Of a stretch of DNA of 64,000 nucleotides, positions 1 to 64,000 are shown in pieces. A program made the translations under genes and the position numbers. Positions within the stretch are counted from its first letter, which is position 1, and each line of letters starts with the position of its first letter. This DNA comes from an uncultured Mycobacterium sp. (lineage in GTDB: Bacteria; Actinomycetota; Actinomycetes; Mycobacteriales; Mycobacteriaceae), in NCBI GenBank assembly GCA_964629725.1, contig CAZVST010000001.1, forward strand, positions 23,197 through 87,196, in the 5' to 3' direction. The notes beneath the pieces are model-generated. The model saw only the letters and a list, made by a program, of their open reading frames with translations, was not told the DNA's origin and searched no databases.

Positions 1-275
1 CCTTCCACACCGCCGGCCATCACAGTGGCCGCGCTGCTGCCCTTGCCGTGCAGGGCGATCACCGGGCGCAGCGGCCGGGTCTGCCCCGGGGGGCGGGCGA
101 TGGCCCAGTTGGTCGGGACACCGCCTCGGGCGGCGGAGATGAAGGTTCCGGTCACCATGGTGGGTGCGGCCGGGTCCGCCAGTGCGGGCACCGGACGCGA
201 CAACCGGCCCAGCGTTGCCGCGCCTGCAGCGCTGGCGGCCAAACGCAACGCGGTCCGTCGGGTGAAGTCGGGCAT
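1..275 (-). CDS. Tat-exported alpha/beta-hydrolase (Rv0774c-like), 5' part only; runs off the window start
   Basis: Manual translation MPDFTRRTALRLAASAAG...TNWAIARPPGQTRPLRPVIALHGKG: twin-arginine signal and recalled Rv0774c motif; synteny with TetR/DUF429/purB. Confidence 0.8.
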   Translation of the reverse strand, partial: MPDFTRRTALRLAASAAGAATLGRLSRPVPALADPAAPTMVTGTFISAARGGVPTNWAIARPPGQTRPLRPVIALHGKGSSAATVMAGGVE

Positions 276-374
276 CTCGCCATCCTGCCAGTGCAGACTC
301 CTCGCGTTCCCCACTAGTCACTACTTGCGGCAATCCGCACTGCCGCGAGCGTTGCTGCTGGCAGCATGGCGTAA

Positions 375-974
375 ATGACAGCAGCGGCGACGCCGAAAGG
401 GGAGCGACGACGGTACGCTCTCGTGTGCGCCGCGGCTGACTTGTTGTGCGAGGGCGGATTCCAGGCGGTGAGCCATCGCGCGGTCGCGGATCGGGCGGGC
501 CTTCCGCTGGCGTCGACCACCTACTACTTCTCGTCGTTGGAGGAGCTGATCGAGACCGCGGTCGAATACCTGGGGATGGGGGAAGCCGCCGAGTTGCGCG
601 CTCGCCTCCAGGAGTTGCCGCGCCGTCGCCGCGGCGCCGAGGCGGCGGCTGACCTTCTGGTCGACCTGCTTGCCGGCGAGCCGGACCGGGACCGGTTGAT
701 CTCTCGCTACGAGCGGTACATCGCCTGTGCCCGCAACCCGGAATTGCGCGGCGTCGAGCGGCGGTTGTTGCAGCAGCGCATCGATGCCGTGGGCGAAGCC
801 ATGGCCCGATCCGGCCGGCGTGCCCGCAAGGACATGATGACCGCGCTGCTGTATTCCGTGGACGGCGCAGTGGTCTCGGCGCTGGTGGACGATGCCGGTG
901 GCCCTAGGGAGAGCGTTCGTGCCACCCTGGTTGACGTGATCGACGTATTGGCACCTATCGACGACCGGGTGTGA
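375..974 (+). CDS. TetR-family transcriptional regulator (Rv0775-like)
   Basis: N-terminal HTH AVSHRAVADRAGLPLASTTYYF. Confidence 0.9.
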   Translation: MTAAATPKGERRRYALVCAAADLLCEGGFQAVSHRAVADRAGLPLASTTYYFSSLEELIETAVEYLGMGEAAELRARLQELPRRRRGAEAAADLLVDLLAGEPDRDRLISRYERYIACARNPELRGVERRLLQQRIDAVGEAMARSGRRARKDMMTALLYSVDGAVVSALVDDAGGPRESVRATLVDVIDVLAPIDDRV

Positions 975-975
975 A

Positions 976-1962
976 ATGGGGCTCATCAACGCCACCCGCC
1001 CGGTGACAGGGCTCCTCGACGGTGTCATGGACCGATCCCTGGTCCTGGGCTACACCCGAATCGGTTCCGGTGTGCGCAGGCACTGGTGGCCTGCCGACCC
1101 GGCGCCGGGGTCGATGGTCGGAAAGCGGGTGCTGGTCAGCGGAGCCACCGCCGGGATCGGGCTGGAGATGGCGCGGGCTTTCGCCGGTCTCGGCGCCACC
1201 GTGCACCTGCTGGGACGTAACCCCGAGAAGGTGCGCGAGTGCGTCGCCGACATCGGCACGCGGTTTCCGGACGCCGTCGTCGTCGGCGAGGTCTGCGACG
1301 TATCCGACCTCGATGCGGTGGGGGCCTGGACCGCCGACTTCGCCGGCCGGGTCCCGGCGCTGGACGGGCTGGTGCACAACGCCGGCTTGATGCCCAAGGA
1401 GCGTTACGTCACGCCGCAGGGCCACGAGGTTCAGCTCGCGACGCACATTCTGGGCCCGCACCTGATGACCGAGCGTCTCCTGCCCCTGCTGCGCGCAGCC
1501 CGGGGGTCTTCGGTGGTGTTCGTGTCCTCGGGCGGCATGTACAGCACCCCACTGGTCGTCGACGATCTCGAATCCGAGCGTGCCTACAACGGCGTTCGGA
1601 CCTACGCCAAAACCAAGCGAATGCAGGTGGTGCTGGCCGATGCGTGGGCCCACCGGATGGCCGGCACCGGTGTCAAGGTCGAGAGCATGCACCCGGGCTG
1701 GGTGGACACTCCCGGCGTTTCCGAATACCTGCCGCGGTTCCGGGTGATCACCCGGCCGCTGCTGCGCCAGGTCGCCGACGGTGCCGACACCGTCGTTTGG
1801 CTGGTCGCCACCCGGCCGGACTCCAGGCCGGGACATTTCTGGCACGACCGTGCCCAGCGGCCGACCACCTTCGGCTGGCAGCGTCCGGAGAACCCGGCCA
1901 CGGTGCGCCGCTTCCTGCATCAGGTCAGCGAACTCACCGAGACGTCAACAGCCTGGACCTGA
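976..1962 (+). CDS. Short-chain dehydrogenase/reductase
   Basis: SGATAGIG, HNAG and YAKTK (YxxxK) motifs. Confidence 0.9.
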   Translation: MGLINATRPVTGLLDGVMDRSLVLGYTRIGSGVRRHWWPADPAPGSMVGKRVLVSGATAGIGLEMARAFAGLGATVHLLGRNPEKVRECVADIGTRFPDAVVVGEVCDVSDLDAVGAWTADFAGRVPALDGLVHNAGLMPKERYVTPQGHEVQLATHILGPHLMTERLLPLLRAARGSSVVFVSSGGMYSTPLVVDDLESERAYNGVRTYAKTKRMQVVLADAWAHRMAGTGVKVESMHPGWVDTPGVSEYLPRFRVITRPLLRQVADGADTVVWLVATRPDSRPGHFWHDRAQRPTTFGWQRPENPATVRRFLHQVSELTETSTAWT

Positions 1963-1963
1963 C

Positions 1964-2695
1964 CTAGGGGGACAGGGCAGGGGTGACGATGCACCCGCTG
2001 ACGGCGTCGCCGTACACCGTCACATCCCGTGGACGCTCATGGGCGTAGCGGGCGATGTAGGCGCACAGCACCGCGTCCACCGGATCCTCGGCGCGACGTA
2101 ACTCCGACTTCCGCGTCGCGCCGGAGACGGCCTCGCGCATGTGACCCCACCCGGGGCAGGATGCGACGTCCAGCACGGGAGTTGCTGTCCGCAGATCCTC
2201 CAGAAAGTCCATCAGCCGCAACAACTCCGACCGCAGGCCAGTAACGTCGCGGCCGGGCTTCTGTTTGTATTTCAGGGTCTTGGACAGGCCGAACAGCGCC
2301 ACGCTGGCGGCGTGCGGATATACCTCGAATGCCCGCCGCCGCGCCGGCGTGTGCGGGTCGAGTTCGAGTCTCAGCGCACGGCACAGCCGGGCTCCGCGGC
2401 CGCCGTCGGCGAACCATGCCAGGCCGGTGTTGGCCGGATGTGCTCCGGCATCGAAGCGCCGGAAGTCCCGGTTGAGCGCCGCCTCACAGGGCCGGTTACC
2501 GGTTGGGTTGACCACCACCAGTGGCGCGTCGACGGCCACCACGCACGAACTGTCCACGTAGGGCTGCAACTGGCCCAGAATGTCGTCGTCGGCGCCGGCC
2601 ACGCCGACGTGCCGCAGCACACCGGAGTCGTCGACCGCAGCCACTCCGGTCGGGCTGCGGTCTCCCCAGGCCAGATCGACGCCGACGAAGTACAC
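1964..2695 (-). CDS. DUF429 family protein (RNase H-like fold, Rv0776c-like)
   Basis: GVDLAW, VDAPL, EVYPH and DAVLCA motifs. Confidence 0.8.
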   Translation of the reverse strand: MYFVGVDLAWGDRSPTGVAAVDDSGVLRHVGVAGADDDILGQLQPYVDSSCVVAVDAPLVVVNPTGNRPCEAALNRDFRRFDAGAHPANTGLAWFADGGRGARLCRALRLELDPHTPARRRAFEVYPHAASVALFGLSKTLKYKQKPGRDVTGLRSELLRLMDFLEDLRTATPVLDVASCPGWGHMREAVSGATRKSELRRAEDPVDAVLCAYIARYAHERPRDVTVYGDAVSGCIVTPALSP

Positions 2696-2721
2696 GGCCT
2701 ACAACCGTAAGCTGTCGGTCC

Positions 2722-4140
2722 GTGAGCATTCCCGACGTCCTGGCCAACCGGTACGCCAGTGCCGACATGGTGGCGATCTGGTCACCGCAGGCGAAGATCA
2801 CCACGGAGCGACGGCTGTGGCTGGCGGTGCTGCGGGCGCAACGCGAACTGGGTGTGGATGTGCCCGAGGCGGCGATCGCCGACTACGAGCGGGTGCTCGA
2901 GCAGGTGGATCTGGATTCGATCGCCGCCCGCGAGCGGGTGACGCGCCACGACGTCAAGGCCCGCATCGAGGAGTTCAACGCCCTGGCCGGCCACGAGCAC
3001 GTGCACAAAGGAATGACGAGCCGCGATCTCACCGAGAACGTCGAGCAGTTGCAGATCCGGCGTTCCCTGGAACTCGTCCACGCGCATGGGGTGGCCGTCG
3101 CCGCCCGCCTGGCCGAACGCGCGGTCGGTTACCGCGACCTGGTGATGGCCGGCCGCAGCCACAACGTCGCCGCCCAGGCCACCACGTTGGGCAAGCGGTT
3201 CGCCTCCGCCGCACTGGAGACGGTGATCGCGTTGACCCGCATCCGCGAACTGCTCGACCGCTATCCCCTGCGCGGCATCAAGGGCCCGATGGGCACCGCC
3301 CAGGACATGCTCGATCTGTTCGGCGGTGATGCCGCCCGGCTGGCGGAACTGGAACGCAAGGTGGCCGAGCACCTCGGATTCGCCGCGGTGCTCGACAGTG
3401 TCGGCCAGGTGTACCCGCGCTCGCTGGACCACGACGTGGTCTCGGCGCTGGTGCAACTGGGGGCGGGGCCGTCGTCGCTGGCGCACACCATCCGGCTGAT
3501 GGCCGGGCACGAACTGGTCACCGAGGGCTTCGCCGAAGGCCAGGTCGGTTCGTCGGCGATGCCGCACAAGATGAACACCCGCAGCTGCGAGCGGGTCAAC
3601 GGCCTGCAGGTGGTGCTGCGCGGTTTCGCGTCCATGACGGCGGAACTGGCTGGGGCGCAATGGAATGAGGGCGACGTGTTCTGCTCGGTGGTGCGCCGGG
3701 TCGCGCTGCCGGACGCCTTCTTCGCCATCGACGGGATGATCGAGACCTTCCTGACGGTGCTCGACGAGTTCGGCGCCTACCCCGCGGTGATCCAGCGGGA
3801 ACTCGACCGCTATCTGCCGTTCCTGGCGACGACGAAGGTGCTCATCGCCGCGGTGCGGGCCGGCATGGGCCGCGAGGCCGCCCACGAGGTCATCAAAGAG
3901 CACGCCGTCGCGGTCGCGCTGGCCATGCGGGAGCGCGGCGCCGAGCCGGATCTGCTCGACCGGCTCGCCGCCGATGAGCGGCTGCCGCTGGACCGCGCGG
4001 CCTTGGACGCGGCGCTGGCCGACAAGCAGTCCTTCACCGGGGCGGCGGGCGCTCAGGTGGACGCAGTGGTGGCCGCCGTCGAGGATCTGGTGCGGGCGTA
4101 CCCGGCGGCGGCGACCTACGCGCCCGGCGCCATTCTCTAG
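2722..4140 (+). CDS. purB: Adenylosuccinate lyase
   Basis: GSSAMPHKMN fumarase-lyase signature; GTG start at 2722 with TAAGCT -10 just upstream. Confidence 0.97.
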   Translation: MSIPDVLANRYASADMVAIWSPQAKITTERRLWLAVLRAQRELGVDVPEAAIADYERVLEQVDLDSIAARERVTRHDVKARIEEFNALAGHEHVHKGMTSRDLTENVEQLQIRRSLELVHAHGVAVAARLAERAVGYRDLVMAGRSHNVAAQATTLGKRFASAALETVIALTRIRELLDRYPLRGIKGPMGTAQDMLDLFGGDAARLAELERKVAEHLGFAAVLDSVGQVYPRSLDHDVVSALVQLGAGPSSLAHTIRLMAGHELVTEGFAEGQVGSSAMPHKMNTRSCERVNGLQVVLRGFASMTAELAGAQWNEGDVFCSVVRRVALPDAFFAIDGMIETFLTVLDEFGAYPAVIQRELDRYLPFLATTKVLIAAVRAGMGREAAHEVIKEHAVAVALAMRERGAEPDLLDRLAADERLPLDRAALDAALADKQSFTGAAGAQVDAVVAAVEDLVRAYPAAATYAPGAIL

Positions 4141-4141
4141 C

Positions 4142-4190
4142 GACTGCGGCGCGAATCTCGTCGCCCGGCGGTGATTAGCGCGCCGAAGTC
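4142..4190. terminator. GC-rich hairpin between convergent purB and the Rv0779c-like gene
   Basis: CGGCGCG 4147-4153 pairs with CGCGCCG 4179-4185, flanked by GACT/AGTC and AATC/GATT pairs. Confidence 0.5.
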
Positions 4191-4801
4191 ACGCGCGCCA
4201 CGCCGGCCGCGCGCAACTCCAGTGCGGCCAAGCCCCGCACCGCGTACGGATCCTGTCGCCGCCACGCGCCCACCGGGTCATCACTGACCTCGGTTAGCCG
4301 GCGCAGCGGCCGGTTGGCCAGAGCCCGCAGTGCCAACAACTGTTCACCGGCCGGGGTTTGCGCCAGCGCGATCACCGTCCACTTGCGCCGGAAGAAGCGA
4401 ATACGCAGGAACAGCCAAGGCATCCCGATCGCCAGGATCGGCGGGCCGGCGACCGCGATGGCAAGCAGCACTGCCAGCCAGGTCGCGGTGGTGTTGAGGT
4501 TCTGGCCCGCGCCAGCCAGGTCTAGTGCCGCCTCGCTGGCAGCCCGCAACGGTTTGGCCACCGTATCGCCGACCAGGGGGATGCGATCGGCGCTGTCGCC
4601 GGCGGAATTGAGGTTCTCGGACAGCCCGGTGGCACTTCCGTTGACCTGGCGGCCGACGCCTGCGATAGCGGCGATGGCATGGTGCACTGCCAGGCCGACC
4701 ATCACCCAGACAGTGATCCACGCCGCCGCCAGCACATCGCTGATGAGCTGGCCGGTCATCCGGACCGGGGTGGTGGCATAAGGAAGGAAACGCGACTTCA
4801 T
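4175..4801 (-). CDS. Conserved membrane protein (Rv0779c-like)
   Basis: Two hydrophobic segments; position between purB and purC. Confidence 0.75.
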   Translation of the reverse strand: MKSRFLPYATTPVRMTGQLISDVLAAAWITVWVMVGLAVHHAIAAIAGVGRQVNGSATGLSENLNSAGDSADRIPLVGDTVAKPLRAASEAALDLAGAGQNLNTTATWLAVLLAIAVAGPPILAIGMPWLFLRIRFFRRKWTVIALAQTPAGEQLLALRALANRPLRRLTEVSDDPVGAWRRQDPYAVRGLAALELRAAGVARVTSAR

Positions 4802-4850
4802 GGCACGATCCCAGCACAGTCAGCCCCTCGTACCCGGCTAGGCTGGCGCG

Positions 4851-5741
4851 GTGCGTCCCAACCTCTCCGACTATCACCACCTGGCCAGTGGCAAAGTCCG
4901 TGAGTTGTACCGCATCGACGACGACCATCTGCTCTTCGTCGCCACCGACCGGATCTCGGCGTTCGACTACATCCTCGACACCCTCATCCCGGACAAGGGC
5001 CGCATCCTCACCGCGATGAGTGTGTTCTTCTTCGGACTGATCGACACCCCCAATCACCTGGCCGGCCCGCCTGATGACCCCCGGATTCCCGCCGACGTTC
5101 TCGGGCGTGCGTTGGTGGTGCGACGGCTGGAAATGGTTCCGGTCGAATGCGTAGCCCGCGGTTATCTGACGGGTTCCGGGCTCCTGGACTACCAGCGCAC
5201 CGGTGCGGTGTGCGGCATCGAACTAACTCCCGGTCTGGTGGAGGCCAGCAAGTTCGCCGAACCGCTGTTCACCCCCGCCACCAAGGCCGAACTAGGGGCG
5301 CACGACGAGAACATCTCCTTCGACCGGGCGGCCGAACTCGTGGGCCGGCGAACGGCGGAGCAGTTGCGCGACCTGACGCTGCAGACCTATCGCCAAGCCG
5401 CCGACCACGCCTTGACCAAGGGAATCATCATCGCTGATACCAAATTCGAATTCGGCAGCGACGCTGACGGCCGTCTGGTCCTGGCCGACGAGGTGTTCAC
5501 CCCGGATTCCTCCCGGTACTGGCCCGCCGACACCTACGTCGAAGGATCGGTGCAGCCCAGCTTCGACAAGCAGTTCGTCCGCAACTGGCTCACCGGCCCG
5601 GAGTCCGGGTGGGACCGGCACGGTTCGCAACCCCCGCCGCCGCTGCCACCCGACATCGTCGAGGCCACCCGCGCCCGTTATATCGAGGCCTACGAACGTA
5701 TTTCGGGCCTGAGATTCACGGATTGGATCGGCGGCCGATGA
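4851..5741 (+). CDS. purC: SAICAR synthetase
   Basis: [15 protein letters not shown] and [12 protein letters not shown] motifs. Confidence 0.98.
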
Positions 5742-7882
5742 ACATGCAGCAGTCCACCGGCCTGTCCGCGCCTATCGCTAAGCGAGTAGAGACCAGACGG
5801 CTCCACCACGGCGACGAGTTCTTAGACCACTACGAATGGTTGCGCGACAAGTCCGATCCGGAAGTGCTTGCCCACCTCGAGGCGGAGAACGCCCACGTCG
5901 AAGAGGTCACCGCCGATCAGGAACCGCTGCGGCAGAAGATCTTCGATGAGATCAAGGCACGAACCAAGGAGACCGATCTGTCGGTACCTCTGCGGCGTGG
6001 CGACTGGTGGTACTACGGCCGCAGCTTCGAGGGCAAGCAGTACGGGGTGCACTGCCGATGCCCGATCAACGGTCCCGACGACTGGAGTCCGCCGGTCCTC
6101 GACGAGCACACCGACATTCCGGGGGAGCAGGTGCTGCTCGACGAGAACGTCGAAGCCGACGGCCGCGACTTCTTCGCGGTCGGCGCCGCCTCGGTCAGCC
6201 CGGACGGTTACGTGCTGGCCTACTCGATCGACGTCAAAGGCGACGAGCGATACACGCTGCGGTTCAAGGACTTACGCACCGGGGAGATCTATCCGGACCT
6301 CATCACCGGAATCTCGGCCAGTGGCACCTGGGCCGCGGACAGCGCGACGATCTACTACACGACCGTCGACGACGCCTGGCGTCCGGACACGGTGTGGCGG
6401 CATCGGCTGGGCGGGACGGGTCATGACGAGCAGGTGTTCAACGAGCCCGACGAACGGTTCTGGGTGGCGGTCGGGCGAACGCGCAGTAACGCCTACATCA
6501 TCATCGCCGCCGGATCGTCGATCACCTCGGAAGTGCGACTGGCCGACGCCCACGACCCGGAGGCGCAGTTCGCCGTTGTGCTGCCGCGCCGCGACGGCGT
6601 CGAATACAGCGTTGAGCACGCCGTCGTCGGTGGCGAGGACCGTTTCCTGATTCTGCACAACGCCGGCGCCCCGAATTTCACGCTGGTAGAAACACCCGTC
6701 GACGATCCGACCGCGCAGCGCACCCTGATCGCTGCGCGTGACGACGTGCGTCTGGAGGATGTGGACGCGTTCTCCGATCATCTGGTGGTGCACTACCGCC
6801 GGGATGCGCTGCCCAAACTGCAGCTGTGGCCGATCGACGGTGACGGCTACGGAACGCCTGCGGAGATAGCCTTCGATTCGGAGTTGATGGCCTGCGGGCT
6901 GGGCGGCAACCCCAACTGGGACAGCCCGCGGCTGCGGATCGGCGCCACATCCTTTCTCACCCCGATGCGCATCTACGACATCGACCTCGCCACCGGGGAG
7001 AGGATGCTGCTGCGCGAACAATCGGTGCTGGGTGATTTCCGCCGTGAGGACTACGTGGAAAGGCGGGACTGGGCGGTCGCCGATGACGGCACCCGGATAC
7101 CGCTCTCCCTGATGTACCGGCGCGGCGTCGAGTTCCCCGCTCCCGCAGTGCTGTACGGCTACGGAGCCTACGAGTCCAGCGAAGATCCCCGGTTCTCCAT
7201 CGCCCTGCTGTCCCTGCTGGATCGCGGGATGGTGTTCGCCGTTGCGCACATCCGCGGCGGCGGGGAAATGGGACGAATGTGGTACGAACGCGGCAAGCTG
7301 CTGGACAAGAGGAACACCTTCACCGACTTCATCAGCGCAGCAACCCATCTCGTCGACTCCGGCATTACCAGGCCGCAAAACCTGGTGGCGCTCGGTGGCA
7401 GTGCCGGCGGTCTGCTGATGGGTGCGGTGGCCAACATGGCGCCGCACCTTTTCGCCGGTATCCTGGCGGTTGTCCCGTTCGTCGACCCGTTGACGACGAT
7501 CCTCGATCCCTCGCTTCCGCTGACGGTGACCGAATGGGACGAATGGGGTAACCCGATCGAGGACCGCGACGTCTACTTCTACATGAAGTCCTATTCGCCG
7601 TACGAGAACGTCGAGGCCAAGGAGTATCCGGCCATTCTGGCCATGACGTCACTCAACGACACCCGGGTCTACTACGTCGAGCCGGCGAAATGGGTTGCCG
7701 CACTTCGTCATGCGAAGACTGATCGAAATCCGGTACTGCTGCGCACCCAGATGGCTGCAGGGCACGGCGGTATCAGTGGCCGCTACGAACGTTGGAAGGA
7801 AACGGCGTTCCAGTACGCCTGGCTGCTAGCAACCGCCGACCCGGAGCTCTACGGGCCCGAAGCTGCACCAGCAGGCGACTAG
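5738..7882 (+). CDS. ptrB: Oligopeptidase B (S9), unsplit
   Basis: GGSAGG nucleophile, RGGGEMG and AGHGG motifs; ATGA overlap with purC stop. Confidence 0.95.
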
Positions 7883-8004
7883 GTCCGATGGTCGCGTTCC
7901 TCATCGCGGCTCCTTCGTCGCCGCTTGATCGTCATGCGACTAGGTCCGATGGTCGCGTTCCTCATCGCGGCTCCTTCGTCGCCGCTTGATCGTCAGGCGA
8001 CTAG
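7875..8004. repeat. Tandem 61-bp MIRU-like repeat (two full copies plus 8 bp)
   Basis: GCGACTAG recurs at 7875, 7936 and 7997; the two units differ at one base. Confidence 0.9.
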
Positions 8005-8801
8005 CGCGCCGAGCCACTGGCTGTGGTCGCGATCCCGCCGTCGACCGGGATGATGGCCCCGTTGACGTAGGAGCCGGCCCGGCTGGCCAGGAACACCGCG
8101 ATACCGGCCATGTCGTCGTCGCGTCCGATCCGGCGCATCGGTGCGCCCGCCGCGATGGCGTCGCCGAAAGCCTCCAGGGTGGCGGCCATCATCTTCGACG
8201 GGAACGGCCCCGGGGCGATGGCGTTGACGGTGATGTGCTGTGGCCCAAGCTCTTTGGCCAGGACCCGAGTCAGCTGATGGATTGCCGCCTTGCTGGCGGA
8301 GTAGGAGTAGGTAGGCATCGGGCTGACCTGGATTCCGTCGATGCTGCCGACGTTGATGATGCGCGCCGGGTCGTCCTGGGAGCCGGCCCGACGCAGTGCC
8401 GGCAGCAGTGCCTGCACCATCCAGAACGGCGACTTGACGTTCAGATCGAGCACCCGGTCCCACGCGGCAGCCGGGAAGGTCTCCAGCGGCTCACCCCAGG
8501 TCGCCCCGGCGTTGTTCACGAGGATGTCGAGGCTGTCCGTCTGGTCCAGCACCTCGGTGGCCAGGCGCGTGCACTCGTCCTGCCGGGACAGGTCGGCCGG
8601 GATCGCGCGCACCGGACCGAACTCCGACAGCACCGCCACCGCCTGCTCGCAGGCCGCGGCCTTGCGGGAACTGATCACTACGCCGGCCCCAGCCTGCAAC
8701 AGACCCCGGGCGATCATCATCCCGATCCCGCGGGTACCGCCGGTGACCAGGGCGGTCTTGCCGTCCAGACCGAAGAGTTTCGCAAGGTCGGCTGTGCTCA
8801 T
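8001..8801 (-). CDS. Short-chain dehydrogenase/reductase
   Basis: TGGTRGIG, NNAG and YSASK motifs. Confidence 0.92.
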   Translation of the reverse strand: MSTADLAKLFGLDGKTALVTGGTRGIGMMIARGLLQAGAGVVISSRKAAACEQAVAVLSEFGPVRAIPADLSRQDECTRLATEVLDQTDSLDILVNNAGATWGEPLETFPAAAWDRVLDLNVKSPFWMVQALLPALRRAGSQDDPARIINVGSIDGIQVSPMPTYSYSASKAAIHQLTRVLAKELGPQHITVNAIAPGPFPSKMMAATLEAFGDAIAAGAPMRRIGRDDDMAGIAVFLASRAGSYVNGAIIPVDGGIATTASGSAR

Positions 8802-9439
8802 GAGAACGTCACCGTTCTCTCTTCGGGCAGCACCCGGAAGTCGGTGTCGCACATTTCGGTGAGCCGACCGTAGAAGATGCCGCGCGCCTCCGGCGCGATG
8901 ATGCCCTGGTGGATCGGGACGGCATGCCGGGGCGCCACCGCGCGCAGGTAGTCCACCGCCTCGGAGATCTTCATCCACGGCGCCGCCGCCGGGGTGGCCA
9001 GCACCTCGACCGGCTCGCCCGGAACGAACAGCGAATCGCCGGGGTGCATCAGTCTGGCCGGATGCTCATCGTCGCCGATCAGGTACGAGGTGTTGTCGAT
9101 CACCGGGATGTCGGGGTGGATCACGGCGTGCCGTCCGCCTGCCCCCCGGACGGTCAGGCCACCGACGCTGAACTCGTCACCGGCCTTCACCGCGCACCAG
9201 TCGCCGCCGAGCATGGCGGCGGTTTGCGGGTCGGCGTAGAGCGCGGCCTGCGGGTTGGCCTCCACCAGGGCCGGCAGCCGCTCGGGGTCGGCGTGGTCGG
9301 GGTGCTGGTGGGTGATCAGAATCGCCGTGAGCCCGGTGGTGCCCTCGAACCCGTGCGAGAAGTTGCCCGGATCGAACAGAATTCGTGCGACACCGAAGTC
9401 CGCCAGCAGGCATGAATGTCCGAAATGCGTCAACTCCAT
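8798..9439 (-). CDS. MBL-fold metallo-hydrolase (Rv0786c-like)
   Basis: GHSC, THQHPDH, HPGDS and PIH motifs. Confidence 0.92.
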   Translation of the reverse strand: MELTHFGHSCLLADFGVARILFDPGNFSHGFEGTTGLTAILITHQHPDHADPERLPALVEANPQAALYADPQTAAMLGGDWCAVKAGDEFSVGGLTVRGAGGRHAVIHPDIPVIDNTSYLIGDDEHPARLMHPGDSLFVPGEPVEVLATPAAAPWMKISEAVDYLRAVAPRHAVPIHQGIIAPEARGIFYGRLTEMCDTDFRVLPEERTVTFS

Positions 9440-9473
9440 GCTTACGATTGTGCGCGCTGACAGGAGGCTGCGG

Positions 9474-10130
9474 ATGCGGATGGCCCTCACAGCTCTACTG
9501 TTGGCCTCAGGTGTCGTCTTGGCGCCGCCGGTCGCCGGCGAACCGGCCGGCACCTGTCCGCCGGCCTGTAACCGGATCCCCGAGACGGCATGGATCGCGC
9601 CGTCGGCGATTCCCCTCAATGCTGTCTATGAGTGGCCCAAACTCGCCGGACTCGCGGTCACCGCCCGGCCGCCGCGGCTGCGCTTCGAGGAAGTCTGCGC
9701 CACCCCGCCGCTGCCCGGCGATCCGCGGAACTTCGCCGTCGCCGAACGGGCGATCGTGTCCAACCCCCGGGGTCAGTGGCAGCTGCAGGCTCAGGTGCTG
9801 CACTGGCGGGGGGAGACCTGGCTCGGTGGCGAACTCGCCCAGGGCACCTTCGCCGCCGCCGTCCAATCTCTTCGCGACTGTCAGGCCGGCAACCCCGATG
9901 CCTCGGCGTCGCTGGTCGTCGACGAGCCGGACCGGTTCGCCGCAGTGATCAGTGGTCCGGTGGTGCTGCACGAGTATCTGGTCGCCGACCCGGTCAACAG
10001 CACGCTCACCGAACTGGCGCTGTGGTCGGACGCCCCAGCTCAGACCTCATGGCCGACGCTGACCGACACCGCTGTCCTTGACGCGCTGGGTGCGCCGCTG
10101 TGCACGGCGTACATCGGATCCTGCCCCTGA
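9474..10130 (+). CDS. Secreted conserved protein (Rv0787-like)
   Basis: Signal peptide and paired Cys; synteny upstream of purS. Confidence 0.7.
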   Translation: MRMALTALLLASGVVLAPPVAGEPAGTCPPACNRIPETAWIAPSAIPLNAVYEWPKLAGLAVTARPPRLRFEEVCATPPLPGDPRNFAVAERAIVSNPRGQWQLQAQVLHWRGETWLGGELAQGTFAAAVQSLRDCQAGNPDASASLVVDEPDRFAAVISGPVVLHEYLVADPVNSTLTELALWSDAPAQTSWPTLTDTAVLDALGAPLCTAYIGSCP

Positions 10131-10138
10131 ACCGCAGA

Positions 10139-10159
10139 CCGAGGGCCGGTGGCCTTCGG
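10139..10159. terminator. Hairpin between convergent genes
   Basis: CCGAGGGCC-GGT-GGCCTTCGG, 9-bp stem with one G-U pair. Confidence 0.5.
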
Positions 10160-10170
10160 GCTGAACAGTT

Positions 10171-11244
10171 CTAACGGTTCGGGCAGCCCTGCCGGTTGGG
10201 CTCGCCGAGCGCCTCGGGGGCGTCGTTGATCGCGGTCGACACCACGTCGAGTACGCGAGGGTCTGATGTCAGCGCGGTGTCCGCGGCAAGGTTGGCGATC
10301 ATGGAGACGTAGCCACTGTGGGTGTCTTCGAAGGTGTAGCAGCGCCGGTGCGGCAGCACCGCGTCGTCGACGTCGACCGCCAGCGCACTGCGCAGGGCAA
10401 CGATCCCGTCATTGGGCCACACCGCCTGGTTCACCGTGCCGGGCTTGGTGAATCGGTCACCGCCGATCAACGTGACCGGGATGTCGTCGATCGCGCCGGC
10501 CTGGACCTGATTCCAGCCCCGGGGGCCCGTCAGGTAGGCCTGACCGACCTCGCGCGCCGAACCCGAGACGTACACCTGAGTGATGTCTTTGACGAATCCC
10601 TTCATCTGACTCTCACACAACTGGTCGTTGAGGCAATCACTCAGTGGCACAGTGCCATTGGCGTAATCGGACAGGTATGACCCCTGCCACGGGGTTCCGA
10701 TCGTCGTCAGTGAGCGGACTTTCCCCGGCGCGCCGGAGTCACTCAGCGCCCGGACCGCGGACCGCGCGTAGAGCCCGCCCATCGAATGGCCGACGAGATC
10801 GAACTCCTCGACCGCCTTATCGGTGTGCAGGTAAGTCAGGAACCGCGCCAGGTGTTCACCGGCGAGGTCGATGCTGCCGGTGGTGTCGATGGTCATGTTC
10901 TCGGGCAGGGCGGCCGGGCAGGCCGAGAATCCTCCTACGCGGGTCTGCTCGGTCACTTGGCCGTGGCCGGCCATCGCCGGTGCGGTGTACACGGTGTGAC
11001 CCTTGCCCTCGAGGCGTTCACGGATAGCGGTGTCGTCACCGCCTGCGGCCAGGCCGACCGCGCACGCCCCATCAGGTGTGGTGAACGGACTGGTGCTGGC
11101 CAACCCCGACACGATCACCACCGCCCGCGACCCAGAGCCCCGGGAGGAGGTGGTCGTGACCGCGTTGCTGCACGCCACCAGCATCAGCAGGACGAGGGCG
11201 AAAGCCGGCGTTGCGCGCACAGTGCACGCTAACGCGTCCGTCAT
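10171..11244 (-). CDS. Lipoprotein lipase/esterase (alpha/beta-hydrolase)
   Basis: GHSMGG nucleophile, TIGTPWQGS, NDGIV; lipobox-like LMLVAC; start inferred. Confidence 0.8.
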   Translation of the reverse strand: MTDALACTVRATPAFALVLLMLVACSNAVTTTSSRGSGSRAVVIVSGLASTSPFTTPDGACAVGLAAGGDDTAIRERLEGKGHTVYTAPAMAGHGQVTEQTRVGGFSACPAALPENMTIDTTGSIDLAGEHLARFLTYLHTDKAVEEFDLVGHSMGGLYARSAVRALSDSGAPGKVRSLTTIGTPWQGSYLSDYANGTVPLSDCLNDQLCESQMKGFVKDITQVYVSGSAREVGQAYLTGPRGWNQVQAGAIDDIPVTLIGGDRFTKPGTVNQAVWPNDGIVALRSALAVDVDDAVLPHRRCYTFEDTHSGYVSMIANLAADTALTSDPRVLDVVSTAINDAPEALGEPNRQGCPNR

Positions 11245-11434
11245 ATCCCTGCCCGCAGGATCCCCCGAGCCTGGATCGGCCCACCGGGGTTGCGCCGCGA
11301 GTTGATGAATCGGGTCCGTGTGCTGGTGTTCGGTAGGATCAGCGGCGCGCCGATCGCCGACCTGAGCAGCACCGTCGGCGCCACGCCGCCGACCTGAGGA
11401 GCCACCGTCGGCGCCCGCCGACCAAAGGAGCCCC

Positions 11435-11674
11435 GTGCCCCGGGTAGTTGTCACCGTGATGCCGAAAGCCGAAATCCTCGATCCGCAGGGCCAGGCCATC
11501 GTCGGCGCTCTGGGCCGGCTTGGCCACGCCGGAGTCTCCGACGTCCGGCAGGGCAAGCGTTTCGAACTCGAGGTGGATGACACCGTCAGCGACGACGAAC
11601 TGGCCGAGATCGCCGAATCGCTGTTGGCCAACACGGTGATCGAGGACTGGTCGGTCACCCGGGAGCAAGCGTGA
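11435..11674 (+). CDS. purS: FGAM synthase subunit PurS
   Basis: [15 protein letters not shown] and [10 protein letters not shown] motifs. Confidence 0.97.
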
Positions 11675-11705
11675 CCGGCAAGCGAGAAGCGAAGGCGGAT
11701 CGCGC

Positions 11706-12386
11706 ATGAGCGCGCGCGTCGGGGTGATCACCTTCCCCGGAACGCTCGATGACGTCGATGCCGCCCGCGCGGTTCGCCTGGCCGGCGGCGAGGCGGTCAG
11801 CCTCTGGCACGGCGACGCGGACATCAAGGGCGTGGACGCCGTTATCGTCCCGGGTGGCTTCTCCTACGGCGACTACCTGCGGTGCGGCGCGATCGCGAAA
11901 TTCGCACCGGTCATGGGCGAGGTGATCGCCGCCGCCGGCCGCGGAATGCCGGTCTTGGGTATCTGCAACGGTTTTCAGATCCTCTGCGAAGCCGGACTGC
12001 TGCCCGGGGCGCTCGCGCGCAATGCCGGCCTGCACTTCGTCTGCCGTGATGTCTGGCTGAAAGTCGACTCCATCACGACGGCCTGGACGTCGCGCTACGA
12101 GTGGGGCGCCGAACTGCTGGTGCCGCTCAAGTCCGGCGAAGGCCGTTATGTCGCAAGCGAGTCCGTGCTCGACGAACTCGAAGGCGAAGGCCGGGTGGTG
12201 TTCCGCTACGCCGAGAACCCCAACGGCTCGATGCGCGACATCGCCGGGATCAGTTCTGCCAACGGGCGAGTCGTCGGTCTGATGCCGCATCCCGAACATG
12301 CCACCGAGCCGCTGACCGGCCCGTCGGACGACGGCCTGGGTCTGTTCTATTCGGCTCTCGACGCGGTCCTGGCCGCTCGGCCATGA
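11706..12386 (+). CDS. purQ: FGAM synthase glutaminase subunit
   Basis: [18 protein letters not shown] and MPHPE motifs. Confidence 0.98.
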
Positions 12387-13672
12387 CGGGGGCGACGGCG
12401 CAGGGGCTGTGCGAGTTCATCGACGCGTCGCCCTCCCCGTTCCACGTCTGCGCGACCGTGGCGAAGCGGTTGCGTGCGGCCGGATACACCGAACTCGCCG
12501 AGACAGACCGCTGGCCGACCGGTTCAGCGGCGACGGACCGGTTCTTCACGATCCGCTCCGGATCGCTGATCGCCTGGGACAACCGCGCCGACCCACGCGG
12601 CCCGTTCCGGATCGTCGGCGCTCACACCGACAGCCCGAACCTGCGGGTCAAACAGCATCCGGACCGCTCGGTGGCCGGCTGGCAGGTGGTGGCACTACAG
12701 CCCTACGGCGGCGCGTGGCTGAACTCCTGGCTCGACCGTGACTTGGGATTGAGTGGCCGATTGTCGGTCCGCGACCCCGACTCGCCGGGCGGCCTCGCGC
12801 ACTGGCTGGTGCGCCTCGACGAACCGCTGCTGCGGGTGCCGCAGCTGGCCATCCACCTCGCCGAGGACCGCGGCTCGCTCAGTCTGGATCCGCAGCGTCA
12901 CGTCAACGCCGTCTGGGGAGTCGGCGACCGGCCCCGCTCATTGCTCGCCTACATCGCCGAGTGGTTCGAGGTTGCGCCGGCCGACATTCTCGCGGCCGAC
13001 CTGATGACCCACGACCTGACGGCGTCGACCCTCATCGGCGCCGACGAAGAGCTGGTGAGCGCCCCGCGTCTGGACAACCAAGGCACCTGCTACGCAGGCC
13101 TGGAGGCGCTGCTCGCCGTCGAACCCGGTGACTACCTGCCGGTCCTGGTGCTGTTCGACCACGAGGAAGTGGGCTCGACGTCGGACCACGGCGCCCAGTC
13201 GGACTTCCTGCTGACCACTCTGGAACGGATCGTGCTCGGCTGGGGGGGTGACCGGGAGGACTTCCTGCGCCTGTTGACCGCGTCGATGGTGGCCTCGGGC
13301 GACATGGCGCATGCGACCCACCCGAACTATCCGGAGCGTCACGAGCCCGGACATCTCATCGCGGTGAACGGCGGCCCGGTGCTCAAGGTTCAGCCCAATC
13401 TGCGCTACGCCACCGACGGCCGCACCGCTGCGGCCTTCGCCCTGGCCTGCCGGCAGGCCGGAGTGCCCCTGCAGCGCTACGAACATCGCGCGGATCTACC
13501 GTGCGGGTCTACCATCGGTCCGATGACCGCGGCCCGCACCGGCATCCCGACCCTCGATGTCGGGGCACCGCAGCTGGCGATGCACTCGGCGCGGGAACTG
13601 ATGGGCGCCCGCGACGTCGTCTCGTATGCCGCCGCGCTGGCCGCGTTCCTGGCTCCGGAGGTGTCGTTGTGA
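12383..13672 (+). CDS. apeB: M18 aspartyl aminopeptidase
   Basis: GAHTDSP, RLDN, DHEEVGS and MHSARE motifs. Confidence 0.92.
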
Positions 13673-14022
13673 CCCTGTCGGTGGGGATGGTGACCGTCGA
13701 CTGCGCAGACCCAGAGCGGCTGGCCCAGTGGTGGGCCGCCGCGGTCGGTGGATCGGTCGTGGTGCTGGGGCCCGGGGAGTTCGCGATGGTCACCGGCGAC
13801 CACGGTCCGGCGCTTGGATTCCAGCGAGTCGACGATCCGACGCCGGGCAAGAATCGGGTTCACCTGGATCTGATGGCATCCGATCTCGATATCGAGGTCG
13901 ATCGCCTCGCTGGTCTGGGCGCCACGGAAATCGGCAGGCATTCCCTTGACGGCGGATTCCACTGGGTGGTCATGGCCGATCCCGAGGGCAATGTCTTCTG
14001 CGTCTCCGCGCCGCATGATTGA
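13669..14022 (+). CDS. VOC/glyoxalase family protein
   Basis: KNRVHLDL and DPEGNVFCV motifs. Confidence 0.9.
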
Positions 14023-16358
14023 CGCTCACTAGACTCACCTGCGTGACAGTCGACAGCGTCGCGCACGCGACCGCCACCCCCGATCACCCGCAGCCCTACC
14101 GGGAACTCGGCCTCAAGGATGACGAGTACGCGCGCATCCGGGAGATCCTGGGCCGCCGGCCGACCGACGCGGAGCTGGCCATGTACTCGGTGATGTGGAG
14201 CGAGCACTGCTCCTACAAGTCCTCCAAGGTGCACCTGCGCTACTTCGGGGAGACCACCACCGACGAGATGCGGGCGGGGATGCTGGCCGGCATCGGCGAG
14301 AACGCCGGTGTCGTCGACATCGGCGACGGTTGGGCGGTCACCTTCAAGGTCGAGTCGCACAACCACCCGTCCTACGTGGAGCCGTATCAGGGGGCCGCGA
14401 CCGGGGTGGGCGGCATCGTCCGCGACATCATGGCGATGGGCGCCCGCCCGGTAGCGGTGATGGACCAGTTGCGCTTCGGCGCTGCCGACGCGCCCGACAC
14501 CCGCCGGGTGGTCGACGGTGTGGTGCGCGGCATCGGCGGATACGGAAACTCCCTGGGCTTGCCCAACATCGGGGGCGAGACGGTGTTCGACGCCTCCTAC
14601 GCGGGCAACCCGCTGGTCAACGCGATGTGTGTCGGGGTGCTACGCAAAGAGGATCTGCACCTGGCCTTCGCGTCGGGCACCGGCAACAAGATCATCCTGT
14701 TCGGTGCGCGCACCGGACTGGACGGCATCGGCGGCGTCTCGGTGCTGGCGTCGGACACTTTCTCGGGTGATGAGGGACACGAAGCCGAAGGCGGAGTTGG
14801 ACACAAAAGGAGAGGCGGGACCGGGCGCAAGAAGCTGCCCAGCGTCCAGGTCGGAGACCCGTTCACCGAGAAAGTGCTCATCGAGTGCTGCCTTGAGCTG
14901 TACGCGGCAGGTCTGGTAGTCGGCATTCAGGACCTCGGTGGCGCCGGATTATCTTGTGCCACATCGGAACTCGCCTCGGCCGGGGATGGCGGCATGGCGA
15001 TCGAACTGGACCGGGTGCCGCTGCGCGCGGCCAACATGACGCCGGCTGAGGTGCTTTCCAGCGAGTCGCAGGAACGCATGTGCGCCGTCGTCTCCCCGCA
15101 CAACGTCGAAAAGTTCATGGCGGTCTGCCGCAAGTGGGACGTCCTGGCCACGGTGATCGGGGAAGTGACCGAAGGCGACCGGCTGAAGATCACCTGGCAC
15201 GGCGAGACCGTCGTCGACGTTCCGCCACGCACCGTCGCCCACGAGGGTCCGGTGTATCAGCGGCCGCTGGCCCGGCCGGATACCCAGGACGCGTTGAACG
15301 CCGACACCTCGGCTCGCCTGCCGAGGCCGAAGACCGGCGACGAATTGCGCGCGACGTTGTTAACACTTCTGGGCAGCCCGCATCTGTGCAGCCGCAAGTT
15401 CATCACCGAGCAGTACGACCGTTACGTGCGCGGTAACACCGTGCTGGCCGAGCACGCCGACGGGGGGGTGCTGCGCATCGACGAGCAGACCCAACGCGGA
15501 ATCGCGGTGTCCACCGATGCCTCCGGCCGCTACACCCAGTTGGACCCATACGCCGGGGCCCAACTGGCGCTGGCCGAGGCGTATCGCAATGTCGCCGTCA
15601 CCGGCGCCACCCCAATCGCCGTCACCAACTGCCTCAACTTCGGCTCCCCCGAGGACCCCGGCGTGATGTGGCAGTTCGCCCAGGCCGTCCGCGGGCTCGC
15701 CGATGGCTGCGCAGCGCTGGGCATTCCGGTGACCGGCGGCAACGTGAGCTTCTACAACCAGACCGGCGCCACACCGATCCTGCCGACGCCCGTAGTGGGC
15801 GTGCTCGGGGTCCTTGACGACGTGCGCCGACGGGTTCCCACCGGGTTGGGCAATGAACCGGGGGAAACGCTGTTCCTCCTGGGGGACACCCGTGACGAGT
15901 TCGACGGTTCGATCTGGGCTCAGGTGAACGGCGACCACCTCGGTGGCCTGCCGCCGAAGGTAGATCTCTCCCGGGAGAAGCTGTTGGCGGAGGTTCTGGT
16001 GGCCGCCTCGCGGGATGGACTCGCATCGGCGGCCCACGATCTCAGCGAGGGCGGTCTGATCCAGGCGGTGGTGGAAGCTGCGCTCGCGGGCGAGACAGGT
16101 TGTCGCATAGTGCTTCCGGAGGGTGCTGACCCGTTCGTCTTCCTGTTCTCCGAATCGGCGGGCCGGGTACTGGTCGCCGTTCCCCGCAGTGAGGAGAGCC
16201 GGTTCCGGGCCATGTGCGAGGCGCGCGGGTTGCCCGTCACCCGGATCGGGGTCTCCGATGAAGCGTCGGATTCCGTTGAGGTGCAAGGGTTTTTCACCAT
16301 GACACTGGAAGAACTGCGCGGCACGTCCGAGGGAGTGCTGCCCAGGCTCTTCGGATGA
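14019..16358 (+). CDS. purL: FGAM synthase subunit PurL (start may be GTG at about 14043)
   Basis: [17 protein letters not shown] and QDLGGAG motifs. Confidence 0.98.
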
Positions 16359-18079
16359 GCTATTCGGCGCTGGGCACCCGTGCTCTGGGCTGGATGCGCC
16401 CGGACTTCACTGGAGTGGCGTTCGCGGCGCTGTTCTTCTGCCTGTCCCTGACCCCGTCGCTGCTGCCCCGGGACTGGTTCAACAGCGGCATCATCGGCGG
16501 CATCAACGCCGCGATCGGTTACGGGATCGGCGTGCTGGTCGGTGCCCTGGTGCGGCGGCTGTTCCTCCGGGGCCGTTCCTGGTGGCCGCTGCAACCCCGC
16601 CGCCGCCGGGTGGCGGAGGCGGCCGTGGTCGCGGTGTCCATCGGGGCGAGCCTGTTGATGGTGGTCCCCGCCGCGGCCTGGCAGCGCCGCGTGTCCGTAC
16701 TGATGGGGATCGAGGGCCCGGCGACCGCGCCCTACCTGCGCGCCGTCGCTCTGGCCGTGCTCACCGGCGGCGCGCTGATCGGCGCCGCAAGGCTGGTCAA
16801 GGACGTCATCAAAGTCGTTGCCCGTCAGTTGATCCGGCGCTGGCACATCAACGACGAAGTCGCGTTGTTCATCGGTACCGCGATCGTCGTCGTCCTCGCC
16901 ATCACCATGGTCAACGGGGTCCTGCTGCGTGGTCTGCTGGCTGGCGCCAGCGCCGTCTTCCAGCCGCAGAACACCACCACCCGAGCCGGTCTCGAGCAAC
17001 CACAGGAGGCCGAAAGATCCGGCAGCCCAATGTCCTTTGCGGCGTGGGACACCCTCGGCTTCCAGGGCCGCAACTTCACCGGCACCGGCCCGAGCGCCGC
17101 GGACCTCACCGAGCTCAACGGCCGACCGGCCAAGGAGCCCATCCGCATCTACGCCGGACTGCAGACGGCCCCCACGACTGAAGCCCGGGTGTCGGTACTG
17201 CTGTCGGAATTGCAGCGCACCCATGCCTTCGACCGCAAGCTTCTAGTGATCATGCCCACCACCGGAACCGGATGGGTGGACCCGATCGCGGCGCGAGTCA
17301 TCGAGTCGATGTACAACGGCGACACCGCCCTGGTCGGTATGCAGTACTCCTACCTGCCCAGCTGGATTTCGTTCCTGGCCGACCGGCGGAAGTCGGTGGA
17401 AGCCGGCCGGGCGATGATCGAGGCAATTCACGACCGCTGGCTGCAGCAGCCCGACGGTCGGCGGCCGTTGCTGGCCCTCTATGGCGAAAGCCTCGGCTCG
17501 CTGGCCGGTCAGGGCGCCTTCGGCTATCTGCACGACATCGAGGACATGGATTTCTCCTCGGTGTTGTGGGTGGGACCGCCCAATGAGAGCCGCCTGTGGA
17601 GGGACCTGACCCTCCGTCGCGACCCTGGCACGCCGGAGGTACAGCCGCGCTACGACAACGGCCGCATCGTGCGATTCTCTCAAGCCTCGAGTCCCCAGGA
17701 GATCGCGTCGGTGGCCGCACCGCCGTGGGACGGCACCCGCGTTCTCTATCTCCAGCACGCCTCGGACCCCGTGGTGTGGTGGTCCACGGAGTTGTTCCTC
17801 GGCAAGCCGGACTGGCTGCGGGAGCCACCGGGATTCGATCGAAGTCCCTCGATGCGGTGGTATCCGATCGTGACGTTTTTTCAGGTGAGCGCCGATATGG
17901 CAGGCAATGTCACCGATTCGACCGGGGCGCCGCCCGGCCACGGGCACAAATACGGCGACACCCAACTCGACGGCTGGGTGGCCGTCGCCGCACCCGATGG
18001 CTGGACATCCTTCGACACCGACCGCGTCCGCCGTGCCCTGGACAAGGCGATGGCTGCCGGTGGTCCGGAATTCGCATGA
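16355..18079 (+). CDS. Membrane alpha/beta-hydrolase (Abhydrolase_9-like)
   Basis: N-terminal TM helices; [14 protein letters not shown] and HASDPV motifs. Confidence 0.85.
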
Positions 18080-18711
18080 ACAACAAACAGATCCGTGCCA
18101 TCGGCCTGGCCGGGGCCCTGGTGGGCTGGAGTTTCACCGCCGGCATCGAGCAGCCGTGGCGGCGACACCCTCTGGCGCAGGCGGCCTACGGCACGGCGCT
18201 GGCTGCCGCTGTCCGCGCGTCGTTGGGGTTGCGGCCTTCGGCGGTGCGGTCCGGTCTGCGGATGGGCGCTGCGGTCGCCGGCGCGGTCGGTGCGGGGGTG
18301 GCCTTGTCGACGGCAGTGCCCGGGGTACGGGTAGCGATGGGGGAACGGGAATTGCCGGAACGTCCGGGCCGCTGGCTGGGCGTCGAGATCCCGCTAGGCA
18401 CGGTGTGGTCTGAGGAGATGGCTTTCCGTGGCGCACTGGCCACGGTGGCTGCCGATGCCTTTGGTCCCGCGGGCGGGCGGTTGCTCCAGGCGGTGACTTT
18501 CGGGCTTACCCATGTTCCCGACGCCCTGGGTACCGGCGAGTCGCTGTTCGGTACGGTCGCGGCCACCGGGCTGGCTGGCTGGATGTTTGCCGTGCTGGCC
18601 GAGCGTTCCGGCAGCCTGGTGGCGCCGATGCTGGCGCACCTGGCGATCAACGAGGCGGGCGCACTCGCCGCGCTGGGTGTGAAGAGGCATTCCGGGTGTC
18701 CTGGTGGCTAG
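18076..18711 (+). CDS. CPBP/Abi intramembrane protease (Rv0804-like)
   Basis: EEMAFRG, FGLTH and HLAIN motifs. Confidence 0.88.
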   Translation: MNNKQIRAIGLAGALVGWSFTAGIEQPWRRHPLAQAAYGTALAAAVRASLGLRPSAVRSGLRMGAAVAGAVGAGVALSTAVPGVRVAMGERELPERPGRWLGVEIPLGTVWSEEMAFRGALATVAADAFGPAGGRLLQAVTFGLTHVPDALGTGESLFGTVAATGLAGWMFAVLAERSGSLVAPMLAHLAINEAGALAALGVKRHSGCPGG

Positions 18712-19087
18712 CCGCGCACCCGGCGCCGCAGAGGTCCGCGATGCCGTCGCTGCGGTGTCGGAATGGCTGCGTGACGAGACCGCCCCCGCGCCGGAACGGG
18801 CGGTGCTCGCCCGCGCGGTACGGGTGACAGCGCGGGCTCTGGCGGCGTCGGCTCCCGGCCCCAGTGTCGAGATCCGGATACCGCCTTACGTTGCGGTGCA
18901 GTGCATTTCGGGACCGCGACATACTCGTGGGACTCCGCCAAACGTGGTGGAGGTCGACGCTCGGACATGGTTGATGCTGTTCACCGGCATGGTCGATCTG
19001 AACGCCGCGGCGGCGGCCGGATCAGTGCAGATGTCCGGTTCTCGGGCTGCTGAGGTCGGACGACACTTACCGCTAGCGGCGGACTAG
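18704..19087 (+). CDS. Sterol-carrier-like protein (Rv0807-like)
   Basis: AVQCISGPRHTRGTPPNVVE motif. Confidence 0.85.
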   Translation: MASRAPGAAEVRDAVAAVSEWLRDETAPAPERAVLARAVRVTARALAASAPGPSVEIRIPPYVAVQCISGPRHTRGTPPNVVEVDARTWLMLFTGMVDLNAAAAAGSVQMSGSRAAEVGRHLPLAAD

Positions 19088-19199
19088 CGAAGTTGTCGGT
19101 ACGGCGGGCGAGGCCCCGCGCATAGAAAATGCACGCTCGGGGGCTGAAGTGGGAAATGGGTTTACGTAATCCCGCGGCGGGCCAGCGACCGATAGGCCG

Positions 19200-19400
19200 C
19201 ACTCAGCAGGGCCACTACCAGCAGGCTGCGGGCGCAGCGAATCACCGACAACCCACTCGACGCGGGGAACGCCCTGACCGCTCAGCCATCGCGAAACGCC
19301 CGTCTGGTCTACTCCGGCCAACGCGGCGATCTCCGTCTCGTTCTTGCCAGGAGCGGTCCGTTCGGCCCACAGGCCAGCCTGAGCGGTGGGCAAACGGTAC
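19200..19400 (-). pseudogene. Remnant of an XRE-family HTH regulator
   Basis: Minus-strand NETEIAALAGVDQTGVSRWLSGQGVPRVEWVV; no clean start and the frame degenerates afterwards. Confidence 0.55.
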
Positions 19401-19524
19401 CCAAACGACTGCCTCTGACTCGACTGGACCCGACCATCGGAGTGAACTCCGCTCGACAGATTCCCACTTTGGCTGCCCTGCCCGTAGACTGAGTCCGCCA
19501 CCGACGCCAGGGAGTACCCATACC

Positions 19525-21033
19525 GTGAGCGGCCCACTGGAAGACCCCCCCAAGGAAGAGTGCGGCGTCTTCGGCGTCTGGGCTCCCGGCGAGGAAGTCG
19601 CGAAACTCACCTATTACGGCCTTTACGCTCTGCAGCACCGGGGTCAGGAGGCGGCCGGCATCGCCGTCGCCGACGGCTCCCAGGTGCTGGTGTTCAAGGA
19701 TCTGGGCCTGGTCAGCCAGGTGTTCGACGAACAGACCCTGGCCGCCATGCCGGGCCATGTCGCCATCGGCCACTGCCGCTACTCCACCACCGGATCGACC
19801 ACCTGGGAGAACGCTCAGCCGGTGTTCCGCAATACCGCGGCTGGCACCGGAGTTGCGTTGGGGCACAACGGTAATCTGGTCAACACCACCGATCTGGCGC
19901 GGCGGGCGCGCAAGGCGGGGCTGATCAACCACAACGCGCCCGGAGCGGCCACCACCGACTCCGACATCCTCGGCGCGCTGCTGGCCGGGGGAGCGGCGGA
20001 CTCCAGCATCGAGCAGGCCGCGCTGGAGTTGCTTCCCACCGTTCGTGGCGCATTCTGTCTGGTGTTCATGGACGAGACCACGCTTTATGCCGCCCGCGAT
20101 CCGCACGGCGTGCGCCCCCTGTCGCTGGGCCGGCTGGACCGCGGCTGGGTGGTCGCATCCGAGACCGCCGCTCTGGACATCGTCGGCGCGTCGTTTGTCC
20201 GCGACATTGAACCGGGCGAACTGCTGGCTATCGACGCCGACGGCGTCCGCTCCAGCCGATTCGCACCGCCCACGCCCAAGGGCTGCGTGTTCGAGTACGT
20301 CTACCTGGCCCGGCCGGACAGCGTCATTGGCGGACGATCCGTCCACGCCGCACGCGTCGACATCGGCCGCCGGTTGGCTCACGAAATGCCGGTCGAGGCG
20401 GATCTGGTCATCGGCGTGCCCGAGTCCGGAACCCCCGCCGCAGTCGGCTACGCACAGGGATCCGGTATCCCGTTCGGGCAGGGCCTGATGAAGAACGCCT
20501 ACGTGGGCCGCACCTTCATCCAGCCCTCCCAGACCATCCGGCAGTTGGGCATCCGGCTGAAACTCAATCCCCTCAAAGAAGTGATTCGCGGCAAGCGGCT
20601 GATCGTCGTCGACGACTCCATCGTGCGCGGTAATACCCAGCGGGCACTGATCCGGATGCTGCGTGAAGCGGGTGCCGTGGAGGTGCACGTCCGCATCGCC
20701 TCGCCGCCGGTGAAGTGGCCATGTTTCTACGGCATCGACTTCGCCACCCCCGCCGAATTGATCGCCAACGCCCCCGGCACCCAGACCGACGACGGGGAGA
20801 TGCTTGAGTCGGTACGCCAGGCCATCGGCGCTGACACGTTGGGCTATATCTCCCAGCAGGGAATGATCGCCGCCACCGAACAGCCGGCGAGCAGGTTGTG
20901 CTGCGCTTGCTTCGACGGCAAGTACCCGATCGAATTGCCCAACGCCACAGCGCTGGGCAAGAACGTGGTCGAGAACATGCTGGCCGCGGTTCAGGCCGAC
21001 AACGACAACGTCTCGGTGCTGAACCGCCTCTGA
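19525..21033 (+). CDS. purF: Amidophosphoribosyltransferase
   Basis: EECGVFG, QHRGQE and VVDDSIVRGNT motifs; TAGACT -10 at 19485-19490. Confidence 0.98.
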   Translation: MSGPLEDPPKEECGVFGVWAPGEEVAKLTYYGLYALQHRGQEAAGIAVADGSQVLVFKDLGLVSQVFDEQTLAAMPGHVAIGHCRYSTTGSTTWENAQPVFRNTAAGTGVALGHNGNLVNTTDLARRARKAGLINHNAPGAATTDSDILGALLAGGAADSSIEQAALELLPTVRGAFCLVFMDETTLYAARDPHGVRPLSLGRLDRGWVVASETAALDIVGASFVRDIEPGELLAIDADGVRSSRFAPPTPKGCVFEYVYLARPDSVIGGRSVHAARVDIGRRLAHEMPVEADLVIGVPESGTPAAVGYAQGSGIPFGQGLMKNAYVGRTFIQPSQTIRQLGIRLKLNPLKEVIRGKRLIVVDDSIVRGNTQRALIRMLREAGAVEVHVRIASPPVKWPCFYGIDFATPAELIANAPGTQTDDGEMLESVRQAIGADTLGYISQQGMIAATEQPASRLCCACFDGKYPIELPNATALGKNVVENMLAAVQADNDNVSVLNRL

Positions 21034-21652
21034 GGGCTTGCACGGCCGTCGCACGACGAGCTGGGCAAGAAGCATTCGCGCGCCTTCTCGGCCAGCGACA
21101 GCTTGCGCTACGTCGGTGTGGCAACCGCCGATGCTTCAGCTATTCCGCCATTTTTCCTGGACCGACTGAGGTTGAATTGGGTGGTCAACCTCGACTACGA
21201 CACCAGCCCTATGGACGGGTACCAGTTGATCGACCTGGGTGTCGCAGTCAGTGGGCAACCGAGTAAGGAAGTCTTAGCGGAGTCTCGGCGAACGTTCACC
21301 CGCCGAGTTGAAGAGTTGAGGTCGCTCGGTCCGAGGCCGGCGTATCTGTTTGGAACAGGACCATCGTTGCCGAAGGCCGCGGAACGGTCTTTCTCCGATG
21401 GTGCCACGATCGTGTGCAATACGATTGTCGGGATCCTGTTATGTGGGCGCACCTGACCGGAATGAGTTTCGGGATGTGCACGATATCCTTGTGCCGATAC
21501 CCGGGGATCTTCATGACGATCCTGCAGTGGATCTTACGCGCCACTTCGCGTTGCCGGTATTGCTGAGAAATGTCTTGACAGTTTTGCTTCTGCCGATCGG
21601 TTGCACGTTAAGCAAGGACATACGACTCTGGGGATTTGACGGACGTTCCTAG
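21034..21652 (+). pseudogene. Fragmented DUF115/MptE-like (Maf-type) glycosylation-locus gene
   Basis: YLFGTGPSL...VCNTIV, then a frameshift into (R)DPVMWAHL, later LPIGCTLSKDIRLWGFDGRS in another frame. Confidence 0.55.
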
Positions 21653-21679
21653 GCGGATTCGGGATTTTGGAAAAATGCG

Positions 21680-22145
21680 TCAGGACAGAGCTACACAAAA
21701 CGGTGCTTCGAAAAAATCGACTTTCCGTGGGTTCGTGCTGTGATTCTTGGACTGGCGGACAAAGCCCGAGCCGTCGGGATACAGTCCTACAACACGCAGC
21801 AGAACATCCCAGCCTCGGGAAAACTGTTGTAGAGCGTTGTTGACTTGCGAGAGATATCCGGGTAGCCAACTGTCATCGGCATCCACAGGAACGATCCTTT
21901 TGTAGCGCGCTGCATCGATTCCGCTGTTTCGGACGCCGCCCTCTGACACATTTTTCTGGCGGATTAGTCGAATCCGTGGATCGTTGAAATGTTGCTCAAT
22001 TCTCGGGGCCGTCGTCGGTGGAGCCGTCATCGATGATGACGACCTCAAAGTCCTGGAAATCCTGTGATAGGACACTCTGAACTGTGCGACGACGGTCTGC
22101 GCCTTGTTATAGAGAGGAATCACAACCGAGAACAACAGGCACCCC
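21680..22145 (-). pseudogene. Frameshifted family 2 glycosyltransferase
   Basis: FSVVIPLYNK in one frame, SVLSQDFQDFEVVIIDDGSTDDG in another, then RNSGIDAA...VDADDSW; truncated. Confidence 0.85.
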
Positions 22146-22317
22146 CCCTTTGAAAAGTTCTGTGAAAAACTGCGGTACTCCGGCGGCTTAGCTCAGCGCG
22201 AGATCCCAGTTTTTGTCGATGCCTGGTTTTGCCGCCAATGACGAACGAGTCAGTCGAGTCGCGTCCGGCAAAGCCCAGGATGCAACAGCAATCCCGCCTG
22301 CGCCTTGCACGACTTTG

Positions 22318-23673
22318 CTAGACGTTCGGGTGCTGACTTGCCGTCCATGATCTCGAAGCCACCGCCGAGGTGACCTTCCGGACCCGATGATCCAGCGCGA
22401 CCGCCTGGAGGGGCCGGCCGGCATACCAATACACGCGCCCCAGGAGACCGCGCGGATAGAAGATCGCCTTCTGCTCGTACCGGCTTCCGTCGCCCTCCGG
22501 GGTGATACGCACTTCCAACCAGCGGTCACCAGCGCTTTTGTGGCTCGAGCGGAGCTTAAGGAGTGCGGGCTGTCGCTCCAGGACGTTCCAGTGGCCGGGC
22601 AGGCTGCTCTCCACCGCCTTCCACAATTGCTCGGGGCTGGCGCTGGTGTGCCGGGCCCGGGTGTCGGTGTACACCACTTCGCCGGCCCACTCCGGGTCAG
22701 TGGGCAGATGCGCTGCTGTGCTGGTGTTCCAGGTGGTCTCCACCTCGCCGCGGGCGATGCGCGCCAACGCCAGGGACACCGAGCGTCGGTACGGCGTGAG
22801 GCCGCCTTCGGGCGGCGGGATGATCGTGTCGATGTCGTGATTGTTCATCACCGCGTCGCAGTGCAGGGACTCCACCAGCGGCCTGGCCAGGCCGGAGGGA
22901 ATCGGAGTCACCAGGCCCACCCACAGGGCGGCAATCCGCGGGGTGAGCACCGGCAGAACCAAGATCCGGCGCGGGTGTAGACCGGCCACTTCGGCGTAGA
23001 TCTGCATCATGTCGCCGTACTCGAGAACGTCCGGCCCGCCGATGTCCCAGGTCCGCGACTTCGGGACGGGGCAGGTGGCCGCGGCCACCAGATAGTGCAA
23101 CACGTCGCGGATCGCGATGGGCTGGATCTTGTTGTGCACCCACTTCGGCGTCGTCATCACCGGCAGCCGGTCGGTGAGGTGGCGGATCATTTCGAACGAC
23201 GCCGACCCGGAGCCGACGACCACCCCGGCCTGCAGCACCACGGTCTCGATCCCGGAGGCGATCAGGATCTCGCCCACGGTGGTCCGCGAGCCGAGGTGCG
23301 TGGACAACTCCGTGCCCTCCGGATGCAGACCGCTGAGATAGACGATGCGCTTTACCCCCGCCTTTCGGGCTGCGGCGACCACGTTCTGCGCCGCCCGGCG
23401 CTCCTCGGCGGCGAAGTCCTTCTCGAAACCCATCGAGTGCACCAGGTAGTAGACGACGTCGATGTCCTGGAACGCCGCCGCCAGGGACTCGGGATCGCCG
23501 AGGTCGGCGCGCGCGACCTCAATCCGGTTGCGCCACGGAACACTCGTCAGTTTGTCGGGGTTGCGGGCCAGCGCCCGAACCGAAAAGCCGCTCTCCAGCA
23601 GTCGGGGGACCAGTCGTCCGCCGATGTACCCGGTCGCGCCGGTCACCAGGCACCGGAGCTGTTCTGCGGCCAT
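22318..23673 (-). CDS. NAD-dependent epimerase/SDR with C-terminal DUF2867-like domain
   Basis: VTGATGYIGG, YYLVHSM and GSGSASFEM motifs. Confidence 0.88.
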   Translation of the reverse strand: MAAEQLRCLVTGATGYIGGRLVPRLLESGFSVRALARNPDKLTSVPWRNRIEVARADLGDPESLAAAFQDIDVVYYLVHSMGFEKDFAAEERRAAQNVVAAARKAGVKRIVYLSGLHPEGTELSTHLGSRTTVGEILIASGIETVVLQAGVVVGSGSASFEMIRHLTDRLPVMTTPKWVHNKIQPIAIRDVLHYLVAAATCPVPKSRTWDIGGPDVLEYGDMMQIYAEVAGLHPRRILVLPVLTPRIAALWVGLVTPIPSGLARPLVESLHCDAVMNNHDIDTIIPPPEGGLTPYRRSVSLALARIARGEVETTWNTSTAAHLPTDPEWAGEVVYTDTRARHTSASPEQLWKAVESSLPGHWNVLERQPALLKLRSSHKSAGDRWLEVRITPEGDGSRYEQKAIFYPRGLLGRVYWYAGRPLQAVALDHRVRKVTSAVASRSWTASQHPNV

Positions 23674-23756
23674 GCGCTCCCCCCTATCGTTCGCACTCAT
23701 TCAACCCTGTTGCCCACAGTCGGCACCGGTATTGGGCCGTCGACGTCACAGCGCCG

Positions 23757-24185
23757 TCAGGAAACCGGACAGCCCGCGGGTTCGGGGACTTCGACGGACC
23801 TGGGCGCACCCACCGGGTTGATGTACACGACCTCCATCACCAGCGGCGTCGAACCCTCGTTGCGGCCGTTATGCACGAACCCAGGACCCACGCCCTCCTT
23901 CACCGGCGCGCCCGTCTGGTAGACGGTGTCGACGGTGCAGCCGCCGTCGTAGTGGGTCATGGTCCCCTGGCTGATGAATCCGAACACTTCGCCGGGGTGG
24001 TAGTGCCAGCCCGTCCCTCCGCCCGGGGCGACCGTGATCCGGGTGACGACGTATTCGGTGCCGTCGACGACGTTCTGAGACAACGTCTGGACATCGACTC
24101 CGGCGGGCGGGGTGCCCGACGCCGGGGGTGCGACTGCGGCGGCGCCGACGATGCTCAGCCCGATCATGAACTGCCATGCCTTCAT
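23757..24185 (-). CDS. Secreted cupin-domain protein
   Basis: Signal peptide; TGWHYHPGE and HNGRNEG motifs. Confidence 0.85.
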   Translation of the reverse strand: MKAWQFMIGLSIVGAAAVAPPASGTPPAGVDVQTLSQNVVDGTEYVVTRITVAPGGGTGWHYHPGEVFGFISQGTMTHYDGGCTVDTVYQTGAPVKEGVGPGFVHNGRNEGSTPLVMEVVYINPVGAPRSVEVPEPAGCPVS

Positions 24186-24249
24186 GGCTGCCAGCGTTTC
24201 ACAGCCCGTTCGATCACCGCGGATAAAGGACGGGGTTAGCGTGCGATGC

Positions 24250-25932
24250 ATGGCCGATTCCTACCTGCTGACGAACGGTTCGATCTGGACCGGCGACCCG
24301 GCGCAACCCTGGGCGCAGGCGCTGGTGGTGCGCGGGCGCGACCTGGTGCACGTCGGAACCCGGGCGGCCGCCGACGACTTCATCGACGCGGCAACGGAAT
24401 TCATCGACCTCGACGGCGGCATGTGCCTGCCGGGATTTATTGACGCGCACAATCACCTGGCGTCGATGGCGCTGTCGAAGCTCGGTGTCAACCTGTCTGG
24501 CGTCGTCGGCCGCCAGGCCGTGATCGCCGCGGTGCGGGATTGGGTCGCCGCCCAGCCGAAGGACGCACCGCTGCGCGGCCACGGCTGGATGCCCGACTCG
24601 TTCGAGGAGCGCTCGCCGCGACGGGAGTGGATCGACGAGATCACCGGCGACCGGCCGATGTACCTGTTCTCCGCCGACGCCCACGACTCCTGGTTCAACA
24701 CCGCCGCCATGCGCGACGCCGGGATCGGTCCGGACACCCCCGATCCAGACCCGGGCGCCCAGTACTGGGTGCGCGACGCCGACGGCACACCCACCGGCCA
24801 CGCGGTCGAGGGCGCCGCGACGATTCCCATCATCGTCGGCCAGAACCTGTTCTCGGTGGCGAATGTCCATGCGGCCCAGCAACTCACACTGCAGCCGGCC
24901 CCGTCGTGGGGGATGACGGCCTACTTCGAGGCGGGCACCATCGTCGGAGCCGTCGGTGAGGACTCGCGCTGGGTGTTCGAGGACCTGATCGCCCAGGACG
25001 AGGCCGGCGCACTCCCGGTGCGGGTTGCCGGTTCGTACTGGACCAGAACGCCCACCGACGACCCGCAGGCCATCACCGACGGCCTGACCCGGTGGAACCG
25101 GGAGTTGCGTTCCGAGCACGTCTCGATCGGCACGTGCAAACTCTGGGCGGACGGCACATTCATGAGCGGCGGAGCGCTGCTACTGTCGCCGTGCTGCGGC
25201 CACGCCGCAGACGACCTTGGCGCCATGACATTTCCCGCGGAGAACATCGAAGCCCAGATCGAGGCGGTTCAGGCGGCCGGCTTCGACATGCACATCCACA
25301 TCGACGGCGACGGCTCGGCGCGGGTGGTGCTCGACGCCTACGAACGCGTCCTGCGCCGGCTGGGGGCGCGGAGCAGCCCCGGTAGACCCAGACATGTGCT
25401 CGCGCACAACTCGATGGTGGATCCCGCCGATATCGGCCGGTACGCGCAGATGGGGATCATCGCCAACTGCACGCCGCTGTGGGGCACTGACTACAACGGG
25501 CAATACCTGGACATCTACACCGCGATGCTGGGCGCCGACCGGGTCGAGGAACGGCTGTTCCCGTACGGGGACCTGGTGCGCTCCGGTGCCGTGGTGACCT
25601 ACGGCAGTGATATCCCCGGCGTCGACATCCCCGAGATTCCCCCGCTGATCCAGATCGAGGCGTTGGTCACCCGGAAACGCCCGGGGCACCCGGAGGACGT
25701 TCCTCTGGTGGCCCGCCAGCGGATCGGCCTGCACGACGCCTTGCGCGGCTACACCGCCAACGGGGCCTACCAGTTGCGGCTGGAACACCGCACCGGCAGC
25801 CTGACCGTCGGAAAAGCCGCCGACCTGACCGTGCTGCGCGCCGATCTGTTCCGGGTGAACCCGCAGGAGATCCACGCCGTGCCCGTGGTGCTGACGATGA
25901 TGGACGGCCGGATCACCCACGACGCGCGCTAG
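24250..25932 (+). CDS. Amidohydrolase (YtcJ-like)
   Basis: PGFIDAHNH, HIHIDGD, YGSD and GKAADL motifs. Confidence 0.9.
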   Translation: MADSYLLTNGSIWTGDPAQPWAQALVVRGRDLVHVGTRAAADDFIDAATEFIDLDGGMCLPGFIDAHNHLASMALSKLGVNLSGVVGRQAVIAAVRDWVAAQPKDAPLRGHGWMPDSFEERSPRREWIDEITGDRPMYLFSADAHDSWFNTAAMRDAGIGPDTPDPDPGAQYWVRDADGTPTGHAVEGAATIPIIVGQNLFSVANVHAAQQLTLQPAPSWGMTAYFEAGTIVGAVGEDSRWVFEDLIAQDEAGALPVRVAGSYWTRTPTDDPQAITDGLTRWNRELRSEHVSIGTCKLWADGTFMSGGALLLSPCCGHAADDLGAMTFPAENIEAQIEAVQAAGFDMHIHIDGDGSARVVLDAYERVLRRLGARSSPGRPRHVLAHNSMVDPADIGRYAQMGIIANCTPLWGTDYNGQYLDIYTAMLGADRVEERLFPYGDLVRSGAVVTYGSDIPGVDIPEIPPLIQIEALVTRKRPGHPEDVPLVARQRIGLHDALRGYTANGAYQLRLEHRTGSLTVGKAADLTVLRADLFRVNPQEIHAVPVVLTMMDGRITHDAR

Positions 25933-25957
25933 AGATCGGTAGAGCAGAATCGCTGCC

Positions 25958-26587
25958 ATGGCATTTCGCGGGTGGCCCGTCGAGGCGGTCGAGTTCTTCG
26001 AGGGACTGCAGGCCGACAACTCCAAGCCGTACTGGCAGGACCACCGGGAAGTCTACGAGCGCTGCGTACGCGCCCCGATGGAACATTTGCTGACCGAACT
26101 CTCCGACGAGTTCGGCCCGAGCAAGCTGTTCCGGCCCTACCGCGATGTGCGGTTCAGCGCAGACAAGGCGCCCTACAAGACCAACTGCGCGGCGACCCTC
26201 GGTCAGGGCGTGGGCCAGGCCTACATCTCGTTGTCCGCAGACGGCCTCTCGGTCGGTGGCGGCCTGTACATGCCGGACCCGGCGACGTTGCAGCGCTACC
26301 GCACGGCGGTGGACCGGGAGAAGTCCGGAACCCAACTCGCCGAGATTGTCGACGGCCTTCACGCGGCGGGCTATCAGACCATGGCCCACGAGGTGCTCAA
26401 GACGGCGCCGAAGGGCTTCCCCAAAGATCATCCCCGCATCGATCTGTTGCGCCACAAGGGAATCGCCATGATGAAGGACTGGCCGGTCGGAGCGTGGCTC
26501 GGCACCGCCAAGGCCAAGGACAAGGTGGTGGCAACCCTGCGGGCCGGAGTGCCGCTCAACGAGTGGCTCAGCCGCTACGTCGCCTGA
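25958..26587 (+). CDS. DUF2461 family protein
   Basis: NSKPYW, FRPYRDVRFSADKAPYK and LKTAPKGFPKDHP motifs. Confidence 0.9.
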   Translation: MAFRGWPVEAVEFFEGLQADNSKPYWQDHREVYERCVRAPMEHLLTELSDEFGPSKLFRPYRDVRFSADKAPYKTNCAATLGQGVGQAYISLSADGLSVGGGLYMPDPATLQRYRTAVDREKSGTQLAEIVDGLHAAGYQTMAHEVLKTAPKGFPKDHPRIDLLRHKGIAMMKDWPVGAWLGTAKAKDKVVATLRAGVPLNEWLSRYVA

Positions 26588-26591
26588 ACGC

Positions 26592-27803
26592 ATGGCAACC
26601 CCTGTTCACGACCTGGTGGTGGTCGGCGCCGGCATCGTCGGCCTCGCCGTGGCGCGGGAGTGGATCACCCGGCGCCCCGACGACTCCGCCGCGGTGCTCG
26701 AACGGGAGACCGCGCCCGCCCGGCACCAGACCGGCCACAACTCCGGGGTGATCCACGGCGGCATCTACTACCAGCCCGGCTCGCTGAAGGCCCGACTGTG
26801 CGTCGAAGGCGCGCGGCTGATGTACGACTACTGCGATCACCATGCGATCCCGTACCGGCGCTGCGGCAAGCTCATCGTGGCGACCGACGCCCGGGAACTG
26901 TCCAGGCTCGACGATCTCCAGGCGCGCGGAATCGCCAACGCGGTTCCCGGCCTGCGCCGGATCAGTGCCGCCGAGATCGCCGACATCGAACCGAATGCCG
27001 TTGGGCTGCAAGCACTTCATGCACCAAACACCGGAATCGTCGACTACGGCCGGGTTGCCCAGGTGATCGCCGACGAACTCGCCGGCAGTGGAGTGGACGT
27101 TCGTTACGGAGTGGGCGTCGAATCGATCGATGCAAACGGTGCACCCGCAGTGGTCCATACCGGCAGCGGCCCGGTGACCGCCCGGACGGTGATCGTCTGC
27201 GCCGGCTTGTGGGCCGACCGGCTGGCCCGGCGGGCGGGCGCGCCTCGCGATCCGCAGATTGTGCCCTTCCGCGGCGCCTACCTCGTGCTGAAGCCCACGC
27301 CGACCCCGCGTATCAACGGCATGATCTACCCGGTCCCCAACCCCGAACTGCCCTTCCTGGGCGTTCACATCACCAGCCACATCAACGGCGAGGTCACCCT
27401 CGGTCCGACCGCCATGATCGTCGCCGCCCGCGACGCCTACGCGCTGCGGCGGCTCAGCGGGCGCGACGCCTGGGAGTCGCTCACCTGGCCCGGCACCTGG
27501 CGGGTGGCGCGCAGATACTGGCGTGTCGGAATCGACGAGATGCGGATGGCGGCCAGTCGGCGTGCCTTCGTCGCCGCCGCGGCGCGCTACCTGCCCGGCC
27601 TGTCGCTCGACGACCTCGACGGCACCACCCACGCCGGGGTCCGGGCCCAGGCTGTAGGCCGTGACGGCGCCCTGGTCGACGACTTCGTGTTCTCCCACCA
27701 CCAGCAGGTGACCCACGTGCGTAACGCGCCCTCACCGGCGGCGACGTCCGCCTTCGCCCTGGCCCGGGAGATCGTCGACCGAGTTGAGGCCGAGAATCGG
27801 TGA
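26592..27803 (+). CDS. lhgO: L-2-hydroxyglutarate oxidase-like FAD oxidoreductase
   Basis: VGAGIVG, HNSGVIHGGIYY...SLKARLC and NAPSPAAT motifs. Confidence 0.85.
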   Translation: MATPVHDLVVVGAGIVGLAVAREWITRRPDDSAAVLERETAPARHQTGHNSGVIHGGIYYQPGSLKARLCVEGARLMYDYCDHHAIPYRRCGKLIVATDARELSRLDDLQARGIANAVPGLRRISAAEIADIEPNAVGLQALHAPNTGIVDYGRVAQVIADELAGSGVDVRYGVGVESIDANGAPAVVHTGSGPVTARTVIVCAGLWADRLARRAGAPRDPQIVPFRGAYLVLKPTPTPRINGMIYPVPNPELPFLGVHITSHINGEVTLGPTAMIVAARDAYALRRLSGRDAWESLTWPGTWRVARRYWRVGIDEMRMAASRRAFVAAAARYLPGLSLDDLDGTTHAGVRAQAVGRDGALVDDFVFSHHQQVTHVRNAPSPAATSAFALAREIVDRVEAENR

Positions 27804-27846
27804 GCAGTGGCCTGCGTCCCGAAGGCGACCGGTAGCCTTGACAGTG

Positions 27847-28947
27847 ATGTCTGTGGAGTGGTCGGGAAATGAGCGGGGGGAAGGCGCCCGCGTCTCCTAC
27901 GCGTCGGCTGGAGTGGATATCGAGGCCGGCGACCGCGCCGTGGAACTGTTCAAGCCCCTCGCTAAGCGGGCCACTCGCCCGGAAGTGCGCGGAGGTCTGG
28001 GCGGCTTCGCCGGGCTATTCGCCCTGCGGGGCGGCTACCGCGAACCGGTGATCGCATCGTCCACGGACGGGGTCGGCACCAAACTGGCCGTCGCCCAGGC
28101 CATGGACATCCACCACACCGTCGGTCTCGACCTGGTCGCCATGGTGGTCGACGACCTGGTCGTGTGCGGGGCCGAGCCGCTGTTCCTGCAGGACTACATC
28201 GCGGTGGGTCGCACCGTTCCCGAGCGGGTCAGCGCCATCGTGTCCGGCATCGCGGAGGGCTGCGTGATCGCCGGTTGTGCCCTGCTCGGTGGGGAGACCG
28301 CCGAGCATCCCGGCTTGATGGCACCGGAGCATTACGACATCTCCGGCACCGGGGTGGGCGTCGTCGAGGCCGACGACATCCTCGGACCCGAGCGGGTGCG
28401 GCCCGGAGACGTCATCATCGCGATGGGGTCCTCCGGGCTGCACTCCAACGGCTACTCCCTGGCCCGGAAAGTGCTGCTGGAGATCGACCGGATGAGCCTG
28501 TGGGGCCACGTCGAGGAGTTCGGCCGCACGCTGGGCGAGGAATTGCTTGAGCCCACCCGTATCTACGCCAAAGACTGCCTGGCGCTGGCGGCCGAGACCA
28601 AGGTCCGGACCTTCTGCCACGTCACGGGCGGCGGATTGGCGGGCAATCTCGAGCGCGTCATCCCGCACGGCCTGGTCGCCGAGATCGACCGGGGAACCTG
28701 GACGCCGGCGCCGGTGTTCGGCCTCATCGCCCAGCGCGGCCGTGTCGAACGCGAAGAGATGGAGAAGACGTTCAACATGGGCGTCGGGATGGCGGCCGTC
28801 GTCGCGCCTGAAGACACTGACCGCGCCCTGGCGATCCTCACCGCCCGGCATCTGAACTGCTGGGTGCTCGGCACCGTCACCAAATCATCAACGAAGGGCG
28901 GCGTCAGCCCCCGCGCCAAATTGGTGGGACAACACCCGCGGTTCTAG
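27847..28947 (+). CDS. purM: AIR synthetase
   Basis: SYASAGVD, DGVGTK, GGETAEHPG and HSNGYSL motifs. Confidence 0.98.
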   Translation: MSVEWSGNERGEGARVSYASAGVDIEAGDRAVELFKPLAKRATRPEVRGGLGGFAGLFALRGGYREPVIASSTDGVGTKLAVAQAMDIHHTVGLDLVAMVVDDLVVCGAEPLFLQDYIAVGRTVPERVSAIVSGIAEGCVIAGCALLGGETAEHPGLMAPEHYDISGTGVGVVEADDILGPERVRPGDVIIAMGSSGLHSNGYSLARKVLLEIDRMSLWGHVEEFGRTLGEELLEPTRIYAKDCLALAAETKVRTFCHVTGGGLAGNLERVIPHGLVAEIDRGTWTPAPVFGLIAQRGRVEREEMEKTFNMGVGMAAVVAPEDTDRALAILTARHLNCWVLGTVTKSSTKGGVSPRAKLVGQHPRF

Positions 28948-28963
28948 AACGAACCGCCCGCCC

Positions 28964-29128
28964 TTAGGGACGCCAGTCGTCCTCGTCGTCCAAGGACTCC
29001 TGAGTGGAGTCGCTGTTCCCGGATCCGGCCAACTCCTGTTGGAGACGGCTGAAATCGGTTTGCGGAGAGCTGTATTTCAGATCTCGGGCAACCTTGGTCT
29101 GCTTTGCCTTAGCCCGGCCGCGGCCCAT
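28964..29128 (-). CDS. DUF3073 small protein (Rv0810c-like), 54 aa, absent from the ORF track
   Basis: MGRGRAKAKQTKVARDLKYSSPQTDF...DDWRP. Confidence 0.93.
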   Translation of the reverse strand: MGRGRAKAKQTKVARDLKYSSPQTDFSRLQQELAGSGNSDSTQESLDDEDDWRP

Positions 29129-29291
29129 AGGGGAACCCCCTCGCGCATAAACGGAGCGGCCTGAAAATCAGACGGCTCCGGATCAATGTCGTATTTATCC
29201 TGACCAACACCCTACCGTGCCGCGCCCCGATGTGGGGGGGAGGCCCGTCGCTCACGGGGAACGGCGCGGGAAGCAGGCGTTCCCGCACAGC

Positions 29292-30383
29292 TCAGTGCGG
29301 CTGGGTCCCGCCCCGCAGCCGTTCGACCGCCTGACGCCCAACGCCCGCGACATCGGCCGGAGGCAGCGTGTCGGCGTCCATCACCGCCGAGGCCGGGTGG
29401 GCGCCACCGGTGGTGAGCGGCATGTCGGCGGGCAGCGCCCGCTTGACCAACGCCAACGCGATCGGGCCGAGGTCGACGTGGTCGACGACGGTGCCCAATC
29501 GTCCCACCTGACGGCCGGCGGCCAGGACCGGATCGCCGGTTGCCGGCCGCTCCTCGGAGCCGTCGAGGTGCAGCAGCACCATCATGCGGGGCGGACGCCC
29601 CAGGTTGTGCACCCTCGCGACGGTCTCCTGCCCTCGGTAGCAGCCCTTGTCCAGGTGGACCGCGCCGAGGCCCGGCGGGCCGATCCAGCCGACCTCGTGC
29701 GGGATTGTCCGCTCGTCGGTGTCCACGCCCAGGCGCGGACGCACGGCCGCCACCCGCTGCGCTTCGTAGGCCCAGACGCCGGCCGATCGGACCCCGGCGT
29801 CGGCGAGCCGGTTCAGCCACTGCTCCTTCTGTTCACGCGGGACCAGGAGGTCGACAGTGATGGCCTCGCCGGGCATCCGGCGCACGAAACCGCCGTGGGG
29901 CAGGGCGACCGCTGTCGACTCCGCCGGCCGCGCCTCGACGCCGAGGGCTTCCAGCCCGGACGGGTCGGCCAATCGGGGGCCTATCAAGGACAACACGGCA
30001 AGGTCGGCCATAGCGGGCTGGACGTCGGACCAGAACACCAATTTCTTGAGATAGCCGAGGAGCGGGTCGCCCCGCCACGGTTCGGTGTCCAGGAAGGTCA
30101 GGCCCCCCAGTTCGGTCTGCTGCCAGTGATCTTCGACGCGGCCCTGGCCGTCGAGGCTGAGGTTCTCGGTGCACGCGCCGTCGGCCAACTCCGAGACATG
30201 CTGAGTGGTGAAGGAATGCAACCATGCCTGGCGGTCGGCACCCCGCAGCGTAATGACCGCCCGGTGCGATCGGTCCACCACCACCGCGCCGTCGGCGGCG
30301 GCGCGCTGCTCGCCGAGGGGGTCGCCGTAGTGCCACACGGCGCCGGCATCGGGTGAGGTTTCGGGGGCGAGCACGGCTGACAC
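29292..30383 (-). CDS. ygfZ: Folate-binding protein YgfZ
   Basis: KGCYRGQE motif. Confidence 0.92.
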   Translation of the reverse strand: MSAVLAPETSPDAGAVWHYGDPLGEQRAAADGAVVVDRSHRAVITLRGADRQAWLHSFTTQHVSELADGACTENLSLDGQGRVEDHWQQTELGGLTFLDTEPWRGDPLLGYLKKLVFWSDVQPAMADLAVLSLIGPRLADPSGLEALGVEARPAESTAVALPHGGFVRRMPGEAITVDLLVPREQKEQWLNRLADAGVRSAGVWAYEAQRVAAVRPRLGVDTDERTIPHEVGWIGPPGLGAVHLDKGCYRGQETVARVHNLGRPPRMMVLLHLDGSEERPATGDPVLAAGRQVGRLGTVVDHVDLGPIALALVKRALPADMPLTTGGAHPASAVMDADTLPPADVAGVGRQAVERLRGGTQPH

Positions 30384-30430
30384 AGCTCAACTCTACGAGG
30401 TTCGCATTGGGGCCGTTAGGCTATGCATCC

Positions 30431-31312
30431 ATGGCCGGCCCGCCCCTCGTCGTGGTCACCCTCGACGGCACCGTGGCCGATCCAGGTCAGCCGCTGCTGT
30501 TCGCCGATGACCTCGCCGCTGTGCGGGGCGACGGCGTCTTCGAGACGCTGCTGGTGCGCGACGGCCGGTCTTGTCTGGTGGAGCTGCACCTGCGCCGGTT
30601 GGTCGCCTCCGCGGCCCTGATGGATCTGCCCGCACCGCACCTGCCCACGTGGCGGGAGGCCATCGCCATCGCCGAGGCGCATTGGGCTGGGCACACCGCT
30701 GACGAGGGGGCGCTTCGCCTGGTCTACGGCCGCGGACGGGAAAGCGGATCGGACCCGACCGCCTACCTGACCGTCACCGCACTGGCACCCCGGGTGGAAG
30801 CGGCCCGCCGGCATGGAGTCTCGGCGGTCATGCTCGACCGTGGCCTGGCGGCGGCCGGAGCCGAGACCATGCCTTGGCTGCTGGCCGGAGCGAAGACGCT
30901 GTCCTATGCGGTGAACATGGCCGCGCTGCGGCACGCCGCCCGACGCGGGGCCGACGACGTGATCTTCGTCAGCTCCGACGGCTACATCCTGGAAGGGCCG
31001 CGCTCGACCCTGGTGATCGCCACCGCCGGTGACGGCGGACGGCCGTGCCTGCTCACGCCGCCGCCGTGGTACCCGATTCTGCGCGGCACGACTCAGCAGG
31101 CATTGTTCGAAGTCGCCCGCGACGCCGGGTACGACTGCGACTACCAGGCCCTGAGGCCTGCAGATCTGGTTACCGCACAAGGGATTTGGCTGGTCTCCAG
31201 CATCACTCTCGGTGCCCGCGTACACACCCTGGACGGCACTGCCCTGCCGCCTGCACCGCTGCGCAACGAAGTCGCGTCGCTCGTAGAGGCCGCCGTTCTC
31301 AGCGATCGCTAG
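30431..31312 (+). CDS. pabC: Aminodeoxychorismate lyase / class IV aminotransferase
   Basis: RGDGVFET, AKTLSYA, LEGPRST and ILRGTTQ motifs. Confidence 0.88.
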   Translation: MAGPPLVVVTLDGTVADPGQPLLFADDLAAVRGDGVFETLLVRDGRSCLVELHLRRLVASAALMDLPAPHLPTWREAIAIAEAHWAGHTADEGALRLVYGRGRESGSDPTAYLTVTALAPRVEAARRHGVSAVMLDRGLAAAGAETMPWLLAGAKTLSYAVNMAALRHAARRGADDVIFVSSDGYILEGPRSTLVIATAGDGGRPCLLTPPPWYPILRGTTQQALFEVARDAGYDCDYQALRPADLVTAQGIWLVSSITLGARVHTLDGTALPPAPLRNEVASLVEAAVLSDR

Positions 31313-31548
31313 CCGCGAAAAACCCTTGGCACATCGGCCCGTACGCGAGTACGGTCACCGGTACGCAAGGAAGGAGGTGGTCCGAGAATTTGAGTACTTT
31401 TTGGACATGTGAGGTGGCTGCCCGCTATTAGCACCAGGTGCCGGAATCACCCCGCGCGTGTGTGCGCCGGCGAATTCCAGGCAGCTACCCGGCCCCCGAG
31501 CTCCCGGTCCGTCCAACCAGGATCAACGGCTCGGGGGCCGTTCCATCT

Positions 31549-32943
31549 CTACTCCGTGCTGCGCCGGCTGTCGCCAAGACCCGCGCTGCGTTCGAGGTCC
31601 TCCAGTGCCGGTCCGATCGCGTCGGCGAGGTCGCCGATATCGTCGGCGATCTCAGGGGTCGACACGAACCCGAAATCTACCCAGTCCCGGTAGCTGAAGC
31701 AGGTGATGTTGAGTGCGACGTCCATCAACAGCGGGCCGATCGGGGTGAACTGCTCCAGCACCGCGCCGGCGGCGTACAACGGAACCGGCGGGCCGGGAAC
31801 ATTCGAGATCACCAGATTGATCGGAGGGACGTTCTCGCCGAGCCGGCTGGCGGTATAGGCCCGGGCGGCGAGCCGGAACCATCCCGGAGGCGTCGTTTCG
31901 GTCAACCCCATGATCTGGTGGGCCGTCATCGCCTCGGCCATCTGCTTGGCCGCCTGAGAGGACCGGTAGACCGCCCTGATCCGCTCGCCCGGATCGACGA
32001 TCTCAGTCGGCAGGCTCACCGTCATGGAACTGATGGCATTGCCGACCGCGGTGGCCTCGCTGCGGGTCGACACCGGAATCTGAGCCACCAGCGCACGTTC
32101 CGGCAGTTCCCCGCTGCGGCCCAGATAGGACCGCAGCGCGCCGCTGACCAGCGCCAGCACCACGTCGTTCACCTTGACGCCATAGGCGTCTTTGACCGCC
32201 TTCACCCGATCGAGGGGCACTCGCGCGGCCGTGATCCGCCGCTGCCGGGAGATCGGGGCGTTGAAGCGGGTGGCCGGGGCCTCGAAGTAGCCGGGTGGCT
32301 TGTCGTGAATCGTGCGGGCCACCAACTGCTGCCGCACTGTCTGGTCGATCAGCCGAATCACCCGGTAGGGCGTCATGATGCCGACGTTGACAGCCGCGCC
32401 CAGCAGTTGCAGCTCGCGCCGGGGAAGTGCGCGGCCCCGCCCCGGCGGCGGCCGCCCCGGCGGCCGGGGCTCGGCGGAGACGTCGAAGAGGATCTCGCTG
32501 AGCCCGGCGCCGGAGACGCCGTCCACCAGGCAGTGGTGAATCTTGGTCAGCAGTGCGACGCGCCCGCCTTCGAGACCTTCGATGAACCACATTTCCCACA
32601 GGGGTTTTGCGCGATCCAGTCTGTACGACCACAGCCTTCCGACCAGTTCGTCGAGTTCCGTCCTGCTGCCGGGAGACGGCAGAGCGAGATGACGAAGGTG
32701 GTAGTCCAAGTCGGGTTCGTCGTCGACGAACCACGGCCGGTCCAGACCGAACGGGGCCTCCACCACCCGATAACGCAGCTGCGGTAGTTCGGCCAGCCGT
32801 TCGGCGACCAGATCCCGCACCCGCTCGAAGGAGAAGTCCGCAGCACCGCTGGGGTCGCAGATCGCCAGCGCACCGATGTGCATATGCCAGGACGACGTCT
32901 CGGCGAACCAGAAGGCGGCGTCCACGCTGGACATGCGGGGCAT
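31549..32943 (-). CDS. Wax ester synthase / diacylglycerol acyltransferase
   Basis: HHCLVDG motif, [16 protein letters not shown]. Confidence 0.93.
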
Positions 32944-32958
32944 GAAGCCCAGGGTAGG

Positions 32959-33225
32959 TCAGGGTGCGGCGGGCCCGGGAGCCAACGTCGCGCAGGCTTT
33001 CATCGCTGTGTCCCAGGTTGCCCGGTCGACACCAGCCGGCGGGCCGAGAACCACCGGCGCACCGCCTGTTTCGGCCACGCCGTTCGCCTTGAGGCAATCG
33101 GCCAGCGATCCGTGTGCCGGATGGGAGTCCACGTCGGTCGCGGGTTGTGGTGGTTCCTGCTTCGACGAGCAGGCTGCGATGAGCAATGCGGCGCCGATGG
33201 CCGCGGCCGTCTTGAGCGCCCTCAT
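32959..33225 (-). CDS. Small lipoprotein
   Basis: [19 protein letters not shown] lipobox; two further Cys. Confidence 0.7.
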
Positions 33226-33863
33226 CCGACGTGCCTCGACAGCCGCGCGGACAGATGAGGCACCAGTCCGCCGTCGGCGTCCACACGCTCCTCGACATAG
33301 GCCAGGTCGCCCGCAACGATGCCGTAGAGGCGTTTTGCGCCGCCGACCAGCATGCCCGACTTGCTGCGGGCCAGTGCGTCGGTCGTCAGTTCCCACGACG
33401 ACTGGTTGCGGGGATGTCCGTAGAACAATTCGACGTAACCAGCGGAATGGGCGAGCAGTAACTCGATGGCCTGCGACTCGCCGGGGTCGGTCGGGTCGTG
33501 GGCGAAGCGCCAGAAGCCGGTCTCCCGAAGGGAGTGGCTGTGATACCCGCCCTCTTCGTCCAGTCGCCACGACCGCGCCTCCCAGTTGAGGTAGTCCCCG
33601 CCGTCGTGCGACACGATGATCTGCTGGCCGAACCGGTAGTCGCCGCGCGGGCCGTGGCCTTCGCCCTCGCCGCGCCATACGCCCACCAGGGGCAGCAGCG
33701 CCAGCAGAGCGTCATGCAGATTCGCGCCATGACGCAGGTTGGCGGTGTCGGCGACCGGGATGTCGTCGAAGACAGGCAGCTTACGGCCTGCCGTCTGTTT
33801 GGCGCGCTCAGCAGCAGCGGCAACAGCGCGATCGCCGCTGCCTTTGATGTCGTCGTCGCTCAC
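33222..33863 (-). CDS. FABP/nitrobindin-like protein (Rv0813c-like)
   Basis: [16 protein letters not shown] and PHLSARL motifs. Confidence 0.92.
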
Positions 33864-33958
33864 GAGTCGTCGGTGATCAGGCGGTAGACCGCGTAGAGCG
33901 CAAACCAGGTGATCACGACCACTGCCACGACCAGCAGGAATTCGAAGAACAGGACCAC
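33860..33958 (-). CDS. Leaderless 32-aa single-TM small protein
   Basis: [32 protein letters not shown]; TAGACT 6 nt before the GTG; GTGA overlap with the FABP start. Confidence 0.7.
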
Positions 33959-34023
33959 GGCAGGAGTCTAACGCCCAATGTGCCCGTTGCGGTCAGGCCT
34001 TGCGCGGTTTCGGCCCGGTCCGG

Positions 34024-34335
34024 TCAGGCGACCTTGACGTGGACCTCGTGGACCCCGGCGCCCGCCGGCGCCAGGGTGACGTCACCGCGTCCGGCCGTCG
34101 AGAGCGCCCGGACTGTCCAGGTGCCGGGGGCGGCGAAGAAGCGGAAATCGCCGGTCGCCGACGCGATCAGTTCCGCGGCGAACTCCTTGGCGTCGTCGAG
34201 CAGCCGCACCGAGGCGCCGCCGACGGACTGGCCGGCGTCGTCCACCACCCGACCGGTGATGACAGTTTCCTTCTCGAGGTCGCCATGGATGGGTGCGACC
34301 GTTTGGTTCGGGGATGTAACAGTCATGTCAGACAA
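34024..34335 (-). CDS. sseC: SseC / DUF1416 protein
   Basis: DLEKETVITGRV and SATGDFRFFAAPG motifs. Confidence 0.9.
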   Translation of the reverse strand: MSDMTVTSPNQTVAPIHGDLEKETVITGRVVDDAGQSVGGASVRLLDDAKEFAAELIASATGDFRFFAAPGTWTVRALSTAGRGDVTLAPAGAGVHEVHVKVA

Positions 34336-34362
34336 GTCCTTTCAGATTCCAGACTCGACGGG

Positions 34363-34830
34363 TCAGGCGGCTTTTGGTGCGCGGCGCAACCGCGCGACGA
34401 GGGGGTAGATCTGGCATCCGAGGCAGATCCCGAAGGCCGCGTTGAGAAATGCGGCGGTCAGGGCGAATGCCGAGGCGATGACGCCGACCAACGGCGCGCC
34501 GGTGACGAATCCGACGGCGCCGGCAGCCGCGAAGATCAGGCCGACCAACTGGGCGAACCGCAACGGCGCCACAGGTTCCCGCTCGGCCGGCGGGCTCAGG
34601 CGCGGCGCGACGAACGTGGCGAACAGTCGGCCGTAGGGATGACGGCGTGGTCCGCCCGCCGCCCCCACCGCGAAGACGACGGCCTGCGCACCGAGGAGCA
34701 CGGCCGCCGCCGGAATGCTGACGGCCGATACAACCAGCACCGTGAACAGCACGGCGGTGGTGATCCAGGCGGCGAAGCGGGGACCGCGCACATCGACCTG
34801 GTCGGTCCGGGTTTCGAAAGTTGTCGACAT
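34363..34830 (-). CDS. DUF4395 membrane protein
   Basis: DVRGPRFAAW, PLRFAQLVG and FGICLGCQIY motifs. Confidence 0.9.
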   Translation of the reverse strand: MSTTFETRTDQVDVRGPRFAAWITTAVLFTVLVVSAVSIPAAAVLLGAQAVVFAVGAAGGPRRHPYGRLFATFVAPRLSPPAEREPVAPLRFAQLVGLIFAAAGAVGFVTGAPLVGVIASAFALTAAFLNAAFGICLGCQIYPLVARLRRAPKAA

Positions 34831-34923
34831 CGTCGGGAACTCCTGTTGCTGGGCATGACGGAAAAGGACAGGCCGGGGGCACTGCCGAGAGAAAGCGCTA
34901 CGCGCGAAGGGGCCGTGGCTTAC

Positions 34924-35022
34924 TCAGCAGCAACAGCAACAGCAACAACAACAACAACCCGCAGTGCGGCACAGATCAACTGCGCGGCGCTTGGTGAGCG
35001 TTTGCTCAAGGCGGGCTGACAC
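34924..35022 (-). CDS. Poly-cysteine leaderless leader peptide (Ms5788A-like), 32 aa
   Basis: VSARLEQTLTKRRAVDLCRTAG plus 10 consecutive Cys codons; TAGCAT -10 lies 7 nt before the GTG. Confidence 0.9.
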   Translation of the reverse strand: MSARLEQTLTKRRAVDLCRTAGCCCCCCCCCC

Positions 35023-35051
35023 GCGTTCCATGCTACCCGGGAACCCCGGGG

Positions 35052-35480
35052 TCAGGTCAACAAGACGTCCAGGGCGGTCTTCAGATCGGCCGCTTTCAGG
35101 ACGCCGGCCGACCGGTAACGCTGACGTCCGTCCGCGTCGAAAATGAAGGTCGTCGGTAGCGAGAGCACTGACAACTGCCGTGCCGCAGCGGGATTGGCGT
35201 CCATATCGACTTCCAGGTGAGTCACCGCAGGGAGCTCGGCCAGGACCTGTTGGATCACCCGCCGGACCGCGGCACAAGGGCCGCACCAGGCCGCCGTGAA
35301 GTGCACGACGGTCGGGCCGGTCGTCGACAGGTCGAGTCCGGCGGTGTCCGGGGGCGCAGGCTGCTCGGGATCGTGGGTGTGCCGCAGCACGCCCGCGCGC
35401 CTGTTGTGCAGCACGCCCCAGACACTCGCCGCCGCGAGGGACGCCGCGATGGCCGCGCCGGCGGTCACGACGGCGCTCAT
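35052..35480 (-). CDS. thiX: Thioredoxin-like protein
   Basis: WCGPC motif and N-terminal membrane anchor. Confidence 0.88.
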   Translation of the reverse strand: MSAVVTAGAAIAASLAAASVWGVLHNRRAGVLRHTHDPEQPAPPDTAGLDLSTTGPTVVHFTAAWCGPCAAVRRVIQQVLAELPAVTHLEVDMDANPAAARQLSVLSLPTTFIFDADGRQRYRSAGVLKAADLKTALDVLLT

Positions 35481-36274
35481 CAGCGTCGAAACCCGTTGAG
35501 CCGCACCGTCACATCTTCGGCGATGCCCTCGATGATGATGTCCGAACCGCGTGCTCCCTCAGTGGTGGGCCGCAGCCCGAACGGCAGCTTCTGGCCCGGC
35601 AGCGCGGCGGTGAATGCTTTCAGCACGGCATCCCTCTTATCGTCGGGAACGGTCTGGTCCGCGGTGTTGGCCCCGGTGGCGATGGCGGTGGGGGTGAACA
35701 CCAGGGTGGTCTGGTCCGGACCGGCCACGGACAGGTCGACGGTCACGCTGACCAGCTTCTCAAATCCCGCCTTCGTCGGCGTGCCGGTGAAGATCAGACC
35801 GGTGCTCCCGGAGATCCCCGACTCGGTCGTGCCGCCGGTCGGGTCGTCGGTGTCCTCCTGCGGCGCCTGCACCGCGAGGTCCTTGATGCCCATGAATCCC
35901 CCGAGGTGGCGCGAGTCGATGATGATCCGGCTTTCCAGCATGCCGACCGGCAGATCGGCGTCCGGCCGCATCAGCCACGATGCCTGGGACAGCCCTATCC
36001 GGTGCATCGTGGATTCCAGTGTGACGTTGCCCACCACTGGGTGCTCGACGCCGCCGGCCTTGATCTCCAACTCGCTGTACTGGTGACGCAAGGCCTGCGG
36101 GATGAACGGGAAACCCAGGATCGCCACCCAGGGGTCGAACGGAAGCCCGGCTGCGCTGCGCACATGCCGGGACAGGTGATATTCGGCGTAGATCGCCGCA
36201 CCGGTGTCGACGGCAGCGGCGCCGAGGACGCAGGCGAGCACGGTTGCTCCGGTGACAGCCACCACTTTTCGCAT
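35480..36274 (-). CDS. lmeA: Lipomannan elongation factor LmeA (DUF2993)
   Basis: DPWVAILGFPF and QKLPFG motifs; Rv0817c position. Confidence 0.88.
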   Translation of the reverse strand: MRKVVAVTGATVLACVLGAAAVDTGAAIYAEYHLSRHVRSAAGLPFDPWVAILGFPFIPQALRHQYSELEIKAGGVEHPVVGNVTLESTMHRIGLSQASWLMRPDADLPVGMLESRIIIDSRHLGGFMGIKDLAVQAPQEDTDDPTGGTTESGISGSTGLIFTGTPTKAGFEKLVSVTVDLSVAGPDQTTLVFTPTAIATGANTADQTVPDDKRDAVLKAFTAALPGQKLPFGLRPTTEGARGSDIIIEGIAEDVTVRLNGFRR

Positions 36275-36364
36275 CCGGTCATTCTGGCCTACCGCCCCGG
36301 GCGCTCGCCCGTCTCGTCGAAACAGCAGGTCGCCCGTTAGAGTGGCAGCAAACCAGGAGAGTTT

Positions 36365-38019
<1,655 letters not shown>

Positions 38020-38035
38020 CCTGCGTCGAAAGCCT

Positions 38036-38057
38036 ATTCACCGTCCGTTCACCGAAC
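38036..38057 (+). promoter_or_regulatory. Pho-box-like tandem repeat upstream of pstS
   Basis: ATTCACCGTCC-GTTCACCGAAC (11-nt period); TACGTT -10 near 38085; further GTTCAC at 38129. Confidence 0.65.
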
Positions 38058-38149
38058 ATCTGCGATTCGGCCATCCCGCCCGCATACGTTGCGGCGCAGT
38101 GGCCCGCCACAGAATGTCGCAGTGGCCCGTTCACAGAAAGAGGCACAAC

Positions 38150-39274
38150 GTGCAGCTCACCAATCTCGGGAAATCGATCGCCGTGGCAGCCTCGGTGGTC
38201 GCCGTCGCCGGACTCACCGCCTGCGGCAGCGATAACAACGCCGCGACGTCGACCACGTCCGCTTCCTCGGGTGGGTCGGCCTCCGCATCGGCGGACTGCG
38301 GCGGCAAGAACACGCTCAGCGCCGAGGGTTCGACCGCCCAGCAGAACGCCATCGGGGTGTTCAACCAGGTGTGGGGCCAGAAGTGCCCGGGCAAGAATTT
38401 GGCCTACAACCCGACCGGCTCGGGGGCCGGGGTGAACCAGTTCATCGCCGGCCAGGTCGATTTCGCCGGATCCGACTCGCCGCTGTCCAAGGACCAGCCT
38501 GAGCAGGCGGCCAAGCGATGCGGCGGCAACCCGGCGTGGAACCTGCCGCTGGTCTTCGGGCCGGTCGCGCTGGCCTACAACCTGCCGGGCGTGGACAAGC
38601 TCGTCATCAACGCCGACGTGCTGGCCAAGATCTTCAGCGGCGCCATCGCCACCTGGAACGATCCGGCGATTGCCGCGCTGAATCCCGGGGCGACGTTGCC
38701 GGACACCAAGATCGTCCCGATCTACCGCTCGGATTCCTCCGGCACCACCGACAACTTCCAGAAGTATCTGGGCACGGCCGCCAAGGACAGCTGGACCAAG
38801 GGCGCCGGTAAGGAGTTCCAGGGCGGTGCCGGCGAGGGCGCCCAGAAGTCGGCCGGCGTGGTCCAGGCCGTGCAGGCCACCCCGGGCGCCATCGGTTACG
38901 TCGAGAAGGGCTTCGTCACCCAGGCCGGGCTGCCGATGGCACAGATCGACACCGGTTCGGGAGCCGTCGAACTCACCGACGCCTCGGCCGGAAAGTCCAT
39001 CGAGGGCGCGAAGTTCGCTGCTGATGGCAACGACCTGGCGCTCGACCTGAACTCCATCTACGGCACGACGGCGCCCGGCGCGTACCCGCTGGTCCTGGCG
39101 ACCTACGAAATCGTCTGCTCGAAGGGCTACCCCGCCGACACGGCCGCGGCCGTCAAGTCGTTCCTCACGGTCTCGGCCAACGACGGCCAGGCCGGACTGT
39201 CCGCGGCGGGCTACATCCCGCTGCCGGACGCCTTCAAGCAGCGACTGCTGACCGCAGTCAACGCAATTCAGTAA
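38150..39274 (+). CDS. pstS: Phosphate-binding lipoprotein
   Basis: LTAC lipobox; GSTAQ, DFAGSD and RSDSSGTT motifs. Confidence 0.96.
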   Translation: MQLTNLGKSIAVAASVVAVAGLTACGSDNNAATSTTSASSGGSASASADCGGKNTLSAEGSTAQQNAIGVFNQVWGQKCPGKNLAYNPTGSGAGVNQFIAGQVDFAGSDSPLSKDQPEQAAKRCGGNPAWNLPLVFGPVALAYNLPGVDKLVINADVLAKIFSGAIATWNDPAIAALNPGATLPDTKIVPIYRSDSSGTTDNFQKYLGTAAKDSWTKGAGKEFQGGAGEGAQKSAGVVQAVQATPGAIGYVEKGFVTQAGLPMAQIDTGSGAVELTDASAGKSIEGAKFAADGNDLALDLNSIYGTTAPGAYPLVLATYEIVCSKGYPADTAAAVKSFLTVSANDGQAGLSAAGYIPLPDAFKQRLLTAVNAIQ

Positions 39275-39301
39275 TTGCGCTGGCGAAGGGGGCTGATTGC
39301 G

Positions 39302-40366
39302 GTGACGATAGAGCGCAACATCAGCGATGGGATGAGCGTGAGCGACCAGTTGCCTGATCCGGCCTCGGCTGGGTCGGGGGAGACGCTTGCCGAGCCGTTT
39401 CCGGAGACGCCGGCGATCCCGACCGATCCGTCTCGCAATGGCCGGCATCGGTTCGGTGACCGGGTGTTTCGGGCTCTCGCCGAGGGCTCCGGTGTGCTGG
39501 TCATCGCGCTCATCGCCGCAATCGCCCTCTTCCTCGTGTGGCGGGCGGTTCCCGCGCTCGCGCGCAACGACGCGAACTTTCTGACCTACGGCGGGAACTG
39601 GGTCACCACCGACACCGCGCACATGCGGTTCGGCATTTTCGACCTGCTGCAGGTGACGATTTTCGTGTCGTTGTTCGCCCTTGTCCTGGCCATGCCGATT
39701 GCGCTGGGAATCGCGATATTCCTGACGCAATACGCGCCGCGCCGCATCGGCGGACCGCTCGGCTACATGGTCGATCTGCTGGCCGCGGTGCCCTCGATCA
39801 TCTACGGCGTGTGGGGGCTGTACGTGCTGGCCCCGGTCATCAAGCCGCTGGCGATGTGGTTGAACGCCCACCTGGGCTGGATCTTCCTGTTCTCCAGCGG
39901 TAACGCATCGGTGGCCGGTGGCGGGACGATCTTCACCGCCGGGATCGTGCTGGCGGTAATGATCCTGCCGATCATCACCGCAGTGTCGCGGGAGGTGTTC
40001 GCCCAGACGCCGCGGGGCCAGATCGAGGCCGCGCTGGCACTGGGCGCCACGCGGTGGGAGGTCGTCAAGACCACCGTTCTCCCGTTCGGACTCTCGGGTT
40101 ACATCAGCGGCGCCATGCTCGGACTGGGACGCGCGCTGGGCGAGACCGTCGCGCTGCTGATCATCCTGCGCGGCACGCAGAAGGCCTTCGGCTGGTCGCT
40201 GTTCGACGGCGGCTACACCTTCGCCAGCAAGATTGCCGCCGCCGCCGCCGAATTCAACGACCAGTACAAGGCCGGCGCCTACATCGCCGCCGGCCTGGTG
40301 CTGTTCATCCTGACGTTCGTGGTGAATTCCGCCGCGCGTGCCGCGGTGGCGAGGAGGTCCGCATGA
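39302..40366 (+). CDS. pstC: Phosphate ABC permease (start approximate)
   Basis: [12 protein letters not shown] and LGRALGET motifs. Confidence 0.95.
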
Positions 40367-41277
40367 CGTCGACGATCGACGTGCCGGGGAACACCTCGGC
40401 ATTCAGCCAGATCAGCCTCCGGCGCAAACTCGCCAACACCACCGCGACGGTACTGGTGACGTTGTCGGTGGCCGTGGCCATCGTGCCGCTGATCTGGGTG
40501 CTTTTTTCGGTGGTGTCCAAGGGCTACTCCCTACTGCTGACGTCCTCGTGGTGGACCAACTCCCAGGCCGGCATGACCGCGTTCGCGCCCGGCGGCGGTG
40601 TCTACCACGCAGTGGTGGGAAGTCTGCTGCAAGGTGCGGTGTGTGCGGTGATCTCGATCCCGGTCGGGGTGCTCGTGGGCATCTATCTGGTGGAGTACGG
40701 CGGCGGCTCGCGGTTGGGCAAGCTCACCACGTTCATGGTCGACATCCTCACCGGTGTCCCGTCGATCGTGGCGGCGCTGTTCGTCTACGCCCTGTGGGTG
40801 GCGACGCTGGGCTTCCAGCGTTCCGGCTTCGCGGTCGCCCTGGCGCTGGTTCTACTGATGATCCCGGTCATCGTGCGTTCCACCGAGGAGATGCTGCGCA
40901 TCGTTCCGATGGATCTGCGGGAAGCCAGTTATGCGCTTGGTGTGCCGAAGTGGAAGACGATCGTTCGCGTTGTCATTCCGACGGCGTTGTCCGGGATCGT
41001 GACCGGCATCCTGCTGGCACTGGCCCGCGTCATGGGTGAGACCGCACCGCTGCTGATCCTGGTGGGTTACTCGCAGGCCATGAATTTCGACATGTTCTCC
41101 GGCTTCATGGGGTCGCTGCCCGGCATGATGTACGACCAGACCTCGGCTGGTGCGGGCGCCAATCCCGTTCCCACAGATCGACTTTGGGCGACCGCTCTGA
41201 CACTGATCCTGCTCATCGCCGCGCTGAACATCGGAGCCCGGCTACTCGCTAAGTTCTTCTCTCCCAAGAAGGTTTAG
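40363..41277 (+). CDS. pstA: Phosphate ABC permease
   Basis: [16 protein letters not shown] and RVMGETAPL motifs. Confidence 0.95.
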
Positions 41278-41285
41278 GTAGACCA

Positions 41286-42062
41286 ATGGCAAAGAGACTC
41301 GACCTCAAAGACGTCAACATCTACTACGGATCGTTCAAGGCCGTGGCCGATGTCACGATGGCGATTCCGCCGCGCAGTGTGACGGCGTTCATCGGCCCGT
41401 CCGGATGCGGAAAGTCCACGGTCCTGCGCGTGCTCAACCGCATGCACGAGGTGATTCCGGGCGCGCGCGTGGAAGGTTCGGTGCTGCTCGACGGTTCGGA
41501 CATCTACGCTGCGGGTGTGGATCCGACGGGTGTCCGCAAGACGATCGGCATGGTCTTCCAGCGGCCGAATCCGTTTCCCACCATGTCGATTCGCGACAAC
41601 GTGGTCGCCGGGCTGAAATTGCAGGGGGTGCGCAACCGCGCCCTGCTCGACGAGACCACGGAGCGGTCGCTGCGGGGGGCGAACCTGTGGAACGAGGTCA
41701 AGGACAGACTGGGTGAAGCCGGTGGCGGGCTCTCCGGTGGTCAGCAGCAGCGCCTGTGCATCGCCCGGGCCATCGCCGTGCAACCCGACGTGCTGCTGAT
41801 GGACGAGCCGTGTTCGGCTCTCGATCCCATCTCGACACTGGCCATCGAGGACCTCATCGCTGAACTGAAGCGCGACTACACGATCGTCATCGTCACGCAC
41901 AACATGCAGCAGGCCGCCCGGGTGAGCGACCAGACGGCGTTCTTCAATCTCGAGGCCACCGGTAAGCCCGGGCGCCTGGTCGAGATGGATATCACCGGAA
42001 AAATTTTCTCCAACCCGACTCAGAAGTCCACCGAGGACTACATTTCCGGCCGGTTCGGCTGA
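41286..42062 (+). CDS. pstB: Phosphate ABC ATPase
   Basis: [25 protein letters not shown] and YISGRFG motifs. Confidence 0.97.
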
Positions 42063-42071
42063 TCGGGCTGC

Positions 42072-42737
42072 TCAGTAGGTCGCAATCTCTTCTTCTGCGG
42101 GCAGTTGGCCCGTGACCTGGAAGATCACCCGGCGTGAGATTTCCACCGCATGGTCGGCGAATCGTTCGTAGAACCGGCCCAGCAGGGTCACGTCCACCGC
42201 TGCAGCGACGCCGTGCTTCCAGTCCCGGTCCATCATCACGGTGAACAGATGCTGGTGAAGGTCGTCCATCGCATCGTCGTCCTCGCGGATGCGGCGTGCC
42301 TTCTCAGGATCGCGGGAGAGCAGCACCTCGCCGGCGCTGTCGGCGAGATCGACGGCGACGCGGCCCATTTCGGCGAAGTAGCCGTTGACCTCTTCGGGCA
42401 GCGCATGCTGAGGGTGCCGGCGCCGCGCGATCTTGGCGACGTGCAGAGCCAGCGCCCCCATTCGCTCGACGTCGGCGACGATCTGGATTGAACTGACGAT
42501 GGAGCGCAGATCCCCCGCAACCGGTGCCTGCAGGGCTAACAGGACGAAGGCGGCTTCCTCCGCTCGGGCGCTGGCCGCTGAGATCCGCTCGTGGTCGCCG
42601 ATCACCTGTTCGGCGAGCACCAGGTCTGCCTGCAGCAGGGCCTGCGTAGCACGCTCCATGGCGACCCCGGCCAGCCGGCACATTTCCGCTAGCTGGTTGA
42701 TCAGCGCGTCCAATTGTTCGTGGTACGCAGTCCGCAT
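42072..42737 (-). CDS. phoU: Phosphate signalling protein PhoU
   Basis: ERMGALA, DDAMD and ERFADHA motifs. Confidence 0.95.
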
Positions 42738-42806
42738 TATCCCAGCCTACTTGCGCGGTCCACGCTGCGTCGGTTCCGAAATGCTGAACGGATGATGAAT
42801 CGGCAG

Positions 42807-44879
42807 CTACTCGCAGCTGACATCCGCGCCGTTGATCACCGTCAGGTCAGACGGCAGCTTGGTCGGCGCGCTGGACCCGGCATGGGTGACGTTGACATTG
42901 AGCGGAGTGCCGCTGGCCTGCGGGTAGCGGACAGCGGTGAAGTCGGTGCCGAGCACCACCTGAATCACTTCGCCCAGCCCGTCGATGCGCTCGATCTGGG
43001 CGCCCGGCAGCGTCGCGGCGACGGTGGCAGCCGCCTGTTCGTTGCCCAGCGAGTAGTACACCGTCGTGGTGGTGACGGCGCCCCATTCAGATGAGGTGTT
43101 CGGTTCCGCGACGTTGAATCCGTACAGCTCGAACTCCTTCGTCGCCGACGTGGCAAGGCCCGTCCGCTCGGTGCCGTTGGCGACCTCGACGGTGACGTCA
43201 CGCGGGTCCGCCGCGACCGCCTTGACCTCTTCGGTCGTCGTCGAGGTCGGTTCCCCGGAGGTCGACGTACTGGTCGTGTTCGTTGTGGACGAGATCGTGG
43301 ATTCCGTTGATGTTTCGCGGCCGGATGTGGTGGTGGTCGTCTTGGTCTCGGTGCGCGGGCTGATCGTCTCGTTGAGGTCGTTTTCGCCGGGCAACGGCTC
43401 GTCGTCGATGATCGAATCGAAGAGGCGTCGGACATCCTCGGTCCGGGGCACTTCGTTGCCATCGGCATCGGCGACGCCGGTAGTGGGCAGTGTCACGAAG
43501 GTGATGCGTCCGGCGTTGATGCCTTGCAGCGACTGACCCAGGCGGACGAGGTCTCGGGTCTGAACGTTGTCGACGTAGCTGTCGTCGATGAAGGTGTTGA
43601 CCACCTCGTCGAGACGGTCGAGATCGAACAGTGTCTCCGAGGAGATCATCGAACGCAGCAACGACGACAGGAACATCTGCTGGCGCTTGATCCGGCCGTA
43701 GTCGCCGTTGCCCTCCGAAGCGATCGAGCGGGCGCGGACGTAGTTCAGCGCGGTGTGCCCGTCAAGCTTCTGGCGGCCGGCGGTGGTGAGCACCGGGCCC
43801 AGTTCGGCGTCGTCCAGCGGGGTGGTACTACATACCTCCACCCCACCAAGGGCGTCGACCATGTTCGAGAACCCGGAGAAATCCACGGCCATGAACCGGT
43901 TGATCGCCAGGCCGGAGATTTTCTGGATCACCTTCACCAGACATTTCGGCCCGCCGAGAGCGTAGGCCGAATTCAGCTTGGTCTCGGTCTGGCGCTCGTT
44001 ATCGCTCCACTCCCCGGACTCCTTGTCGTACACGGGACCGTACTTGCCGGTCTCCGGGTCCCAGGCCTGGCAATTCATCGGGGCGATGGCCAGGTCGCGC
44101 GGGAACGAGACCGCGACCACCCGATTCCTGTTGGCAGGGATGTTGACCAGCATGATGGTGTCCGACCGGGCACCCTGAGCGGCCGTCGTGTCGCCGGCGC
44201 CCATCTCGGAGTTCGCCCCGATTCGGCTGTCGACGCCGACGATGAGGAAGTTCTCATCGCCGATCTGGCCGTTCGGGTCGCGGATGTCACTCGAATTGGG
44301 GTCCAGGGCCGCGACGGTGTTGAGCAGTTTGTTCTTGGCCGATTGCCACTGCCAGGCGGCGCCGGTGATGGCGAGGGCCAGCACCGCGATCAGCGCGGTG
44401 GCCACCCGGCCGACGATCAGTGCAGGCCTGCGCCGGCGCGGAGCGGGTACCGTGGCCACTCCTGGGGGCGCCGGCGGTCTGGGGGCTTGTCCGGGGGCCG
44501 GCACCGGTGGGTACGGAGGTGCCGGATATCCGGGGGCGACGTGCGGGCGCCGGGCGCGGGCCAGTGCCGCAAGGTCCGGGATTTCGTCAGCGACCGGAAT
44601 CGGGACGGTCGCATCGTCGGAGGGGGCGACGTCGACGCTGCGCCGGGTGACGGGGTTGATGCCGGGGGCGCCGGTGACCTTAGCGATCAAGTCGGCGACG
44701 GCAACACCTTCGCTGTGGCTTCCGGTGGGGGGCTGGTTCCCCTGCCCGCCGGGTTGCGGAACCGGGACGCGCTCCCACGGCGCCCTGGCCGACGCTGGGT
44801 ATCCACGGGTCGGCCGCGCTTCTCCCCGCTCGCCGGGTGCGCCGTCCTGGCCAGGAGTGGCGTTCTCGCCGTCACTCAT
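42807..44879 (-). CDS. LytR-CpsA-Psr family protein with C-terminal LytR domain
   Basis: RSDTIMLV, SFPRD, YVRAR and DYGRIKRQQ motifs. Confidence 0.93.
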   Translation of the reverse strand: MSDGENATPGQDGAPGERGEARPTRGYPASARAPWERVPVPQPGGQGNQPPTGSHSEGVAVADLIAKVTGAPGINPVTRRSVDVAPSDDATVPIPVADEIPDLAALARARRPHVAPGYPAPPYPPVPAPGQAPRPPAPPGVATVPAPRRRRPALIVGRVATALIAVLALAITGAAWQWQSAKNKLLNTVAALDPNSSDIRDPNGQIGDENFLIVGVDSRIGANSEMGAGDTTAAQGARSDTIMLVNIPANRNRVVAVSFPRDLAIAPMNCQAWDPETGKYGPVYDKESGEWSDNERQTETKLNSAYALGGPKCLVKVIQKISGLAINRFMAVDFSGFSNMVDALGGVEVCSTTPLDDAELGPVLTTAGRQKLDGHTALNYVRARSIASEGNGDYGRIKRQQMFLSSLLRSMISSETLFDLDRLDEVVNTFIDDSYVDNVQTRDLVRLGQSLQGINAGRITFVTLPTTGVADADGNEVPRTEDVRRLFDSIIDDEPLPGENDLNETISPRTETKTTTTTSGRETSTESTISSTTNTTSTSTSGEPTSTTTEEVKAVAADPRDVTVEVANGTERTGLATSATKEFELYGFNVAEPNTSSEWGAVTTTTVYYSLGNEQAAATVAATLPGAQIERIDGLGEVIQVVLGTDFTAVRYPQASGTPLNVNVTHAGSSAPTKLPSDLTVINGADVSCE

Positions 44880-45041
44880 GTTCCAGACAGCCTCCGGCTC
44901 AACTGAATGTCATGGGCGCATAGTCGTGCCGCACAACAGGCGGTGCTGGTTTCTTGGCACCTGGATTTGGACCGAGGTCCACAACTGAAACGCCATCGTA
45001 CTGAGCGAACCTGTGATCCTGCTAGACGATCAGGTCTCGGT

Positions 45042-46205
45042 TCAGCCGCCGGAATTCATCACATCGGCATCGACGGGCACCGTGCAGTCGTCTGGATCGT
45101 CGAGCCAGCCCTCCGGCAGGCTTACCGACGCGGCGGAGCCTTGCCGTCCCCGGGGGCCGTGGCCGGCCGCCGGGAAGGGCACGTCGGGCTCCAGCTGATC
45201 GAGCAGCCGGCTCAACTCCTCCTGGGTGCACACCAGGGCCAATGCGCGGCGCAGGTCGGAGCCGGCCGGGAAACCGTGCAGGTACCAGGCGATGTGCTTG
45301 CGGATGTCCCGCATGCCCTTGTCCTCGCCGAAGTGCGCGGCCAGCAGGGCGCCGTGCCGGCGGATGATGTCGGTGACCTCGCCCAGTGTCGGGGGCGTCG
45401 GTACCGGCGTTCCGTTGAAGGCAGCGGACAACTCGGCGAAAAGCCACGGACGCCCGAGGCATCCCCGACCGATGACGACGCCGTCGCAGCCGGTGGCGGC
45501 CATCATCGCCAGCGCGTCCCCGGCTTCGAAGATATCGCCGTTTCCCAGGACTGGGACGGTGGTGACGGCCTGCTTGAGTTCTCCGATGCGATTCCAGTCC
45601 GCCGAGGCCGAGTACCGCTGCGCCGCGGTCCGGGCGTGCAAGGCCACTGCGGCGGCGCCTTCCTGCTCGGCGATCCGGCCGGCGTCGAGGAACGTCTGGT
45701 GGTCCTCATCGATGCCGACCCGGAACTTCACCGTCACCGGAACCGAGGTTCCCATAGTGGCCCGCACCGCCGAAGCCACGATCTGCCCGAACAGTCGCCG
45801 CTTGTACGGAAGAGCAGCGCCCCCGCCGCGGCGGGTCACCTTGGGGACCGGGCAGCCGAAATTGAGGTCGATGTGGTCGGCAAGGTCGTCCTCGACGATC
45901 AACCTTGCCGCCCGGTAGGTCGTCTCGGGGTCGACGGTGTAGAGCTGCAGCGAGCGGGGGGCCTCATCGTGGCCGAAGGTGGTCATGTGCACCGTGACGG
46001 GATGGCGCTCGACGAGTGCGCGGGCGGTCACCATCTCGCAGACGTACAGCCCGCTGACGGTGCCGGCCCGGGTCTGTTCGAGCTCTCGGCACAGGGTGCG
46101 GAAGGCGACGTTGGTGACCCCGGCCATCGGCGCCAACACAACCGGGCTGCGGAGGGTCAGTGACCCGATCCGCAGCCCGGTTGAGGGTGTCTGCGCCTGC
46201 GCTAT
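45042..46205 (-). CDS. dusB: tRNA-dihydrouridine synthase (probable non-canonical start)
   Basis: VLAPMAG, DLNFGCP, LHART and GNGDI motifs. Confidence 0.93.
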   Translation of the reverse strand: MAQAQTPSTGLRIGSLTLRSPVVLAPMAGVTNVAFRTLCRELEQTRAGTVSGLYVCEMVTARALVERHPVTVHMTTFGHDEAPRSLQLYTVDPETTYRAARLIVEDDLADHIDLNFGCPVPKVTRRGGGAALPYKRRLFGQIVASAVRATMGTSVPVTVKFRVGIDEDHQTFLDAGRIAEQEGAAAVALHARTAAQRYSASADWNRIGELKQAVTTVPVLGNGDIFEAGDALAMMAATGCDGVVIGRGCLGRPWLFAELSAAFNGTPVPTPPTLGEVTDIIRRHGALLAAHFGEDKGMRDIRKHIAWYLHGFPAGSDLRRALALVCTQEELSRLLDQLEPDVPFPAAGHGPRGRQGSAASVSLPEGWLDDPDDCTVPVDADVMNSGG

Positions 46206-47200
46206 GCGGAGGCTCCCGCCAGTGCCGCCTTGGCGGCGCGCTTCTCGGCGAGCTTCGCGTCGCGGTCGAGCTTGCGCTCCTTGGCTTCTTCGAACTTCAC
46301 GCAGGTCTCCTCGAGTTCCTCGATGAGCTTGCCGAGTTCGTCGCGCAACCGGGCGCCCTCGCCGGTGAAGTCGTCGCGCTCGAAGATCCGCCACTTCTTC
46401 AGGACCGGCATGACCACGTCCTCGAGGTGGATCCGCGGGTCGTACACCCCGCCCATCGCGATGATGACGGCCTTGCGCCGGAACTCCGGAACCGTGTAAC
46501 CGGGCATCTTGAAGTTCTTCAGGATGCGGTACACGGACTGCATCGCCATATTGGGCGCGATGTCCAAGCCCGCGGCACTGACGTCGCGGTAGAAGATCAT
46601 GTGCAGGTTCTCGTCGTTGGAGATGCGCGCCAGCAGCTGTTCGGCCACCGGGTCGTTGCAGGCCTTGCCGGTGTTGCGGTGCGAGACGCGAGTGGCCAGC
46701 TCCTGGAAGCTGACGTACATCACCGAGTCGAACAGGTTGTCGGCGAACAGATCGCCCTGCTGATTCTGGCCCGGCGAGAACCCGCGGGTCATCTGCTCCA
46801 CCCGCAGTTCCTCGAGCTCAATGGGATCGCAGTTGCGGGTGACGACCAGGTAGTCACGGATGGAGATGCCGTGCCGGTTCTCCTCGGCGGTCCACCGGTT
46901 GACCCAGTAGCCCCACGGGCCTTCCATCGAGAAGTTCATCGCGATCTCGCGGTGGTAGGCGGGCAGGTTGTCCTCGGTCAGCAGGTTTTGCACCAGGGCT
47001 GTCCGGGCCACCTCGGAGAGCTTGGCCTGGTCGGGATCCCAGTCCTGGCCGCCCAGGGCGTAGTAGTTCTTGCCCTCTTTCCAGGGAATGTAGTCGTGCG
47101 GGTTCCACTCTTTGAACATCGACATATGGCGGTTGATCAGCTTCTCCGCGACGGGCTCAAGCTCGCGCAGCAGGTCGACATTGCTGAACTCTTGGGACAT
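46202..47200 (-). CDS. desA1: Acyl-ACP desaturase
   Basis: TEDNLP, WTAEENRH, FQELAT and DENLH di-iron motifs. Confidence 0.95.
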   Translation of the reverse strand: MSQEFSNVDLLRELEPVAEKLINRHMSMFKEWNPHDYIPWKEGKNYYALGGQDWDPDQAKLSEVARTALVQNLLTEDNLPAYHREIAMNFSMEGPWGYWVNRWTAEENRHGISIRDYLVVTRNCDPIELEELRVEQMTRGFSPGQNQQGDLFADNLFDSVMYVSFQELATRVSHRNTGKACNDPVAEQLLARISNDENLHMIFYRDVSAAGLDIAPNMAMQSVYRILKNFKMPGYTVPEFRRKAVIIAMGGVYDPRIHLEDVVMPVLKKWRIFERDDFTGEGARLRDELGKLIEELEETCVKFEEAKERKLDRDAKLAEKRAAKAALAGASA

Positions 47201-47365
47201 CGGTCCTCCGGTATCTGTACCTCGTGGTTGCACCAATATATCTGTGTCTGGGAGTGACATTCAAGTTGTTTGGGGTGCCGGAGTGTCTATCGGCGATGCG
47301 GGGGTAACGCGGCGGCGGTATATTCGCGATATCGGGGGTAGTTGGCGGTTTCAAGCGGAGGTGCA

Positions 47366-47848
47366 GTGGTGAAGAAGTCCCTTGCGAGTGGGGTTGGCGT
47401 CGCGGCTGCACTGGTGATGGTGTTTGGGTCTGGGTCGGCGAGTGGGAAGCCCATCGAATGGCTCAACGGGAAGACCTACGCGAAGGCCCAAGAGCTGGTC
47501 CCAGGGATGCTGAAAATCGCCGCGCGAGAGGGGAGTTATCTGCCCACAGAGGAATGCGTGATTTTCGGCGCCCAGACGTCGGGCAATATGTATGCGGTCA
47601 ATTTGAACTGCAATGCGCCTTCCGCCTTCGGTGGGCACCCAGGCAACTCTTTGGCTACACCCGAGGGGAGGAAGGCTTATGGCTACCGCAAAGAAGCCGC
47701 CCGGCTGTCTGCGGACTACGAGAAAGCGAATGCTGCGGGGAAGGAACCTGCCTGCGGGCAAAGCGATGGGGTTCGGAAGTACTGCTTCAACATCTGCACC
47801 TTCTCGGGTGAATGTTCCGACGAGTTGGCGCAATACCTGGGTCTTTAG
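47366..47848 (+). CDS. Secreted Cys-containing hypothetical protein
   Basis: GGAGG RBS, signal peptide, six Cys, PGNS..TPEGRKA motif. Confidence 0.75.
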   Translation: MVKKSLASGVGVAAALVMVFGSGSASGKPIEWLNGKTYAKAQELVPGMLKIAAREGSYLPTEECVIFGAQTSGNMYAVNLNCNAPSAFGGHPGNSLATPEGRKAYGYRKEAARLSADYEKANAAGKEPACGQSDGVRKYCFNICTFSGECSDELAQYLGL

Positions 47849-48301
47849 GGCGGAGTCTAGTCGCTACAGTGACGACGGCGGCGTCCCAGTTCATTGGCGG
47901 GACGTCGGTCACTGGGGCTGACGTTGTGCATCGCACCTTGCGATCAAAGGCTCATCCATCTAGTCCGGTGGTCAACATTCCTCTGAGATTCACCACCGCG
48001 ATAACTGCAGCACGCCGATCCGGCGGCCTTCGTCGTTGACGCGGTACACCGCCGATTCCGATGGCCGCTGCCGCGAACCCCGATACGGCCGCGAACGCCG
48101 CAACGCCAACACCGCCCGCCAGCATCTGATGCGGACACCCTGCGGGCGATGCGACCGATCCTTGAGCCCTTCCGAGCCCTCAGCCTCATTGCGGGCCCAA
48201 GCATGCGGCGAAATCGCCAACCCGCCGCTGATGACGGCAAGAAACTGACTGATACCTCTGCTCAGCTACGCTGATCTCCCTCATAACCGGGAGTGTCAAG
48301 G

Positions 48302-48381
48302 ATCAGCCGAAGTAGCTGTCGAGCATCAGCCGAAACAACGTCAGGCATCAACCGGAGACAAAACGGCAAGAATCAGCCGAA
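48302..48381. repeat. Four direct 10-mers ATCAGCCGAA next to the tRNA-Lys 3' end
   Basis: Exact copies at 48302, 48325 and 48372; variant ATCAACCGGA at 48347. Confidence 0.75.
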
Positions 48382-48398
48382 GGAATACACCGAAGATG

Positions 48399-48471
48399 TG
48401 CCCCCAGTAGGACTCGAACCTACGACCTGCGGATTAAAAGTCCGTAGCTCTACCAACTGAGCTATAGGGGC
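48399..48471 (-). tRNA. tRNA-Lys(UUU), CCA not encoded
   Basis: Cloverleaf GCCCCTATAGCTCAGTTGGTAGAGC...GGACTTTTAATCC...GGTTCGAGTCC. Confidence 0.98.
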
Positions 48472-48481
48472 GTGGTCACAC

Positions 48482-48542
48482 AGGATACTGCCCGACGATT
48501 CGCCCTCTGCGTTTGGGGATTAGGCGCACCATCACCTAAGCT
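48482..48542. promoter_or_regulatory. Divergent tRNA promoters
   Basis: TATCCT on the minus strand (48487-48482) and TAAGCT on the plus strand (48537-48542) match TANNNT. Confidence 0.5.
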
Positions 48543-48597
48543 AGCGAGCGCTCAACGAAAACTCGTTGTGGATGTATCCCCGGAGAGATTCGGCCAG

Positions 48598-48670
48598 GCC
48601 CCCTTCGTCTAGCGGCCTAGGACGCCGCCCTTTCAAGGCGGTAGCGCGGGTTCGAATCCCGTAGGGGGTA
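48598..48670 (+). tRNA. tRNA-Glu(UUC), CCA not encoded
   Basis: GCCCCCT/AGGGGGT acceptor stem; CTTTCAA anticodon loop. Confidence 0.98.
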
Positions 48671-48701
48671 CGCACGACGCAATTTCGCGGAGTAGCAGCA
48701 A

Positions 48702-48778
48702 GGCCCTGTGGCGCAGTTGGTTAGCGCGCCGCCCTGTCACGGCGGAGGTCGCGGGTTCGAGTCCCGTCAGGGTCGCCA
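48702..48778 (+). tRNA. tRNA-Asp(GUC) with encoded CCA
   Basis: GGCCCTG acceptor; CTGTCAC anticodon loop. Confidence 0.98.
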
Positions 48779-48816
48779 ATTCGGCGAGGCGCCATTCCCA
48801 TGTCCGGGTGCCTTCC

Positions 48817-48890
48817 GGCCAGGTAGCTCAGTTGGTACGAGCGTCCGCCTGAAAAGCGGAAGGTCGCCGGTTCGATCCCGGCCCTGGCCA
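48817..48890 (+). tRNA. tRNA-Phe(GAA), integration target
   Basis: GGCCAGG/CCTGGCC acceptor; CTGAAAA loop; 3' half duplicated at 58864. Confidence 0.98.
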
Positions 48891-48891
48891 C
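48854..48891 (+). repeat. attL core
   Basis: AAGCGGAAGGTCGCCGGTTCGATCCCGGCCCTGGCCAC. Confidence 0.95.
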
Positions 48892-48934
48892 GTCAGAGGC
48901 CATATTTGTCGCCTCGCAACCCTCCACTTGACGT

Positions 48935-50119
48935 TTATTCGTCGTTTATGCCGACCGCCTTGTCGAGGACGTCGGCCACCTCGGTATGCACCGCACCGCG
49001 ACTCATGTAGACATCCTGGGTCATCGACGGCCGCGCGTGGCCCAGCTGGTCGGCACCGATCCGGGCCGACAGACCCGAATCGTCGATCAGCGTGGCCACG
49101 GTCTTGCGGAAGCTGTGCGAGGAGACCTCGGGTAGCCCAAGACCCTCGCGGACCTCGCGCCACTGCTTGCCGAAGTTGTCAGGGTCTCGCAGCGTGCCCG
49201 CCGACGACGGGAAGATCACCCCGACGCTGTTCGGTCGCTGAACGCCGGCCTTCCGGCGGTGGAGCGCATCCACCGCGAACTGAGGTAGCGGTACCGACCG
49301 GGCCGCGCCGCCCTTCGTCGTGTCCTGCCGGATCAGGCCCTTGCCCTTGATCCTGACCACCGACCCGTTGATCGACAACACCTTCCCGTCGAGGTCGACG
49401 TCCTCCCATCTCAGCGCCAACAGTTCCGAGCGCCGTAGGCCGGTGGCGGCCAGGAGGATCACCGGGTCGGCCAGATCCTTCTGAGCGCACTCCTTCGACG
49501 CACCGACCGCCGTCACCAGCGTCCGCACCTGATCGACCCCGAGGGCTGGCGCACCCTTCGCCCTCTTTTCGGCCTTCCTGCGCCGCCTGGTGCCCAATTC
49601 CCTCACCGGGTTAGCCGCGATAGCTCCCGCGAGTACCGCATCAGTCATAACGGCGTTCAGAGCCACTTTGGTATGCCGCTCCCGAGTGGCACCGTGGTCC
49701 CGCCGGATACCGCGAAGAATCTCGTCGAGAAGGCCCGGAGTCGCCTCACTGACCCTCACGTCGGCCATCCGCGCCCGGACCGCGTCGAGGGTCGCCTCAT
49801 AGGTGTCGACTGATTTGGGAGCTAGTTCGCCGTCATCCCGGCATCGGTTGATGTACCGGGTCAGCAGATCCCCGAGAGTGGTCGTGCCGGTGATGCTGCC
49901 TGACCCCGGTGGACGCCTGGCCGTGATCGCATCACGTAAGACCCCCTCGGCGCGCGCGCCGTACTCGTCGACCACACCGGCCGGCGTCATCCGTTCCAGT
50001 CGCCGCGTCACCCCGTCGAGGTCGCGGAACCGGCACCGGGCCACCCAGACCCCGCCGCCGAGGCTGATCCGGGTGATCTTGCCGTGCTGGCCGATCCGCA
50101 TGGGAGGCCTACCCGCCAT
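48935..50119 (-). CDS. int: Tyrosine integrase
   Basis: TGLRRSELLAL (R), HSFRKT (HxxR), LGHARPSMTQDVY (H, Y); phiRv2-like N-terminus MAGRPPMRIGQHG. Confidence 0.96.
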   Translation of the reverse strand: MAGRPPMRIGQHGKITRISLGGGVWVARCRFRDLDGVTRRLERMTPAGVVDEYGARAEGVLRDAITARRPPGSGSITGTTTLGDLLTRYINRCRDDGELAPKSVDTYEATLDAVRARMADVRVSEATPGLLDEILRGIRRDHGATRERHTKVALNAVMTDAVLAGAIAANPVRELGTRRRRKAEKRAKGAPALGVDQVRTLVTAVGASKECAQKDLADPVILLAATGLRRSELLALRWEDVDLDGKVLSINGSVVRIKGKGLIRQDTTKGGAARSVPLPQFAVDALHRRKAGVQRPNSVGVIFPSSAGTLRDPDNFGKQWREVREGLGLPEVSSHSFRKTVATLIDDSGLSARIGADQLGHARPSMTQDVYMSRGAVHTEVADVLDKAVGINDE

Positions 50120-50744
50120 CGTGACCACCATCCGGTTGCACGCCGAAGATCTCCCACGCAATCTCTCGACGCGGTGCTTTCTCCTCGTTGATCTGACGTT
50201 TCAGATCTTCGGCCGTAGCCACCAGCCCCGCGATCTCGTCCTCTGGGGCCTTTCCGCGCCTTAGCCCTATCTCGCGCAAGACATCCTTGCGGCGGGTATC
50301 CAACTCGCGCACACGCCGTGCGACCCGCAGCGGCCGAAGCTGCTCCCAATAGTTCATCGCCGCGAGCATTGGTATCTGGATCAGTCGGCCATCATCGTCA
50401 CCAGGGACCGGCGACACGCTGTCCAATTCGCCCGAAAACCATTCCACCGCAGCAATTTTCGGTAGCTCCATCGACGGAGTGATGTGAACCCATTCCCCCA
50501 GGTAAGGCCCCGGATAGATCAGGGCAATCGGGGCCGTTTCCAGCGCCGCCGCCAGGAGGACCAGGTCGGTAACAGTGATCGACTTGCGTCGTCCGGTTTC
50601 GATCTCGGAGATCGTCGAACGCGAGACCCGGTGGCCGAGCTCCTCGGTTCGGTCGGAGAGCCACTGCCCTGACCGGGCTCCTCGCAAGCGCTTGATCTCG
50701 CTGGCGATCCGCGCTGTGACTTCGTCCGGCCAAGAATCCGACAT
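50109..50744 (-). CDS. XRE-family repressor, leaderless
   Basis: HTH SGQWLSDRTEELGHRVSRSTISEIETGRR; 3' end overlaps the integrase start. Confidence 0.88.
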   Translation of the reverse strand: MSDSWPDEVTARIASEIKRLRGARSGQWLSDRTEELGHRVSRSTISEIETGRRKSITVTDLVLLAAALETAPIALIYPGPYLGEWVHITPSMELPKIAAVEWFSGELDSVSPVPGDDDGRLIQIPMLAAMNYWEQLRPLRVARRVRELDTRRKDVLREIGLRRGKAPEDEIAGLVATAEDLKRQINEEKAPRREIAWEIFGVQPDGGHDGG

Positions 50745-50855
50745 ACCGACGAGATTAGCGCGATCCTTGCGGGATTCCGAAGGACATGCCTAGACTGACC
50801 GGGAATCAGTCAGAAATGGCACTGTAGCGCCGGAAATCCGAAAGAGAGCCGATTT
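50745..50855. promoter_or_regulatory. Divergent genetic switch with three operator-like 10-mers
   Basis: CGGGATTCCG 50770, CGGGAATCAG 50800, CGGAAATCCG 50831; -10 TAATCT (minus) and TAGACT (plus, 50791). Confidence 0.6.
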
Positions 50856-51062
50856 ATGCCCACCACGCCACAAACCCCAGACGAGTGCTGGATGACGCGC
50901 CCGGAGGTCGCCGAGCGTCTCCGGGTACCGGACAAGACCCTCGCCCAGTGGGCAAGTCAGGGCAAAGGGCCGAAGTACGCCCGATTCGGCCGGCACTGCC
51001 GCTACCGGATCTCAGATGTCATCGCTTGGGAGAACGCGCAATTCTCCGGTGATGCGGCCTGA
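50856..51062 (+). CDS. Excisionase/AlpA-like HTH protein
   Basis: MTRPEVAERLRVPDKTLAQWASQGKGPKYARFGRHCRYR (HTH_17-like). Confidence 0.88.
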   Translation: MPTTPQTPDECWMTRPEVAERLRVPDKTLAQWASQGKGPKYARFGRHCRYRISDVIAWENAQFSGDAA

Positions 51063-51448
51063 TGATGACGACCCCCGGAAAGAGCGAAGGCCCCGAGGTA
51101 GCCGCCTCGGAGCCTTCAGAACCCGCCGCCCCTCAGAAGAACGAACAGGAGAACCCCATCATGACACAGCGGTCCCACAATCCATTCCCGGTCGACCCGA
51201 CAGGCCCGCTCACAATGGGCACGATTCCTGACGCCGACCTCGACCGGCTGATCGCCGCCACCATCGCGCCGATAGAACGGCTGCGGTCGGCAGTCGACGA
51301 CGTCGACCCAGCACAGTTGACGGCAAGGGACGTGCTCGCCCTGTTCGACTTGATCCAAGCGGCGTACGAGTCGGAATCGGCATTCGGCAAGGCAATTCGC
51401 CAGGCGGAAGGCAACAGGAAGAAGGCCGTTGCCGAGGTGGTCCAGTGA
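51062..51448 (+). CDS. Hypothetical protein (start may be 51161)
   Basis: Coupled overlaps on both sides; helical C-terminal region. Confidence 0.65.
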   Translation: MMTTPGKSEGPEVAASEPSEPAAPQKNEQENPIMTQRSHNPFPVDPTGPLTMGTIPDADLDRLIAATIAPIERLRSAVDDVDPAQLTARDVLALFDLIQAAYESESAFGKAIRQAEGNRKKAVAEVVQ

Positions 51449-51738
51449 ACTCGCGGCAAGTGGCCTGGGAGCCGGTCTACCGGTTCCTCGCACCAGACCT
51501 CGGCGATCACAACATAATCCCTGGCACGCCGGCCTGGTGTGACCTCGACGACCACGATCACCGCAAGAGGGCGGCCTGTAACTGGCCGGTGGTCTGGTGG
51601 TCGGTCGCCGAGGATGCGCGCCAGACCGCGATTGCCGAGGCCTCGCGCGAGATCAGCACGGCCGCCGACTGGCCGGCGGTGGCACGCCGTATGCAGCGCC
51701 GGAAGTCGGGCGTCTACATCCCCAGGGCGGTCGCGTGA
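51445..51738 (+). CDS. DUF2742 protein (phiRv1/phiRv2 Rv2656c-like)
   Basis: PGTPAWCDLDD and AEASREISTAADW motifs. Confidence 0.85.
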   Translation: MNSRQVAWEPVYRFLAPDLGDHNIIPGTPAWCDLDDHDHRKRAACNWPVVWWSVAEDARQTAIAEASREISTAADWPAVARRMQRRKSGVYIPRAVA

Positions 51739-51899
51739 TGGACGCCTACACCAGGGGATACCGCCGCGCCGCGCGTCACCTTCTGGCCGCTGGTCTGCTG
51801 CCCGCGCCGTGCCCGGAAGGCCTGCGGTTCATGTGGACAGCCAGCCCCGACGACCGCGCCATCGTGCGACATATCAGCGAAAGGTGGGTCACCCGTTGA
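51738..51899 (+). CDS. Small hypothetical protein, 53 aa
   Basis: TGATG and TTGA overlaps with its neighbours. Confidence 0.65.
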   Translation: MDAYTRGYRRAARHLLAAGLLPAPCPEGLRFMWTASPDDRAIVRHISERWVTR

Positions 51900-53266
51900 C
51901 CGACAACGGATTCTGGGACGCTCGACCGACCTTGCGCCGCGTGCAGACCCAGGCCCGCGCGCGCAGGGTCGGACCCTGGTCGCTTCTCACTGTGCAGCTG
52001 GTCCGCGCTATCGCTTCGATCCCGCCGAACGTCGGCCTTCCTCCGCTCGTCGGCGCCAGGGCCTCGCTCAACATGTTCGCCAATCTCGTCGGCCACAGCG
52101 CCGGAGGCAAGGGCGTCTCCGAGGCGCTGGGAGCCGAGGCAATCACCATCCACGGCGCCGGCCCGATCCGGGTCGTCCCACTGGGCTCCGGGGAAGGCGT
52201 CGCCCGGACGTTCATCATCGACGACGAGAACGACGACCACGGCGCGACGGCTGCGATCTTCTCGGCGTCGGAGGCCGACACCCTGACCGCACTGGCCGCG
52301 AGGCAGGGGAGTACCACCTCCTCGGAGCTTCGCAAGGCGTGGTCCGGGGAGACCCTCGGCCACGGCAACGCGGGCAAGGACTCCCGCCGGATCGTCGAGG
52401 CCCACACGTATCGAATGGGCCTCATCGTCGGGATGCAACACCTTCGCTCCGGACCGGTCCTGGCCGCGGTCGACGGCGGGCTCCCGCAACGGTTCTCCTG
52501 GGCTCCGACATGGGACCGGACCGCCCCTATCGTCGCCCCGGATTGGCCCGGAAACGTCATCGTGACGATGCCGAACTGGGGGACCGCTCCGGTAGACCTC
52601 GCAGTGCCGGTCTCGGTCGCCCGTCAGATCGACGAGCGCCGACTCGCCGCGCTACATGGGGAGGCGGTCGACCCGCTCGACGGCCACGCGGATCTCGTCA
52701 GGCTCAAGTTGGCCGCCGCCCTGATGGCCCTCGACGGCCGGCACGAACTGACCGAGGAGGACTGGCAGCTTTCCGGAGTCCTGACGTCGGTCAGCGCCAT
52801 GACCAGACAGGAGTGTCAGGACGCCCTGGTCGAACAATCCCGCGCGATCAACCGCTCCCGCGCCCACGCCGTCGCCGACCGCGAGGAGATCATCGACGAC
52901 CGCAAGGCCCAGCGGGCACGCGAGGCGATCCTTCGCAAGATCGACAGCAAGGGACAGCAAACAAAGAACGAACTCCGGATGGCCATGAAGTCGACCATCC
53001 GCGACTACCTCGATCCCGCCATCGACGACCTGATCGAAGCCCGTCAGATCGCCATATCGCCAGCACTGCGCGGGACTCACCGGGTACACGTGTACCACCG
53101 GTACATGCCCTCCGAACCGCCCTTGAACAGCAGTGATGCCGAATGTACCGAGAGTCCACATGTACCCACGCCGCTAGATCTCGCACGACACCGAGAACCC
53201 CGGCAACGGCAACGCAGCCGCGGCAAGCACCGCACCGGACAGCAAACACAGGATGCCTCGGCATGA
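51896..53266 (+). CDS. Putative replication P-loop ATPase/helicase (DUF3987/YfjI-like)
   Basis: Walker A-like LVGHSAGGKG, SELRKAWSGE, GGLPQRF; C-terminal winged-helix-like segment; TTG start inferred. Confidence 0.65.
   Translation: MTDNGFWDARPTLRRVQTQARARRVGPWSLLTVQLVRAIASIPPNVGLPPLVGARASLNMFANLVGHSAGGKGVSEALGAEAITIHGAGPIRVVPLGSGEGVARTFIIDDENDDHGATAAIFSASEADTLTALAARQGSTTSSELRKAWSGETLGHGNAGKDSRRIVEAHTYRMGLIVGMQHLRSGPVLAAVDGGLPQRFSWAPTWDRTAPIVAPDWPGNVIVTMPNWGTAPVDLAVPVSVARQIDERRLAALHGEAVDPLDGHADLVRLKLAAALMALDGRHELTEEDWQLSGVLTSVSAMTRQECQDALVEQSRAINRSRAHAVADREEIIDDRKAQRAREAILRKIDSKGQQTKNELRMAMKSTIRDYLDPAIDDLIEARQIAISPALRGTHRVHVYHRYMPSEPPLNSSDAECTESPHVPTPLDLARHREPRQRQRSRGKHRTGQQTQDASA
53083..53166. 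repeat. Iteron-like GGTACA/TGTACC array, candidate replication origin
   Basis: GGTACA at 53083 and 53100; TGTACC at 53091, 53144 and 53161; 14-bp palindrome GGTACACGTGTACC. Confidence 0.6.
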
Positions 53267-53628
53267 CCCGCCGCGTCATCTTCCCCGACCCCGAAATCTG
53301 GAAGGCCAACAACACCGTGAACAAGATCCCGATTCACCGCCCACTCACCGCCCAGGAGTGCCACCTGTTGCGCATCCTCGCCGTTGCAGTCGTGGCGCAT
53401 CAGGGCAATTGCCCGCACGAGATCGCCGCCCAGGCGCTCGACCAGTACGCAGCCGAGGGGACCATCAGCATCGACGCCGACGACACCGACGCCAACCTCC
53501 GGATCGACGGCAAGGTGATCGTCCATGCCACTCGCGACTGGCTGGCCTTCCATGCCGAACACCCGGAGGCCATCGACGCCAACCGGCACGGCCACGTCAT
53601 CCGGCGCAACGAGGAAGACAAGGAGTGA
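53263..53628 (+). CDS. phiRv1 Rv1579c-like protein
   Basis: IHRPLT...ALDQYAAEGT...VHATRDWLAFHA resembles the recalled Rv1579c sequence. Confidence 0.75.
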   Translation: MTRRVIFPDPEIWKANNTVNKIPIHRPLTAQECHLLRILAVAVVAHQGNCPHEIAAQALDQYAAEGTISIDADDTDANLRIDGKVIVHATRDWLAFHAEHPEAIDANRHGHVIRRNEEDKE

Positions 53629-54005
53629 CACTCCGACCATGCCTCGTCTGCGGTGAAGCCGCCGAGGGTCCGCGCTGCGAGGCCCATACCCTCCGCAAGC
53701 CGGCCGCCGCCGCACGCGGGTACGACGCGAACTGGACACGACTGTCCAAGCGCGCCAGACGTTTACAGCCGTTCTGCACTGACTGCGGCGCGGCCGAGGA
53801 TCTGCAAGCCGACCACACGCCGGAGGCCTGGGAGCGCAAGGCGGCTGGCCTGGCGATCAGGCTGGCCGACGTCGACGTCGTCTGTGGACCGTGCAACCGG
53901 CGCCGTGGTGCTGCTCGCGGCAACTCTGTGACCAGGGGAGAGGCCCCTAGCGCACGGCCAAACGACCCCCTGTCCAGTCAAAGTTTGAGAGTGAGACCGG
54001 CGTGA
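53625..54005 (+). CDS. HNH endonuclease of the packaging module
   Basis: CLVCG..RCEAH, RGYDANW, CTDC..ADH..CGPCN. Confidence 0.85.
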   Translation: MTLRPCLVCGEAAEGPRCEAHTLRKPAAAARGYDANWTRLSKRARRLQPFCTDCGAAEDLQADHTPEAWERKAAGLAIRLADVDVVCGPCNRRRGAARGNSVTRGEAPSARPNDPLSSQSLRVRPA

Positions 54006-55456
54006 AGTCCGGCGCGAAGGGCACCGTCAAGGCCGACCCGCTCGACTTCACTGGCTGGCCGACCGGCCGCGCGGCGCGTCGGGAGCGGTTCATCGCTGAG
54101 TACCTGATTACTCCGAAGGGCGTGGGAGCGCGGGAGCCTTTCGCGCTCCGGCCCTTCCAGCGCGAGATCCTCCGCGGAGCCTTCGCTCCGGGCGTGCGGA
54201 CCGCGCTGGTGTCGATCCCGCGCGGCAATGGCAAGTCGGCTCTCGCTGCCGCTCTGGCGCTGGCAGAACTGTTCGTCGGCCCGGATTCTGCCGAGGTTCT
54301 GACCGTGGCCTCCGACATGCGCCAGGCCATGATCGTGCTGCGGATGGCGCGCCGGATGGTCGAACTCAACCCGGAGCTTGCCGACCGTGTTCACGTCTAC
54401 GCCGACAAGCTGTATCTCCCGGAGAACGATTCGGTTCTCCTGCCTCTGCCGGCTGAACCCGGAGCCCTTCACGGCCACGACCCGAGCCTCCTGGTCGTCG
54501 ACGAGCTCCACGTCGTGACCGAGGAAGTCTGGGAGGCGGTGACCTCGGTCGGCGGTAAGCGACCCGAATCCCTCACGTTGGCGATCTCGACTCCGGCCGC
54601 CAGCCCCGACTCAGTGATGTGGCGACTCGTCGAACACGGCCGCCGAGGAGACGACCCGGCGTTCTACCTCCGCGAGTACGCCGCCCCGGAAGGATGTGCC
54701 GTCGACGACCGGAAGGCCTGGCGCATCGGTAATCCCGCGATGGCCTGTCGGCCGCCGTTCCTGGCCGCGGATGGACTGGAGGCGGTACGCCGCACGATCT
54801 CCGAGGCCCGCTTTCGCCAGCTTCGCCTAGGCCAGTGGGTGACTGGCGTCGAGTCCTGGCTCCCCTGGGGAGCGTGGGCCGACTGCGAGGTCGACCGGCC
54901 GGTCAGCCCGCGTGAACGGATCGTGATGGCGTTCGACGGTTCGGCGTCCGGCGACTCCACGGCGTTGGTCGGCTGCACCCTCGACGGACACCTGTTCGTG
55001 ATCGGCCTCTGGGAGAACCCCGGAGATCCGCGCTGGCGAGTCCCGCGCGACGACGTCGACCGCGCCGTCGACATCGCGTTCGCGAAATACGACGTCGCCG
55101 AACTCGCCTGTGACCCGTGGGGCTGGCGCTCTGAGATCGAAGCGTGGGCCAAGCGCCACGGGGAGCGCCGCGTCGTCGAGTGGAACACCGCGAACGCCGC
55201 CCGGATGGCCCCGGCAACCGATCGCCTCTATCAGGCCGTCGTAACCCATGCGGCCTCTCATGACGGCGATGCCAGCCTGGCCGCACACGTCGCGCACTGC
55301 ATCGCCAAACGAACTCCTTTGGGGGATCTCGTCTCCAAGGACAAGCGCGGATCTCCGCGCAAGATCGACGCCGCCGTCGCCGCCATCGTGGCCTACGACC
55401 GCGCCGCTTTCCACCATCAACGCAACCGCAAACGTGTAAGGAGCTTCGCATCGTGA
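54002..55456 (+). CDS. terL: Terminase large subunit
   Basis: PRGNGKS Walker A, LVVDELH Walker B, ISTP, nuclease FDGS and KIDAAVA. Confidence 0.95.
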   Translation: MKSGAKGTVKADPLDFTGWPTGRAARRERFIAEYLITPKGVGAREPFALRPFQREILRGAFAPGVRTALVSIPRGNGKSALAAALALAELFVGPDSAEVLTVASDMRQAMIVLRMARRMVELNPELADRVHVYADKLYLPENDSVLLPLPAEPGALHGHDPSLLVVDELHVVTEEVWEAVTSVGGKRPESLTLAISTPAASPDSVMWRLVEHGRRGDDPAFYLREYAAPEGCAVDDRKAWRIGNPAMACRPPFLAADGLEAVRRTISEARFRQLRLGQWVTGVESWLPWGAWADCEVDRPVSPRERIVMAFDGSASGDSTALVGCTLDGHLFVIGLWENPGDPRWRVPRDDVDRAVDIAFAKYDVAELACDPWGWRSEIEAWAKRHGERRVVEWNTANAARMAPATDRLYQAVVTHAASHDGDASLAAHVAHCIAKRTPLGDLVSKDKRGSPRKIDAAVAAIVAYDRAAFHHQRNRKRVRSFAS

Positions 55457-56748
55457 CCCTTCTGCAAGATCTTCTCCAGCGCCTCGACCAGCCGGCCGCC
55501 CGCTACGCCGAACTGGACCGCTACTACACCGGCACACAACCGCTGGCCTTCCTGTCCCCGGAGGCAAAGACCGCTCTGGGCAACAGATTCGGCGTGATGG
55601 CGTCGAACCTTCCCCGGCTCGCCGTCACCGCCCTGGCCGAACGGCTCCGCATCACCGGATTCTCCGGAGACCCGGATCTCTGGGCCGACTGGACTCGTAA
55701 CGACCTCGACCAGACCTCCGGCGTCGCTCACCGCGAGGCCCTGCTCCTCGGCGATTCCTACGCGATCGTCTGGGCCGACCAGTTTGGCCGCCCGAAGGTG
55801 ACCGTCGAATCGGCGAAACAGGTTGCGGTCCTGACTGATCCGGGTTCCCGCGAGGTCTACGCCGCCATCAAGCGATGGGAAGATCCGAACACGAACACGA
55901 CCCACGCCGTGATGTACCTCCGCGACGTCATCGTGAAGCTCCGGGCCGACCAGCGCGGCGCGGTCGCCAACGGATTCAAGACCGTCGAGGAGATCGCCAA
56001 CCCTCTCGGAGTCGTCCCGGTCGTCAACCTCCGCAACACCGACCGGATAATCGGCGACTGGGGATTCAGCGAAGTCGACGACCTCAAGCCGTTGGTCGAC
56101 GCCCTGAACAAGTCGCTGGCCGACATGATGGTCACCTCCGAATACGTTGGCCGCCCGCGCCGTTGGGCCACCGGCATCGAACTGACAGAGGAGCCGGTCC
56201 TCGACGCCAACGGAAATCCGGTCCTCGACGGCGACGGCCAGCCGGTGATGACCGAGGTCAACCCGATCCCCGAGGGCCACCGGGCGATGATCTCGGAGAA
56301 CTCCGACGCCAAGTTCGGACAGTTGGCCGCCGCCGACCTCGCCGGATATGAGGCCAGCGTCCGGGTCATCCTCGGCCAGGTCATGGCCGTCAGCACTTTG
56401 CCCGCACATTACGTCGGGATCTTCACCGACAACCCCGCATCGGCTGATGCGATGCGCGCCGCCGAGGCCTCCCTCACTGCCCGCGCCGAGGCTCGACAGG
56501 CCACGTTCGGCCGGTCCTGGGAACAGGTCGCCCGACTAATGATCGCGGTCCGCGACGGCCGCGATCCGGGCCTCGTCGACCCCGTCCGGGTCCAGTGGGC
56601 CGACGCAGCGACCCGGAGCGTCGCCCAGGAGGCCGACGCCGTGGTGAAGCTGTACCAGGCGGGCCTCCTGCCCCAGGCCTACGCCCTGGCCAAGCTGGGT
56701 TACTCCGAGGACGAGATCGCAACTGTGGCGGCCAGCAATGCGGCTTAG
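55453..56748 (+). CDS. Portal protein (SPP1 gp6-like)
   Basis: YYTGTQP; position after TerL; NPASADA...EASL; 431 aa. Confidence 0.9.
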   Translation: MTLLQDLLQRLDQPAARYAELDRYYTGTQPLAFLSPEAKTALGNRFGVMASNLPRLAVTALAERLRITGFSGDPDLWADWTRNDLDQTSGVAHREALLLGDSYAIVWADQFGRPKVTVESAKQVAVLTDPGSREVYAAIKRWEDPNTNTTHAVMYLRDVIVKLRADQRGAVANGFKTVEEIANPLGVVPVVNLRNTDRIIGDWGFSEVDDLKPLVDALNKSLADMMVTSEYVGRPRRWATGIELTEEPVLDANGNPVLDGDGQPVMTEVNPIPEGHRAMISENSDAKFGQLAAADLAGYEASVRVILGQVMAVSTLPAHYVGIFTDNPASADAMRAAEASLTARAEARQATFGRSWEQVARLMIAVRDGRDPGLVDPVRVQWADAATRSVAQEADAVVKLYQAGLLPQAYALAKLGYSEDEIATVAASNAA

Positions 56749-56923
56749 CGCACGCGATATGCAAGTCGTCATCAGCACGCGCCCAGAAGCATCCCGGCCG
56801 GTCCGGCTCCGGGCCGCAAGTCTTGTATTCGCACTCACTGAGACCGAGGCCTTGGAATTGGCCAACAACCTCGCCGACGCCGTCGACGAGATCCACGCAC
56901 ACGAAAGGCAACCGCAATCATGA
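56738..56923 (+). CDS. Small hypothetical protein between portal and scaffold
   Basis: Overlaps the portal stop; ATGA overlap with the scaffold start. Confidence 0.6.
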   Translation: MRLSARDMQVVISTRPEASRPVRLRAASLVFALTETEALELANNLADAVDEIHAHERQPQS

Positions 56924-57354
56924 CCGCCGCCATCACCGCCCAGGACGCGCCGGAACCGACCGACCAGAGCCCGACCCCCGAGGTCGACGCCGAGGAGGGT
57001 ACGCCCGAATCGCCTGCCCCCGACGATCCCGACACCTTCCCCCGCGAGGTCGTCGAGAAGCTGCGACAGGAGAACGGCCGCTATCGCCAGCGCGCCGCGC
57101 ACGCCGACACTCTGGCCCAACGACTGCACACCGAATTGGTCAGGGCCACCGGCAAGTTGGCCGACCCGACCGACTTGCCGTTCGACGAGGGCCACATCGA
57201 CGACCCCGAGGCCCTGGCCGCCGCCGTCGACGACCTCCTCGATCGCAAGCCCCACCTTGCCAGCCGCAAACCGTCCGGTGACATCGGTCAGGGCCAGCGC
57301 GGCCCTGCCGCCGGGGGATTCTCACTGCTGGGTCTCCTCAAGGAGCGCACCTAA
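56920..57354 (+). CDS. Capsid scaffolding protein
   Basis: Acidic Pro-rich N-terminus, DTFPREVVEKLRQENGRYR coiled coil, hydrophobic C-terminal tip; precedes capsid. Confidence 0.72.
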   Translation: MTAAITAQDAPEPTDQSPTPEVDAEEGTPESPAPDDPDTFPREVVEKLRQENGRYRQRAAHADTLAQRLHTELVRATGKLADPTDLPFDEGHIDDPEALAAAVDDLLDRKPHLASRKPSGDIGQGQRGPAAGGFSLLGLLKERT

Positions 57355-57454
57355 CCGATAGACTGAGGCGATCCGGGCCTGGCGCCCAACACGATTGACG
57401 TCCTGGCGACGTGTCGAATCCCCACCATCCGACACCAACCGTTAGGACTCAATC

Positions 57455-58309
57455 GTGGCCATCGAAGTCACCTCCGGAAATTCCACCCTGATTCAGAGCC
57501 AGGTCGCCGACCTCCTGGTCCAGCCGCTCGAGCAAGCCTCAACGTTCCTGGCCGCCGGCCCGACCATCCTCGACTCCTCCTCCCCGGTTCGTGTCCCGCG
57601 AATCGCCAACGGCGTCACCGCCGGATTCGTCGCCGAAGGCGCACAGATCAGCGACGGCGACGTCGCGTTCGACGAGGTCACCCTCCTGCCCTCGACGCTC
57701 AAGGGCCTCAAGGTCCTGGTCAAGCTGAGTAACGAACTCATCCGGACCTCGGTCGTCGGACTGGAAGCGGTCCTGCGGACCCGCCTGGTGACCGACGTCG
57801 CCAACGCGCTCGACGCGGCCCTCTGGGATGGCGCTGGCACGTCGAACACCGTGAAGGGCATCCTCCGGGCCTCTGGCATCGCGACCGGCACCCTCGACCT
57901 GACCGACCCCGACTCGCTGATCGACGGGCTTGCCACCGCCCAGGGCAACAAGGTCACGCCGACTCACTGGGTCATGACGGCCGCGAGCTTCGCCGCCATC
58001 CGCAAGGTGAAGGTTGGGACCGGCGATGCCCGATACGTGATGGACTCCAGCACGATTCAGAACGGCACCGAGCTCCGCCTCCTTGGCCTGCCGGTCGTCA
58101 TCACGGATAACATCCCGGCCGTGTCGACCAAGAACCGCGTCGCCCTGGTCGACTTCTCCAAGGTGGTCGTCGCCCGCGACGTCGACGCCGAGGTGAAGAT
58201 CCTCGATCAGACCTGGGGAGATTATGACTCCATCGGTATCCGGGTCGTCTCCCGCTGGGATACCGCGCTGCTTCAGGCGAAGGCCGTGACCCTGCTGACC
58301 GAGGCGTAA
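57455..58309 (+). CDS. Major capsid protein (HK97 fold, no delta domain), 284 aa
   Basis: AGFVAEGAQI, KLSNELIR, LDAALWDG.G, LLGLPVVIT, ALVDFS. Confidence 0.93.
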   Translation: MAIEVTSGNSTLIQSQVADLLVQPLEQASTFLAAGPTILDSSSPVRVPRIANGVTAGFVAEGAQISDGDVAFDEVTLLPSTLKGLKVLVKLSNELIRTSVVGLEAVLRTRLVTDVANALDAALWDGAGTSNTVKGILRASGIATGTLDLTDPDSLIDGLATAQGNKVTPTHWVMTAASFAAIRKVKVGTGDARYVMDSSTIQNGTELRLLGLPVVITDNIPAVSTKNRVALVDFSKVVVARDVDAEVKILDQTWGDYDSIGIRVVSRWDTALLQAKAVTLLTEA

Positions 58310-58312
58310 GCC

Positions 58313-58624
58313 GTGCCGGTCTCCAGCACCGACGTCGAGGCCCTCCTCGACACGCCGAGCGCTGCTGTCGACGCGGCCATCGCCCAGGTGACCGTGATGG
58401 CCCGCGCCTACACGCGCGGACGTGGATTCTTCGCCGGGGACGACCCGAACGATGAGATCAGCGCCGTGATCACCACGGCGGCCGCACGCCTTGCCGCCAA
58501 CGGCCGGCAGACCATCGGACGGGAGAAGGTCGACGACGTCGAGCGCGAGGTCCGGTCATCGTTCCTCGGCTGGACCCTGGCCGAACTCGCGGTCCTCAAC
58601 CGATACCGGGTGACGGCCATGTGA
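58313..58624 (+). CDS. Head-tail adaptor/connector
   Basis: ARAYTRGRGF, AVITTAAARL..N, GWTLAELAVLNRYR; follows capsid. Confidence 0.78.
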   Translation: MPVSSTDVEALLDTPSAAVDAAIAQVTVMARAYTRGRGFFAGDDPNDEISAVITTAAARLAANGRQTIGREKVDDVEREVRSSFLGWTLAELAVLNRYRVTAM

Positions 58625-58863
58625 GCCCGGTGGCCCGGTGAATCACGGAGTCTTTCGTACGCTCCTCCGTAGCCTGCGCCGACGGCATTGGAGACCAGCG
58701 CAGCCACCGGGCCACCGCCCCCACAATCCGACGCTTATTCGTCGTTAATACCCGCGACACGCCGAGAATGGTTGCGAATTGACGAGAGTCAAGAGCGCGC
58801 GAAAGGCATTGCCCTAGAGAATCTTTGGCAAGCGTTGCGGCGCGTCGGGAACGCTCAACCCAT

Positions 58864-58903
58864 AAGCGGAAGGTCGCCGGTTCGATCCTGGCCCTGGCCA
58901 CCA
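58864..58903 (+). repeat. attR core: duplicated tRNA-Phe 3' half with CCA
   Basis: 37/38 identity to attL (C/T at 48879/58889), followed by CA. Confidence 0.95.
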
Positions 58904-58907
58904 TCCT

Positions 58908-60092
58908 TCAGGCTTCGCTGCGTGCCGCCTTCACCAGTCCGCCGCCGACGATCAATCGTTGGATCTCGCTTGTGCCCTCATAGAGCCTCAGCAGGCGCAC
59001 GTCGCGGTAGATGCGCTCGACCGGCACCCCGCGCATGTATCCCGTCCCGCCGTGAATCTGGACGGCGGTGTCGGCTACCCGTCCGGCCATCTCGGTGCAG
59101 AACAACTTGGCCGCCGACGGGGCGATGCGCCGGTCCTCCCCGCTGAGCCACAGCCGCGCGGCGTCGCGGACCAGCGCCCGCCCCGCCATCACCCCGGTCT
59201 GCTGGTCGGCCAGCATGGCCTGGACGAGTTGGAAGGTTCCGACGGCCTGCCCGCCCTGGGTGGCCGTCGCGGCAAAACTCACCGACTCGTCCAGCGCACG
59301 TTGAGCGGCACCCACCGCTAGCGCGGCAATGTGGATACGCCCCCGGGCCAGCGAGGTCAGTGCCGCCCGATATCCGATGTCCTCGCTGCCCCCGATCAGT
59401 GCGTCGGGTCCGACCCGGACGTCGGTGAAGTACACGTCGGAGGTCCACGCTCCTTCCTGGCCCATCTTGGCGTCCTTCACGCCCACCTGGACTCCGGGGG
59501 CGTCGGCCGGCACCAGGAACACCGCGATGCCGGCGCCGTTCTCGTCGGCGGGTCGGGTTCGGGCGAAGACGACGAGGAGGTCGGCCACGGGTGCATTGGT
59601 GATCCAGCGCTTCTGGCCGGAGATCACCCAGGCCCCTCCGTCTCCGTCGCCGTCACGGATGGCTCTGGTGCGCAGGCCCGACGGATTCGACCCGGCACCC
59701 GGTTCGGTCAGGGCGAAGGAGGCCACCACCTCACCCGTCGCCATCTGCTCCAGCCAGCGCGCCTTCTGCTCGTCGGTGCCGAAGCCCACGAGCACCTGGC
59801 CGGCGATGCCGTTGTTGGTACCGAACATCGACCGCACCGCCAGCGACGTGTAACCCAACTCCAGCGCGAGTTCGACGTCCTGGGTGATGTCGAGGCCCAG
59901 GCCGCCCCACTCCTGCGGGATCGCATATCCGAACAGCCCCATGTGCTTGGCCTGCTCGCGGATATCGTCGGGAACGGCGTCGCCCTCGGCGATCTCGGTT
60001 TCCCGCGGGACCACCACCGACCGAACGAACTGCCGGGTCTGGGTGAGAATGTCCCGGAAATCGTCGGCGCTGACCGCAGGCTCGGGTGTCAT
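58908..60092 (-). CDS. Acyl-CoA dehydrogenase
   Basis: FALTEPGAGS, GQKRWITN and LYEGTSEIQR motifs. Confidence 0.95.
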   Translation of the reverse strand: MTPEPAVSADDFRDILTQTRQFVRSVVVPRETEIAEGDAVPDDIREQAKHMGLFGYAIPQEWGGLGLDITQDVELALELGYTSLAVRSMFGTNNGIAGQVLVGFGTDEQKARWLEQMATGEVVASFALTEPGAGSNPSGLRTRAIRDGDGDGGAWVISGQKRWITNAPVADLLVVFARTRPADENGAGIAVFLVPADAPGVQVGVKDAKMGQEGAWTSDVYFTDVRVGPDALIGGSEDIGYRAALTSLARGRIHIAALAVGAAQRALDESVSFAATATQGGQAVGTFQLVQAMLADQQTGVMAGRALVRDAARLWLSGEDRRIAPSAAKLFCTEMAGRVADTAVQIHGGTGYMRGVPVERIYRDVRLLRLYEGTSEIQRLIVGGGLVKAARSEA

Positions 60093-60142
60093 GACGTCAT
60101 CAAATACGATGACGCCACGCACTCGATCAGGAGGGTGATCGG

Positions 60143-60883
60143 ATGGCATTGCTGGCAGGTAGGACCGCGGTCGTCACCGGTGGAGCCCAGGGCTTGGGCT
60201 ATGCCATCGCCGAGCAGTTCATCGCCGAGGGAGCCCGGGTCATCCTCGGTGACCTGGACCTCGACCGCACCCGGGCCGCCGCCGACGCGCTCGGCGGAGC
60301 CGACGTCGCGCGTGCGGTTCGGTGCGACGTCACATCCACGGCCGAGGTCGACGGCCTCGTCGCTGCTGCCCTCGATGAGTTCGGCAGCCTAGACGTCATG
60401 GTCAACAACGCCGGCATCACCCGCGACGCAACGTTGCGGAAGATGACCGAGGAACAGTTCGACGAGGTGATCTCCGTGCACCTCAAGGGAACCTGGAACG
60501 GCACCCGCGCGGCGGCGGCCGTCATGCGCGAGCACGGCCGCGGGGCGATCATCAATATGTCGTCCATCTCCGGCAAGGTCGGACTGGTCGGCCAGACGAA
60601 CTACTCGGCTGCCAAGGCCGGTATCGTCGGGCTGACCAAGGCCGCCGCCAAAGAATTGGCTCACCTGGGCGTGCGGGTCAACGCCATCCAGCCGGGACTC
60701 ATTCGCTCTGCGATGACAGAGGCTATGCCGCAACGCATTTGGGACGCCAAGCTGGCCGAGGTGCCGATGGGCCGGGCCGGTGAACCAAGCGAAGTGGCGA
60801 CGGTGGCCCTGTTCCTGGCCTCGGACCTGTCGTCGTACATGACCGGGACGGTGCTGGAAGTCACTGGCGGGCGGCACATCTAG
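60143..60883 (+). CDS. fabG: 3-oxoacyl-ACP/CoA reductase
   Basis: [16 protein letters not shown] and NYSAAK motifs. Confidence 0.9.
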
Positions 60884-60919
60884 TGAGCGGCCCGCCAGCG
60901 ACGAGGAGGAGCGGCGGAA

Positions 60920-62133
<1,214 letters not shown>

Positions 62134-62137
<4 letters not shown>

Positions 62138-63327
62138 CCCGGCTCGCGCAGACGCTCGGCCTCACCGACGTCCAAACTGAGATCGTCTCCACGGTAAGGC
62201 AATTCGTCGACAGAGCTATCATTCCCCACGCCCAGGAACTCGAACACGCCGACACCTATCCGCAGGCCATCGTCGACGAGATGCGCGCGATGGGTCTGTT
62301 CGGTCTGATGATTTCCGCCGAGTACGGCGGACTCGGGGAATCCCTGCTGACCTACGCCCTCTGCGTGGAGGAACTCGCGCGCGGATGGATGAGCATCTCC
62401 GGGGTGATCAACACCCACTTCATCGTCGCTTACATGATCCGCCAGCACGGCACCGACGAGCAGAAGCAACGCTTCCTGCCGCGAATGGCCACCGGTGACA
62501 TCCGCGGCGCCTTCTCGATGTCCGAACCCGAGGTGGGCTCCGACGTCGCCGCCATCCGCACCCGCGCCGTGCGCAACGACGACGGCACCTACACCCTGCG
62601 CGGTGCGAAGATGTGGCTCACCAACGGCGGAAGTTCGACCCTGGTGGCGACCCTGGTGCGCACCGACGAGGGTGCGGACACCCCGCACCGTAACCTGACC
62701 GCCTTCTTGATCGAAAAGCCCAGCGGGTTCGGCGAAGTCGCGCCGGGGCTGACCATCCCCGGCAAGATCGACAAGCTCGGCTACAAGGGCATCGACACCA
62801 CCGAGATGCTCTTCGACGGCTATGTCGCCGCCGCAGGCGACGTGCTGGGAGGCGTGCCGGGCCGCGGCTTCGCGCAGATGATGGATGGCGTCGAGGTCGG
62901 CCGCGTCAACGTGGCCGCCCGGGCCTGCGGCGTCGCACTACGGGCCTTCGAGCTTGCGGTGCGCTACGCCCAGCAGCGTTCCACGTTCGGCAAACCGATC
63001 GCCGAACACCAGGCGATCGCCTTCTCGCTGGCCGAGATGGCCACCAAAGTCGAAGCGGCACATCTGATGATGGTCAACGCGGCCCGGCTCAAGGACTCCG
63101 GGGCGCGCAATGACGTGGAAGCCGGCATGGCCAAATACCTGGCCAGCGAGTTCTGCGCCGAGGTGACCCAGCAGAGCTTCCGCATCCACGGCGGCTACGG
63201 CTACTCCAAGGAGTACGAGATTGAGCGGCTGATGCGCGACGCCCCGTTCCTGTTGATCGGGGAGGGCACCAGCGAGATCCAGAAGACCATCATCAGTAAG
63301 CGGCTTCTCGCCGAGTACCGGATCTGA
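62134..63327 (+). CDS. Acyl-CoA dehydrogenase
   Basis: FSMSEPEVGSD, HGGYGY and IGEGTSEIQ motifs. Confidence 0.95.
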
Positions 63328-63339
63328 GAGGGCGGCCCG

Positions 63340-64000
63340 ATGGCGACGGAGAGCCGGACTGAGACCAAGACGACGTTCTGCCGGATCTGCGAGTCGTTGT
63401 GTGGGATGGTCGCCGATGTCGAGGACGGCCGACTCGTGCGGCTTCGTCCGGACAAGGACCATCCGCTGTCGGCGGGGTTCGCCTGTCAGAAGGGCATCGC
63501 GTTCACCGAGGTGGTCAACGACCCCGACCGGGTGACCGCGCCGCTGCGGAAACGGTCCGACGGCACCTTCGAGGAGGTCTCCTGGGATGAGGCGCTGGAC
63601 GATATCGCCCAGCGGCTCAGCGCCATTCACCGCCGGCACGGCTCCGGGGCGGTCGGCTGGTACTTCGGCAATCCGGGCGCCTTCAGCTACTCGCACCTGA
63701 TGGCCGTGCTGTTCTTCGTCAACGGCCTGGGCCTGGGCACCCACCTCTACACCGCGTCGTCCCAGGACACCCACAGCCGCCTGATGGCCAGCCAGTTGCT
63801 CTACGGCATCCCGTCGACGGTTCCGATCCCCGACCTGTCCCGCACCGACTTCCTGGTGGTGATGGGAGCCAATCCGCTGGTGTCGCACGGCAGCGTGCTG
63901 ACCGCCCCGCGCATCCGCGACCGGATCCTCGCGGTGGTCAAGCGCGGTGGACGGGTGCTCGTCGTCGATCCCCGCAAGACCGAGACCGCGGCTCAATTCG
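63340..64000 (+). CDS. Molybdopterin oxidoreductase, 5' part only
   Basis: Manual translation TFCRICESLCG...FACQKG (4Fe-4S) and GANPLVSHGS; runs off the window end. Confidence 0.9.
   Translation, partial: MATESRTETKTTFCRICESLCGMVADVEDGRLVRLRPDKDHPLSAGFACQKGIAFTEVVNDPDRVTAPLRKRSDGTFEEVSWDEALDDIAQRLSAIHRRHGSGAVGWYFGNPGAFSYSHLMAVLFFVNGLGLGTHLYTASSQDTHSRLMASQLLYGIPSTVPIPDLSRTDFLVVMGANPLVSHGSVLTAPRIRDRILAVVKRGGRVLVVDPRKTETAAQF

Follow-up and report, generated by a model that had tools for sequence, protein, structure and literature searches.

Capsid genes without tail genes, enclosed in a short element at a tRNA gene, can be read as an intact mobile element, as what deletion left of a prophage or as a particle system kept by its host. 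This question is raised by positions 48854 to 58901 of the window (the whole stretch of 64,000 nucleotides that was analysed), where an earlier note had proposed a phage satellite that builds its own head and takes its tail from a helper. Altogether, this interpretation is supported in every part that can be tested by sequence, and we consider it probable that the whole element is a capsid-forming phage satellite, integrative and intact, which belongs to a family of 10-11-kb elements.

The integration target is tRNA-Phe(GAA) (48817..48891, +; ARAGORN and Rfam RF00005), which stands at the end of a tRNA cluster in the order Lys (minus strand), Glu, Asp, Phe. Its 3' end forms the 38-nt attL core (48854..48891, +; direct-repeat family D1), and direct-repeat comparison placed the attR core, with one mismatch, at 58864..58901 (+). 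As had been noted before, the two copies lie 10,010 bp apart, start to start; they are identical at 37 of 38 positions, a match that far exceeds the chance expectation in 13 kb. On the right, a host acyl-CoA dehydrogenase gene starts 7 nt beyond attR. The relatives L010 and L101 are flanked by the same att core. Inside both ends of the element, at 48930-48949 and 58730-58749, a 20-nt arm-type motif, GACGYTTATTCGTCGTTWAT, was found: the P'-side repeat (48930..48952, +; repeat D4) is a presumed integrase arm-binding site, and the P-side repeat (58730..58752, +; repeat comparison) holds the second copy. L010 and L101 have the motif at both corresponding positions, and L112, L096 and L150 contain it too. 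Integration into the 3' end of tRNA-Phe was carried out by a tyrosine integrase whose arm-type sites are conserved.

Between the att repeats lie 15 intact genes. Gene identities were checked with Pfam, PHROG and NCBIfam, and a Logan assembly that contains the same sequence (L064) provided independent gene calls. The window's own source assembly shows the element in integrated form only. The intact integrase and the repressor/xis switch claimed earlier were both recovered, with Pfam domains and L064 gene calls in agreement. The integrase (388 aa; 48935..50101, -; PF00589 E=1.9e-20, L064 call; reading frame open to 50161) has a readable R...HxxR...Y set of residues and shares 95% amino acid identity with that of L010 at a dN/dS of 0.09; integrases of relatives match Arm-DNA-bind_4. 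Next to it, and divergent from the rightward operon, an Xre/CI-type HTH repressor-like protein is encoded (211 aa; 50109..50744, -; PF01381, PF13560), in which the domain search found no peptidase domain. The divergent intergenic region of 111 bp (50745..50855, unstranded) is presumed, by its position only, to be the switch with promoters and operators, and a sigma-70 consensus scan of it gave no match. The first rightward gene encodes an HTH_17 (Xis/AlpA/MerR-like) protein (68 aa; 50856..51062, +; PF12728 E=2.4e-11).

In the interval between this Xis-like gene and the HNH gene, the gene list of the earlier note proved incomplete, as it had omitted orf128, the DUF2742 gene, orf53, the gene of a 456-aa replication protein and orf121. 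For orf128 (51062..51448, +), a coding-type GC pattern and an independent gene call were found, with no match in Pfam, PHROG or NCBIfam. Of the 27 delimited elements, 7 (the window's included; others are L051, L060 and L191) have the DUF2742 protein (97 aa; 51445..51738, +; PF10888 E=2e-23) in this place. Independently called in L064, orf53 (51738..51899, +) overlaps the stop of the preceding gene and the start of the next, and homologous ORFs exist in 4 elements. The replication protein (51896..53266, +; phrog_28894 E=1.2e-54, phrog_11515 E=5.5e-49) resembles, by its sequence, the C-terminal part of phage DNA polymerase/primases of the primase-C/DUF3631 type; its close homologue in L191 matches PF12307 (DUF3631), and the same slot in relatives holds AAA_25 proteins.

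The last gene of this interval, orf121 (53263..53628, +), matched PDB entry 6LG3 in a profile search (E=1.6e-26), and in Foldseek its AF2 model and 6LG3 gave a TM of 0.94 at 47% identity. It carries the invariant motif R[DE]WLAFHAEHPEAID and had no match in BFVD and none in phage genomes. Because 6LG3 was deposited as 'PhiRv1 phage protein / bacterial toxin from M. tuberculosis', the earlier statement that the element has no cargo becomes uncertain, while the absence of tail and lysis genes stated along with it stands, as none were found.

The remaining genes form the head and packaging module. The tight operon described before, running from HNH over TerL, portal, an orf, scaffold and capsid to the adaptor, was found again, with junction overlaps of 4-11 nt but with gaps of 100 nt before the major capsid protein (MCP) gene and 3 nt before the adaptor gene. 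The HNH endonuclease gene (126 aa; 53625..54005, +; phrog_144 E=6.6e-10), homologues of which match PF01844 in relatives, overlaps the start of the gene for TerL, the large terminase (484 aa; 54002..55456, +; PF03354, PF20441). A portal protein of the SPP1 gp6 family follows (431 aa; 55453..56748, +; PF05133 E=2.6e-37, phrog_104 E=2e-104), then orf61 (56738..56923, +), with homologues in 7 of the 27 delimited elements (window's included; tblastn identity 42-72%); its slot is taken by an unrelated protein of about 200 aa in 12 relatives. Directly upstream of the MCP gene lies that of a scaffolding-like protein (144 aa; 56920..57354, +), conserved in 24 of the 27 elements and weakly matched by phrog_4708 and phrog_233 (head scaffolding).

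The MCP itself has the HK97 fold (284 aa; 57455..58309, +; PF05065 E=3e-36, TIGR01554 E=2.7e-42). It covers only positions 109-384 of the TIGR01554 model and thus comes without the N-terminal delta domain; the best 120 of its 1278 homologues are 86-96% identical. The last gene encodes a head-tail adaptor of the HK97 gp6 / Douge gp9 type (103 aa; 58313..58624, +), assigned by AF2 (pLDDT 85.6) and Foldseek. The top Foldseek match was the adaptor gp9 of mycobacteriophage Douge (8zdj_a; probability 1.0, TMq 0.64), followed by YqbG, a SaPI1 neck protein and HK97 gp6, and the profile search against PDB also placed gp9 first, weakly (E=0.12). This gene stops 239 bp short of attR, in line with the roughly 240 bp given earlier.

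Could this be the decaying remnant of a full-size prophage that has lost its tail and lysis genes? Elements of this kind were called 'prophage remnants' by Fan et al. 2014 (PMC3986857), and four relatives (L016, L042, L045, L048) do look degraded, with fragmented or partial integrase, portal or MCP genes. Several of these four were taken from MAGs, so that errors of assembly are possible. The family at large points the other way. It is widespread in Mycobacteriaceae and present also in Tsukamurella; our sample comprised 50 genome loci, among them 27 att-delimited elements (26 relatives and the window's) from Mycobacteriaceae. The HNH-TerL-portal-scaffold-MCP-adaptor module is common to all 50 loci, joined to a mosaic left arm with module swaps. 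At 50 of 50 loci the module ends with the adaptor or one small ORF later, and att or host housekeeping genes follow within about 0.1-2.1 kb. Tail genes in relatives had been named beforehand as what would speak for a deletion remnant, and none was found after the adaptor at any of the 50 loci. With differing integrases and at least 13 different tRNA genes occupied, the 27 elements nonetheless all stop at the same gene and measure 10,048-11,269 bp. Moreover, these head genes are in no sequenced phage: among 50,697 phage genome records, the MCP reached at most 27% identity, TerL at most 33% (best in the phiC31/TG1 group) and the portal at most 37%, and the adaptor had no match.

Selection and circular forms argue against decay as well. 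Against L010, the closest relative, 13 element genes were compared; every one of them is under purifying selection (dN/dS 0.09-0.37), and no frameshifts were seen, as had been claimed. Closed-circle assemblies of relatives were obtained at 10,038 bp (two runs, identical and circularly permuted) and at 10,355 bp; a tandem array can equally yield a circular assembly. Junctions of the attP type were also found for relatives in public reads. Altogether, the remnant explanation is largely refuted, and we regard it as barely credible.

Purifying selection would also suit a domesticated system that the host maintains and that needs no helper, comparable to a GTA or to a tailless capsid for packaging DNA. 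Two related hosts, with flanks 83-87% identical, carry the element at the same tRNA-Phe site, and such shared residence under purifying selection would fit domestication too. In addition, as no TerS was identifiable, packaging might not be sequence-specific. Against this stand the retained integrase, excision switch and replication genes, the spread over tRNA sites, the several distinct copies per genome (e.g. three in M. rhodesiae JS60), the mosaic left arm and the unit-length circles. Furthermore, dS between window and L010 is lower in the head genes (0.34-0.58) than in the host flank (0.65-0.81), so that element and host cannot simply have diverged together. We therefore hold domestication to be very unlikely.

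A further explanation keeps the satellite but widens its dependence beyond tails, to TerS or packaging specificity and perhaps to the stopper and other head-completion proteins; it would then resemble a classical PICI with additional head genes more than a cf-PICI. Neither TerS nor a head protease was recognisable in the element by Pfam, PHROG, NCBIfam and profile searches, and it has one neck protein only. About ten relatives have an extra gene of about 100-120 aa 3' of the adaptor gene, and SatelliteFinder places mycobacterial islands under PICI. Selection nevertheless acts on the TerL, HNH, portal, scaffold and MCP genes that the element itself carries, and a TerS may have gone unrecognised in the variable small ORF just upstream of HNH (orf121, c12 or c21). 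This wider dependence appears unlikely.

For the capsid-forming satellite, we infer dependence on helper tails, small heads, induction and cos packaging. The Xre-type repressor would hold the rightward operon off, and as it is without a self-cleavage domain, the derepression signal would most likely be a helper-phage protein. The HTH_17 protein and the integrase may then release a 10,010-bp circle, as the circles and attP junctions observed in relatives suggest, which the DUF2742 protein, orf53 and the primase-like protein, judging from homology, would replicate. Portal, scaffold and the delta-less HK97-fold capsid protein would assemble a small procapsid, with no protease acting, into which HNH and TerL would cut and package unit-length DNA in a cos-type manner; no cos site was identified in the element. 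That the family varies so little in size (10.0-11.3 kb) may be the footprint of this head's capacity. The adaptor would cap the portal, and a helper phage would give the remaining neck proteins, tail and lysis. Tails are most likely borrowed from helper phages. In the literature, no helper phage, particle or induction is reported for any family member.

Among known systems, phiRv1 and phiRv2 of M. tuberculosis are likewise integrative elements of about 10 kb with integrase and Xis. They share two early genes with the window's element (the DUF2742 gene and an orf121 homologue), have a primase-like protein at the same position and carry capsid genes at the far end. The phiRv1 integrase is of the serine type. 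The phiRv elements are annotated with a prohead protease and a long capsid protein and are not known to encode TerL or a portal; the head module in the window is therefore not the phiRv one.

The Streptomyces satellites MulchRoom and MiniFlayer (PMC10690885) also encode TerL, portal, scaffold, MCP, head-tail adaptor and HNH, and MulchRoom, which uses tails of the helper type, has a tyrosine integrase too. They differ by TerS, direct terminal repeats of about 1 kb, low GC, the lack of an obvious replicase and virulent helpers; for the portal only, that paper notes a likeness to 'predicted Actinomycetota PICIs'. EPIPs of Mycolicibacterium aichiense (preprint, PMC12822802) are Mycobacteriaceae satellites of about 11 kb with scaffold, MCP and head-tail adaptor. 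Their small heads were seen by electron microscopy. Unlike the window's element, they have a serine integrase, TerS, stopper and tape-measure protein, with no TerL or portal reported, were isolated as free particles and induce their helper prophage.

By gene content, the element can be likened to cf-PICIs (EcCIEDL933 type; SatelliteFinder cfPICI model), which share the arm of integrase, regulator and replication genes followed by HNH, TerL, portal, MCP and head-tail adaptor, the lack of tail and holin genes, head genes distinct from those of known phages and an expected helper need of tails only. Canonical cf-PICIs are somewhat larger than this 10-kb element. The differences listed in the earlier note hold: the portal is SPP1-type, a separate scaffold stands in place of a head protease, no TerS is recognisable and there is one neck protein, the second connector being absent. 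With TerS, protease and second connector missing, 8 of the 11 cf-PICI core functions are present; the host phylum, Actinomycetota, differs too. According to passages of PMC10690885 and PMC10085698 that cite Alqurainy 2023, cf-PICIs take tails alone from their helpers.

The closest counterparts belong to the same, already catalogued family. In 2014, phiBN44_1, phiMCAN_1 and phiMmcs_1, of exactly such architecture, were described as prophage-like elements (PMC3986857), and in 2023 similar mycobacterial islands were proposed as candidate PICIs (PMC10654092, PMC10085698); the Hatfull laboratory re-read phiBN44_1 and phiMCAN_1 (M. canettii), phiMmcs_1/phiMkms_1 and phiMycsm_1 in this way (PMC10654092). 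The phiBN44_1 region is our locus L070, through adaptor homology (P0203, 58% identity). The 2014 elements are of comparable size (10.9-11.2 kb) and have the same order of integrase, XRE regulator, primase-like protein, HNH, terminase, portal, scaffold and MCP (PMC3986857). They differ in integrase, att site, host and replication module, and the MCP of the M. canettii elements has 372 aa against 284 aa. The window's element is a new member of this family, and the size constraint, circular forms, selection and adaptor identity, absent from the accounts in PMC3986857 and PMC10654092, are added here.

The element in the window (48854-58901) begins within a tRNA-Phe(GAA) gene (48817-48891), the final member of a Lys(-)/Glu/Asp/Phe tRNA cluster found with ARAGORN and Rfam. 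It is delimited by the att direct repeat of 38 nt that had been proposed earlier (48854-48891 and 58864-58901), of which 37 positions are identical and the spacing is indeed 10,010 bp. The attL copy forms the 3' end of the tRNA gene, and the attR copy lies 7 nt upstream of a host acyl-CoA dehydrogenase gene. The lone mismatch falls in the tRNA T-stem (C at 48879 in attL, T at 58889 in attR): the functional tRNA copy retains a G-C pair, while the displaced attR copy would give a G-U pair. The ORF at 58908-60149 encodes the acyl-CoA dehydrogenase, and a tandem second integrase at this position was therefore rejected. Three elements additionally share a 20-nt motif, GACGYTTATTCGTCGTTWAT, in a constant arrangement: it occurs about 40 nt inward from attL and again 112-136 nt ahead of attR, as would be expected of integrase arm-type sites.

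The same target is used more widely. At 11 metagenome loci (L085, L086, L099, L118, L120, L136, L140, L144, L147, L148 and L172), unrelated tyrosine integrases with 28-34% identity to that of the window lie about 190 nt beyond the same tRNA-Phe 3' end. This tRNA-Phe seems to serve Actinomycetota as a general hotspot of integration. A same-species empty attB was not found among 120 metagenome contigs carrying the tRNA-Phe core. Outside the element, two sRNAs matched at Rfam gathering score, the actinobacterial Ms_IGR-5 (31363-31546, plus strand, 164 bits) and the TB sRNA ASdes (46815-46882, plus strand, 44.8 bits), and together they confirm a mycobacterial chromosome.

Because the genome has about 66% G+C, raw ORF lists are noisy. 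The gene model was set by codon-position GC and then compared with that of a Logan assembly containing the identical sequence (L064, SRR10912416), where genes had been called independently; both give 15 genes in the element. A tyrosine integrase (PF00589) is accompanied by a divergent pair of regulators, namely a repressor-like protein of 211 aa (HTH_3) and an excision protein (Xis)/AlpA-like protein of 68 aa (HTH_17, PF12728). Between the HTH_17 gene and the gene of a DUF2742 protein (PF10888, E=2e-23) lies orf128, and orf53 separates the latter from a primase-like replication protein of 456 aa. In this protein only the C-terminal part matches phrog_28894 ‘DNA polymerase/primase’ (E=1.2e-54); a close homologue at L191, the locus of a relative, matches DUF3631. 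Directly upstream of the HNH endonuclease (phrog_144) follows orf121 (53263-53628). The head module then continues with the large terminase TerL (PF03354 and PF20441), an SPP1-type portal (PF05133), orf61, a scaffold-like protein of 144 aa, an HK97-fold major capsid protein (MCP) of 284 aa (PF05065/TIGR01554) and, as terminal gene, a 103-aa protein without family match that was interpreted from its structure model. The MCP aligns solely to TIGR01554 positions 109-384, and is thus without the delta domain. A promoter and terminator consensus scan gave nothing over shuffled background. The presence of TerL and portal led us to reject an encapsulin, and with no transfer genes an AICE or other conjugative element was rejected as well.

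With all 15 genes accounted for, tail and holin genes are absent from the element. None of its ORFs has a protease domain, a separate scaffold-like protein and the delta-less MCP being present instead, and no ORF lies between the adaptor gene and attR. Scans of every element ORF with Pfam, PHROG and NCBIfam did not find a small terminase (TerS). The earlier note had described an intact integrase, a repressor/xis switch, a single neck protein and the lack of tail genes, prohead protease and TerS, all of which hold in this gene model. Its gene list was correct for the right half of the element and left out the replication module and orf121.

The final protein, of 103 aa, can be read as a head-tail adaptor on the basis of its predicted structure. 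Modelled from a 63-sequence alignment (pLDDT 85.6), it had mycobacteriophage Douge gp9 on top in Foldseek (probability 1.0, TMq 0.64), followed by YqbG, the SaPI1 neck protein and HK97 gp6; its sequence profile likewise places Douge gp9 first, weakly (E=0.12). About ten relatives have an additional ORF of 100-120 aa past the adaptor, annotated as ‘head-tail adaptor’ in Tsukamurella. In 12 elements (L002, L005, L011, L012, L014, L015, L018, L022, L034, L039, L043 and L049), orf61 is replaced between portal and scaffold by a conserved protein of about 200 aa with a CxxC...HxGCNC motif (cluster c7), which may be a minor head protein. Neither c7 nor the post-adaptor ORF clusters c13 and c17 had a Pfam, PHROG or PDB-profile match, and it is our guess that a MuF-like protein and a stopper are among these three.

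Small proteins that are unrelated from element to element occupy the position just ahead of HNH; one of them may act as the DNA-recognition subunit that is missing, or the TerS function may be provided by a helper. No cos site was found in the element. Beyond the adaptor gene, the following 240 nt are shared with L010, the closest whole-element relative, alone; across the family, the 100-nt gap from scaffold to MCP is the sole noncoding stretch that is kept. In the window, the position ahead of HNH is taken by orf121, with the invariant motif R[DE]WLAFHAEHPEAID. It is homologous to PDB 6LG3 (E=1.6e-26, 47% identity, TM 0.94), deposited as ‘PhiRv1 phage protein’ and ‘a bacterial toxin from M. 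tuberculosis’. This entry is the sole PDB match of the orf121 model, which shows a weak MarR-like winged-helix resemblance (probability <=0.47); no match was obtained for the model in BFVD, nor for orf121 in any of the 50,697 phage records. In a satellite, such a protein could serve in interference or host takeover and not as the toxin of a toxin-antitoxin system.

To place the element, its relatives were compared. The MCP has 1278 database homologues, the best 120 of which are 86-96% identical, and all named sources among these 120 are Mycobacterium, Mycolicibacterium or Mycolicibacter. A scan of one genome per species gave 50 loci, and tblastn showed the order HNH-TerL-portal-(orf)-scaffold-MCP-adaptor to be constant in nearly every sufficiently long one; integrase, regulator and replication arm form a mosaic across loci. 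The family extends to M. canettii (same architecture at L068-L070), M. kansasii and M. riyadhense, and its architecture recurs on a Tsukamurella plasmid. Several genomes hold two or three distinct copies, with three in M. rhodesiae JS60; Mycobacterium sp. WMMD1722 and M. barrassiae are further carriers of a family member. Flanking direct repeats of 21-52 nt were found at 26 of the 50 loci. Together with that of the window, the 27 delimited elements measure 10,048-11,269 bp (median 10,763) and occupy at least 13 different tRNA genes in both orientations.

An alternative reading is that the element is a defective prophage, the deletion remnant of a full phage, in which case tail genes would be expected in its closest relatives, as the earlier note had argued. 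Tail genes occur at none of the 50 loci, which favours the satellite reading. The final gene in all 27 delimited elements is the adaptor or one more small ORF, and at loci without callable att the Pfam matches among the sampled post-adaptor ORFs all point to host housekeeping genes (GlnA, GlnE, ArgRS, Dus, LytR and SDR). The absence of relatives with tails, the narrow sizes and genes under purifying selection led us to reject the defective prophage.

This selection was measured against L010, which occupies the same site with host flanks 83-87% identical to those of the window. Of the element genes, 13 were compared; each is intact, and dN/dS ranges from 0.09 to 0.37. dS amounts to 0.34-0.58 in integrase and head module, exceeds 0.87 in regulators and replication genes, and is 0.65-0.81 in the host flanks; the replication protein is just 49% identical. 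The unequal dS among modules and this divergent replication protein indicate that the element is recombining, not passively co-diverging.

Some members of the family are less regular. Matches to integrase, portal, TerL or MCP are fragmented or partial at L016, L042, L045 and L007 (MFD MAG loci), at L048 (another MAG) and at L047/L046 (M. austroafricanum). These members are either truly decayed or reflect long-read indel errors or contig breaks; the window copy is intact. At the MAG locus L017 (6299-10001), scaffold and MCP are about 3.7 kb apart compared to the usual 0.5 kb, which suggests an insertion in the head module, possibly an IS element. A PLSDB search for episomal copies returned one distant integrated copy only, on a 250-kb Tsukamurella plasmid. 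In this T. tyrosinosolvens plasmid 5 (L205, 11751-12908), a second integrase and more hypothetical genes directly follow the element, and the arrangement suggests integrative elements lined up in tandem.

Signs of mobility came from assemblies of relatives in public data, three of which are closed circles. Two separate runs gave the same 10,038-bp sequence in circular permutation, with a 30-nt k-mer overlap (L060 and L061); the third circle, L051, measures 10,355 bp and overlaps by 141 nt. At L054-L056 the integrase gene lies about 320 bp past the adaptor gene, thus forming an attP junction, and two metagenome contigs with the same tRNA-Phe core are of attP type. L101 is a complete second tRNA-Phe element. 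Because these circles and attP junctions are present in environmental reads, members of the family may be active today. Since a tandem array might pass for a circle, this evidence for excision is good, not final.

The phage comparison set comprised 50,697 records, including well over a thousand of mycobacteriophages. The best phage identities were 37% for the portal (Arthrobacter phages), 33% for TerL (phiC31/TG1 group) and 24-27% for the MCP; the adaptor had no match in this set. Judged by these identities, the head module is a private lineage of these elements. As adaptor and MCP are without close homologue among these records, a helper cannot be nominated, and we found no demonstration of one for this family in the literature.

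The sequence itself gives the anatomy and homologies of the element, the size constraint of its family, the circles of relatives and the purifying selection; in the life cycle that we propose as follows, induction, packaging mode, head size and helper are inferences. The integrase inserts the element at tRNA-Phe, where the Xre-type repressor would keep it silent. A helper protein would be a likelier inducer than RecA, given that this repressor lacks a peptidase domain. Excision would give a circle of 10,010 bp, to be copied by the element's own primase-like module. A small head would be built from portal, scaffold and MCP without protease, filled by HNH and TerL in unit-length, cos-type packaging, and its portal capped by the adaptor. 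Tail, other neck proteins and lysis would come from the helper.

Altogether, the satellite interpretation is supported as far as sequence reaches. A broader claim, which we consider about evenly balanced, is that capsid-forming satellites arose independently in Actinobacteria with this family. Sequenced phages would be without its head lineage (at most 37% identity), exactly 10-11 kb would be packaged by HNH and TerL without recognisable TerS or protease, members of the family would be active today, and phiRv1 and phiRv2 would be reduced cousins of a tail-stealing lineage. The evidence added here at family level comprises the size window, the tRNA-target range, the circles and attP junctions, purifying selection on the genes, the head lineage being private to the family, the fold of the adaptor and the phiRv link. 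If helper tails are truly taken, satellite particles would be a large, ignored share of the mycobacterial mobilome. Many genomes have two or three copies, and the hosts include relatives of the tubercle bacillus. Such use of helper tails would bear on horizontal transfer between mycobacterial species, on interference with therapeutic mycobacteriophages and on how phiRv1 and phiRv2 originated. With their narrow sizes and private head genes, the elements also offer a clean system for 10-kb head sizing with scaffold and without protease, and for the question of cos packaging without recognisable TerS.

Compared to known systems, the element resembles capsid-forming PICIs (cf-PICIs), for which the SatelliteFinder model has 11 core components (PMC10085698). 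Features of this model present here are an integrase with flanking att, a regulator (AlpA, MerR or Stl type), a primase/replicase, HNH and TerL, portal and MCP, a head-tail adaptor and the absence of tail and holin genes; three of the 11 core components are missing, namely TerS, head maturation protease and a second head-tail connector. This likeness is judged by component list, the MCP having been compared with the phage database only (24-27% at best). Classical PICIs of the SaPI/EcCI type are without own MCP, portal and TerL and redirect helper capsids, whereas the element carries all three. Other actinobacterial satellites, MulchRoom/MiniFlayer and EPIPs, differ in gene sets. SatelliteFinder also lists mycobacterial PICIs, phiRv1 and phiRv2 among them (PMC10085698). 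These two share early genes with the element, i.e. DUF2742 (E=2e-23), the 6LG3-type protein (E=1.6e-26) and a primase-like protein, and through this common module the M. tuberculosis elements would be reduced cousins of tail-stealing satellites. The morphogenesis module of phiRv1/phiRv2 consists of a prohead protease and a long capsid protein and is not known to include TerL or portal. It is absent here, where TerL, portal, scaffold and a 284-aa MCP occur without protease.

Mycobacterial islands with integrase and capsid genes, some with terminase and scaffold, have been put forward by the Hatfull laboratory as candidate PICIs, with induction stated as not shown (PMC10654092). Elements of the same layout, phiBN44_1, phiMCAN_1, phiMmcs_1 and phiMycsm_1, had been reported in 2014 and were then called prophage-like elements or remnants (PMC3986857). 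By synteny and homology across the 50 loci, our element matches the phiBN44_1 type (10-12 kb) in size, att, the presence of integrase and MCP, and the order Int-XRE-primase-HNH-terminase-portal-scaffold-MCP, and the M. canettii locus L070 is phiBN44_1 itself. The element in the window is an additional, well-preserved example of an already described kind and not a discovery.
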